From Harriotta raleighana (Eukaryota): DNA of 64,000 nucleotides. Below are positions 1 to 64,000 of the stretch, piece by piece. Position numbers and translations under genes: made by a program. Position 1 is the first letter of the stretch. Each line of letters begins with the position of its first letter. Where the stretch lies: positions 3,733,538 to 3,797,537 of the forward strand of contig JBNZDD010013730.1 of assembly GCA_050575255.1 (NCBI GenBank), read 5' to 3'. The notes under the pieces were generated by a model. It did no database searches and had not been told where the DNA came from. It saw nothing but the letters and a program-made list of their open reading frames with translations.

Positions 1-554
1 AAAACATCTGTGTGATTACCTGAAATGTTTCAACTACCACAAACTAATTGATGTCAGTGGTAATGGGATTTAGTGAAAGATCTCCACAAATAACAGAACA
101 GAGAATAATATTGGCAATGCTATAAAGCACAGGCTTATATAGTCAATGCCCTTGTACAACAACATCATCTTTTATCTGTACTGACTTCTTGTGCAAAACC
201 TTGTACAGTGTTTGACTTTTGGTTTTAAAAAAGGATGAACAGCACAGAGTGTGTTCTTGATCTCCAGCACCTTGGGACGTCCTCCTGACGTGAAAGGCAC
301 GATACAAATGTAATTTTGTTGTTGTTATCCACAATAATCTGTAGCTATATCTCCAGTGTGATTATTTTGTTTAATGCAAGGATTGCTATTATTATTGTTA
401 ATAACACACAATGCCTTGCTTCTGCTCTACAACCACAGTAGTCATTTGAGCTCTATCAAATGTCAACCATTTCAAAAATCCTTTCTCTTATAAATTTGGA
501 ATAAAATGATTGCTAGACAATTGGCATAAAATAGACTCCAAGTTTCAGCTAACT

Positions 555-865
555 GAGTCCTGTACCTTACTGGTAAGAGCACTTGCCTTGTAAGTGAGAG
601 ACCTGGGTTCAATTCCAGGCAGGGCGAAACCTTGGGCAAATTTCCTTACTTCACACGCCTGAGAATAATCTCTCTCAAAAAAATAATAAATTGGTCATTT
701 CAATCCACAATTGTTTGTGGGACACTGCTGTGCACAATTGGCTACTGTGTTTCACCCACAAAATATTCAGTCGATTCACTTTACAGTATATTCTGTGAAG
801 CACTTTGAGACATCCAGAAGACGTGAAAATGTGCTATATCAAATTCAAGGATTATTATTATTATT
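555..865 (+). mobile_element. tRNA-derived SINE with Deu-like central domain and L2-type tail
   Basis: A/B-box head (tggtaagagc...ggttcaattcc), tgtgggacactgctgtgcacaattggct, tail tgtgaagcactttga...aaattcaagg(att)n. Confidence 0.85.
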
Positions 866-1021
866 AACTGAAAATCAACAAAGAAAAGGATTGTTCTGGT
901 AAACATGTTCCTTATGATAGAAGTTAAAGATAAATTATCGTTTTTCAGAAAATGATTGCATCAAAAAACCAAAACAAGTTTATTATGCCATTTGATTGAT
1001 ACAATCGACAAAACAAATGTC

Positions 1022-1272
1022 ATAATAATAATCCTTGCATTCGATATAGTGTTTTTCACATCTTCCTGACATCTCAAAGCACTGTACAGAATATACTGAA
1101 AATTGACTGCATATATGTGGGCGAATCGTGGCAGTCAATTGTGCAAGCAAACAGTCCCACAAACAGCCGTGTATTAAAATGACCAAATTCTTATTTATTT
1201 GAGGGATTATTATTAGTCGTGTGGAGCAAGGAAACTTACCCAAGGTTTCACCCTGCCTGGAATTGAGACCAC
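1022..1272 (-). mobile_element. Same SINE family, 5'-truncated, inverted relative to the 555-865 copy
   Basis: (aat)n ccttgcattcgatatag...cccacaaacag...ggaaacttacccaaggtttc. Confidence 0.85.
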
Positions 1273-3394
1273 GTCATTATTATAGAGTTCACTAAAGTAC
1301 AATTGAATCGTGTAATCTTATTTCATTATATTTTCGACTAGTTGACATATTTGCTATACAAGATGGACAATCAATTAAATAAAGCGCATGCATCACAAGC
1401 TGTGGAAAAGAATAGTTAGTTTAAAAGGAAAAACCTTACCAAATTAAAAATTCTACAATGAATTATAGTTAAAAATTATACGTCAAAGCAATGCAGTAAA
1501 CCAACAATGTGAAAAGTTGCTTTAAACTCTTTAGTCCTATATCAGTCTCTCAGTCCGTTATCTCGTCTCCTGAGATGTAATAGAAGTATGCTATTCTCCT
1601 TTATGTGTGAATGCATTTGGAATATAAACCTCCATCATTTTTGCATAAATGCCTTGGCTTACAGCTTCAGAGCTTATTCGGTGAGGGAAGTTTTTTTATT
1701 ATCTTGTTCACCCAATAATCAAGGCTACCCTTTAATTACATCACAAATGGCAATTAAATTCCACATGAAGATTTTCTATGTCTCATGCATTTTAATTAAC
1801 TTTTGCAATATATCACACGAATCCCACACATCCAAATGAAAAGGTACATTACTTATTTTTACATGTATTTTCCTTCACATTACAATAGGTAAAATTACAA
1901 ATGATGAACCTTTTTAAGACCTTTTCAGCTGAAACCACATAGCAACCTCTTTTCCTGTACCACACATATGGCACTGCCAAGCAGCCCTCTTGAATTATTT
2001 TCACTCAGCAAAGCCAAGGTAAGTTTGGAAACCAGTGAATAATTTATTATTTCCTTCTTTCTTGAAAGCAATCATCAACTATAAGCCACATTTACATTCC
2101 TTCCATGAGGGTGGGGGTGGAAGAGATCCTTTGACAACATACTGGAGATATTTTGGGCAATTGTTCACTGCAAGTTAATTTCAGAAAGCATGAAAAATTC
2201 ATGTTTGGTTCTTTGTTATCTTAAGCTTAAGTGTATAATGCATGATTAACACAATTACCTTGAAACGTCCGAAATGAGATTCAGACTTAAAACAGTAAAA
2301 TGCTGAAGGGAAGGCATAAGCCTTTTCAGCCATGAAATGATTTGTGTTTATATTTAAAGATTAAATACCCTTTGTTTCCCTGTGGAGATTTGTTTTTGAA
2401 TATTACTGGCCTATCTTACCACTTGTGGTACATACAGGTGTTGCCTCATTCACACAGTATTGCCACAAGGCATGCCCTGTGACAGTGGACTCAATGTTCT
2501 GAAAACCTTTCATCAAGAATGCTTCACATTTCCCATTGACAGTTTTGCTGACTTAGGTTGAAAGTTGCAGTTGGGCTGCTTGTAGATGCACCTGCCCTAC
2601 TTCTTTAACATTGCAATGAGTCATTGTTCAAGTGTACAGCGTGCTATAGTTTCACCTTGTTCTTCAGTGAACCTATGTATTTAGTGGCGAAAAGTTTGCT
2701 GAGCAAGTGGCAATGTGACTGTGAAGCTCGCCTTTAAGATCAACTTTGCCTCATGTTATTTTATCTTGCAAATTCACTCTCTAGGGGTCTTCAATGTATG
2801 ATTCACTAATCCTTCTATGGGTTTGAGATAGCTGATTTCTGCTACTTATTCAGAACACAAGCAATAAAACTTACCATGCAGCATTCAATCTAAATTGGTA
2901 GTAGGAACAATGTGGTAGGCTCGCAGAAAATTGTTGTTTCCAAACTTACCTTGTTTCAAGAATACTAGTAACTTCAGGAGCCTACATCAGAGGTATAATT
3001 GTCAGTTTGCCACAAGATTGCCTCCGAAACCTCTCTCTGGGAACATTGCTATTAAAGGGAAAGTATATTCAAGGAGAAGTCATTCGAGAAGTTCACGATA
3101 TTCCCCAATTTGCAGTTGAAAAAAAATGATGAACCTTCTTAGATTTGCTTTTCTCCTCGGTTGAGCTGTTCCAGTATATTTTGGAACAGTTTAGTATGTG
3201 TCCTGCAGTTAGTTGCACATTTTGAGAAAGGGATAGTCCAAAACCTGAACTTCCAAAATTGGCTGGTAGATATGGGGAAAAGCTAAACTAAACTGGTGAC
3301 AGTGATAAAATACACAAAGAATACAAAGTTAGAGGTTGCATCCAGATTTAGGGCATAATATAGATGCAACCAGATGCTATACAGATTCAGATTT

Positions 3395-3550
3395 AGGGCA
3401 TAATGGCTGAAAGCATGGCTGCCAATGGTGGAGCGGAGAGGACAAGGGATGTGCAGAAGACTAGTCAGCTGAGCAAATTCATCGGCTGGTTCAGTGAGGT
3501 GCAAGCAGATCCGAGAGGTTGGAGTTGCCAGGGCGTGAAGGGATTTAAAA
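3395..3550 (-). mobile_element. Old L2 fragment
   Basis: LLHIPCPLRSTIGSHAFSHYA remnant of the L2 ORF2 C-terminus. Confidence 0.55.
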
Positions 3551-6500
3551 TTTAAAAATGTAGTGGTGTTTTTTTCTGGTCAAAAATCCTGTGTAATTCC
3601 ATGCGTTTCTTTTCCAATTTTATTTGCAAACCGCTCAAGATTGGTGTGGCACATTATATAAACTAAAGGAGAAGAATATGCAAGATAGTTAGTTGCAGTA
3701 TCCAGCGAGCAGAATTTAAGAACACTATCATAAGATACATAAAGTAATGATGGCTCACATATCATTCAATGCAAACATACCAAAACATGAATCTGAAATT
3801 GTACTCCACAGTCCCCAATCTGTGAATCTACAGCATTATCATAAAATATAAATTCAGTTGATGTATTATAACAATTCAGATTTTGGTTGAGTTTTATTTT
3901 AAGTAAGATTTTTATAAGGAGATATCTTATGCCAGCAGTTAGTAGATTGAATACCTTATCTTTTTGGCAGATTATTATATAATCTCCCTCTAGATCCTCT
4001 TAAATGAACACAGGATTTGACCATGCATTTCACAAAAAAACGTTATTGTGTGGAAAACATATATAAATTGTTATTATGCATTCACTGCACATTAACTAAA
4101 AGGAAGTTTTATGGCAGTAAAATCATTGAAGTTGACTGTTAAAGGTAAAAATATTATAGATGAATGTCAAAGTTGTAAATATTTAACCAGTTTACACCCT
4201 AAGCACATTCATATTTAATCGGATTTCTGTTTCGATTCATTGCGGAGAATAGGACTGAAATAATGATGGCCGTTTAGCACTGGCATCAGTTTCAAGTTAT
4301 GACTTTGGTAAATAAAGTGCTTGTATTGGGGGGGGGGGGGTATCTCTTTAGAGAGCTAATTTAAGGTGAATAAATGAGGATCCAGTAAACACAGTACAAT
4401 GAAATCCCAAAGTTACCTGTTAGAGAAAATAAAGCACCAATATTGCTTGTCTATAGGGATGGAAGAGCAGCTCCTAAATCACTTGATGCAGAATATCTGC
4501 TGGTGCTGCTATTAGGATGGACAGGTGCCTATCATTCCTACCTTGGAAGAACAGCCTTTGGATTTTGCTATGTTTGTACAACTAAACACCTGGGACATGG
4601 CTGAATCATAGACTGTTAGAGATTAGGACTATTAGGGAAGTAATGCTTCAAAGAATCATTATGAATTCATATTCTTCTAAACCGATGATTCTAATTGACT
4701 GTTTTTTAAATAAATATCTGCACAAGTGTTATGGTTATGCAGTATATTCATGCATTTATGTTAAAACTACATATTTTATAATGAGAAACAAATCAGAAAT
4801 TGCCTCAAGATCAGATTGCTCGAAGGCAGATCTGGGCAATGCTTATGTTCCTGGAATACCTCTGGGTTTTTTCAGTACTTTAGAATAGACAAAATCTAGA
4901 ATATCCTATATCTGCTATATTAGATTTGAATACTAGGTTCTGTAATGGAGAGCATTCATTAAAGATTAATTTATAAAGGCAAAATCTTCACATGCTTTTT
5001 TTTTTGCTGCCAAATAAAACATCGACTACGTATTTGCTAATGAAACATTAACCCCCATCTCTTGGTAACATTTATCACACTGTAAAAGTGAGATTTTGTT
5101 CCTTTGAGTATATGGAAAATAAAACACTTTATTGACTAATGCACTGAGGCACTCTGAGAGCACTGTGAGATGCTGCCGGCATGGAGATATTATATAAGTG
5201 CAAGTTGTTGTTGTTGACTAGTAGTATTTCCACCCTCTAGTATATAAGACATTTAAACTATAGTGCGCTTCTCTATAGCAGTCAAAATTTGTTTGCGACT
5301 TCAAGTGTTATGTTAATGCATTGTACTTGGGTTTACAAAAGATGAAGCCCTGGATGAACAAACTATTTTAGCAAGAGGTCATACATGATTATTTATCGCA
5401 GTAATATATTAATACTCACCTATTGGCACTCTTTAATTTCACATTCTTTAAACTCTCAGCTAAATATTACATTTAATTTTCTACATATACAGGATCATTG
5501 TCTTATTTTCTAGTATGTTACATATTTTAAACAAATCCTTCTGAGTTTTAATGGGATGGTACAGTGGTAATTAACCATTCCATCACTATAGACAAAGGAA
5601 TTTAGGTATGTAGAGATGAACTGCATTTTCATCATCTTCAAGTTAATGAAGTCAAATATAATGTTCAATTTGAAAAGGCTAATCCATATGTGTTATGAAA
5701 ATTAGATACTGAGCTGGATTTTTTTCCGAACTGAATGATAAACTGTGTACAGTAGTTACAATTAGCAAAACTCAAATTGTATTTTTTTCCAATTCAAACA
5801 CTAGTCTTGGAGCCTGTAGACATCTCCTCAAAACTGTACCCATATCTAGAGCCAGGAGTGCTGATGGTTAACTTCATCCTATCTTGTTTGCTAAGAGGCA
5901 AGCAATCTGGCTTGAACTCTCCCTCAAATGATCTTACTTTGCTTCACAGCTGTATCTCCGATGAACATGGCACCATGCAGCGCTCTAACGTAATGTACAA
6001 TATCACACTCGTTGACTGTAGTACCTTGATTTTGCATTTTAAAAATCAATAGCTGCACGGAAACATGTTACTTTTGATTCCAGCGAATAGTGCGGAAAAG
6101 CAGAGATTTCAAAATGCAGCAGACATACAACTGGAATAAAAATACAACTCTATTAGCAACGAGCGAGAACACCATGAAGCCATAGTGAAGCCCCCATGAT
6201 CCTGCTGTGATCTTACATTCATCAGCAGTAACTTTTCCTTTATGTAAAAATATTTCTGCATTCCTGGCGTTAGAATAGCAACAGCCTATAAAACATAATC
6301 TCTCCTCTCCAGGTAGGTGAGTTTTCATGACTGTTATCAGTCTAAATTATAGACAGTGGCAGACAGAAGCACTGGAATAGAAGTCTTTTCTGGTCTGACT
6401 GCAAATCTGTATAGATGTAACTAACCACGAACAAAGAACAGCGAGTTTGACCATGAACAGAAGAACATCAATGCGAATACCAAGTTCCATGGGACGCTGA

Positions 6501-7493
6501 AGAAAATCTGTAATGTCTGCAAGAAGGGACTGGGAACTAAAGCTGCTGAACAGTCAGTATTTTGAGCTTTCTGAGAAACAAACATTTCGAGACAGAAAGA
6601 GAGAAAATAGACAAATGGACACTATAATGAATTATTTCACTTTGTTCAGGGTTTAGATGGGCAGCTGAGGTCCCCAGGCCACAGTCTAAAACTTGAGACT
6701 CCACTGACTTTCAATAAAGTGAGTCCACAGGCTGACTGCAATACAAGCTGCAACATGAGAAACATGTTACTTTGAAATGTTTAAACTTAAAACTGTAAAA
6801 AATGGAGCTTATGGAGAAATGGGCAAGGGGAAGCCCCTTGCCACCAACACTGACAGAACCACCTCAAACTCAAACAGACAGTCTTAGACCTCACAATAAG
6901 AAAAACCCTCAATACACAACAGAAACTTCAGATGAAACCACATCTAACTTTTAGTTTGTTTGGACTTGTGAAACAAAATACTATACTCCCAGAAAGTGCC
7001 ACCAGTCCTCATCTCCAAGTGAAGATTGATGTCTGGCGGTAAAGTCATAAAATAGTAATAAAAATAATACCTTGAAAGAACTATTGCGGGATTTTGCTGC
7101 CAGTTCTTCCAGGCTTTGTGTTGATGATATTAGTCTTACTAATGGAAATATTTTGGCACCTCAAGGTATGTGTCCAGCTGCAGTGCAGTTAGTCAAAGTT
7201 TAAGGGGAATCAGGGAAAGTAACTGTGCACATTTTATATGAATTTTTTCCCACAAATTAAATATATTGTGTAAACCGTTTTATCTAGAAGACGTGAAAAG
7301 CGCTATATCAAATGCAAGGATTATTATTTTAAGTACAGAAATTGTATGAAATAACAGCTCACACCAGTAAAAATGTCAATTAATAAACTGTTTGATTACA
7401 AAACGTTTTTTTAAATGTTTTTTCAGTAGTGCTTTGTTATTATTATGCTAAAACCTCTGACACACCTCCCTAAGATAACACGTTCCCCTTATA

Positions 7494-7720
7494 GGAATCT
7501 TGCAGCTTAGTGGTTACAGCACTCATCTCGCAAATGAGAGGATCTGGGTTTGATTCTCCGGCAGGGCAAAGCGCCTGTTAACCTAGCGATAAGTAGGAAC
7601 CTGGATGTTAGTCGATTGGCAGATCACTTTTCTGGCTGTAATAAGTAAAAATAATTATTTGGTCATTCAATCCATGTCTATTTGTGGGACACTGCTGAAT
7701 GCAATTGGCTGATGCATTTC
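7494..7720 (+). mobile_element. Diverged tRNA-derived SINE
   Basis: gcttagtggttacagcactc head; tgtgggacactgctg...caattggct core. Confidence 0.7.
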
Positions 7721-9109
7721 TTTTGACTTAACACATCCTTCTAGTCCTATATTTCACATTACCAGCACAGCAGCTTCACCTTAAAGTCTTTACTGTGAAT
7801 ATGATTCTTCAGACATAATTTCCACATATCCACTGGATTTAGGAAAATTCTAACTTCATGTTGTTCTGTATTGTTGCTTTGCTTTATTCAGCATCACACC
7901 TATTTTTTTGCTATCATTAAGTAAGTTAGTCACTTCGTATTTTACTTACTCTTCTTGTGTTTAAGTGCCACAGAAATGTATTTAATTACATCTAACATGG
8001 TGAACAATGGATCGAATTGTTGTCAAATAGTATCTCACTGTAATAATACAAATTTTGGAGAGGTTTTAGATGCTAATCATTTCTATGTGAAGAATTACAC
8101 CTATACTGCCCTCTACCAGCTGCTTGAGGTATTGCCTTGGGTAGTCTTGAAAGCAGAATTTTTTCACTGGGGCCAATTATGACAGGAGGGAGGGAAACAA
8201 ACATTACTTTAGTTCAGTTATGTTCAATCAAAATGAATATGAAAAAATAGTTCAGACTGTTTGTTAGAACAGTGCTTCTTGCTTAAATCTGTACAATAAT
8301 TGGAAACTGACTGCTGTGAAAGACCTAGAACTGAAATAAACCACATCACCTGCAATTTGATGAAGTTTAAAGCTACAGAATAGACCTTTAAATGAAAAGT
8401 TATTGATTTTCTATGCAGAACTAAACCTCCCTCTTTAACATTACGTGAGTGGTATTAATATCAAGAATTATGCCATTTAATAATTCACACCTTTCACTCT
8501 GAAAATAGTCATTTAAATAATGATCATTGCTGAGTGATTATCAAGAATATTATGATTGAACTTTATTCAATTGAACTTCACAGGATGGAAAAGGGGTGTA
8601 AAGAAGTAGCAGAATATTAGATGAATCAGTCGCAACATAAAATGAATTAAAATTAGAACTCTTAACAGTGTTACTTGGGAAAGATCAATTTTTAATACCT
8701 TATCCAGTGATTGCCACGTTAGATTGTTTACAGCAGCATTTTTGTAAAAGGAGAAACATTGCAACAACTTGCATTTATATATCACCCATCACACAGGATA
8801 CTATTTTGGGAGTACCTGTACTGAACAATGTAGGGCTGGGTGGGGAGTGGCTGGCAGGAAATTAAATGTAGTGGCAAATAGTATTGGCACACATTTATTC
8901 TATGTAAAAATCTATTATTTCTGTAATTTACCTTTTGAGCCTGACTGTGTGCAATAGAATTGTGACATTGGCCACAAGGTGGTGGTATGTAATAATAGTT
9001 TAGTGCTCATCCTCCACTTTGAGCAGATTTGGGACTATTTCTACACAGAACTAATATAAATACTGTATCAAGGAATTGTTGCAACCTTCACTATGATAAA
9101 CTAACATCT

Positions 9110-9198
9110 AGTGAAACCGAACTTTGAACCATAACACTGATTCAAACCCAAACAGTGCTGATTTGAATCAGTGTTATGGTTCCAAGTTCAGTTTTATT
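9110..9198. repeat. Near-perfect inverted repeat (33-bp arms, 15-nt spacer)
   Basis: 9114-9146 vs 9162-9194: 31/33 complementary. Confidence 0.9.
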
Positions 9199-11409
9199 CG
9201 ATTCAATTTTAATGCTGCTGTTATTTCTTGAAATGAAAGAGCTACAAATTCATCTCTTTTCTTCATTAAAACCAAAAGAATCTTGCACCTACTGATGTTG
9301 AGCTTTCTGGATGTAAGTGGCTAATAGGAGACTCTAAACTACTGGGGTAATAAGTAAAAGGTCCTTATGAGATGCTTAATTGTCAGGAATACTAGGCTTC
9401 ACTGCTTTAATAAGAGCAAGCTCTTTGGCTTTATCTATCTGTCCAGCTGGTTCTCTAGAACCATACTCTACATGGCCCGATTTATAATTAAATCTAATTA
9501 CATCAACAGGACTTATAAACAAGTCGAATATAAGGATTATTGTGACTGGAACATTATTATTACTATTTGGTGGTATTAAACAGCAAGGTTACATGTTAAT
9601 TTGAGGGCTCTGCATTATATTCAAATGAGGTCCACTTAGCTCTCATAGAGACCAGACTGTATAGCTCTGGCAATTAAAAATATGCAGTCGTACTAAGTGT
9701 TACCGTTTGGTTTCAATAGGCCACCATTTGAGATGTAGTCCACAAATGAATTACTTCTCAGTCCTCAGCCTTTTAATTCATTGCTGTCATCCCCAGCCTT
9801 TCCTTCGTTCACTCCGATCCATTTCATACAACAATCCATATCCTCTAACATCATTGTGGAGTATTCCTAGACAATTCTGAGGAAAATAATCATAGGTTTA
9901 CTTTATTGTTATCTGTGATATCTGTCCAGTCACTGATTGAAAGTGCACTTCATGCTCGCCCTGTTTGGGTGAACAAAAAGTAGGAATTGTGACCCCTTAA
10001 CTGACATGCCTAACTGCTCAGTTTTTTTGAGTTGGCATCTTAAAACTGTTCCTCACTTTGTCATACCAGGATGTGATAGTAGGACTGAATCTGAGTGAGA
10101 GTGAGCAATTGAGTTGTTCTCCACAGCGAAAATGGCACCAAGGCATTACGATTTTGCAACTTGAAATCACAGATATGTGCCTTGTTTCAACAAGTGCCGC
10201 TCGCTATTGAGATGTCAGATTGATCTCAAAGGAGATCCTAATTTTAGAATACTGTAATGCTCTCAAGCAGGAGCAAAGAAAATATTGGCCATCATCAGGA
10301 ATCATATCGAAAGTCTTGTGCAATGATCTGATAATCCCAATTAACCATCTTTTGTTTTAGAAATCGCATTTGCAGTGATTTTTTTCACATTTACAAGCTT
10401 GAAACCATATTTTTATCTCCCTAGATGAGTTGTTTTTCCATCTCTGTGCAGGTCAATTAGTACTTTTGAGGTTACTGATAAGACAATAGGGAATATGTAA
10501 TATATATTCACCCAGAGGTGAGTCTACATTCTGCTGCTGAATTGTTGGAAGACCCTTTGACGTACTTTAAAGGGTCTGCCTGGAGGCGATTCATATATGA
10601 GGGAGGTTCTGTATCAGGTGTTCAGAGCACAAACCAGCCTTTATACTTCCCCAAGGGCGTTGTGGAAGAAGATGTGCACCTACTTAAGAAGGCCACAGAC
10701 ACATGTACTATTTTGGGAACAAAATACACTCTGATCTGTTTTCTATGTGTAACATTATGCAGTAGTTGAGCAGTTTGTATAGCAGATAGATTCCCATTGA
10801 ACCATATCTCTGTGTGTTACTGGATCAAGAGAGAACATTTGGGAAAGGCATTTATAAAAAGATATCATTCACATTTCGATTCACTCATATTATGTTTGTT
10901 GATATGCACAAAATTATATCAGCCAGAAATATTTTAAAGCAAAATAACTTCAGTCAACTTTACAAATTTTTAATAGTAATAAAATACAACTTAGTTACAA
11001 CTTACTCTTGAAACACATTTTAAATCTTAGCACCTTGAGAGTGTATTGTATGGAAACAAAGTGTAAAGATATTAATCTCAAATTGCAAACAAGAATAAGC
11101 AACTCTGCTTAAACAGTACATTACTGGAGTTTAATCAACAGTAATAGTGCACCTATGACCTACTGCAAAAACATGAAAGGGCTAGACAATTAATATTTAA
11201 TCCTATTTCAAAGTTGAGGAGGTAGCTGGTCACAATTTAGAAATTATCGGTAGCATAAAATGCAATCACTTTAGAATCGCAAGTGAAGGATTTCAAACCG
11301 AAACAGTGGTTGGTAAACCCTGCAGAAAGAACGACACCAATTAAGAGCATGTTATGGTAGCCATTAGGGCCACTATCCACAGAAATATAGATTTGGTCAC
11401 ACTTATATA

Positions 11410-12000
11410 CAGTAAAAGTCCATTTATCTGTGTCCCGATGAACCGGAAGACCCGTACAACCGGCACATCAAAAAAAAAGTCCCGATTCGATAAACCGGAA
11501 GTTATCCGGGTGAATAGCGCTGGCGCATTTAATGAATCGATTGTCACATGCGAGTACAGTGCAGGTATGTCAGCTTGCCACTAGGGGAGCCTGAAAATCT
11601 CACTGCCGTTTTTTTTCCCCTCCTGTGGCAGCCGCCATTGCAGAAATATGAAAAATAAAGTACTAATACAATATTCTGTTATTATAGTATCTGTTATTAT
11701 TGTATTTAGTCTATTATTTATATGGTACAGTGTACAACATTTACAATAAATTACCCATACAATATTCTGTTATTACAGTATGTTATTACTGTATTTAGTC
11801 TTATTTATATGGTTCAGTGTACAACATTTACAAAAAAGTACCCATACAACATTGTTATTATGTTATTATTTAGTCTATTATTAATATAGTATGTGTTAAA
11901 ATAATTTTTAATTAAAAAAAATTAAAAACTGTTTAACCAGAAAGCCATTTAACTCGCACTGGCCAGGTCCTATGGGTGCCGGATAAACGGGCTTTTACTG
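11410..12000. mobile_element. Non-autonomous Tigger/pogo-type DNA transposon
   Basis: TIRs CAGTAAAAGTCCATTTATC / GATAAACGGGCTTTTACTG; TA on both flanks; internal ~80-bp AT-rich direct repeats. Confidence 0.88.
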
Positions 12001-12177
12001 TATATAGAAAGTGCTGTATTAGAAACATGGGAATTTTTTTTATTCACTCCATTTTAATACCCAATATACAAGCAATATTTGCCCACTGATCAAAATGCAA
12101 ATAACAAAGGAGATTTGTTGCCGTTCAATTGTTCATAAAACAGACAGTTAAATACATAGTTTATGCATGTAAAATCC

Positions 12178-12183
12178 TTTATT
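12178..12183 (-). terminator. Candidate ZNF326 polyadenylation signal AATAAA
   Basis: ~700 nt after the stop, followed by U/GU-rich sequence on the minus strand. Confidence 0.45.
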
Positions 12184-12883
12184 GCCACTGATAGCACTTA
12201 CAAAGGAATACAGGTCAACATCAATGAATAGATGATCAAGGCAGACTGACTTTACAGTAGCTTAAACAAGTAACTAAGCAAGAACTTTCAATGTGAACCA
12301 GGATTCAATTACCAAACTAGTTCGGACATAAGTTGATAAGTAAAACTACAATATGTTCCTCACATTACTAAACTAATCAACAAATAAGCACAAAGTAATC
12401 ACTACCAAGTTCTAAAAAGTACTTATACTAGAATGGATAAAATGAAGTGATCTTGTTTTTAAAAAAATTCAGCAAACATTGCCCTTTCAGCATTAGAGGA
12501 ACCAAAATACATAGCTGCACACATTTCTCATCTCTACCACCACTATTTCTTCCCTTTCCACCTAGATTATTCATCACTTAACATAGTTTTTTTTTCCAAG
12601 TTGTCTTTCAATTGAGAGGTAATTTTTTTTTTCAAAATTATTTTGGTTTAATACATGGTTATTCATGGAGAGCAATCACTAAATTTGTTTTCAAAAGATA
12701 AACACTGATGGAGAGAGACAGCATAAAAAGCAATTTGATGACAATCAGCCATGAAATATTAATAATTACACAACAGTATTGGTGCAGCATTGCAAACCAA
12801 ATGGGGGTCTTACTACCTTACCTCATCACTGCTGTATTTTACAGGTTCACAATTTATGAAATTAAACACCCATTCTGAAGATA

Positions 12884-13078
12884 CTACTGGCTGCTTGGGT
12901 CATTTGATTCATCTGCTATACCAGCCTTTTCTTCATCTTCCTGTTCCTGTTCCTGCTCTTGCTCCTTCTCCATTTCATCTTCTTCTTCCTGTGGCTCTTC
13001 TTGAGGCTGTGACTGCTCCTGTTCCAGTTCTTGCTCCTGTTCTTGCTCCTGATTAATAGTTTCAAAGGGATTTTCACC
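12884..13078 (-). CDS. ZNF326: ZNF326 last coding exon (GENPF + Glu/Gln-rich acidic tail). The 12 exons sum to 1671 nt = 556 aa + stop
   Basis: acacag|GGT GAA AAT CCC TTT; EQ dipeptide repeats; TAG stop. Confidence 0.92.
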   Translation of the reverse strand, partial: GENPFETINQEQEQEQELEQEQSQPQEEPQEEEDEMEKEQEQEQEQEDEEKAGIADESNDPSSQ

Positions 13079-13194
13079 CTGTGTACAAGTGGGGAGAAAA
13101 AGTGAATATGAAGGTATTTCAAAAATCACATCCTCCAAATTTACTTGTTGTTCTCAAGTAGTTTTACACTTTTGTGGTGCAAAATCTCTCTTAC

Positions 13195-13290
13195 CTTTAA
13201 GAACAGATCAAATTTAGCTTTTACAGTTGGGTTGTTCAGCATGCTACTGGCTGTCAGCAGACTCTCCCTTCTGACCTGGTCATGGTAATT
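13195..13290 (-). CDS. ZNF326: ZNF326 exon (NYHDQVRRESLLTASSMLNNPTVKAKFDLFLK)
   Basis: tttaag|...AAG|gtaaga, 96 nt. RES-LTA-S-LNNP-VKA motif. Confidence 0.93.
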
Positions 13291-13394
13291 CTTAAAGAAA
13301 AAAAAATTGAAAGTCCTTTAATGCCACAGTCTCTACCTGCGTTTAAGCCTCACTATTATTCTTTCATTTATAACTAGATGGTAGAAACAAGCTC

Positions 13395-13722
13395 ATAATA
13401 ATAATAATCCTTGCATTTGATATAGCGCTTTTCACATCTTATCAACGTCCCAAAGCGCTTCACAGAATATACTGTAAAGTGAATTGACTGTATATTTGTG
13501 GGCGGAACGTGGCAGCCAATTGCGCACAGCAGTGTCCCACAAACAGTCATAGATTGAAATGACCAATTTTATTATTGTGGTTTTTTTGGAGGGATTATTA
13601 TTAGGCCTGTGGAGTAAGGAAACTTGCCCAAGGTTTCGCCCTGATCTGCCTGGATTCGAACACAGGTCTCACGCTTGTAAGGCATGTAAGGCGAGTGCTC
13701 TAACCACTGAGCCACAGGAGCT
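13395..13722 (-). mobile_element. Full-length young SINE in a ZNF326 intron
   Basis: Complete head gagctcctgtggctcagtggttagagcac to (att)n tail; carries a 9-bp duplication in the anticodon arm. Confidence 0.92.
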
Positions 13723-13934
13723 CATAGGCCAAGTATGAAAGTTAATACATCTTACTATGATCTTCATTTTAGCAAATTCTGTTTAAATTCCGTTTTAATG
13801 ATATTGTGATAATTAATGTGTTTTTTTTATTAATGAAAACAATCCAATTCAAATTCAGTCATGAGATGCAAATTGAAATTTTTCCAAAACAGAAATCATC
13901 TTTATAAATAAATACACAGGAACACTAAACATAC

Positions 13935-14065
13935 CTTCTTGCTATTTATATGCTCATTCGATTTCAAATGTTGTTGCACAGAGTGGAATAAGAAGGGGAT
14001 GTAGGTGTTACACACTGCACACTGAACAGCCTCAACCCTTTTCATTTGATCGTCCGACGTGACTC
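13935..14065 (-). CDS. ZNF326: ZNF326 exon, second zinc finger (GVTSDDQMKRVEAVQCAVCNTYIP...HLKSNEH)
   Basis: aataag|...AAG|gtatgt, 131 nt. Confidence 0.93.
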
Positions 14066-14405
14066 CTTATTTCCAAAGATAACAAAATGACATAAATAAC
14101 TGTAAGCTACTATGCTATTGTTCATAAATGATTTCCATTCAACAAAACTTTCACTGCACCCCCCCTCCCATTGAATGAGGTTATCATGTTTTATCATTTC
14201 CATTTGGGTCATCAAAATAAGTAACCTGAGACGTTTTGAGGTCTAGAAGAGTCTTAACATTTATCCTCTTGTTTTATCTCCTAGTTTCTATTTTTTTTAA
14301 AAACGTAATCAACAGCATTAATAAAATGGCACTAAATATTTATGTCAAAATAGGTGTACCAATACCTCACATAATTTAACTGTATTACATGGAAATATAC
14401 CATAC

Positions 14406-14514
14406 CCGTTAGAACATCCTTTGAGGGCTTCTGTACTTGTTCTTTCTGTTCCTGTTGTTGTTGCTGTTGCTGTTTCCGGGCAGCGATCTTCTTATTTTTG
14501 TTGACCATAGATGC
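14406..14514 (-). CDS. ZNF326: ZNF326 exon (ASMVNKNKKIAARKQQQQQQQEQKEQVQKPSKDVLT)
   Basis: gtttag|...G|gtatgg, 109 nt. MVNK-KK motif and short polyQ. Confidence 0.9.
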
Positions 14515-15961
14515 CTAAACAATGATGTATTTACATGTTCAAAAACTTCATTAAAAGCTACAAAAACTTCCACAGTATGCTATGAAAAGAAGGCAAATTG
14601 CAGTCTATAATAGTATTTAGTACTTGAAGAGTACATTAGAGATCAAATGGATATCAGGAAAGGATTACACGTATAATCAAACAAATAAAACGGATTTACA
14701 GTCAACCTGAAAATTAGAACATTTTATAATACCTCCTGAGCTTGTCTTCAATTTTACAGACTTTAGTTTTGTTAATTTTGTGCCACTTTTCTAAATTTGT
14801 CCAAATGCTCATATGATCTATCTCCCTCACGTGCGTAGACATTCACTCAATAACCTATTGTGAAATACCTCAGCTTCAATCAACAAGTAAACTGCAATTG
14901 CTTTAACCCCAGACAGGGGAGAGAAAGAAAAGACAACTACCCTTGATCACTTAGCTATTAATAAGTTCCTCTCCTACAATAGCAAGTTGCTTGAGCAACC
15001 TGAATTTTCAGTTAAATCTCAATCTCCCGAAGGAATAAAATAGTCTGAGTGGCACATCATAAAAAGTTACACTGATGCACAGATAGCTTTCTAGTTTTTT
15101 AAAGGCTTGCACAAAAGCTTGCTTTATTCCATTATTAAGTTCCAATCAAAAGTTAGAGAAGAACCTCTCGTCTAGAGTATTATCAGACTCTTGGGGATCT
15201 ATGTTAACTACGTCGATATTTTACATTCTTCAGGCTTATTATGGTTTTAGTTGAAATCAAGAAAATATAATTTTATGGAAACATGCTAGTTTACATCTAG
15301 ATTTTATAAGTTTATGCCTATCATGTCCTCTCAGCATGATAGGCCCGCTAGAAATGTAATTTTGCTGTTGTAGTAGAAAATAACCAATGAACCAACCATT
15401 ATTACATCATATGCAGTAAAATTTATTAAGACTAACCTTCTTCTGGTGGATGCAAATGCCCAATGATAACAATTGAGATGACACAAAACCTAAGTCTTTT
15501 AAAATCACAATAATGAAAATATTTGCCTAAATTTTCCAACGTACATTAAGTTGCATTTCATACAAAAAGGACAGATGTAACAGTATTATATGATTGTAAA
15601 AATTTTAATTCACAAAAGAAAAACTTCCCAATTTTTTGCAAAAATAAACCCTGCAGGTTACTAATCAAGTCTAGTGAACGGCAAACTCAATTTGCACAGT
15701 AAACTAGGGATGTTTAGTAATGAGTATGAATGCCACAGGCTAACTACTGTAGAGATTAGCATATAGTCTTGGAAAAAAAATCACTTAATTGCACTGTTCA
15801 GTATTCAGGCAGCCTTCCTCCACCACTACCTTGTAGCAAGAAAAAAAAGTGCACAGAAAGAGCTACTGAAGAAGCTTAAAAGGTACACTTGTGCAAAAAT
15901 AAATGAATAATGTTCTATATTACGTGGTAAATGATAATTAGAAATTATTGTAATTAATCAT

Positions 15962-16270
15962 ATAATCCTAGCATTTGATATACCGCTTTCACATTTTATT
16001 GACGTCTCAAAGCACTTCAAAAAATATACTGTAAATTAAATTGACTGGATATTTGTGAGTGAAACGAGGCAGCCAATTACGCACAGCAGTATCCCACAAT
16101 ACATCGTGGATTGAAAATGACCAATTTTTATTATTGATTTTTTTGAGGGGTTATTATTAGGCATGTGGAATAAGGAAACTTTCCCAAGTTTTGTCTTGAT
16201 CTGCGTGGATTCGAACACAGGTCTCGCGCTTTTAAAGCGAGTGCTCTAACCACTGAGCTACAGGAGCTCC
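15962..16270 (-). mobile_element. Full-length SINE with probable 8-bp target-site duplication TAATCATA
   Basis: Same family; taatcata occurs on both flanks. Confidence 0.9.
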
Positions 16271-16663
16271 TAATCATAAAGTTCATCTGATATCATAAAT
16301 CACAATGACTGTCAAATGCAAGGATTATTATAACTCACCTAAATTCACATCTGAAATTAGAATCTTGAAAGCAGTATTATATTGAATGCAACGATTTAAT
16401 TTAGTTTGGGATTTCTTCTGCCAGAAGCAAGTGTCAGTGATTTTTAGGTTACTGACAGTTGGTGGCATTCAGAAATCCACAATTGCTGAAAAATTCTACA
16501 GCAAGTAAAAGTTGTCTGAACAAACTGCAGCTAAACTGCAAACTCCACCCCAGAATATAGTATGGACTTCTAACAGAATCGTATCATCCAGTTCCTAGAA
16601 TACATCAGCTCAAAGTTCCATCCCTCAGGCAGAACACAAATCATAAAATCACACATAACTTAC

Positions 16664-16811
16664 ATGCAAAAAGTCTGCGGCTCCTTTATCAAACTGAATG
16701 TTCTTTCCAATATACTCAAGCGTTTCCTTATGGTACGGAGTTTCCAGGTGAGCCTCAATCTCTTGTTGCTCTGTGGTTCGGAATTTGCAGAGTGAGCATG
16801 TAAATGCATTC
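16664..16811 (-). CDS. ZNF326: ZNF326 exon, first AKAP95-type C2H2 finger (AFTCSLCKFRT...HLETPYH...DFLH)
   Basis: ttcttag|...CAT|gtaagt, 148 nt, C-x2-C...H-x5-H. Confidence 0.93.
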
Positions 16812-17080
16812 CTAAGAAATAAAAGATTAACAATTAAGAATATAGTCTATAATGTCTGGCACTTTGCCTCAAACACAAATCATGCACAAATATCTGAATG
16901 CTACTTTTTGCTCCCTAAACACTCTGTTGCAATGATTTCCAGAACAATTCCTACCTGGTATGAATCTTGTCATTTATCTTCAATGAGCAGCATCAAGGCA
17001 TTGCATCCAGACCCACAAAGGCTACATTTTACTGCCTGCCGTTCAACTACTAAGAAATGTTCTACTCTATTTTCACTCAC

Positions 17081-17210
17081 CGATAATCTTCTCCATATTT
17101 TTCAGTATTCTTTTCACGCCTGCGCCGTTGCTTCTCTCTTCTTGCCTCAAGTTTTTTTCTCTCTTCCTCATCTTCATCCTCATTTTTCTTTTTACCTTGA
17201 TTGGAACAAT
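17081..17210 (-). CDS. ZNF326: ZNF326 exon (KKNEDEDEEERKKLEARREKQRRRREKNTEKYGEDY)
   Basis: EARREKQRRRREKN-EKYG motif; donor CG|gtgagt. The acceptor could be 15 nt further in (caag at 17196) in the same frame. Confidence 0.88.
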
Positions 17211-17301
17211 CTAATCCGTTAGGTGGCAATTCTCATGGTCAAAAGGTATACTTCAAAAAAAAAATTAAATGCCCTAGAAACAAACCACAATATTTACTGA
17301 C

Positions 17302-17398
17302 CTTCGTTTTTGTCAAAGCATTCATATGCATCAGGCTCATAAGCATCCTTTGTAAAATCCTCGTCCTTTTCTTCTTTTATCTGGACATTTGTGGCATT
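17302..17398 (-). CDS. ZNF326: ZNF326 acidic exon (NATNVQIKEEKDEDFTKDAYEPDAYECFDKNE)
   Basis: ttttcag|...G|gtcagt, 97 nt, phase 0 to 1. Confidence 0.72.
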
Positions 17399-17615
17399 CT
17401 GAAAAGCAATAAACAAAAATCCAACTACAGACAACGGGAGTCATGAAGCACCTGCTCAATTTTGTTATTCTTTTCAAATTAAAGTATCACTGTGCGCTTT
17501 TGGTCTCTGGATAGAATACTTACCATTTTAGTATAAATGTAGGTACATTGAAGTAAACAAAACATGTGCTCGGTTTGACCATTAGTAATTTATGCTCAGA
17601 TTTAAGAATGAATAC

Positions 17616-17671
17616 CTGGGTCTTTGATGCCGTAGTTGCTGTAGTGCTGCTTTGTGTCGTCACCTTAGTCA
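17616..17671 (-). CDS. ZNF326: ZNF326 small Thr/Ser-rich exon (VTKVTTQSSTTATTASKTQ)
   Basis: ttatttcag|...CAG|gtattc, 56 nt, phase 1 to 0. Keeps the frame together with the 97-nt exon. Confidence 0.7.
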
Positions 17672-17731
17672 CTGAAATAAATATAAAAGGATACAATAGT
17701 TTTTAAATGTGTAAGTTATAGTTATTCACCC

Positions 17732-17868
17732 TGGCTTAATCGGTAGCACCTTCGCCTTGAGAGTCAGAAAGTTATCAGTTAAAGTCCCACATCAGCACGT
17801 GGAACCCATATAGTCTATTTTGACACTTCAATTCAATGCTGGAGGTGTTCTGCACTGTTGGGAGGTTC
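17732..17868 (+). mobile_element. Old DeuSINE-type (SacSINE1-like) 5' fragment
   Basis: tggcttaatcggtagcacc...gagtcagaaagtt...aagtcccac...tgacactt...ctgcactgttgggaggt. Family assignment from memory. Confidence 0.55.
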
Positions 17869-17946
17869 AGGCAGAGAACCAGAAAAGCTCTGAGACATCC
17901 TCCAAACAACATCATCTTAAAAGCAGATTGTATTGGATATACCTAC

Positions 17947-18118
17947 CAGTTACTTTTGCAGCTTTTTCAGCAACTGTCACTTTCTGTTTCTTGTTTACTG
18001 CAGCTTTATTGGGCTGCAGCACCTTCCTCTTCATGCCTCTTCCAGCATTCTTTGCAGACCCACCTCGGTTATATGACATACCACCCCCATGTCTTGAGAA
18101 TACACCATAGTCTGGCAG
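17947..18118 (-). CDS. ZNF326: ZNF326 exon with NLS-like segment (RGMKRKVLQPNKAAVNKKQK)
   Basis: attacag|CTG...G|gtaggt, 172 nt, phase 0 to 1. Confidence 0.87.
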
Positions 18119-20569
18119 CTGTAATGTATTTTAAAACAGACAAAACCATTACTACAATGGCCACATGCAGAAAACATTTTTTTTTACAAAATGCACAAGT
18201 CAATGTTGCAAAAGTGTATGAATTGCACTTTTGAGCTACAGAAAAAGCCCTCCAAACTAAAAAATGTCACTTTTCCAAAGGCAACCATATCAACTGTGAA
18301 TCAATATTTGTAAGATAGACTTTATTGGCACACGTGACACTATTGAAAACCCCCAAATTTCCCTCCATGAAACAATCTTTCACTCAGATTCTTGAAATCC
18401 ATGGTTCTTTAGCCATAAAATATTTTTTATATCCCATTAAGCTCTTTGCCTCTCTGCAACACAGAAAATTGCAATCCATAATACAAACAATTTAATTGCC
18501 CTTTTGCAGGAATCAACTTAATATCTTCCTAATTATTTCATATTGAAAGGCATTTCGAATTTAGGCCTTTAAAAGGCTCTCTTAAATGAGAGCTGAAGGT
18601 AGTTATTATAACCAGGTTTCAGATATTTTGTGCTCACTTAACAGCACTCGTTTAACCAAAATCAAAGTTAGGATTTCAAATCAAGCCATCAATTTAAGAC
18701 CTCAGCAGCTGTACTAAAGTACATTTTGGTATTAATTTGATGACTCAGAAAAACAGAAATGTTTTTGAGTCACTCCTACGATTAAAATGTAAGCCGCAAA
18801 CCCAAAAAACTATTTGCCCAAATGTACACAGTTATCTTTGAGCACGTGTGAAATTTTCCCCCAAAGTTTTATCAAAATTAATCTTCTCCAAACACAAGAT
18901 AAAAATACAGCCTGACAAATGTACTGAAGATTTTTGTATTGATACAATGGAAACTTCTGCAGTCAAATGTAATGCACATAAATGTAAAGACAGATCATTA
19001 GCATTTCCTTGCAAACATCATCGATATCTTGGTAAGAATTGACACATTGTGTAGGAAGTGATGTTAGCAGCAAATTGTCAAGCTAGAAGTTGGCCTTTTT
19101 TTTAGCATGGGAAAACGCCCATTGAGAGCAGGTCCACTGGATACCGGTCATAAATGAAGATGTGCGAAATTGAGTGAGGGGTGACAGAAATTATAACAGG
19201 GTTTCTATCTACTTTCTCCACGAGGTCGAAGTAGTGAAGTGAACTCCACAATAAGGTAAGTTTTGCTTGGCTGTGGAAAAAGTGAGTTTGATATTTTATT
19301 CCCATTCCACATTTTCTTAATTGAATACCAAATCTACTCACAAACGTAATATTCTAGCATTTAATTAACTTGCATGCATTGTCAACTCAGAATTAGATCC
19401 AAATTACTCAGAATTTAGAAATGTGACTAGATTATTATTAATCTGTACACAATTATGGCCATTCTGTTTGCAACAAGGGGGAAAACAAAAAAAATCAAAA
19501 CCATCAGTCACAAAAGATATAACAGCACATTTTAAATACCCCTTACACATTTACAGCATGCTTTTAAATAAGCATTGGTGACATGTTAATTCTGCTTCTA
19601 TGTTCCAAGGCAAATTTCTGAATGTGTATCTAATACTGGGAGTATACCAACAGCATGGAGACAAAATTGTGCCACTTTCAAATATTGTAAGATTTATGGA
19701 GGGAATTTTGTAGACAATAACTGAGGTCAGGATTCTTTACAAGCTTCGCTAAAGTAGGGTAGTTCAGTGATGGAATTAAATAAAGATCCTTTAAAAATTC
19801 CAATAGCGTTTCCCTCCTAGATGCTACTACTTGTGCAGCTTCATTATTATAACATTACAGTATTTGTGCTCGTCTATTACACAAGCAAAATTAAATAATG
19901 CCACTGGTGTAGTACATCTTGTAACATAAAAAGATGTATGGTACAGAAGACACATAAATTATTTTTTTTTAAATAACTAAGGTTTATGCTATTCACTTTG
20001 GCTAAGGGAAAACATTTCATGTTTTGAGAATTTATATACTTAATCTATTCGCAATATTGAATATAAACTAATAATAAACATGGTGGTTGTGACCAAAGTA
20101 TAAGCATACCAACAGCTTCACCTACAAAATACAAATCACTGCATTTTACAGTAAATCCTGTAAAGCACTTCCAAGACATCCTCCCAATATGAAAGGCGCT
20201 AGATCAAATGAAAGGATTATTACTGCTACATCATTAAATTTCTTAGAATTTGTTTTGAGCCAACAGTGTAATATACCAGAGTTGGCAACTTCACAGCAGC
20301 ATTGAAAATACAAGAAAACCATAATCTCAAATCAGATGAATGATTGTTGTAGATCCTTTCAAATTCATATTTCTCCAACTAAAATGTTCCATTTTGCATT
20401 CTGCAGAAAGGGATACCGTAAAATTATTTTAGGTAGATCTATACAGAATTTGGGTTAAAGAAAAAACAGTATTTTTCTTCCACTGATTTTCACTGTAATT
20501 GTTAGTCCATACCCTCTCACTAGAATGAAATTCATGTGTTACATTCAAAAAATACTTACTTGGCCAAAT

Positions 20570-20752
20570 TGACCTAACTCCTGATAACTCATCACCAAGG
20601 GAAAAGACCTCAGTGACAAGTTATCTGAAGTGGCAAGTTAGGCATGTGCATAAATCTATAAAATAAATGAAGCCAGGATATTGACAGTCCGATGACTCAA
20701 GTGGTATTGACAAATTAAGCCAGGGTCGAGTTATCAGGAGCTTATTTTGTAT
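20570..20752. mobile_element. Degenerate MITE
   Basis: Inverted AACTCCTGATAACTC / GAGTTATCAGGAGCTT about 150 bp apart. Confidence 0.5.
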
Positions 20753-21645
20753 GAGAAAAAGTGGATGCACTCATTCAATTAATTTGATGACATATTAAAT
20801 ACCATCTCAAGTAATTACATGTTATTGGCTTATTTCTAGCTTTCAATTTCACATAAGTATACCTTTCCTTACAATTTATTTAAGCACTGGAGCAGAACAA
20901 ATGCTGAAGAAGTGCTACTTCACTGGACAAGATTGGGAGTATATTTGCACAAAAGAATGCATTAGAATATCTAACTTGAGCAACTTTCATCCAAGAATTT
21001 CAAACCTTGTGATCCATATATTGAAATCAAAAATAGCACTCTGTGTACCCTATTGGTGTAGACACTGAGGAATACATGGAAATATCATGCTGTGGTTCCA
21101 GCACAAGATCCAAAATTCCAAGCTGCCAAACCAACGTTGAATAGATAGAAGTGCACAGCACTACTATTTGCCTCCAGGAATCCAGTTTTAACCCAGGAAT
21201 CCCAGTAAATTATCCCATGTTTGTGCTCAAGTCATGCCCTATTTGCATTGGGTAGATAAGATTGGGCTGTTGATTTCCATCACAACCCAATTAAGGCATG
21301 TTTTACTTTTTCCACACTGAAAATCACTGAATATCGCATTCCGAAAAAATGCTGGGAGTGTTTTCATGAGAATTCGGGAGGAAGTAAAGCTAGTTTAGAA
21401 AGAAATATAATCAATTCAAGTAATTGAACTATTTTAAAATGGGGTCCAAAATTAACACCCAAGTTAACAACTGCACACAGTTGGTGATTTGGTAGTAAAC
21501 ATTTATATACTATGCTAACATTTTGTTTCAATGGAAAACAGTTTATTTCCCCCACTAGCAAAATAATGCTAGTGGCCAGAAAGTTAATTGTGTAACCTTT
21601 AAAAAAGGTGACAAGGGAATAGAATCTGAAAGATTCTGTACTTAC

Positions 21646-22087
21646 TTCTCTGCCTCGGCCTCTGCCTCCGCCTTGTCCTCCCAGAATCGAATGGGTTCCG
21701 CCTCCGTACTCGTTTCCACCATAAGCAAGCATTCCCCTCCCCCGAGAGCCTACAGATGAAGGCTTCGAAAGGAGTGAAGAAAAGCTGCTGTAGGAAGAGT
21801 AATTTCCTCTTCCTGTATCCGAATCAGCCCATCCCCTAGGCATTGAACTTGAATGTGTGTAGGTGTCATCCCAGTTAGACCTGCCATTATCATATAATCG
21901 GCTCTGGCTTCTACCTTCATAAGGGTCAAGGTATTGATCACCGAAATTCCTGTAGGAGCTCTCGGATCGATCAGCATAGCTATCCCCATAGCGACCTCGT
22001 CCTGGTTCATGTAAATCGTAGCCAGATCTATACAGATCACGGCCATCCAGAGAAGACCTGGAGTCATGCGACTCATAAGGCCCATAC
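21646..22087 (-). CDS. ZNF326: ZNF326 exon (YGPYESHDSRSSLDGRDLYRSGY...RGRGRE)
   Basis: ttttccag|...GAA|gtaagt, 442 nt. Motifs GPYES-DSRSSL-GRDLYRSGY and NYSSYSSFSS...VGSRGRG. Confidence 0.93.
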
Positions 22088-24813
22088 CTGGAAAAATTGC
22101 ACAGTAAGGAAACCGGTAAAGTTACCAGTGACATACAATAAAAACCAGATCATAACATGGTTTACCTGCTAAAAAGGGTTCAAATGTTCATTCCCTTTTT
22201 CGTAGGTATATATTCTTGTTTATGTGTGTATATAAACTTTACATCCCATTATTTTTCTGTTAAAATATTAAATATGCTGCCAATGAAAATAAGTTTTCAA
22301 ACTCAATAAAAGAAAGGTTCGACAAGATTTTCAGCAAATAGCAATATTTTATAAAGATTTCTTCTTGTGGGCAGAAGTCTCAATATTTACAAGATTCATC
22401 AATTTTAAAAAAATTAATCTGTTCTGTAAATGTAAAATAAACCACTTTGTATTGAATTCATTGGTAAATATAAAAAATAAGAATGAAAACTTATTTACAG
22501 AGTTAAGCATTCATTAAAACTTACCTAGAATTAGGATGTATATTCTCAACTATCAACATTCATTTTTTTTCCATATTTGAGCTCCATGTGAAAGTTTATT
22601 CTAATATTTGGGTTAAGAAAATTTAAAATCTTAAAAATGTACTTTAATTGCTATCCGAACAAGTGTAAACATTAGCCCAATTAGTTTTCATATCCACAAC
22701 TATCTAAAAGTGAAAATTTCCACAACTCAAAACTTTAAACAGTAAATTGTCAACATGAACTCTAGAAAATGTTTATGAACTTTGACATTCCCACAGTTTA
22801 AACATGTCAATGGAAAAATAGTATGTTTAAGTGTAATGGATATGTTCGACATTGTTGGGGAGTTGACACTCATTTCACCCATAAAATGAAATGAGTAGTA
22901 GTATTTTTCAACTGTATATAAATATGAATTTCCTACATTTTCTCTGGTTGAATATTCTAAACAGCTCCTTTGTTCTTAGATTTCACAATTGAATATGTGC
23001 TCTTATATTAAAAAAAACTTTTGCAATCTGCATATCCACCACATTTAAACATTAAATAGCGATACTTTTCTTTGTAAAATTACACAACCAGCTGTTGATT
23101 AGGATAAATAAGTTAATGGAATTAAAGACTTCCATAATCAGTAAACAAATGGTGTGCAAGTGAGTATGAATCTAGGGTTGATGATGTGGTGGGACAATGA
23201 AAGATTTTGTTCTCTGCACCGTGCAAATACTTTAGTATTTTAAAATTTTGAGTATAATCCAGAACTGCATGGATCGCAATTATACAATGTAACACTTCTA
23301 TTTCCACACGTTATCCTTTTGGTCTCTGAATGAGTGTAATGAACTTGTCCCAGCTTTTCAGGTAATTCTGCGTTGTAATTGAGAACAGGATTAAAATAAC
23401 CAAATGTCACTATTTAGGACATTAAACAGCTGCCAGGGAGAAGACTATCATTGCTTCTGTCTGAGCTGGAGTTGAACACAGGTAGCAAATGTGCAAGATT
23501 TTAATATTACGTGGTACCAACTCCCCAGGTTTCATGCATACAAAATTATGCCTTATTTTATGAGCAGGAAATATTTTGGATTTGGTTTATGAGGAGCAAG
23601 TGCTGCTGTATGGTCATTTTGAACCCACCGACCACCCAACACACACAAACAAAAAAGTTGGTGTTGATTAAGCAATAAATCAAAGTGCTGGTACATGGAA
23701 CACATTCAAATCTGTCAACCCAGTGCCAGCATAAAGCAATATAAAGTCAGGAATGGCACAGCTAGATACAGATTACCTCTCTACTTCACCAAACAATGTG
23801 CCTTAACCCAACATCAGACCACCACATACTACACCAAATTGTATGTTTCCACTTCCCACATGCAATTCTGTCTATCCCAGTGAGATTATTGATTTAGTAT
23901 CAATTGCTGTCAAATTGTAAACTATCTTTTATTCTGCAGACCTTCATCCAACAGGAACTGCACTGAAAATGATGAAACTTTTTGGAAAGATCCCGTAGAA
24001 CTGCTAAATCGCAATTTTTCAGTCTGGGTTAAATTTGAGACCAGATCTAAAGTGATGACAGTGTTCATATCTACTTACCTTTTAAAAAACGTTTTCCAGA
24101 TTACCCCACAATACAATGCAATGGCACTTGCCTTTTGGGGAGCTAAAAGACGATAGGAAGGAACTTGTCCTCTTTAATAAATTCTGCTTAGGCTCCCACA
24201 ATGCTCAGGACTACCACTGTGTATTAATCCCACCTGAGATGTTCCAATCAGTCTTTTAAAACCTCTAAATCATTAAATGTTAACATTTTATTTATTGATG
24301 AATTTTAACAATTACCATTTAATTTGGGTTAATTAAAAATCACTGCTGACATAGACTGACATATATATCAACATATATATACTTCCAATTTTTATTTATT
24401 TATACCCACAGTTTTGGTGGGGTTCTTTTGAATGCTGTTGTGATATGGCAAAAAGGCTCCAAATTGAAAATAATCAATCACTCTACAGCTTGAAAGGACA
24501 GTGAAAATAATCAAGACCTATTTTTTGGGCCACAGTAGAGGAAGCCCAAACAGTATTAAAAATGTAATTAGCAACCTCCGGTGATTGGAATCACTTATAG
24601 TAATAAACCACAAAGGAAGAAAGCATAACTTACTTAATCTAAAAATGTAAATTGCTTCAAGAGAGCCTGCTTTCTCATGCTAAACTGATCCGAGTCCTTA
24701 TGAAAATAATGCATTGGTTTACAAAACACTTTTTCTTTTAGAATCAGATGAAAATGTGTTATAAATAACCGTTAAGAAAAGCATCAACCGGTAAATAAGC
24801 TTTCATCACCTAC

Positions 24814-24892
24814 CTTTCACTCCTACTTGGATATGGATCCAGGAAAGACCTGGAATTTCCATAATTGCCATGGTTATAGTCCTCACATATCC
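24814..24892 (-). CDS. ZNF326: ZNF326 exon (GICEDYNHGNYGNSRSFLDPYPSRSE)
   Basis: ttctccaag|...AG|gtaggt, 79 nt, phase 1 to 2. Resembles the DYGHGSYG motif. Confidence 0.8.
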
Positions 24893-26591
24893 CTTGGAGA
24901 AAGAAAAAGTGAAATTAATGCCTCTTCCGCAAAGCAACTAAAACAAATTATTAATTTTCTTCAAGAACTAGTGAGAACAATCTAATCATTCACTGTTCAA
25001 ATTCTTCATTCATATTCTACAATGAAATGTACAAACCCTTCTTGCAAAAACAAAAATCATGACCAGCTTCCTAAATATAGAAAAAATCTTGGGTCAAGCC
25101 CGTTGTGATAGAAAATTGCAAGATTTGCCATCAATTTTCTCCATTACAGTGAATATCTTTTCCTCAAGACCTTATGGCAGTGAGCGAACTATGCTTTTGA
25201 TTTTTTAAATTTGCCTACTCCAACAGTCACAAATAATTGTACTCAACAGATTTAGTCATAAATTACTACTTAAGCTATTCATTTCAGGAAATTCATTTGC
25301 TACTAAGAAGGGATTTGGGGATTTACAGTATGTCCTCCAATTGAAAAACATATAGTAATTAAGACCCAGACTGCTGTAGTCAGAAAATAGGGAAACAGTG
25401 CTTCAGGACAAACTTCAAAGTTTCACATCTTCACAAGATATGATAATCATCAGGAATCCCTGGGAGATTTCAAGATATTAAATTCAATTTTAGTGGTCTG
25501 CAAAGAGATGCACCCAAGCTCCTGGGCTGACACTTAATTGTGCTGCACATCTAGACTGGATTTTCACATGCCTATGAAAATTTAACTTGCCTATGAAAAT
25601 TTAAATTTTGCTGGCAAGACTGTCAACACTCAGGATTTCAATATGCTGGATTTGCAACAACCCTGATGGCAATATGCAAATTTTCAGTTTTCATAGGATT
25701 ACATCGGTTTTCATTCTTCAAGCATTTTTTTCTCTCACATTTATCAGTTTTATAAATCATTTTATCCCTTTTATGAAGGAAACCCAAGTTAACCCTCTCC
25801 CACTAGGCAAATTTTCACCATTTATAATTTCCTAGAGATATACAGTTCTAGTAATTAAAAAATTACTGATTGACTATCAACATAAAACCAAATCTTTTAG
25901 GATGTGTTTAGCCTCAGATTTTAAGTAACATAAATTCAAACATTATCCCTCAAGCAGTTTGTAAGTATATGCACTTACTCCATATTTTCTAACATACTGA
26001 GCTTTACAGAAAATATGCCACAGGGCTCCATGTTATCTTTTGACTTTATTAACACCACTCAGCATCTATTCGTTATGAAACCCTCATTATCAGATTGTCT
26101 ATTAGATTGTTAGAACCAGATTAAAGCCAATATTGTACCAGCAATTCAAACTAAACTATATTAGAAGCATTTTGTAGAGCAAATGACTATCATGGAGTAG
26201 TTATTCTCAGCACTGTGATATTTTTCAAATTTGGTAACAAAATACACCTATTGACATTATGTACAATGTAACATTGTGTGTTTATGAACAAAATGATTAA
26301 AGGTGTTTTCTAACTACATATTGTTATTAGTATTTTCAAACACAATATCCGTAAGTATTTCATCTTAAAGATCTCTTCCTATGTACACATAAAGTTAAGG
26401 CACTGACAGATTATAAAGGTTCAAAAATAATAATCAGATATTCACAAGAAAAATGATCCAATACATCCCCTTCAGATGGTTATCTCAGTGGAAAAATAAT
26501 TTGTCTTTATTAATTTGAAAAAAACAAATAAATTGGATTAGTTGTGTAATTGCTACAGCAAAAGCAGGTCACATGTTTAAACCAGCCCAAA

Positions 26592-26930
26592 GAATAATAA
26601 TAATAATAATCCTTGCATTTGATACAGCGCTTTTCACATCTTATCAACGTCCCAAAGCGCTTCATAGAATATACTGTAAAGTGAATTGACTGTATATTTG
26701 TGGGCGGAACGTGGCAGCCAATTGCGCACAGCAGCGTCCCACAAACAGTCATAGATTGAAATGACCAATTTTATTATTGTTGTAGTTTTTTTTTGGAGGG
26801 ATTATTATTAGGCGTGTGGAGTAAGGAAACTTGCCCAAGGTTTCGCCCTGATCTGCCTGGATTCGAACACAGGTCTCATGCTTGTAAGGCATGTAAGGTG
26901 AGTGCTCTAACCACTGAGCCACAGGAGCTC
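26592..26930 (-). mobile_element. Full-length young SINE, near-identical to 13395-13722
   Basis: Same sequence including cttgtaaggcatgtaagg. Confidence 0.92.
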
Positions 26931-27354
26931 CACATTAGAATACTAATGAAATGAATAAAATGGCTGCCATGTTATTTAAAATGATCGTCTGGCATGTTTG
27001 ATCAAAAGTGGAAGTAAATAGTTGAAGTCATTTCCAGCTATCTTTGCTAGTTTCACTCATTCACACCCACCTGATTTCCAGTTGTCCCTGCTGTTCCAAT
27101 TGTTGCCCAGCCATTCAGATCCACCTGCGCATCAATGAAAACTTGGATCATCATACAGCCAGATCAAGAAATTAAATATCTGCTTTATTTTAAAATAAGA
27201 AATTTGCTAACACTGCAATGATTTGCCCGTTTGCAAATCATATGAAGCGAATAGTGTGTTATAACACACTAATGCATCTAGTTGTTAACACTTGTTAAAG
27301 CGAGGAAGAGGAGCAGAAGTAGGGCACAAATTAGGCTTAATAATATGCAGGCAA

Positions 27355-27860
27355 AACAACAAAATTACATTTATAGAGCGCCTTTCACATCGGGAGGACG
27401 TTCCAAGGTGCTAAACAATTAGGCGGGACCCGAGCGGGGGAAAGGGTCGGGGTAGGGGCAGGGGGAAGGAAAGGGGGGAAGAGTTAGGAGCAGCAGAAGG
27501 CACGATCTAAGAGGAGGGTCTTGAGACCGGTCTTGAAGTAGGCAATGGAGGAATTGAGGCGAAGGGACTGCGGGATGTTGTTCCAGAGTGCAGGGGCAGA
27601 GAGGCTGAAAACTCGGCCACCGATGGTGGGGCGGGTCGGGCTGGGGACATGGAGCAAACCGGAGGCCACTGAACAGAGGGTGCAGGCAGGTTGATAGGGA
27701 GTCAGCAGGTCGGAGATAGGAAGGGGCAAGGCCATGAATGGCCTTGAAAATGAGGACGAGGATCTTGAACGCGATCCTGGGGAATGGAGAGCCAATGGGT
27801 GGGAGTCTGTGGAGCTTAGTGCAGGAGAACATAGGCTACAGAGATCTGGATGATCTGCAG
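27355..27860 (-). mobile_element. L2-clade LINE 3' end (ORF2 C-terminus + 3' UTR)
   Basis: RIAFKILVLIFKAIHGLAPSYL, then frameshift to GGRVFSLSAPALWNNIPQSLR...FKTGLKT; tail gaaaggcgctctataaatgtaattttgttg. Confidence 0.88.
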
Positions 27861-27934
27861 CTTATGAAGGGAAGAGCCAGGAAGGCCAACGAGAAGGGAG
27901 TTTCCGTACTTGAGCCTTGATGTGAAGAATGCAA

Positions 27935-28190
27935 GGCACTGGACAGTCAGGGGTTGGAATTAGCGGTGGTGGAGATGTCCAAAAGACGTGAAAAGGGTGA
28001 TCCAACTCACAGGTAAAGAGAGTCTTGAGACGGGCCTTGAAGGAGGTAAGGGAAGAAGCGAGGCAAAGGGAGAAATGGAACATGGAATGGAGTCATTGGG
28101 GGGAGGCTGGGCAGAGAGGCTGAAGGCCCAACGGCCGATTGTGGGGTGCACTCGGCAGGAAACATGAAGTGAGCTGGAACCCATTAAGCG
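27935..28190 (-). mobile_element. Second L2 3' fragment
   Basis: PTIGRWAFSLSA and SFKARLKTLF remnants. Confidence 0.75.
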
Positions 28191-30019
28191 GTGAGGTTGA
28201 TATTCAAAGGGAAAATAACAAAGTACTTTGGTGGTGAGTCAGGGATATGTATAAATACAGTAAACGCCTAATAGCCAGTCAAATGCAAGGATTAAGATTA
28301 ATTAATGTCATTCTGAAGTTCAGAAAGAGATATTCTGCTGGTGTCCAGGTAAAAAAAAAACAGGCTTACATACTGAATCACGATTCCTTTGTGAAATGTT
28401 TGTATATAGTAAAGAGGTACAGAAATGCAAATTCTTTCTGCACACAAATGTAATGTTTTAATATCAGTTGGCAACGTGATCGAATGTAACAAGCAGAATC
28501 AAAGGACTGAAAAGGCCAAGATTGCAGACTGGAAGTGTCTGCTTTCCTTCCAGGGTTCAGACAGAGAACTGGTGAAAATCGCTTTAATAATAATAATAAT
28601 ATTCCTTGCATTTGATATAGCGCTTTTCACATGTTATCAACGCCTCAAAGCTTCGCGAGTACAGAAAGAAATGGTCGACATTTTAAGAGATTGGTAGTGA
28701 GTTAGTAGACCCGGAGAGCTTTGTCTTGCATTTATTCACGAGATGTTAGCTCTTTTTACTCGTTGAGTTTTTAAGTACAAAGTACAGTAACAACAGAATT
28801 TTTTTTTTACCCTCTACATTTAGCTAATTCTCTCATACACAAAAAAATTTTTGGGAGGGGAGGGGGCAGAAGAGGGGAGTTCGGTGGGGGTATTTAAGAG
28901 AGACTGCTTGCAAAATGCAAATTCTATCATTAGATGAAAGATCGCAGGCGTTTCAACAACAACAACACCCACCCACCCACAAAAAAATCACGTCAAAAGA
29001 AGTCGACTCCCCCCACCCCCACCCAACCCTGCACATGTGGATTAAACGAAGAACTGAACTGGATTTCCAATCTTGCCCATCCTCCCTCTTCCTATTAAAA
29101 AAACACTTTTACAAAGTGTTAAAGCAAACACCCCCCCCACCCCACACACACACACAAACAAACAACAACAACAACTCGCTGAAGCGACTCCCAAGAGTGA
29201 AGCTCAATCCATTGCAAGCAATCAGGTCAGAATCGCATCGCTCAAAATGGCTTCCAGCGGGGAGGAGGCGGAGGAGGAGGGGGGGGGGGGGGTGTGTGGG
29301 TTACTTAAAATTAAAATATTTGTTTAAAAAAAGGCCTAATTTTCCGAACTGCTGTTGCCTGGCGTTTGTCCCGCTTCCGACAACTCCTCTCTCTCTCTCT
29401 CCTACACCGGTGGGTTCGAACTGACGATGACACGGCCCAGACTCTCTCCCTCTCCCACACGAGAGAGCTCTTTTTTGTAATATATATATACATATATATA
29501 TATATACATATAAAAAATAATTGTAAAAAAAACCGCGGCCGCCGCCAACTCGGGCCTCCGGCCGCCATTTTATCGCGATCACTAACTCCTTCCAGCCAAG
29601 ACAGCGGCCACAAAGCGGCCTCTCCTCCTCCTCCTCTACCACATGCTTCTATTTTTCTCCCTTCTCCCAGCAGCATCACACTCTCCTCCCCACCCTCCCT
29701 CCCCCTCCAAGCCTATTCCAACTCGAGGCCTTCAAACTCGAGCCGAGACCCGGCCGGCCTCGCCTCTTANTATTTTTCTCCCTTCTCCCAGCAGCATCAC
29801 ACTCTCCTCCCCACCCTCCCCCTCCCTCCCTCCCCCTCCAAGCCTATTCCAACTCGAGGCCTTCAAACTCGAGCCGAGACCCGGCCGGCCTCGCCCCTTT
29901 CGGATCAAACCTACGAGGCCTCCCGCCCCAGCCAGCTCGTTGGGTCCGAGCCGATCGCCGGAAAAGGACTGCACAGCGGCCGATCATCGGGATGGGGGGG
30001 GGGGGGGGGGGGGGGGGGG

Positions 30020-30195
30020 NNNNNNNNNNNNNNNNNNNNNNNNNNNNNNNNNNNNNNNNNNNNNNNNNNNNNNNNNNNNNNNNNNNNNNNNNNNNNNNNN
30101 NNNNNNNNNNNNNNNNNNNNNNNNNNNNNNNNNNNNNNNNNNNNNNNNNNNNNNNNNNNNNNNNNNNNNNNNNNNNNNNNNNNNNNNNNNNNNNN
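30020..30195. other. Assembly gap in poly-G of the CpG island (further gaps at 30494-30512 and 39724-39727)
   Basis: N runs. Confidence 0.98.
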
Positions 30196-30430
30196 GGGGG
30201 AGAGGGGAAGGGGGGGGGGGGGAGAGGGTAATGCATTCCCCAAGCATCGCCTGAGNGGGGGGGGGGGGGGGGGGGGGGGGGGAGGTGTGTGTGTGTGGAG
30301 AGGTGAAGGGGGGGGGGGAGAGGGTAATGCATTCCCCAAGCATCGCCTGAGCAATAAGACTGAAGGAGGACGAAGGGGGTTTTTGTTTAGCGGCGGCGGT
30401 AGCGCGGTGGGCCCGAGGCCCAGGTCCTAC

Positions 30431-30446
30431 CTCTAAGCCCGTCCAT
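30431..30446 (-). CDS. ZNF326: ZNF326 (ZIRD, AKAP95-type zinc finger) coding exon 1: MDGLR+G
   Basis: gtcgacATGGACGGGCTTAGAG|gtagga within a CpG island. 16-nt phase-1 exon resembling the short MD-start first exon of mammalian ZNF326. Phase fits the next exon. Confidence 0.7.
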
Positions 30447-31302
30447 GTCGACAGGCGCTCGCTGCCCTTGTCACGCACTGTAGGAGCCCCTCCNNNNNNN
30501 NNNNNNNNNNNNNCCCCCCCCCCCCGCGCCGTAACGCTGGCTTTTATCAACAAGCCACACCCGCCCCCCCCCCCCCCCCATACGCTCACACCGCACTTGG
30601 GATGAAAGGGCAGTTTGCACAGACGTCGCTGACTCTCAGGAGCTAATCTATCAGGATGCAGCTTAATACTCATTTACATATAGAGAACAGTACTGCCGGC
30701 CAGCCTTGACTGAACGAATAAATCATCCATCTAGTCGATCAGAGCTCCTTGTCACGTCTGCGAGGAGTGTTAATGGGCTTCACAGAATATACTATGAAGT
30801 GAATCGAATGCATGTTTGGTGGGCAAAGCCTCATTTGGATCGTGAGGTCCAAGCGCTTCGACTGTTCAGAATCTCAACACCAGAATACAAGACAAAATAA
30901 ACAAGTATAATGTTCATGTATTAAATCCATTCTAATGTGACAAGCCTCCTTGGAGATGTCTGGTGTTCATGTAGCGCAGTGATCCATAGTCTATTCTGGT
31001 ACTGATAAACTTTGCTCATATTTGGGTCTAGTTTTTATTCTGGAAATTAAATATATTTTTTTTAATTCCGCTACTTTTACAATCTCATCTATGCATTTGT
31101 TATTTTTGTATTATGGACTGCACAAACAAACAAAAAAGCATTCCAGTCATTTTCAATAGTTTATTTTCAATTATTTCCTACAAATGCAGAAAATATGTTC
31201 TCGTCAATTTCAGGTGTTTAAATTTAGAAAAAGTATACTGAGAATGTATTCTAGGCATTTTCAGTCATTTATTTTTACAAATACTTTGTCCAAAATGATA
31301 AA

Positions 31303-31482
31303 ACAACAACAACCACAACAAATTACATTTGTATGGAGCCTTTCACGTCAGTGGTACGTCCCAAGGCACTGGGCAGCCAGGGATCTAGACTGCACCCAAT
31401 CTAGTGGTTGGGATCTCGAGGGTTGGGGGTAAACGTAGGTAGGGTGACCAAGGAAAAGGTTAAAAAGGAAGATCTTGAAAAG
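31303..31482 (-). mobile_element. L2 3' tail fragment
   Basis: caacaaattacatttgtatggagcctttcacgtc...cgtcccaaggcac...gatcttgaa. Confidence 0.65.
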
Positions 31483-32098
31483 CTTACATTATCATCCATT
31501 AGTTGGTGCCATTAGCAATAAACATAGGCCCTAAACGGTCCCAGGTTTATTAAAGTATTTTGAATTCCAACTGTAGATGCTGATTTTGATTCATTTTAAA
31601 GTCTGATTATGTTTTAGAGAAAATCAGACAAACAGAGAAGCTAAAAATGTATTTGGCATTGTATAATGGGTTAGGGAATAAATGACAGCTTTGGGTTAGC
31701 AGCTGGTAGGGTTCTGAGATGCCGTCCGGCATGGAGGGCACTATGTAAATCAAAGTTGTTGTTGTTGTTCTGACTTTTCTCTCAATGGACACCTGCTCAA
31801 TGACTAATAGCAATTGACTTGGTATCAGGAACTCTGCCTTAAAAGATAAAGCAAGTCTGATTTTTGTTAAAAATACACTGAAAACATAAACGAGAGAATG
31901 GCAAATTGGGGAAGTAGAAGAAACAATATGAGGATCCGATAATTTGACAAAAGACCATTGTTATCTTTTTAAAAAGGACTACATCTTACCAATAGCACTG
32001 AAGAATAAACCAAAACCTAAAACCCTTACAAAAGCTTCAAAGCAAATATTTGTAAAGCAAAAGGCTGTAATAATGGAAACTAAATTTTAAAGCATCTA

Positions 32099-32880
32099 CG
32101 TGGGATGCCTCGAAAGTAATGCCTCTTTTCTATTTCCTCAAAATTGTTTCTTACAAACTTAACATAAATACAAAATAAACTTTTTAAATACACCAGTGCA
32201 GTTATTTTTCCACAAAGTCACCGTCACAAACTCCACACTTGTGCCAACGTGGAACTGGTCAGTGCCAGTATGCAGTTATGGTAGAATGATGTGTCCTTGA
32301 TATGGAGCCATTAACAAACAGCATTCTTCAGGGCATTGTTGTTTTAGAGGACAGAAGAGATAAAGTCTGAGGGTCTGGGCTGTATTGAGGAAGCACTGTT
32401 CATCTGATTCGTCCAATTGATGATCACTGAGGCTCACTTGAGGTCTGGCATTGTCGTGGTGCAGAAGCAGTTTTGCTGTGTCAGAGTTCTCCTTAATCGG
32501 GCTGTCGGGTTCCTCTTCGTTAATAGCTGTTGCTGGTCACCCCGTCTTGAAGCTCAGTTTGTCCACTTTTCACATGATATATCCAGCAGTACTCCCATCA
32601 ACAAATTAATGTCCATGTCATCATGCAATGTGAATCTGAATCAGTGAAGTCCCCTCAACTGTGAGAAATTCAATTGCTGCTCTCTGTTCAACATGTGTTT
32701 CCATGCTAGACGCCATTTTGAACTGCTGTCATATGCCTCCATCTAGTGAGAAGTAAATAAAACTTTCACAGCAGTGGCAGGATATATAAAAGTATCTTGT
32801 TAATGTTTTTTCTTACTGTACCACCTAACATTTTCACAAAAAAAAAGGAATCATTAAGTTTCAGGCATTAGTCTTAAATA
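32099..32880 (-). mobile_element. Decayed, internally deleted mariner transposon (transposase remnants)
   Basis: Minus-strand peptides MASSMETHVEQRAAIEFLTVEG, LLLHHDNARP, YSPD, RWHKCGVCDGDFVEK*; TIR-like TA|CGTGGGATGCCTCGAAAGTAATGCCTC at 32097. The other end is degenerate. Confidence 0.82.
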
Positions 32881-33009
32881 AAGAATATTACTTGCCAAAT
32901 TATGTTATGTTCAAATATTCTGCCATATTTTGATGATCAAGATTTATCCTCATCACATGATATTGCAATATCTTCTCATGAACATTTTGTCAAATTTACT
33001 TTAATAGTT

Positions 33010-33263
33010 TATATCCTTGCATTTGATATAGCGCTTTACAGGTCTTCTAGATGTCTCAAAGCGCTTCACAGAATATACTATCAAGTGAATTGACTGTATA
33101 CTTGTGGGTGAAATACCGCAGCCAATTGCGCACAGCAGTGTCCCACAAACAGTCGTGGATTGAAATGACCAATTTGTTAAAAACATTTTTTTTTAGGGAT
33201 TATTATTAGTCGTGTGGAGTAAGGAAACTTGCCCAAGGTTTCGACCTGCCTAGATTCAAACAC
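33010..33263 (-). mobile_element. SINE truncated within its tRNA head
   Basis: Tail, Deu-like core and ggaaacttgcccaaggtttc present; ends at gattcaaacaca. Confidence 0.87.
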
Positions 33264-33364
33264 ATGACAAAGGGTCGTGGACCCGAAACGTTGACTCACT
33301 TTCCTTTCTTCATGGATGCTGCCTGACTTGCTGAGTTTCCCCAGCAACTTCTGTGTTTTTTTCA
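33264..33364 (+). mobile_element. Penelope-type terminal repeat remnant with degenerate hammerhead-like core
   Basis: tgacaaaGGGTCgtgGACCCgaaacgttgac...gatgctgcctgacttgctgagtttccccagca, a pattern I recall from chondrichthyan repeats. Confidence 0.6.
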
Positions 33365-34062
33365 CATGAAATATATTGTTGGACGATGGTTTATATTTAA
33401 TTCAAATATACTGAAATTCCAGTGAAAAACTCCCAATATCTAATTTCACTTGGCAAATAAATTGGCAAATAAACATTTCACAGAACATTTTAGACCGTAG
33501 CTAAGCTATTCTTCATGGGACACTTTTGACATTGACAGGCGATTGAAGCACTGAGCAATTACAATTCCTTACAATCAAGCACAATATAATTTCAGCAGCG
33601 GTCACGGTACAGTGGAACCATATCTTATTTATCTATTTCCAACTCCAGAGAAAATGAAGCTAATTGAGAAATGTACTACCTTTTTTTGGTGCAACAAATC
33701 ATAATGCTGAAGAGATTTCATTTAGATAGCTTCTTTGCCCCAGTGGTACAAAATTAGTACATTGTGCTACAAATAATGAATTTATGCTAAAAAAAAGTGA
33801 CCCAAATAAACCTGGGAGATTGAATATCAAGCAAAAGAATCCCAAGATTACAACAAACAATAAAATTATGTTTTTAGAGCACCTTTCACATCGAGAAGAT
33901 GTCCCAAGATTATTAATGGAAATCAGCAGATTCCCAAATGCTTGGTTTAGCGCTACTTCATACACCTAGTTACCTACTAGTCTAAAATATATAACCTTAA
34001 CTTGCAATTTTGGCAAATTAGTTAAACAGTCCTTATTTAATTATACATAATATACTCACAAT

Positions 34063-36384
34063 TCACATAGACCCTCTGCTTAGAAACTGCTCTCTGATGT
34101 CATATGGTAATGTATTAAAGATGTCCTCTTCCACATCAAGTTGACTTCTCTTCAGATTTAGGCACTTCTCTAGTTCATGTGGTAATTCTTGCAATCTATT
34201 ACCTTTCAGTTCCAGTTGCCGGAGTTGAGTCAAATTTCCCACTTGGTGGGGAATGAAAAGTAAAAGGTTATGGGAAAGTATCAAAACTCTGAGTTTTGTG
34301 CATTGAAAAAGTTCCAAGGGTAATTCAGATACTTTGTTACTTTCAATATCAAAATAGTGAAGATCTTCTAATTGCTCTATTTCACTAGGAATATTTATAA
34401 TATTGTTATGGCCAACTTCCAAATGCCGTAATTTAATTAGTTTAAATAGACTTGGTGGAAGAACAGCAATGCTATTCTTGTTTAGATACAACATTTCCAG
34501 TGAGATGACCTTGGCAATATATGGAGGGATCTGTGTGATTTTATTATGCTGAAGCTTCAGTGTGATGAGCTTGCGAAGATACTGGAAACTGGCCAACTCT
34601 TCTACGGTCCTCAGATTGTTGTCTTTGAGGTCAAGTTCCTGAAGGTTACTCAAACCGAAAATAGCACTTGGGATTCGCTCCAGATCACAATTGTAAAGTT
34701 TTAGAACAGAGAGGCAAAGTAATTTCCTGAGATTGTTGAGAGTAGCCAACTTCTTGCCTTGATTATGAATTGAAAGGTGCTGAAGGTGATGGGCAACATC
34801 AGCAACCACTGCAGGTACTTTGGTGATGTTGGATTTCAGATGCAATGACTTAAGATGTTCTAATTCACAGAATGACTGCAAGACAATAGAGGATTTGTTA
34901 TCGATTAAAAAGTTGCCTTCCAGGTACAATTCATGAAGATTCTTCAGACTGTACATCCACTGTGGTATTTCATCAGCATTTGCAAACCGAACTCTTAAAA
35001 TTGTTATTGTATCTTTTAAAAATGCGAGTGCTCGATTTTCTACCTTTATGATACAATTGTACACCCACAGTTCTTGAAGTGATGTTTGCTGTGAGATTGC
35101 TGCACTAATCAACACATCCTTAATAAATTCCAGCTTTAGTACTTCCAGATTATAAATATCATAAACACTATTAGGAATACCAGGCATCATAAAAAGATGC
35201 AATTCAGTTTTGTTGTCTTCATTTGTAGCTATGCGCTGTTGAAGTTTTTCATGTGTCCACTCGTAACTCAGACTCAACTGGCGAAGTTTATTTTCACTAA
35301 CATCAGAAAGAAACACAGCAAATTTCCGAGCATACAGTTTGTCATATTGATCAATCAGATGCAACAGAAATGCAAAATCATTCTTCACATCTGGAATATC
35401 ATCAATCCCTGTTTCTTCCCTCACATAAGCAAATGAGTATTCCTTAAGTTTAAAGTAAAAGATCCAGTACAGTGTGTATGTACAGGTTATACAATAAATA
35501 AATATGACCACGACATACACTATGGATAACATTCTGAAAATCCTCCAAAGACCATGAATGCAGAAAAAATCTGTGAAGCCAGTAAAATGAATTTTATCTA
35601 TGCAATGGACAATATGTTTCATTTGAGGAATTAGAGTTACAAAATAGACGAGAATGATAATTGTTTGAACACAGCGTAAAATAGTTTGTCTTATGTACAT
35701 CAAATAAAGAATGTGGCCCTCTTCAGTGTGAAGACGAAACTTTTTGACTTTCTCAAACAATGCTTTTGCTTGTTCACCTTCCTTTTTGTCGAGAATTTTC
35801 ACAGAAGCATGTCCATAAACGCCACCTCCAACAGTTTTGAAGGTTTTTGAAGGCATCTTACAAATTGGTTCCTGGGCTTCATTTGGACATATTGTGTCAG
35901 AACTGCTTTCCTTTTGTCCTAACAAAAGAGTAGTTTCAGATGTTGGCTGAAGGCTCCCAGAGCATGACACAGATTCATTTGTTGCTAAAACAGTTCTCTG
36001 TGGAAACTGTAAGTCAGAATCCTCATAAACAGTTTCGGAAAGTGCCTTTGTAGTCCACTGAGAATCTAAACATTTCCCAAGGATTGAAATAAAATGTTCA
36101 ATTTTAGAACTTGTACCTGGAAATTTGAACCAGAAGTTGCTGCTCACTAAAAATACAAGTGTGTGAATGATAACTATATATGGGAAATATTTGGAGTACC
36201 ATTGAATTGCATGGTCATAGCAATATTGATCCATCAAATTATACTGTTCATGGTCCAAGCCAGTCTTAAATCCAGAACCTAAACTATTCAATTTTCGACC
36301 TATAAGAGCACTTTTGTTCCACTGCATTGAGATCATTGAGAATCCTTCTGGCACAGGGACGCAGATTATCTTGTCTGTTGATAT
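34063..36384 (-). CDS. Extra LRRC8-family paralogue, coding exon 2 (ECL1-TM4, intracellular loops, LRR domain); total 819 aa
   Basis: Acceptor aaatatag|ATA TCA ACA GAC AAG (ISTDKIICVP) is in frame with the 763-aa ORF. Motifs WYSKYFPY, SNFWFKFPGTSSKIEHF, LDKKEGEQAKALFEKVKKFRLH, DIPDVKNDFAF; LRR repeats; no stops or frameshifts. Confidence 0.92.
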   Translation of the reverse strand: MSTDKIICVPVPEGFSMISMQWNKSALIGRKLNSLGSGFKTGLDHEQYNLMDQYCYDHAIQWYSKYFPYIVIIHTLVFLVSSNFWFKFPGTSSKIEHFISILGKCLDSQWTTKALSETVYEDSDLQFPQRTVLATNESVSCSGSLQPTSETTLLLGQKESSSDTICPNEAQEPICKMPSKTFKTVGGGVYGHASVKILDKKEGEQAKALFEKVKKFRLHTEEGHILYLMYIRQTILRCVQTIIILVYFVTLIPQMKHIVHCIDKIHFTGFTDFFCIHGLWRIFRMLSIVYVVVIFIYCITCTYTLYWIFYFKLKEYSFAYVREETGIDDIPDVKNDFAFLLHLIDQYDKLYARKFAVFLSDVSENKLRQLSLSYEWTHEKLQQRIATNEDNKTELHLFMMPGIPNSVYDIYNLEVLKLEFIKDVLISAAISQQTSLQELWVYNCIIKVENRALAFLKDTITILRVRFANADEIPQWMYSLKNLHELYLEGNFLIDNKSSIVLQSFCELEHLKSLHLKSNITKVPAVVADVAHHLQHLSIHNQGKKLATLNNLRKLLCLSVLKLYNCDLERIPSAIFGLSNLQELDLKDNNLRTVEELASFQYLRKLITLKLQHNKITQIPPYIAKVISLEMLYLNKNSIAVLPPSLFKLIKLRHLEVGHNNIINIPSEIEQLEDLHYFDIESNKVSELPLELFQCTKLRVLILSHNLLLFIPHQVGNLTQLRQLELKGNRLQELPHELEKCLNLKRSQLDVEEDIFNTLPYDIREQFLSRGSM

Positions 36385-36559
36385 CTATATTTAAGACACA
36401 AGAGACAAAAAGAAAATTACCATGAATTCAGCCTGTTGCAAAGTTTTCATCTACTTCTGTTAATTATTCTCTATTTCTCAATTTTAAAGCATCATTGGTG
36501 AAAAAATATATATATTTTGGTCTGCCAGGATTCATCCATATGCGAAAACCCACCACAAA

Positions 36560-38620
36560 TCGTAAAAGTATTCAAACCAAGCTGAGATTTTCATGCATCC
36601 CATCTACACATGAAAATCCCAGAGATAAATTGCTGGAATGTAATGCACAATCTCTTCATGGAGAGATGCATCCTGCTTACCTAATTCCAGAAAGTATTAG
36701 GTACAGGTTGGCAAGAATCAAAGTTTGAGGACGTCAGAGTGTGCTTTGATATACTGCTGGAGTCTCACCAGCTAATAATACATAGCTTGCCATTAATATT
36801 GCTGCCCACAGTGAATGATCTACCCATCGGGGTCTTACCAATGAGCCAGGCTAGCTGTGCTGTCATCAGCAGTGTCCTGGAATATTGCAGACCCACCTGG
36901 CTCAGAAATCGGACTATTGAGACCACCACAGACGGCTGGCTCGATTGTGACATTTCATTGCGAGACATGTCACCTTGGAGCTAGTTCTTCTCCAAGGATA
37001 CTCATCTTGGTGAAAATACATAATCTCAAGTAGTACAATCATTTTCACTATGATAGCCCAAATTAAATATTAAAGAAAGAAAAAATGTTAGTCAAATCTT
37101 TTTGTACCATTTCAAAAATCCCTAGTAGGCCCTTTGTGACCTAGAAGGTAGTTTCCAAATATGCAGCTCCAATTTTTCAAAAAAGAATACTTGCTTGGCA
37201 CTTCAGTTAACTTTGTTAAGCTTGAATAGAGAAAATGTCACACAATGGTGTAGTCAGAAACCAAAAGGTATATCCATGCAGAAAAGACCAGAGCCAACAC
37301 TGGGAGAATGCCATCAGCAACAAACAAAAAAACAGAAATGAATACTCTACAAGATCACACTGAACCATGACACATTTCTAAAGCACGAATATGGCTTTAC
37401 AGAGTTGGGAAACTGCATGTTGTTGGAATACGGAATTGATTTTCAAACTTTTTTTCTGGTCAAAGTCTCAATTGCATAAGATTTAGTAACTTGGGATGTC
37501 CTCCTGATGTGAAAGATGATATACAAATGTAATTTGTTGTTGAAGATTATGAACATACACTGACATTTGGGATTTCAGTCTCTTGTTATGGCTGAAAGAA
37601 TGTTGTAAAATTTATAGTTGTCACACTGAAAATGTAATAGTGATTTTTAAAAAAGACTATTTATGCAGCTAAATTAGTATTAAAATAATATCAATATTGT
37701 TTCAAATTCTGATAGTGAATTGAGCACTGGAATCCATCTTGATTTGCAGAGATCAGCTGCTGCTATTAATCTCCATACCTCTAACTGGTGGAACCGTGAC
37801 TCAATGGGAAGAAATGCATGTCCAAGCTGTGGGCGGGAAGTTTATGGCAATTCTCTCAAGCATTTTGTGCTGAGATGTGTTGCCCACCAAGAAACTCGTA
37901 CAGAGTTCTTGGTACCTAAACCAAAGTTTATTGGATGTCAAATGACCAATCTGGTTGGTGGGGGACAAGTAGGGTCCCCTTGGAGTTGAACTGGCTCTAA
38001 GGTGACAAAATAATAATCTTGTGTTTGATATAGCACCTTATCATGTCATCAAGACATCTTAAAGCTGCACAGAATATAGTGATTGGTTGTATATTTTGTG
38101 TATGAAACCTGTTTGGCAATGGAACATCAGAATCAAGCCATCCTCTGTGCTGGTCTCGGCAGTTCAGTATCTGAGCCAGTCTGGTTCATAATACAAAGGC
38201 CCCTGTTCACAACAGCACAATCAGATTGGCTCATCAGCAAGACTTGGAAGGCCAGAACAGTCACTGGGAGCAAGGACTCCTTCAAGCTCCTAATAACCCC
38301 GCAAGCTAAAGCCGTACCCGATAGGGTGGTCCTAGCCGGACAATCAGCAGGACAGCTTGCCAGATACAGCTTTCAATGGCAAGCCATGTAGTTTCAGCTG
38401 GTTAGACTCCAGCAGTATGCAAACATATTCTGGGGTCACCAAGCCTTCGGTCTGGTCAATCTGCGCATAATACTTTCCCGAATTTGGCAAGCAAGATGCG
38501 TCTTTCCAAGCAGAGAATGCCTTCAATAAACATCTCTTGAATTTCCAAGTAAAGGTGTGATGCATGGACTCTGTTTCGTTTGGATATGTTAAGCATGGTG
38601 ATGTGTTTCTGAACATGTCA
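36560..38620. mobile_element. Fragments of an old non-LTR retrotransposon in the extra LRRC8 gene's intron (36560-36965 +, 37790-37930 +, 38110-38620 -)
   Basis: Mutually homologous inverted copies sharing atactgctggagtct(c/a)accagct; CPSC...HFVLRC zinc-knuckle-like peptide at ~37815-37880. Confidence 0.55.
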
Positions 38621-38776
38621 AGATACCCAACCGACCAAAAAAAAAATCAATGACAATGCATACAAGATTAAACATGATAGCCAACATATTACTTCAAGAT
38701 ATTATCCCAAACATTGATAATTCTATAGGCAAACTATTCTGCAAAATTTAATATATCTAGATGCAAAAATGTTTAC

Positions 38777-38914
38777 CTGCAGCGTCCCTCCAAACACTGC
38801 TATCATAAGCATCAAAACTGTTAAATAGTCTGTGAAAACATCCCACCATGGTTTTAAGATTTTAAATGTAGCCCGTTGGTCTCCAAAATACTTCAGTTCA
38901 ACCACTGAAAACAT
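38777..38914 (-). CDS. Extra LRRC8-family paralogue, coding exon 1 (46 codons, N-terminus + TM1)
   Basis: [46 protein letters not shown]. Acceptor ttttttag 2 nt before ATG. Donor CAG|gtaaac at 38776, phase 0. Confidence 0.92.
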
Positions 38915-39496
38915 AACTAAAAAATCAAAAAAAGGTATTACTAATTGCATGAATTGCTATCATTCATTTTATTATATAATGTGCCTTACTTATTCTAAAT
39001 CAAAATATGTCCTACTGGCTTATGAGAGCTATTACTAAAGCCATATTTGGAATATTGTATATGGTTTTGAACACTATTAGAAAATCTTTCATAATCAACA
39101 ATAAAATAATACTTGCATTTGATACAGAAACTAATCATGCTAAAATACAGAGGGAAGGTGCAAAGCTAAGATCGGGAGGTCCACTACACCAAACAGAAAC
39201 AGATAAGACCGATAAAATGTAAATAGTGATATGGAGGGATCACCTGAAAATCCAATTTTAGTTATTTTTAATGCTATCCAATAGCTGGCCATTCTTTCTG
39301 TTTCAGCTCTCCAGTATCTGATAGTTGTTCTCAAAGTACTTCTTTCAGCAATTGCCAAAGCAAGCGGTTCAGTGACTAACAATAACTGAAGAAAATAAGG
39401 CATGATAGTGACATCTGATTGATTGAAGCCACAAGCCAGGGAAAGCAGTGGGAGATTAATCAAATTTAAGGTGCAATGCCTGATGTATGCATTGTA

Positions 39497-39902
39497 AGCC
39501 TTGCAATTTGATTTAGGACCTTATGTCTTTTGAGACATCTCAAAGCACTTCACAGATTATAAAGTGAATGGACTGTATATTTTGTGTGCGAAATATGACA
39601 GCCATTTGCGCACTATAATTTATTTTTATTTATATAAATATAATATATAAATAAATAAATAAATAAAATAATGCCTCAAACAGTCGAGGATTGAATGACA
39701 AAATTATTGGCAAATTTTTTTTTNNNNNTTTTTTTTTTTAATGGTATTAATAACCCCGGAACAGCCAGATTCCTACTTACTGCTAAACATAGAGGTGTGT
39801 GGAGTAAGGAAACTTGTCCCATGTTTTGCCCTGCCCAATAGTCAAACCTAAGCTCTCTCGCTTGTTAAGCGAGTACTCTAACCCACTAAAATACAGGACT
39901 CC
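39497..39902 (-). mobile_element. Diverged SINE with internal AT-rich expansion and small gap
   Basis: ccttgcaatttgat...caaagcacttcacaga...ggagtaaggaaacttgtccc...gcgagtactctaac. Confidence 0.75.
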
Positions 39903-39974
39903 AGATAACAAATTTCTGACAGATTACAACCCCTTATTGATTCATCAGTGGTAGTCAATATTGGCAAAATTCAA

Positions 39975-41660
39975 CCTTGTTGCATCCTCACCTGCCCCAG
40001 CCTCACACCAGGTCCATCCTTGCCTGCCCCAGCCTCACACCTGGACCCATCCTCACCTGCCCCAGCCCCATACCAGGTCGTATCTTTGCCTGCTCCATCC
40101 TCACATAAGGTCCCATCCTCACCTGCCCCTGCATTGGCCCCATACCAGGTCCCATCATGGGCTGCCCGAGGCCAACACCAGGTCCCACCCTGGGCTGCCC
40201 CAGACCCACACCAGGTCCCATCCTGGGCTGCCCCAGCCCCACACCAGGTCCCATGCCTTGCTGCCCCAGCCCACCAGGTCCCATCCTTGACTGATCCAAC
40301 CTCACACCAAGTCCCATCCCTTGCTGCCCCAGCCCCACACCAGGTCCTATCCTTCCCTGATCCATCCCCATACCAGGTTCCATCCTTGGCAGCCCCATCC
40401 CCACATTAAGTCCCATTCTCCCCTGCCCCATCCCCACATTCGATCCCATCCCCTGCTGTCCTGGCCCAACACCAGCTCCCATTCTTGGCTGATCTAACCC
40501 CATACAAGATTCCATCCTCCCCTGCCCTAGCCCCACACCAGGACCCATCCTCGCCTGTTCCAGCCCCATATCAGGTCCCAGCCTCCCCTGCCCTAGCCCT
40601 GCACTAGGTCCCAACCCCTGAAGCCCTAGACCTGCACCGGGAACCATCCTCCCCTGCCCCAGGCTTGTATTAGGTCTCATCCCCTGCTGCCCAAGCCCCA
40701 CACCAGGATCCATCCTCCCCTGCCCTAGCCCTGCACCAGGCCGCATCTCTTGATGTCCAGGCTCCACGTCAAATCCAATCCTCCCAGGCCCCTGCCCCAC
40801 AGATCCCACCCTCCCCTGCTGCCGCGGACCCACACCAGCTCCTATCCTCCCCTGCTGCAGCCCCAATCCACGTCCTATCCTCGCCTGTTCCAGTGCAAAA
40901 CCAGATCCGACCCTCTCCTGCTCTTGCCTCAAACCAGTTCCCATCCTCCCACACCCCGGTCCCATTCCCTGCTGCCCCAGTCCCATTCCCTGCTGCCCTA
41001 GTCCCATCCCCTGATGCACCAGCCCCATCCCCTGCTGCCACAGTCCCGTCCCTTGCTGCCACAGTCCCGTCCCCTGCTGCCACAGTCCTATACCAGTTTC
41101 CATTCCCTGCTGCCTCAGTCCCATTTCCTGCTGCCCCAGTCCCATACCAGGTCCCATTCCCTGCTGTCTCAGTCCCATCTCCTGCTGCCCCAATCCTATA
41201 CCAGGTTGCATTCCCTGCTGCCTCAGTCCCATTTGCGGCTGCCCCAGTACTCTACCAGGTCCCAACCCCTGCTGCCCCAGTCCCCTACCAGGTCCCATCC
41301 CCTGCTGCCCCAGTCCCATCCCCTGCTGCCCCAGTCCCCTACCAGGTCCCATCTCCTGCTGCCCTGGGCCCACACAAGGTGCCTTCCTCGCCTGCCCTCG
41401 CCCCACTCCAGGTCCCATCCTCACCTGTCCCGGCCCTACACCAGATCCCTTCCACGGCTGCTGATCCAGACCAGGTCCCATTCTCTCCTGCCCCAGCCCA
41501 ATATTAGGTCCCATCCTCGGCTGCCCCAGTCCCTGCCCCATACCACGTCGCATCCTCGCCGGTTCCAGACCCACCCCGACGCCCATCCTCGCCTGCCACC
41601 GACCCACGCCAGAGCCCATCCTCGCCTGCCGCAGCCCCACACCGGGTCCCATCCTGGCCC
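39975..41660. repeat. Diverged minisatellite: 33-bp unit (minus strand GGGCAGGGGAGGATGGGACCTGGTGTGGGGCTG) with an internal block of 21-bp units at ~40960-41330
   Basis: Recurring cccatcctc(c/a/g)cctgccccagccccacaccaggt and ccctgctgccccagtcccat(c/t) on the + strand. Confidence 0.93.
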
Positions 41661-41784
41661 GTTCCTGCTCTCGCCCTCGCCCACAGCCTCGGCGTCGCTC
41701 TCGGGGAAGGTATCCACTCGAGCCTGACCTGACCGAAGGGCCCTCACCAACCTGCGACTTTTCTAATCCAGTTCGAAATAACAC
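40003..41784 (-). CDS. Putative Gly/Gln/Met/Pro/Arg-rich tandem-repeat protein or large coding exon (first in-frame ATG at 41652, 549 aa)
   Basis: 593 open codons across diverged 33-bp and 21-bp repeats. The other frames are broken. Lies directly downstream of a CpG island. ATG context gccaggATGg. No recognisable folded domain. Confidence 0.45.
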   Translation of the reverse strand: MLFRTGLEKSQVGEGPSVRSGSSGYLPRERRRGCGRGREQERARMGPGVGLRQARMGSGVGRWQARMGVGVGLEPARMRRGMGQGLGQPRMGPNIGLGQERMGPGLDQQPWKGSGVGPGQVRMGPGVGRGQARKAPCVGPGQQEMGPGRGLGQQGMGLGQQGMGPGRGLGQQGLGPGRVLGQPQMGLRQQGMQPGIGLGQQEMGLRQQGMGPGMGLGQQEMGLRQQGMETGIGLWQQGTGLWQQGTGLWQQGMGLVHQGMGLGQQGMGLGQQGMGPGCGRMGTGLRQEQERVGSGFALEQARIGRGLGLQQGRIGAGVGPRQQGRVGSVGQGPGRIGFDVEPGHQEMRPGAGLGQGRMDPGVGLGQQGMRPNTSLGQGRMVPGAGLGLQGLGPSAGLGQGRLGPDMGLEQARMGPGVGLGQGRMESCMGLDQPRMGAGVGPGQQGMGSNVGMGQGRMGLNVGMGLPRMEPGMGMDQGRIGPGVGLGQQGMGLGVRLDQSRMGPGGLGQQGMGPGVGLGQPRMGPGVGLGQPRVGPGVGLGQPMMGPGMGPMQGQVRMGPYVRMEQAKIRPGMGLGQVRMGPGVRLGQARMDLV

Positions 41785-41869
41785 TCACTTTCCTCTCCTG
41801 TTTATCATCTGACATGTTATATGGGGCTTAAGTTTCCTCTCCTAGCCTGCTATGACTAAGTCCTAGTTA

Positions 41870-42485
41870 AACGGTGGGGAGGGCTCAAACAGAAACAGGC
41901 TGAGGCCTAGCAGGTCCCACCACGCACCGTTGAACGGTCGAACTTTTTTTTCTCGCAAAACGGTCGCCGCTCGAGGGGACGTTACTGCACATGCGCAGCA
42001 ACTGACTGGCAGCGTGTGGTGGGCCGCCATCTTTCATGCTGGCAAAATGGCTGCTCTGGTTTGGCCTCGGGCGGGGGGGGGGGGGCTGGGAGTCCTCCCA
42101 CTCAGCAGCTCCTGTTCACCCTGCCAGCCCAAAGAAAGCGTAACGTGTGCGCATCGCTCCTTGCACTCTTTTTATCTCTTGAGATTCCCACGTGGTAGGC
42201 AAAATTGGTCACCGTTGCCGACGTCCAGAAATAATCAGGCGCCGATCAGCGAACCTGAATTAACGACCAACTTTGGTCGATGTGAGCGCCCTCCACGCCG
42301 GACAGCGTCTCAGAACGCTTCACATCCACCGATCCCGGGACCGACCCTTTTTTGGGAAAGAAACCAAATCAAGGCTTTCCCACTGGATTTGAAAGTTTTC
42401 CGGTTGGATTAAAAGGCCCCCCCCCCCCCCACCCGCACACCTACTTGCATGAATTTTGGCAGTTCATATAACTTGCCGCGCGGAT
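41870..42485. promoter_or_regulatory. CpG-island promoter upstream of the repeat ORF and the extra LRRC8 gene
   Basis: CpG-dense. NRF1-like TGCACATGCGCA at ~41986-41997; back-to-back YY1-type GCCGCCATCTT (~42023) and AAAATGGCTGC (~42044); GC box GGGCGGGG at ~42068. Confidence 0.72.
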
Positions 42486-42511
42486 GCAAGATGATTTTTC
42501 ATCCTGAAAAT

Positions 42512-42825
42512 GCAAAGTTACACATGTGAAAGCCGCCTTCCCAAGTCGGGATGACGTCCCAAGGGGACAGTGCGATCAGGGATTCGGACTCGAGCTCAGG
42601 GCTGGGATCAGGGAGGGTGGCTGAAGGATCGACCGAAGGAGGCAAGGGAGGGAGAGATGGGAATGTGGGATGGAGTTCCATAGAGTAGAGAAAGGCTTGA
42701 CGGTCTAACTACCAATGGTGGAGCAGGTCGGGCGGAGAACATGGAGCAAACAGACAGAGGTAGTGGATAGGTTGGTTATTAATAAGAGTCAGCGGGTTGC
42801 AGAGATAGGGAGGAGCAAGGCCTTA
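42512..42825 (-). mobile_element. L2 3' fragment abutting the CpG island
   Basis: gatgacgtcccaagg...ggagttccatagagtag...gatggtggagc. Confidence 0.6.
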
Positions 42826-43014
42826 AAAAAAAAACATATGAAATCACGTCAAGATTCTAGTTGGGTGACAAATTGTTAATATATTCTAATCGCTGTTTTT
42901 GATGGTCTGTAGATTCTTCCATCCTAGAAAAAATAATCTTAAGTGTTTGCAGGTTATATAGATGGTTTGAAAAGTAGGAACCAAAAACTGGTATGATTCA
43001 CTGACTATGAATTA

Positions 43015-43030
43015 ACACTAGATGGCAGGC
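43015..43030 (+). promoter_or_regulatory. CTCF-like motif between the LRRC8D 3' end and the downstream CpG island
   Basis: ACACTAGATGGCAG resembles the CTCF core. Motif match only. Confidence 0.3.
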
Positions 43031-43101
43031 ATGACTCATAAAAACTGTCTTACAATAGTACAGTATTAGAAAATACATACATATACGATAGTTTCAAAAC
43101 T

Positions 43102-43107
43102 TTTATT
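43102..43107 (-). terminator. Candidate LRRC8D polyadenylation signal AATAAA (~3-kb 3' UTR)
   Basis: At the end of a repeat-poor AU-rich tract downstream of the LRRC8D stop. Confidence 0.4.
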
Positions 43108-43811
43108 GTGTTCTTTAAAACAACTAGGAATCGTTCTTTTAAGAATCAATAGTGCAATGCCATTTAAGAAGATAACATTTTTAAATCTAAAATTAACGAA
43201 ACATCTATCACAAATTACAGTTTAAATAAAAGAAAATCAGGCTTCAGGTTTTGAGGATCACAAACTCAGGGGCAAAAGCATACAGGCATGCAAGAGCTTG
43301 ACAAACATCTTTCAAGTACAATTTTTGTTTTCTTAAAATGCCGTGGTTTGCGTCAATATATTGTACATTTCAAATATCCCTGCAGAAAATGCACAGTGGC
43401 AAAAACAATTATAGAAATCTATAAATGTTGCAAGTTTACAATACAGAGTTAGAAACAAAAAAAATTGTGTTCTGGTCTTACATTTTGTTTATAAAAAAAG
43501 CTTCAGAAAAATAGAATTCATTGTATTTGCACTACAGTTGATTTGGAGAATTGCTGACATGATTTAACATAATAAATAAAAACGTATTTTTGCCTGTAGT
43601 GCCCAAAACATCTTCTAGTTTTTAGTGAGGCCTGTCCTGTACACTATCAAGTTTAAATGGAAAATATCTATAAGATCATACCTGAATTTTGAGCATTTGT
43701 GCATTTGTTTTCTTTCTAGGAGAAAAAGAGAGCTACCTGCAAAGTACCTTTATTTTTAAAAATAAATTAAATAGCTGTTGCACTAAGTTGTCATGGCTTT
43801 GCATCCATAAT

Positions 43812-43814
<3 letters not shown>

Positions 43815-43842
<28 letters not shown>
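43815..43842. repeat. (AC)n microsatellite in the putative LRRC8D 3' UTR
   Basis: Direct reading. Confidence 0.9.
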
Positions 43843-46115
43843 TTATATACACAGCACACAAACATCTGCGGGCACACAAAGTTGCACTCTACCCAGGATT
43901 CAGATGACCAACTCCTCCAAGCCCAAGCATTAGAACTTCTTAGCATGTACATTACCTGGGAAGGAAATTTTCAAAATGTGAGCAAATCTTGTTTTATGAA
44001 ATGGCATTTGCTCCAGAATATGACGGGAAAATTGGGCTCTGAAAGATTACTTTAAATCAACACTGTTTTCTGCACAATATGCTTAATACTGAATCCAAGC
44101 AGTAAGGGGACCTCGCAACTTCAATAAGTGAGCGATAATGATTGAACTCAGTGCCAGGCCTCACTATACTAGCTTGATTTAAATCCTCAGTTGTTTTGAT
44201 GGCAAACAAGGAGGTCATAAGCATCATGAATGTAACAGCCACTTATTAGAAAAGGTCTTCATATCACAATGTTCTACAAGTGCGCATGCTCGTGCTTATG
44301 TTACAGAAAAATAGCCAAAGTTCCTAGATAATTTACCAGTTGGTGTGGATCCAGTCACAGCACATTAGTTAAACAAAAATGTTCCATTCATTTGTAGCTA
44401 ATGCACAACATTCCACCACTATCTAGTTCCTAGAACAGTACCTTTATTATTGACTTGTTTGTTTAAATAGTTTCAAAATGGAGGTTTTTCCTCTTGCCTA
44501 TTATGCTTTACCTAGCTTTTAGTTGTCAGGTCATGGGGTTGCAATCTAGGAATTCTGCCCACTTATTAACTACTTGATGCTGAAAGATGCACCTGAAATC
44601 CAAATGTAATCATATAGAAGCTCTAAAATCTGCTGATACAATTACACTGTTGCATTATTTCGCGAATTTCTCTTAGAAGAGAAAGAGAATTAGAAGAGAA
44701 AATGGAAACCTACAAATCACACTCAAACATCCTTTCAATGTGATGTATAATTACTTACTTTTATGAGGGCATTTTGAATTTTTATGCATTTCAGCCTGCA
44801 AAAGCGAGCACTGCTCATGATAAGACTCCTAAGGATCTCAAACACAAGGAATTCAAGCATTTCTGGGTAAGGGAGATCTTCAGTACAACTGCTCCTCTGC
44901 ATGTATTCGTTGCTTAAGCAACTGAAGTTTCTGTGAATTACTTCTCTCCCACAGAGGCTTGCAATTTCATGTCTCTGCTTGCACCCAGAGCCAATTTGCA
45001 AATGAATTTGATGGGATAGTCTGAAGGCTATTCCCAAAGCAGCACCATTCATTCTTGTTTATTACTGTAGGCTTTCCTGGTTTGGATGTCTCCAGCCTGT
45101 AGGATGGTTTTTAGCATTAATTTCATTTCAAATAAATAAAACACCTTCAGATCCATTCTCGGTCACCAATGCAATATGGGTCATCAGTGCAACAACAACA
45201 AATTGCATTTTTTTTTATTTACTGCAATAGGGGGCATCAGTGCAAGAGAGAATTACAATGAAATTCACCAGATTTATATTTCCCTACCCAGATAAGATCT
45301 GCCTTTAGGGAACTTATTTTGAGGAGTGCTTTGTACTGAAATTAGTCTCTGTAGCATTTCCTATTTGAAAATCATTCATTGCAAGGCAAATAAAAAACGA
45401 TCAACTTTGAAAACATTTTTCCAAGAAAAACAATAGTTGAAGTTGGCACTAGGAACCAGACACTGAGGTATTCTATACATCAAATCACATGGGTGAAGAG
45501 TCTGAATCTGCCCTTCCTACAAAAACACAAAGATAGTGGTATGGTACTATGGAGTGGCATGATTTGGGTTTATGCCCATACATTGCGTACATTGCAAGCT
45601 TTTGATTTCAGCTGTGAAACCAAGGGAGGGGCTGAGGGATATAAGGAGGATCCCACAGTGAGGATGGGAAGTCAGAGTTTGGTGCAATAAGCTGGTCTTG
45701 CACATTTACAGTGCCCAGTTCAAGGCCAGTGAGTGCCCAATTCAGGGTCAATATTGGGAGAGAAGAGATCTGAGGGGAAAAAATTGAAAAACAATCCGGA
45801 GACCTAGACAGCTGAAAAAAAAAATATTTTTTAAAAAAATAGATGGCCGGAATGGGGGGATAATTAAATCTGAACATTTACAAATAAAAGATATGTGAAC
45901 AAAACGGTCCATCCATAACAAACATTTATAAGACAACCAGTAACTGACACTTAGTTAATTGGTTACAACAATTTCAGACCTTTTTAAGGACCACAAGTTT
46001 GCTTTTTTTTAATATAGTTTTGTTAAGTACCTTGATCTAGTTTTACATTATTTCCAGTCAACTGGCAAACAAACATTCAGTTGCAAAACTGCTACATATA
46101 GTTTGCTCAAATACT

Positions 46116-48644
46116 TTATATTCCTGGGCCAAAAGTAGAATTTGAGTTAAAGTCTTGATTAAACAGATCTTTAACTTCAGAGGGCAGTGTATCAAACAGA
46201 TGATCTTCAACAATAAGTCCATTTTTCTTCAGAAGCCGACACTGGCCTAACTCTGCTGGAAGTCTGTCCAGGCAGTTTCCCTTCAGTTCGAGCTGTGTAA
46301 GTTGCACAAGCTGGCTAATTTTCTCTGAAATTGAAGTAATGCAGTTTTGTCCCACGTACAAACTACGCAATTTTGTGCACTTACAAACATGCTTTGACAA
46401 AACTTCTACTCGGTTTCCCGTGATGGCAAAATACTGTAAATTCTGGAGAGAGATGATTTCTGGGGGAATTGTAGAAATGGCATTGTGACTGACATCCAAG
46501 AATCTGAGCTTCTGCAAATTGAAGAGAGCCAAGGGTAGAGATTCTAGTTTGTTCTGAGATAAATAAAGCATCTCGAGATTTTTCACAAGACTGATAGATG
46601 AAGGAATGGTGATGATCTTGTTGTGCCACAGCTTCAGACAAGTTAAGCGCTTGAGATGCTGGAAACTTATCACCTCTTCAATCGTACGAATGTTATTGGA
46701 CTTCAAATCTAGTTCTTGCAAGTTGGTCAAACTAAAAATAGCATGTGGAATTCGATCCAACTCAGAGTTCTGCAACTCCAGTTCAGTTAGATTAATCATC
46801 TTCTTCAAGTTGTTGAGCACTAAAAGTTTAGTTCCATCATTATGAATCACAAGACTGGTAAGATGTGGTGCAACATCTGTAACGTTTGAAGGAACTTTGG
46901 TCAGATTACTCTTAAGATGCAAGATCTTTAGGTGTTTCAATTCTCGTAAAGACTCTAGAGCTATCATCTTGTTGTTTTCCGAGTTCAGATTACCAACTAA
47001 ATACATCTCCCGCAGATTTTTGAGCAAATAGACCCAGGCAGGAATTTCTGCAACGTCCGTGAATTTGATATGTAGACATCTAAGGTGGTCTCGGAGAAAG
47101 CTGAAGGCAGTTTGTTCTACTTTAGCAGGACAGTGATAAAGGTGCAGCTCCTGTAGGTTAGTCATTTGGGAAATTTTGGCAGGAATCTTTGCCTCAGGAA
47201 TCAGTTCTAACTTCAGTACGTCAAGGTCTGTTATATCAAATACAGCATCTGGTACCCCTGAGAGCATGAAGAGATGCAACTCCTGGTTGTCTTGAGCATT
47301 TCTGGAGACATGCTGCTTGAGTTTTTCATAAGTCCATTCATGGTTCAAGCTTAACTCACGGAGTTTGTTTTCACTCACCTCAGATAGAAAGACACCAAAT
47401 CGTTTAGAATAAAGTTGATCGTATTGATCGACCATGTGTAGCAGAAATGCAAAGTCGTTTTTAACATCTGGAATGTCACTAAAGTTACTTTCTTCACGAA
47501 CCTTTTCAAATGAATATTCCTTCAAGGGTCGTCTGAACAGCCAGAATAAAGTGTATATGCAAACCATTCCATAAACACATATAAGGGCAATATAACTAAT
47601 TAATAATTTTCGTAGCATAAAAGCCATATTGTGCGTACAGTAAAACTCAGCGTATCCAGTCAAACGCTGTACTTGTGCATCTGGTGTGCAGACGTGATCA
47701 AAACTTATTGAAGTCACAAAGGTTAGAGTGTAACACAAAATAAATATAAATTTTACTGTCTTTATGACTGTTTGGACAGCATACAATTTGTATATTAAAG
47801 CACTATCTTCCACATGCGCACGGAATTTACGAACTTTTTCAAAAAGGGCTTTGGCTTGCTCGCCATCTTTCTTGTCTAAAATAGTCATGCTGGGAACTTC
47901 AACAACAGGTTTTTCTGCTGAGAACTTAGGTCCAGATCTAGATATCATTGGTGTACTGGGACTGGGGCTCTCTTCTTCACTGCTGGTTGATAAATGTTTT
48001 GCCACAGAAGACTTAAAACGTTGTTTGTTCTCCTCCGAATCCTCACATGCCGTTTCAGAAAGTGCCTTTGTGGTCCATGGAGATTCAAAACACTTCCCCA
48101 ATATAGAGACAAAATGTTCAATCTTGGAACTGGTTTTGGGATACTTGAACCAGAAATTGCTGCTCACCATTAAAATGAGTGTGTGGATGAGAGCTAGATA
48201 GGGAAAATACTTTGAGTACCAGGGCAAGGCCACATGATAACATAGTTGATTTACAAAAACATATTGCTGATAGTCCAGGTGAGTTTTACATCTGAAGCTC
48301 GGGATAGTTTCTTCATGCGAGTCAACAGTCCTCATGGATACAGTTTGATAAGAAAACTTCTGGTCTTCTTCCTCTGTAGCATGACTGCCGATTTCCAATG
48401 CAGAGGTAGTGGTTTGTTTCTGTGGTGCAGCACTGGTCTCAGGAAAGGTTGCACGGTTTTCAGCTACCTCCAACCTAGGGAGACACACAACTTGGTCTTT
48501 GGTCAGTTGCATGGTGCCCGCGAAGATAGCCAACATTAGCATTACGATAGCTAAATAGTCCATGAAAACATCCCACCATGGCTTCAGGATCCGATAGGTT
48601 GCTTGAATGTCATTAAGCGATGCTACTTCTGTGAGGGTAAACAT
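46116..48644 (-). CDS. LRRC8D: Volume-regulated anion channel subunit LRRC8D, single coding exon, 842 aa
   Basis: Starts [31 protein letters not shown]. Long ECL1. D-type motifs [70 protein letters not shown]. C-terminal LRR array. Splice acceptor ttttacag lies 2 nt before the ATG (48647-48648), so the ORF-track start at 48698 is intronic. Confidence 0.95.
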   Translation of the reverse strand: [842 protein letters not shown]

Positions 48645-49119
48645 TCCTGTAAAAGTACAAGAAGAAATTATGGGATTACTAGGAATAAACATTAACATGT
48701 TTTACTCTCAAGATCTATCTTTTCCCAATCCTACATTCATTCTCTTCCATACCATTTTCCAAATAATTAGTTATCTGTGAATTAGTTAATAAGGATGTTT
48801 GACCAGCTATTTCCAATTAATCATGAGCTAAGCACCAGAGTAAATGATGAACATACAATGATAAAATCCCTGACTCTTCTTTTCCATTTTTCACTACCTC
48901 ATCTTATCACCTTTCATTTTAAATCACTGTAACAGAATATATAGCATTGGACAAATAGCATTATTAGATTATCTTATGAAACAATTAGCAATTACAAAGA
49001 CTGATAGTTAACTGATGCTTTTGGCAATAAAAATGCTTGGGACAGACACCCAATTCTTGCACATTTTATAAATTGGATATTAACAATTCATAAATTAGAA
49101 TTGCCCACAATACAAGATA

Positions 49120-50028
49120 CAGTAAAATCTTGTTTATCCGTGACTCGAATAATTGGAAAACCCGTTCAGCCGCCATCTCAAAAAAAAGTCGATTAACCGG
49201 AAGTTATCTGGCGACAGGTTTAATGTCGGGTATAAACTCGTTCCTGCTCCTTTTAAAAGTCACCCTTTTTTTTACCTTGCTCGGATGAGTGCCTGCCGTT
49301 GCAAAGTTAAATACTGTATACAAAATAAATACTGCTGCAGATAGCGGCCAAAGAGAGGGGGAGGGAACGGGGGGTGGGAGGGAGGGAATGGAGAAATGGA
49401 GAGAGGGAGAGGGGTGGGGGGAATGAAGAGACAGAGAAAGAGGAGGGTGCGGAATGGAGAGATGGGGGAAACGGAGAGAGAGATGGGGGAAACNGGTGGG
49501 GGGAATGAAGAGACAGAGAAAGAGGAGGGTGCGGAATGGAGAGATGGGGGAAAGGGAGAGAGAGATGGGGGAAAGCATAACGGAGCAAGAGAGCAAGAGT
49601 GATGCAGGCAGGTTGATGCAGAGAGAGTGAGGGGGAGGGCGAGAGAGGAAAGGGAGGGCGAGTGGTGAGGGTTGTGGACAGAATTTATATGATGGATTCA
49701 GACTGAATATCTTTGAGGGTCTGTGTCTGTGTGTGTATCTATGTTTGTGTGTGCTGGCCACTTGTCAGGTCTAAACTCGCTGCTTTTGTTTTGTTTTACC
49801 TCCATCGAATCAGAGCTTCGATTGCGAGGTTAAGTATAAATAATGTATTAATAGAATATTCGGTTATTATTTAGTCTATTATTAATATAGTATGTGTTCA
49901 AATAATTTTACATTTCTTTTTAAAAAATTATATTCTTTAAAAAAAAATTAAAAATCCCGTTCAACCAGAAATCCATTTAACTGTCACTGGCCAGGAACCG
50001 TGGGTGCCAGATAAATTAGGTTTTACTG
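49120..50028 (+). mobile_element. Tigger/pogo-type element, ~0.9 kb, with GA-rich interior
   Basis: TA|CAGTAAAATCTTGTTTATCCG ... GATAAATTAGGTTTTACTG; ends shared with 11410-12000. Confidence 0.88.
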
Positions 50029-51751
50029 AATTGTCATTTCTTTAGAGACAGATATAATTTTGCCAGGTTCAACAGATTGTTCACAAGCATAGGTCAGCTT
50101 TTCTTGGAAATTTACATATTGGGTATACTTAAAAGAACAGCACTAATGAAATAAATTAAGCTTAAAAAAAAGGCATTTTCACTTTGATGAGTCAGTAATC
50201 ATTACTCTTCACAAATGCTGAATGAGGGCAGATTGTGGCTGTTATATTAAGACCTAAAAATAAATGAATAGCAGTGCTGTATCACGTTTCTCATATAGAC
50301 AAGAATGAAACCTAAAAGCGTATTACTGTCAGTCGTCAAAAAATCTGACATATAAGGTTTCATTTCCATTCTTTTGAACCCTTCTAATTGGCAATAAGTA
50401 TAGTGAATTTGAGTACAGAAATCAGAAGCCACACAGCAATACCACAGTTCAAACAAGGAGTCAACTTAACTGCTCAATACAGCTACCACAAAGTCACAAA
50501 ATGTGGTATCACACCCAGTATCAGCAGTGTTCAGTTGTTTCCTGAGCAAGTACTTTTCAAATGTTTTAAAACAAACAATAACAACTTGAATTTATAGTGC
50601 CCTTCACGCAGGGTAGCATCCTGGAGATAAAAAGATAGTACTGTATAAAGGACTGCCCCAAGCCATTAAATACAAGCTTTTTTCTCTTATTATTTGAGGT
50701 CAATTTCAGTGCAAATATTTATTATCTCTCATTTTTCTCTCATTATTTGAGGTTAATTTCAGTGCAAATATTTCTGCGCTTTCTCAATCTCAAAACTATT
50801 TTGCTAGTGCAGAAAATTTGCTTTCGATCCTTGACATTCACTGGTGACGTTGCTAACTCTGGGGGGAAAGAAGATCAGGGTGAAAGTCTCTGGCATAGCA
50901 AATACTTGTTAATGCTCTTGGTCTAAGATTCATATTGCTGTCTCCACAAATTACCACGTGCTTCATTCCAGTCGTCAGTCTCTCATTTTCACCCAGCTTG
51001 GTTGGGATTTTGCACCCATCACTGGCCAATTAGAAACATAATTCCTTTGATCTTTCAAATAATCCTCTTAATCCTTCCCATCTGGGATTCCTTTCAATTC
51101 ATTTTGTGCGTCTGGTTCCATCAGCTGTGTCAGCATTTCCCATCTCAGTTGGTGCTCTGCTGGCATTTCAAATATCTCCCATTCAGACGAGCAAGTGCCA
51201 GAAATACTTCAAAATGGTTGCTTAGCATCTGGTTTTAAAAACAAAAAAAACTCAAACCCAACTTCTTTCGAGTTGCTGAAGCGCCTAACAGGTCTATTAA
51301 AATATTATCAGTGGTGAAAATCCTGCAGGATTTGCTCGTTTTAAGATTATTTCATAATCCTATAAATTGCTGTAATAAAGGGTTAATGAGAGCATTGGTT
51401 CAAATGTAAGTGATAGTGGTATCTGCATGTAGTCGTGTTTACAAAATGTGATGCAAGATTAAGGATGAAAATAAAATAACAGATTCTGGAGCTGTGACAG
51501 GATTTTGAATTATCCACGTTTAGGGCATTGCGGGTTTCTTGACTACATTCAGTTGTTAATTGTCACCACTTTCAGTCCTGCTGATAAGGTAATCTCGATT
51601 GATGCTTTGATAGCTCCTGAAGTCCTATCCCTCAATTCAAACTTGGTGACTATGAGTAGGTGAGAGAAACTGAAGCAATGTACTTAAGTCTATCGGCACA
51701 TCACACCGCTCCTGTACAGACACAATTCAGAAGCTATGAAGCAGCTCAATA

Positions 51752-52668
51752 CAGTAAAACTCCATTTATCTGGCACCCACGGGATCTGGCCAGTGGCAGT
51801 TAAACAGATTTCTGGTTGAACAAATTTTAATTTTTTAAAAAATATATTTAAAAATTTTTTTAAAAACTTAAAATTATTTTTNCACGGGATCTGGCCAGTG
51901 GCAGTTAAACAGATTTCTGGTTGAACAAATTGTAATTTTTAAAAAAATATATTTAATTTTTTTTTTAAAAACTTAAAATTATTTTAACATACCATATTAA
52001 TAATAGACTAAATAATAACAGAATATTCTATGAGTACATTATTATTATACTTAACTTCGCAATCGCAGCACTGATTCGACGGAGGTAAAACAAAACACGA
52101 CTTTAAAAAGCAACAAGTTTAGACCTAACGGTCAGTACACACATACACAGACATAGACCCTCAAAGATATTCAGTCTGAATCCATCATGTAAATTCTGTC
52201 CACAATCCTCACTTTCCCCCCCACCCCCGCCGTCTCTTTCCTCTCTCTCCCTCCCTCTCTCTGCATCAACCTGCGTGCCATTACTCTCTCTCTCGCTCCA
52301 TTATGCATTCCCCCATCTCTCTCTCTCCCCCATCTGTCACTTACCCCCTCTCTCTTTCTCTGTTGCTCCATCCCCCCACCCCTCTCTCTCTGTTTCCTCC
52401 ATTCCCCCTACCCTCTGCTCCCTCCCTCTCTGGCCGCTACCTGCAGCAGTATTTATTATGTATACAGTACTTAACTTCCCAACAGCAGGCACTCATCCAA
52501 ACAAGGTTAAAAAAAAAGCGACTTTTAAAAGGAGCAGGAACGAGTTTAGACCCGACATTAAACGCGTCGCCGGATAACTTCTGGTTAATCGAATCGGGTC
52601 TTTTCTTTCAGGTGGCGGTTGAACGGATTTTCCGATTATTCGAGTCACGGATAAACAAGGTTATACTG
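51752..52668 (-). mobile_element. Same Tigger/pogo-type element, inverted relative to 49120-50028
   Basis: TA|CAGTAAAACTCCATTTATC ... CGGATAAACAAGGTTATACTG|TA; interior is the reverse complement of the 49-50 kb copy. Confidence 0.9.
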
Positions 52669-53101
52669 TATGTGACTCAGCTTTCACTTGTTTTGCACCC
52701 GACCTTTAACATTTCCCAGGCTACTCTTCATTTAACACAGGGAACTCAGTCAAGTTCAACTTGTGTAAGAGATAATGTCAAACTGATACAATTACCACCA
52801 AAGCCTTTCAAACAAAAATCAGACTTTAAAACATAATTATTAATACATTTTTAGTCCTGAGATCAGTACTCACCAATGAGACTAATCAGTGAGACCACCT
52901 TCGAGACAGCTCTCAGCCAGTTCGTGTCAGGGGAGGAGACATAATGATCAATGACTCAGCTTTAATAGCCACCAACCATTCATTGCTCTCACAATGTTTG
53001 CCTGAGTGACTGTTTCAACTATTTCAAAAGCAGTTGTCCCAAAAATGCCATTGAAATTTATTGGCTAAGTTAAAAATAATCAAAACATAGTCAAGTAACC
53101 A

Positions 53102-53310
53102 AACAACAACTTGGATTTATATAGCTCCCTCCACGTCAGATGGTGTCTCAGAGAACTTCACAATAACAGATCCTGGGGCCAAGCCAGGGGGAGGGGGCAA
53201 AAGGTGACCAAAAGTGCAGTCGAAAAGGTCTTTAGGCATGATCTGAAAATAAGAAAAGTGTGGGCAAGGCAAAGGGAGTAACAAAGGGAGTTCCAGAGCT
53301 TCAGGGCGTA
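53102..53310 (-). mobile_element. L2 3' fragment
   Basis: caacaacttggatttatatagc...aaaaggtcttt...gggagttccagagc. Confidence 0.6.
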
Positions 53311-53458
53311 AAACAAATTTAAAAAACATAATTATTCTTTTGGGAATTGTTTTTTGAAATAAAAAATTCATTAGTTCTTCCATATCCTTTGCTTCCACAA
53401 GTCTTGACAAATGGATGGGCAGGTTACAAAGATCATGGACGCGTCACTATCACTTTGT

Positions 53459-53783
53459 GGAGCTCCTGGTAGCTCAGTGGTTAGAGCACTCGCCTTACAA
53501 GCGTGAGACCTGTGTTCGAACCCAGGCAGATCAAGGCGAAACCTTAGGAAGTTTCCTTGCTCCACATGCCTAATAATAATCCGTCCCAAAAAACCCACAT
53601 TAATAAAAATTGGTGATTTTCAATCCACGACTGTTTGTGGGACACTACTGTGCGCAATCAGCTGCCATGTTTCGCCCACAAATATAGTCAATTCACTTTA
53701 CAGTACATTCTGCAAAGTGTTTTGAGACGTCGATAAGATGTGAAAAGCACAATATCAAATGCAAGGATTATTATTATTATTAT
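53459..53783 (+). mobile_element. Full-length SINE
   Basis: ggagctcctggtagctcagtggttagagcactcgccttacaagcg head to caaatgcaagg(att)n. Confidence 0.92.
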
Positions 53784-54118
53784 ATCATTTCCAATATATC
53801 TGAATGAAACGCTCAATTCATTGAAAATACTTCCTATTTGATCAGACCAACTGAGGCAATCAACTGACCACCCAAGGACCCAGAGCAATCTGCCTGACTG
53901 AATAAATTTACAAAGCTATCACATACTGGCTAAATGTTTTCACCAGCCTTCATCCAATCCCAGCAGTACACATATATACTGTTGCCACTTAACAGAGCTA
54001 GTAGTCAGGATCATCCACAAGCCACTCTGAAAATTACACTATTTGCCACACTATTTCATGTGTAATGCGTATCATGCCAACAATGTATGGGAATATACTG
54101 CAAAAAATGCTATACAAA

Positions 54119-54580
54119 AACAACAACAAAATTACATTGTAAAGTGCCTTTCGTGTCTGGAGGATGCACCCAGGTGCTGACAGTCAGTGTTTCAGACCCG
54201 AGTTGGGTCGGGATCTGGGTGGGTGGAGGGAAGGGTGGTGGGTGACCGATGGCACGGTCAAAAAGGGGGGTCTTGGGACAGGACTTGAAGGAAACTAGAG
54301 AGGGGGTGAGGCAAAGGGAGTGGAGGTTGGTAGGGGTTTAGGAGGTTGCAGAAGTAAGGTGGGGAAGGGCCATGGGAGGCTTTTAAAGGTGAGACCCAAC
54401 TCTTGTTGCGTCATAAGCATGTGGGCTTGAGACCCATCCCAGGACATGTGCTAACACAGCCTTTCCCTCCACACCCTCCCTGATCCCAGCTCGGGCCTGA
54501 AACATTGACAGTCCAGTGCCTTGCGATGTCTTCCCTGACGCGAAAGGCAGTAAAAAAAATGAAATTTTGTTGTTGTTGTA
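54119..54580. mobile_element. Two L2 3' ends in inverted orientation with tails pointing outward
   Basis: 54119-54240 is the reverse complement of ~54458-54580 (ctcggg(t/c)ctgaaaca(c/t)tgac...cgaaaggca...aattttgttgttg). Confidence 0.75.
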
Positions 54581-57500
54581 GAGGTCACTAGTTATCTCCA
54601 TCAATGATTACCAAACCAGAACTTGAATCAGTAGCTGTAGGGAGAGGTATAAAAAGCCAAAGTGGGAACACAAGCTTCCAGAACAAGTAGTTAACAAAAT
54701 TTCTCACTCACACACAAAGTACCAGGTTTACAAGTCAGAAATCCAAATTATTGGAGCTTTGATAACCAAAGATCTATACTTTTTGCATGTTAATCCAATA
54801 GAAAGCAGGTTTCACATGTTAATTGGCTTTGAATCATGTGCCAAACTTTATTAAATATTTGGCATTTATATATCACCCTTTAGGCAGAATAAACATTCCA
54901 AAGTACTATTCAAATCCTAGCTGATTTAGAAATGAAATATTATACAAGCAAACACAGCAGCTAATCAGCTTTGGTTTGAGACACCATTCTCTGCAAGTCT
55001 GTGACTTTATATCCATGTTCAATAATCAACTATTAACTTTAGTTGTAAATGGCACTTCCCTTTCCCCACTCTCAAACTTTTAATTTTCCCTATGAAACTT
55101 TGATTCATCTTCACCAAATTGTTTATCCAGAGGCCATTAAAAGAGAGGGAAAACCTCACAATTTGGCCCACAACCTGTGGTAAATTAACTATCACTGCTG
55201 CTATGGAGACATAAGTTTCCAATTCTGGAACAGCAGTGTCCCTTTATTTCTAAAACTGTACCCAGTTAGATAATATGTTGCACAGACATCAAGGTACGTT
55301 TGAAAGTTGATCACTTGCTTGAAATTATTTTCATGTTAAATTTCAAACAAAAAATTCAAATTCACACAATTTAATTATTCTACGAGTGATAAAACCAAAT
55401 GTGGTTCAAATGAACAGCGTTTCATAAGCAGTTGTAATATAAAAATGATTAACATGAGATGAAGTGTTGTAAAAAGATACTAAAACCACTTTTCTGTTCT
55501 GCCTATTTAGGGCCCTAGTTTGCGAAGGATGTGTTATTTAGCAATTATACTGCATTTGTAAATGTGTAAGAGATTTATATTCCAAGAGAAGTTGACAAAA
55601 CCGAACGATACAATATTTTCAAAGCTACATCATCCCCAAATTACAAAGAAGTAAAGTTTGCTAATACTGGTAGATTCATTCAATTTGGTTCCAATGGCTT
55701 GACTACATTCAAATACTATTATTCTGATATCTATTACATTAATCGGATATGCCCATATAATTAAAAACATGGTTTGACTGTACTTGAAATTCAGCAGAAC
55801 TGTAAAGCTAACAGAATAAAATGCCCCCTGGAAATCTACTGATCTTAGACAAATATTTAGGCGTTAGCAAAAATTTTTGTAAATGTCTTCTGAGTAGTAA
55901 GCCAAGTAATGTTAAAACCCCAAGATACTGAAAATCATAATTCAAAAACCTTCATAAATTTCACTATGATAAAGCCAGAAAATGCTGAAAATTCAAATCC
56001 TGTACGTTATTGGGAATGGAGAGGTTTCATGGTGTGACAACCTCAGGAAATGGTCTCACAACAATATGATTTTCCATCTTAAGGTGGGATAGCCTATTTA
56101 GTGTCAAATTAAGGTCAATTTCATGCTCATGTTCAGTAAGAACTAGTTTCATACTCATTTCACATAGAATCTTTGGCTCAAGCTAACAGGTGAAAGGTTC
56201 ACAGTTGCTAACATTGCATTACACAAGTCAGTGCCCAACACAGCTTTTTAAAATTTAATAAATCCCTGAAAGGTTACCACTTGATTAATAAAACTAACAA
56301 GAGTTGAGAGTCTGCTACAAGTGTCAATGCAGTCATGTTGCAGCTTTGGGTAGCTTGTTCATCTCCTCGAATGGGAATGGTCTTCTAGCTAAAATTAGGT
56401 ACAAGATTACTAACCAATCAATTCACGACATCTTACTCACTGATAAAATTAGTACAGTATTTCAAGATTTGGGTGTAAATTACCCACATGGTTGTAATCC
56501 ATGGATTAATCTACACAACAGGCTATTCAACACATCCCTATAGCTGACCACAGCTAAAATAAAGACAGCTCAGCAGAGCTGTCTTGGCGATTTCCGACAT
56601 TCCTGAATTTTATTCCAAATACTGTAATGACTTTACAAACTTAGCCACTGGGGTGTTTAACAAGTGGAATTAAAGCAGTGCTCATACCCAGTGATATTTT
56701 TCCTAAGAAAGGCAGACTCCTTAGGATCATTTGTACTCTCACGACTCACTCACAAACAATGTCTCAGCTGTAATCAAACTAGCATGTCCGCACATAAACC
56801 CTGCATGTTCAGTGACCCCAGCCTTTCTTGGCATCGTGATGTTCTTGTCCCATGACTTGGTGAAAGAGAGGTGCTGAAGCAGAAAGTTTTGTTAAGATTT
56901 AGATTTGACAGATAATACAGCAAACAAGTTCTTTCATGGGAGAGACTGGCAATATGGTGGGGAAGGGAGAGGAGATAAGAAAAAGACCAGGAAAATGGCA
57001 ATATAGTAAACAAGTTGAAATGCAAATCCCAAACTGAGACTATGCTGCAAAAGGCCTATTGGATGGATTTAAGACTTCAAAACAACTGCGTAAAATCTGT
57101 TCAAAGGAATACTTAGCTTTGCCATGTTAGACGAGAATGTACTCTCTCCAGAGGTTATCTTACTCCTATTTACTTGTAATTTACGTAACCTGCTTGCAAT
57201 CTATCTCTGTTTACAACACAATTGTTCTTGGATTCATTACAGATTCTAAATTTCCATATGTCAAAATTGTTTCCATGTAAATATGATTGTGCAAAACACT
57301 TTGCCAAAGCTTGAAGGAACCATTTCCACTGAGAGCTGCATTGCACAGTCTGTGATGGAATAACACCCAAAAGGTCTGAATTAATGGTCCGATTGTCCCT
57401 CCATATATGGATACAACGAACATGCTTTCTGTTTAAACTCTCCGAACAGCTGTGTTCCCTTCAAGCATGAATAGAAAATCTCACGCTACACAAACGTTCC

Positions 57501-58657
57501 TTTAGCAACCACACCACCAGCAACAAACACAAGTGCAAGACTAACTAAAATGACATGTACAGGCAAGGGCTAAAAGTTTTGAAAAGATGCACCTAGAACA
57601 TCACCAAATACTGTATTGCCTTAATTTACTGATGAGAGTCTCACTTGTATTTACCCTTTTCAATTGTTAGAAACATGCATTTTGTTACGGGTTGTATTTC
57701 TTGTTGAAAATGATTTTTTTTTAAAAATCTGCCAGATGTAGCATTTATCTAACATACAGAGCTGAAAAATCAATCAGACTTGGTTCACTATTTGGATAAA
57801 TATTATTGGCAGCTAAATAGAATCAATAATGTAAGCCATTTCTTAAGCATTATGGGTGAGAAGAAATGTGGTTTTGTTGGGTTATATTCACTTCAGTAGT
57901 TTTCCAATCTACCCAGGTTTTTGTCTAGAAGACATGAAAAGTGCTATATCAAATGCAAGGATTATTATTATCCATTTTTTCTTGAAGTTCAGATTAGCAC
58001 TCTGAGGAGGAGCATTATATAAATACATGTTGTTGTTGTTAAAGTCCAGACTATAATGCCACAGTCAGCAGGGTAACTGTGGTACTTTATTCAAGATACA
58101 TCCATGAGTTGGCAGTATTGTGCTATTGACAAGCAAACCCTTTCCATTTTACTAAACACTCCTACTCCTGTACTATTATCAAGAGGTATCAGGTAGTGAT
58201 CAGAAGCAGAAGCAATGGTTACATTTCTCCCTTTTTAGCCCAGGGTAATTCATGGCATTTGAAGCTCCTCAATGCCCACACCAATTAATTTAAAGTGGAT
58301 CTTACCTATTCACTGACTTAAGACAGATCATAGAAATTGTCCCTTTACTTAGGCATTCCACCAATGACCGTATCACACAGTATATTGTTTTCTTTACGGT
58401 ACTGTAAGTATTCTGCAGCTTGAATTTACTTTTCTAAATAACTCAAAACAATGATACCTCGGCAGCTGGGAGGGTGACTTTAAAAGTTTGGGGAAAAATA
58501 AATCTTTCTTTCCTCATACCAGCTCCAACTTTACTTCACATATGACACATTACTATTTCTCTAAAACTGGAATGGAAGATAAATTGAAGCTGGATAGCTA
58601 GTTAAAACAAACACAGTACAATTCTTCCAGCTTGTTTTATGCAGTTGATTCAACATA

Positions 58658-59063
58658 CAGTAAAAGCTTTGTTATCTGGCAGTACCTGACCGGTACTAGT
58701 TAATCAAATATGCTGGATATTTGAGCAGAAGTTGCCGAAAATCCTACACAAAAAATTAACTTATTTTAAAACAAACCATATTGATAAGACTAAATCTAAT
58801 AGAATATGGTATGGATACTTACCAATAAAGCATACATAAATAGTACAATCAACCCTTGACGAATGCGGGGGTTATATTCCTGGAAAAAACAGCGCACTCG
58901 GTAAAATCACGCTCGGTAAGTTTAATAAGTGCATATGCGCAAACTGAGCTTATGCGCGGAGGAAACCGTGTATACTCAAATTTCATTTGTATTGGGAGAT
59001 ACCGGTTGGTTGAGCGTGCTGGTTGGCTGGTTAGTTGGTTGCCGGATAACCAAGCTTTTACTG
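58658..59063. mobile_element. Tigger-type MITE
   Basis: TA|CAGTAAAAGCTTTGTTATCTGGCA ... TGCCGGATAACCAAGCTTTTACTG|TA. Confidence 0.85.
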
Positions 59064-60481
59064 TATATTGGAATTTTTGTTTGATAAATCCATAAAAAGT
59101 GAATGTCCTTCAACTTAGCCTTTAGACTTTTGCTCAACAGAATTTCTTGGTTAATCTTCTATCAGGTTATGTCTTTTAAACTTGATTCACTTGGCCATAA
59201 ATGTACATGTGATTTCATAAGCACTTTATAAACATGCTTCAATGAGTTAGATTTAGATCTTCACTATCATCATCAATCAGCACACTACACGGTACTGTAG
59301 AAAGAGAATTGTGGGTAGAGGCAAAGGATGCAACATGGATAACTATGGATCATCTATGTCTTTCAAAGGATGAAAAGCAAGTTTTAAACTGATTAACAGA
59401 TAAAGTCCAGATGTATTACACAACATTCTAGATACACGTCATTCAACAAGAAATCTGGAAAAGGGACTGGTTTAGAATTTCACTGTTCTAACTGATCAAA
59501 ATAATTGATTTTCAACACATAATAAAGTATAAATCAGTGTAAGTGCAAACAATACATCAATATTATCATTCCTGCTTCAGAACAAATTAGGGATGATTTT
59601 TCAAATGCTAAATAATGCTTAATTCACTTGTTGCTTAAAACAGCTGTATAGATTTAATAGGAATTACATCTGGATTTTTAACCAAACACCCAGATAACTT
59701 TGTTTGATTGAGGCTACACACTTCACCATCTGAATGAGAAGGACTTTTAGTCCCAGCTTTCATGGACATTGACCAAGTACAGTTCACGGAAAGCTGCACA
59801 CAGTAGAGCAAGAAGGTCAACTAGAGAGAGTAGATTCGATTCACCGCCTCCAAACCTATGATCAAACACTGACTTTTGATCATAAATAAGAGGACAATCT
59901 CAAGCACGAGAACAGTTATGGTCCTAGTCAGAGAAATGAAAACCGGCCCCAAGAAAGAACAAAATGTCTAAGTGGAAAATGCAACATTACTACCAAAAAC
60001 AAGCATCCATTTAAAGTGTTAAAAATAAATGCTATTTTATTCAAATTTGGTTTGCACACTAAAGCAGTGTCTGAGCCAGAATACATAGTTATCCTTTGTT
60101 CCTGTCAAACAAAAGTATAGTGAATCCCACTTTATAATATAGTAGTTGGATTCAAAACATCAAAACCAACAATATATATGTAACTAGGCCTGAGCTCAGT
60201 AAGGCAAACCATGCCTTGGTGCCAAAATGGCCAGTCATCAGATTGGAGCCTTCACCACCTTTGGACATGCAGCACACAGGAATTGACTTCAACAGTGACC
60301 TGATGACAAGGAAGGCAGTCATTTTCACTTCCCCGTGTTGGTTTGTGTTTTGTGCTTCTGCGAAGATGTGATGAAGCCATGGTTGTAAACATAGGCTGCT
60401 CCAAGAATGTTAAATATTTTCTGTGTTTGTATTTTATTCAAGAATAGATTAGTAAATTTAATTGAGTAAGCTGCATGAGTA

Positions 60482-60811
60482 TGTTACGGGCAATGTACAT
60501 TAAAGACCTGGGTTGCTCCGCACCCTCAGGCAGGTTGGCATCAGATCAGGCAGGCTCAGGACAAATAACAAAGGGCTAAATCAATTAAGAGCACACAGTG
60601 CAATACCTCAAGGACTAGGTGTACTGTCGGAAGAAGAACAAAGACAAGGGAATAACAGAAACAGGAGTATCTTGGACTGTCATCTCACAACTAAGAATAA
60701 GGTAATATACATTTAGGATAACGAGGTCTGAAATACCGGACAGATAGGACATCGGGGAAGTTAGACACCATAATTGGAGTGGGACCTCGAGGTAATAGGA
60801 GGCCTCTGACA
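60482..60811. mobile_element. Probable solo LTR (330 bp)
   Basis: TGTTA...TGACA termini flanked by a 4-bp direct repeat AGTA. Confidence 0.6.
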
Positions 60812-61699
60812 AGTACCCTCAAAGCAAAACTTACAGACTCACCCTAATACTGAATTTGAAGAGCTGAAATGATTTGCCATCGCTTCCATTTCAGAACAAG
60901 AAATAGAATTTCCTGGTCTCCACGGGGGCTGAGCAGAACTCTGCACAAAAACTACTGACTTGCACAGTGCTGCCAAATACAATCTTTTAATGTTATTAAA
61001 GAGCCAAGGGTATGTNATACTGAATTTGAAGAGCTGAAATGATTTGCCATCGCTTCCATTTCAGAAGAAATAGAATTTCCTGGTCTCCACAGGGGCTGAG
61101 CAGAACTCTGCACAAAAACTACTGACTTGCACAGTGCTGCCAAATACAATCTTTTAATGTTATTAAAGAGCCAAGGGTATGTGTAGCCAATTTGGAAAAT
61201 TAGCCAATCCAGAAAATTTACATAGAAAATCGACGATATATAGTTGATTCACTTTACAGTATATTCTGTGAAGCGCTTTGAGATACCTAAGACATGAAAA
61301 GCGCAATATCAAATCTAAGGGTTTTTGCTATAAAGAGTCATCTGATGGACTACCTGTAAACATCCAAATGAAATTTTATTTCGCAACTGTAATTTTCAAA
61401 AAGTAATTTTAAAAATTGTCTGCAGTACTGACCTAATTTATAGTGCAGCTGATACATTTGCTCCTGAAACCACCTTCCAAGGTGGCTTCGGGAAATGGCC
61501 CATGGAATCAAGTGAATGCCTGTAAAACAGGAGCTAGACTGCACTTACAGCAGCAATTCGATCCAAAAACAGAGTCATATTGATGCTAATTGCAATATAA
61601 ATAGGATGTGGTTCTCTCTCTTGCCTGCAAGGGAAAGATTATTTCTGTCCATTGCCCTGCCTTTGACAAAATAGCGTGATCAAGCATTTAGTTTACCCT

Positions 61700-62362
61700 C
61701 GGATAAGTGAAAGCACTGACCAATATTGTATCAAAATCTCAAACATTTTTAAAATCTGAAATATCGTAGCAAACAAATGGTGATTAACAAACTTGTGCAT
61801 ATAAGTCACAGGCATCAATGGAATGCATCCAAATAGGGAATATATAGAAGAGGCCTTTGTTGGATAACTCTTGAAGAGGAAATAGACAATTAACCGAGAA
61901 CCAATGAAAGAAGGGCAGGAAGTGTATTTTAAAGAAGAATTTGGGGAGAACATCCAGTACCAGTTGATGGTTGGGAGTGTTGTGTTGTTTGGGCTAAGAA
62001 CCAAAGTTTGTATCAATAACACTAGGAATCAGAGACTGTAAAAGTAGCATTTTCCCTGGAAATAAATAAGGCTTGTCAGTGGAGAAGTTCCACCATAAGA
62101 GGTAAATTTTAATCATCGAATGGAGTGAAGGAGTGTAATTTTGTAATAAAGGACAGTTTAATGCTTTATGTTCTTTGGGAAATGTTCTGGGCAAAATGGG
62201 TATCGATATCCGTAAACTGGGAAAAGAGCCAGTTCTATTCTAGTCTTCAAGCAAGGACAAAGACTTGAAATAAAGAACTGCAGCCTTCTTTGGGATGTTT
62301 TAAGAGCCTGAACAGACATAATGGGCTGAATGGTCATCTTCTTCACTGTTAATTTCTATGGC
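61700..62362 (+). mobile_element. Old CR1-like LINE 3' remnant
   Basis: Purine-rich decayed sequence ending atgggctgaatggtc...ctgttaatttctatg, a CR1-type tail. Confidence 0.45.
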
Positions 62363-63950
62363 TCTACAGTTGATAATGCACCTTTAAGATAAGGTCGTGA
62401 TTGGTGTCAAGGAAAGACTGTCTAAAGACTTGTAAAAGGGGAGAAAAACAATGTCATCCTTTGAACAATCTAAAGTAAGTTTATATTCTATTATTCCATT
62501 GAAAGAAATGATGGACATTAGTAATTTAGGTATCGCATTGCAAGAGGAATAAAAGCTGTAAACAATTTGGTATTTAGATTGTGCCTTTTATGCAGAAAAG
62601 TGCCTTTGAGCTGTGAAATCTCTAGCAAACTAGTGAATGCAGAGAATCAGTTGAAAAATTAGAGATAGTGTAGTTGGGTGATGAGTGGAGCAGATCATTG
62701 ATGAGATAAAGCGATAAAGTGGGAGAGAACACCCAAGTTGATAAACATGAGTCAGAGGATGAATCATTAATTGAGTAAATACATGAGTGAATAAAGAGGA
62801 AACTATGTGTGAACCTAACTTTCCTGTCTATGATTCACCCAAAGGCCAATTTCTTCCTTTCATGAAATCAAGAGAACAAATGCTTCCAGGTCCATGTCCA
62901 GCGGTAGATGGAGCAATACTGTTGGGGGGTCTGAAAGTGGTCGGGATTCTGTGCGCCTCTCGGCTACGAAATAGCTCAAGTGAAGAGAGGAGTTTGGGGT
63001 TGAGAAATGTGTTCACATATTGTATGTTGAATATAATGATGAAATAGCTCTGCATGTCATGTGCATGCTATATTTGACCATTCATAGAAAGATCGCCACA
63101 ATGAGACAATAATTGTGAATGTAAGGTAAATATTTGCAGAATGATAAAGTATGTAGTGTTTGACTCCCAAGAAACAGATACTTCACAGCACATTAGTGAG
63201 AGCACACTGATAATATTTAACATAGTAAGGAGGAGTTATATATCATACCAGGACTTAGATCATTGAGCTTCAAGGGAGCTATCCACCTCCCCAATTAGGA
63301 GTTTGAAATGTTGAGATTTCAGTAAAAGTTATAAAAGGTGAAAAGAAAATGCTTTTCACACAGATACAGGAGGCATGTTTATATACTTAGAATTTGCAAG
63401 CTTCAGGGCAGATAAAAATTAATTCTCAATGTCCTCTCAGTTGAAACCAGCTCCATCTACCACTGGAAATAATCTAAGCAGGGCAGTGAATCTGCAAAAC
63501 ATTTTTGAGGAACATCCAATGCATCTGATGACTGGAGAATCCATTTGTGAACACCGAAATGTTGATGTTGATTAACTAGGAAGACAATGTGTTATTTTTG
63601 AGAATCACTGTAGTGAAACTATGTTGTAGTGAATTTCACACATCATTTGTGTACAATACACTGCTTAGGTTTACACACCCATTCAGGTTTAAAATGAAGC
63701 AAATGTATTTACTTACTTATCTATCATGGGTGATCAACTGTAACCCTTTAGACATGTAACAGAGTGCTCGCTCCATTCTGAAATAGGTGGACATCTGGAG
63801 CTCTGTTTTTTTTATAAGAAGCAAGACATCTAATAACTCAGAAAACTAATGAACTAGGCTATCACATACTGTCATCTAAAAACCTTCATAATTGGTAATA
63901 TATATTACTAATCATGCTTGTATGTATGTATATATATATATATATATTAT

Positions 63951-64000
63951 AGGAAGCCCTTAGCTTAGTGGTTAGAGCACTCGCTTTGCAACGAGCAAAA
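63951..64000 (+). mobile_element. SINE head running off the window
   Basis: tagcttagtggttagagcactcgctttgcaa. Confidence 0.65.

Follow-up and report, generated by a model that had tools for sequence, protein, structure and literature searches.

A diverged 33-bp tandem array with a preserved reading frame, a candidate orphan coding sequence upstream of an LRRC8C-like gene in the chimaera Harriotta raleighana

A diverged G-rich tandem array in the genome of the chimaera Harriotta raleighana, with a CpG island upstream and the initial coding exon of an LRRC8C-like paralog downstream, keeps one reading frame open for 593 codons. Does this frame belong to a protein, or is it an intronic minisatellite that merely contains few stops? 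A sequence-only reading had proposed an undescribed protein or a large exon. The evidence on this question is set out below; all coordinates refer to the window, the whole stretch of 64,000 nucleotides that was analysed.

The array and its surroundings

The open frame runs from stop to stop over 40003-41784 on the minus strand, the strand of the flanking genes, and all five other frames have stops within the array, as had been reported. Its first 44 codons are non-repeat and contain no ATG, so that the ATG-started ORF is 549 codons long, beginning at 41652 in a good start context (GCCAGG-ATG-G). The array itself (approximately 39983 to 41659, minus strand) is built of 33-bp units that read MGPGVGLGQ followed by A, Q or G and then by R or G, and that are about 20% diverged from their consensus. 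The 21-bp sub-array noted earlier is also present (40954-41088); its units (MGLGQQG) correspond to the 33-bp unit minus 12 bp, and together with higher-order units of 54 bp (33 + 21), which can be added to the earlier description, they make up a proline-poor segment on the minus strand at 40954-41364. In a matrix scan that is blind to frame, 41 of 41 units share one register, in line with the claim that the units keep frame. The sole uncompensated frameshift, again as claimed, is a 1-bp loss at about 40015 in the second-last unit (40003-40017, minus strand), which creates a TGA at 40005-40003. Without this loss the frame would extend by just 10 codons or so, to 39971.

The neighbouring genes on the minus strand are LRRC8D (48644-46116); the LRRC8C-like paralog, with a first coding exon at 38777-38916 (an acceptor, 2 nt and then the ATG at 38914 that begins MFSVVEL) and a large coding exon at 34063-36384; and ZNF326. 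The array was dropped as a candidate exon 1 of ZNF326, since that gene begins with a first exon of its own at about 30450.

For the repeat ORF and for the first coding exon of the LRRC8C-like gene alike, the CpG island at 41251-42750 is the nearest one upstream, and it is a probable promoter. The earlier claim of a CpG promoter holds for the base composition (CpG observed/expected of 0.56-0.88 in 500-bp windows from 41251 to 43000), but the promoter role is inferred and the island is partly LINE2-like. Within it are what we take to be YY1-like sites at 42033 (minus) and 42044 (plus) and an NRF1-like site at 41996. A fragment at 42268-42347 (minus), presumably a LINE2-like 3' end, is a high-copy dispersed repeat (39 of the 40 matches listed are copies elsewhere that are 80-90% identical), and a second LINE2-like fragment at 42635-42822 (minus) gives a 67% match to a copy at 27535-27733 of the window. 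The island was also considered as a copy of the ZNF326 promoter, for which there was no match among the matches listed. The ZNF326 island itself (29640-29900 and 30250-30350) contains short near-exact duplications beside N runs that are probably assembly artefacts.

The array could in principle have arisen when part of some existing gene or mobile element was amplified, such as an hnRNP M-type repeat exon or a piece of LINE2. The RMG tripeptide recurs in the units, as it does in hnRNP M repeats, and a 17-mer of the unit exactly matches two LINE2-like copies. DNA and protein searches of the animal's own genome, however, place the array at this single locus, with one unrelated minisatellite as the sole other match, and no RRM or PF11532 segment is found in the ORF or in the 42 ORFs inspected, out of 90 listed for the interval separating the two LRRC8 genes. 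In addition, 19 independent LINE2-like copies each have 4-10 mismatches to the 17-mer, on which ground LINE2 was rejected as the source of the unit. An amplified fragment is thus a very improbable origin.

Openness of the frame against neutral expectation

The length of an ORF in a repeat of this kind is weak evidence of coding. Among 1500 simulated neutral arrays, some frame stayed open over 97% of the length in 1.2% of runs with indels and in 13% of runs without, and the probability of an open frame was 0.45-0.68 when a third of the changes was applied. A second GC-rich 33-bp minisatellite elsewhere in the genome (L027 1375-2145, the same as L068 2471-3142; G000 C13681), unrelated in sequence to the array at the LRRC8 locus and used as a control, has 20 copies that are 99% identical and five frames open for 246-320 aa. 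The caution that G-rich repeats are stop-poor therefore applies to ORF length as such.

It had also been suggested that much of the variation among units looks synonymous, and this is not borne out. Divergence is flat over codon positions 1, 2 and 3 (0.228, 0.206 and 0.215 in 41 units), which is largely the neutrality across positions that the sequence-only reading had itself named as speaking against coding. The synonymous share of changes is 0.223 versus 0.212 under neutrality (P 0.34, 41 units), and in a set of 39 units, from which two units with an internal indel were dropped, there are 70 synonymous changes versus 58.7 expected. In the same 39 units dN/dS is 0.73, compared with a neutral 0.92±0.12 (60 simulations, with rates estimated after five polymorphic columns had been set aside) and with 0.71 in a shifted frame. 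Amino acid replacements are not more conservative than neutral ones (P 0.61). As a coding signal, synonymous bias is weak to absent.

The main signal for coding, and a strong one, is the purging of frame-breaking changes. With a gap opening cost of -10, the array has 17 indels per approximately 350 substitutions; 16 of the 17 are multiples of 3, and the one frameshift lies at the very end of the array. Cheaper gap costs add further gaps that are not multiples of 3, and these compensate within about 20 nt. Under the same gap costs, 34 SINE copies show 89 frameshifting indels out of 107 per 920 substitutions (0.097 per substitution), and in 38 further tandem repeats drawn from 864 kb, a set that leaves out low-complexity and N-containing arrays, the count is 61 out of 68 per 357 substitutions (0.17). 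GC-rich tandem-repeat controls (15 arrays) give 18 frameshifts per 118 substitutions. Parsimony among the units requires 175 steps for 270 differences, while star-like shuffles need 198; most unit changes are therefore independent, and at least about 20 frameshifts (about 20-60) would be expected where one is seen. With just 9 expected, the probability of one or none is 0.001.

The depletion is confined to frameshifts, because in-frame indels occur at the control rate: when ten 12-bp losses are taken as one event, 7 in-frame events are left, or about 0.02 per substitution, equal to the rate in the controls (18/920 and 7/357). Stops are likewise missing from the array frame, with none found versus 5.4 expected (P 0.0025) or, on another estimate, 4.8 (P 0.007). 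The C of the Gln codon is invariant in 39 of 39 units and Gln is the best-kept codon, a conservation that the avoidance of TAG explains in part.

These counts bear directly on the view that the array never coded, being instead a minisatellite, located in the first LRRC8C-like intron, whose stop-poor G-rich unit and unit-sized turnover keep the frame open. A donor upstream of the array (41789) and an acceptor downstream of it (38916) make for a simple intronic reading, and the flat divergence over codon positions, the five open frames of the young 33-bp array and the 13% of indel-free neutral arrays that stay open agree with it. It does not account for one frameshift where about 20-60 are expected from the SINE and tandem-repeat controls, the GC-rich ones included, beside in-frame indels at the control rate; moreover, the young control array is 99% identical, versus about 80% here. 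We consider an array that was never translated to be unlikely.

Because frameshifts and stops have been purged, the array probably is, or long was, translated. The pattern is what would be expected of a translated sequence with loosely constrained residues, in which selection may weigh more heavily on frame and length than on the residues themselves. The proposal of an undescribed protein or large exon thus gains backing from the depletion of frameshifts and stops, but not from the synonymous argument first made for it. The purging shows selection during the history of the array, not present-day expression, and a former gene, translated while it diverged and now decaying or unexpressed with the 40015 frameshift as its first lesion, has to be weighed as well. 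Near-neutral missense change, the presence of one frameshift and the failure of our searches to find a protein record are consistent with such decay. On the other hand, the lone lesion lies in the last 3% of the array, where it costs about 10 codons and would be tolerable in a live gene, whereas a random lesion would usually hit the interior, and 549 codons are free of stops. A decayed gene appears fairly unlikely.

Candidate transcripts and product

Our preferred reading, to which we give a probability of roughly 0.55, is that of an orphan gene confined to this lineage, with the array as its coding region and with the CpG-island promoter of the LRRC8C-like gene as a shared promoter. Such a gene would have grown by tandem duplication of an 11-codon unit. 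A good donor (AAA/GTGAGT) follows base 41789; an approximate matrix scores it at 5.0 and the real donor of the LRRC8C-like gene at 3.5, and splicing at 41789 would take out the entire array as the first intron of that gene. Transcripts using this donor would yield the channel subunit, and transcripts skipping it would be translated from the ATG at 41652 into the repeat polymer. The donor is contained in a short upstream ORF of 23 aa (41744-41815, minus strand) that starts MSDDKQERK and whose frame is offset by one base from that of the array ORF; spliced at 41789, the short ORF matches the frame of the large LRRC8C-like exon, and it overlaps the normal start out of frame. The island also holds five upstream ATGs, a point against the preferred reading.

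Within the array, strong phase-0 donors (CAG/GTGAGG) occur on the minus strand at 40051-40123, after 40123 and 40057, and others occur after 41425 and 39992; on the approximate matrix these four inner donors are stronger than the one at 41789. The 40015 frameshift lies just downstream of the 40057 donor. No good acceptor for an upstream leader exon was found at the 5' end of the array. Given the placement of the donors and the lack of a 5' acceptor, the array would be first-exon or single-exon sequence, or else a wholly removed intron 1. Transcripts of the polymer may end at poly(A) signals borne by a SINE copy 3' of the ORF (39495-39916, minus strand; candidate hexamers at 39742, 39630 and 39624), 260-380 nt beyond the stop, although these hexamers are weak poly(A) evidence because they are located in an A/T-rich repeat. 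Alternatively, a late splice within the array would add a 7-residue tail. A poly(A) run at about 39750 was considered as the tail of a retrocopy and rejected, since the run sits within the SINE.

The predicted product (549 aa, 55.5 kDa) consists of 31% Gly, 14% Gln, 9.5% Met, 8.7% Leu, 8.7% Arg and 8% Pro, with 2.7% Ala, eight aromatics, three Lys (0.5%) and three Cys; its net charge is +28 and its pI 11.9. The maximum 19-residue hydropathy is 0.77, and the product has no signal peptide, membrane or hydrophobic segment. AlphaFold2 without an alignment gives a mean pLDDT of 42.8 and a single predicted helix (residues 171-224) in the proline-poor 7-residue units, to which we attach little weight in a Gly-rich chain.

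All homologue searches used are weak for low-complexity queries such as this one. The locus is undescribed in the largely open-access literature searched, including PMC6994961 and PMC6028502. Among 8000 protein candidates there was one match, a compositional one to an EF-hand protein with a short Gly/Gln repeat, and among 8000 longer candidates there was none and no fused form. A further protein search returned 27 matches, of which the 21 inspected are all unrelated periodic or compositional similarities. No orthologue was found in protein collections including Callorhinchus milii, again with searches that are weak for low-complexity queries, and there were no matches in Pfam, PDB or Rfam. The best Atlas similarities (0.84 and 0.87) fall under the 0.9 threshold for a lead. 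The product is absent from an exact protein look-up, as is the LRRC8D of the window.

The earlier comparison with hnRNP M and elastomeric proteins stands as a compositional resemblance, but not beyond it, as RRM, signal peptide, Lys domains and sequence match are all lacking. The repeats of hnRNP M are intracellular, rich in Gly, Met and Arg and carry the RMG tripeptide, features that the chimaera product shares. It differs in having neither an RRM nor the NLS domain of hnRNP M and in its periods of 11 and 7, and since Gln replaces Glu, the chain is cationic rather than charge-balanced. Involucrin and the SPRR/cornifin proteins are intracellular, are encoded by one coding exon, have Gln in a short repeat and turn over their units fast. 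The chimaera ORF shares a presumed single coding exon, the lack of a signal peptide, the Gln repeat and the fast unit turnover, and Atlas clusters bearing cornifin are weak leads (0.82-0.84, threshold 0.9). Unlike cornifin/SPRR, however, it has no Pfam Cornifin match, is rich in Gly, Met and Arg with only 3 Lys and 3 Cys, and is located beneath a CpG island at the LRRC8-ZNF326 locus.

With elastin-like Gly/Val/Pro polymers (PMC9470157) the product has in common its high Gly and Pro and its predicted disorder, along with 15 PG[VMAI]G motifs. It differs from elastin in that a signal peptide, Lys/Ala cross-link domains and any sequence match are lacking and aromatics are few; membership among elastin or secreted elastomeric proteins was rejected on hydropathy (maximum 0.77), Lys (0.5%) and Ala (2.7%). 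The antifreeze glycoprotein gene of gadids (PMC6410882) is a lineage-restricted de novo gene born from a repeat; its function is known, its product carries a signal peptide, and its descent from non-coding DNA is proven. The chimaera ORF, too, consists of tandem copies of one short unit and appears lineage-restricted. It has no signal peptide and its unit is 11 codons long, and the resemblance does not imply a non-coding origin for it.

If the array is coding, the product might work as a multivalent intracellular polymer that self-associates and binds RNA or polyanions in a condensate or scaffold, a tentative proposal argued from composition, to which we give slightly less than even odds. Each unit would supply one Met/Leu/Val-Gln-Arg set to a disordered cationic chain. 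Purged frameshifts beside near-neutral missense change would then be understandable, because activity would rest on length and composition. Low-complexity regions at high copy have been linked to self-associating assemblies of this kind (PMC9470157). The next most likely function, though a doubtful one, is a Gln-crosslinked structural role of the involucrin/SPRR kind, for which the well-kept Gln codon leaves room.

If expressed, the orphan gene would add to the vertebrate proteins a so far unrecorded one, about 550 residues long, in a lineage that evolves slowly, and would be a clean case of residues drifting while selection holds frame and length. It would bear on the origin of orphan genes born from repeats and on disordered polymers that work by composition alone; the locus does not yet change any mechanism. 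The count of frameshifts per substitution among units, set against local repeat controls, is a usable test for coding minisatellites that are masked in annotation.

The LRRC8C-like paralog and possible fused forms

The LRRC8C-like paralog is 86% identical to a Carcharodon protein named 'LRRC8C-like', and a tree built from 15 proteins places it as sister to five orthologues from sharks and rays (100/100), a group that then joins two amphibian proteins; this placement fits a holocephalan genome. The gene may encode a little-described further VRAC subunit. The repeat is absent from the nine elasmobranch and amphibian LRRC8C-like sequences inspected. The orthologues listed (15 of 46 cluster members) are 757-819 aa long, the full-length ones 799-819, save for one model fused to ZNF326. 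None has an N-terminal extension: five full-length elasmobranch sequences, with no holocephalan among them, start at or within 6 residues of MFSVVEL. Four elasmobranch forms of 757 aa are 62 residues short, and in the one inspected the first coding exon and TM1 are missing, pointing to a common exon-skipping or alternative-start transcript.

The array might instead be a large first coding exon spliced to the LRRC8C-like gene. Joined in silico to the first coding exon, phase-1 donors (40146, 40074 and 40041) are in frame and would place a disordered N-terminal tail of 500-540 aa on a full subunit; phase-0 donors (40123 and 40057) joined to 36384 are also in frame, and the resulting subunit would lack TM1. 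Points in favour are the position of the frameshift, shortly past these donors, and the parallel offered by the four elasmobranch 757-aa forms listed as lacking the first coding exon (one sequence inspected). Against such a fusion, the strongest inner donors, when joined in silico to the next acceptor (38916), run out of frame and reach a stop after 7 residues, and no fused form is seen among the 15 of 46 orthologues listed or the 8000 longer candidates. Moreover, an N-terminal GFP fusion abolishes VRAC current even though the protein reaches the membrane (PMC6120214), so that a subunit fused to the array would be only inhibitory or a scaffold. A polymer fused to the N terminus of the channel is possible but unattractive, and we regard a coding exon of the channel gene as distinctly unlikely.

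A more elaborate scheme, in our view a long shot, would combine these elements: a gene born from a minisatellite in the first intron of an LRRC8 paralog, in which one promoter would serve either a VRAC subunit or a condensate polymer, and late donors would graft the two into a silent or condensate-anchored VRAC component found in chimaeras only.

The term LRRC8F was not found in the literature searched. The extra LRRC8 clade is separate from LRRC8A, LRRC8C and LRRC8D, the other LRRC8 types that the tree covered, and databases name its members 'LRRC8C-like' or 'LRRC8A-like'.
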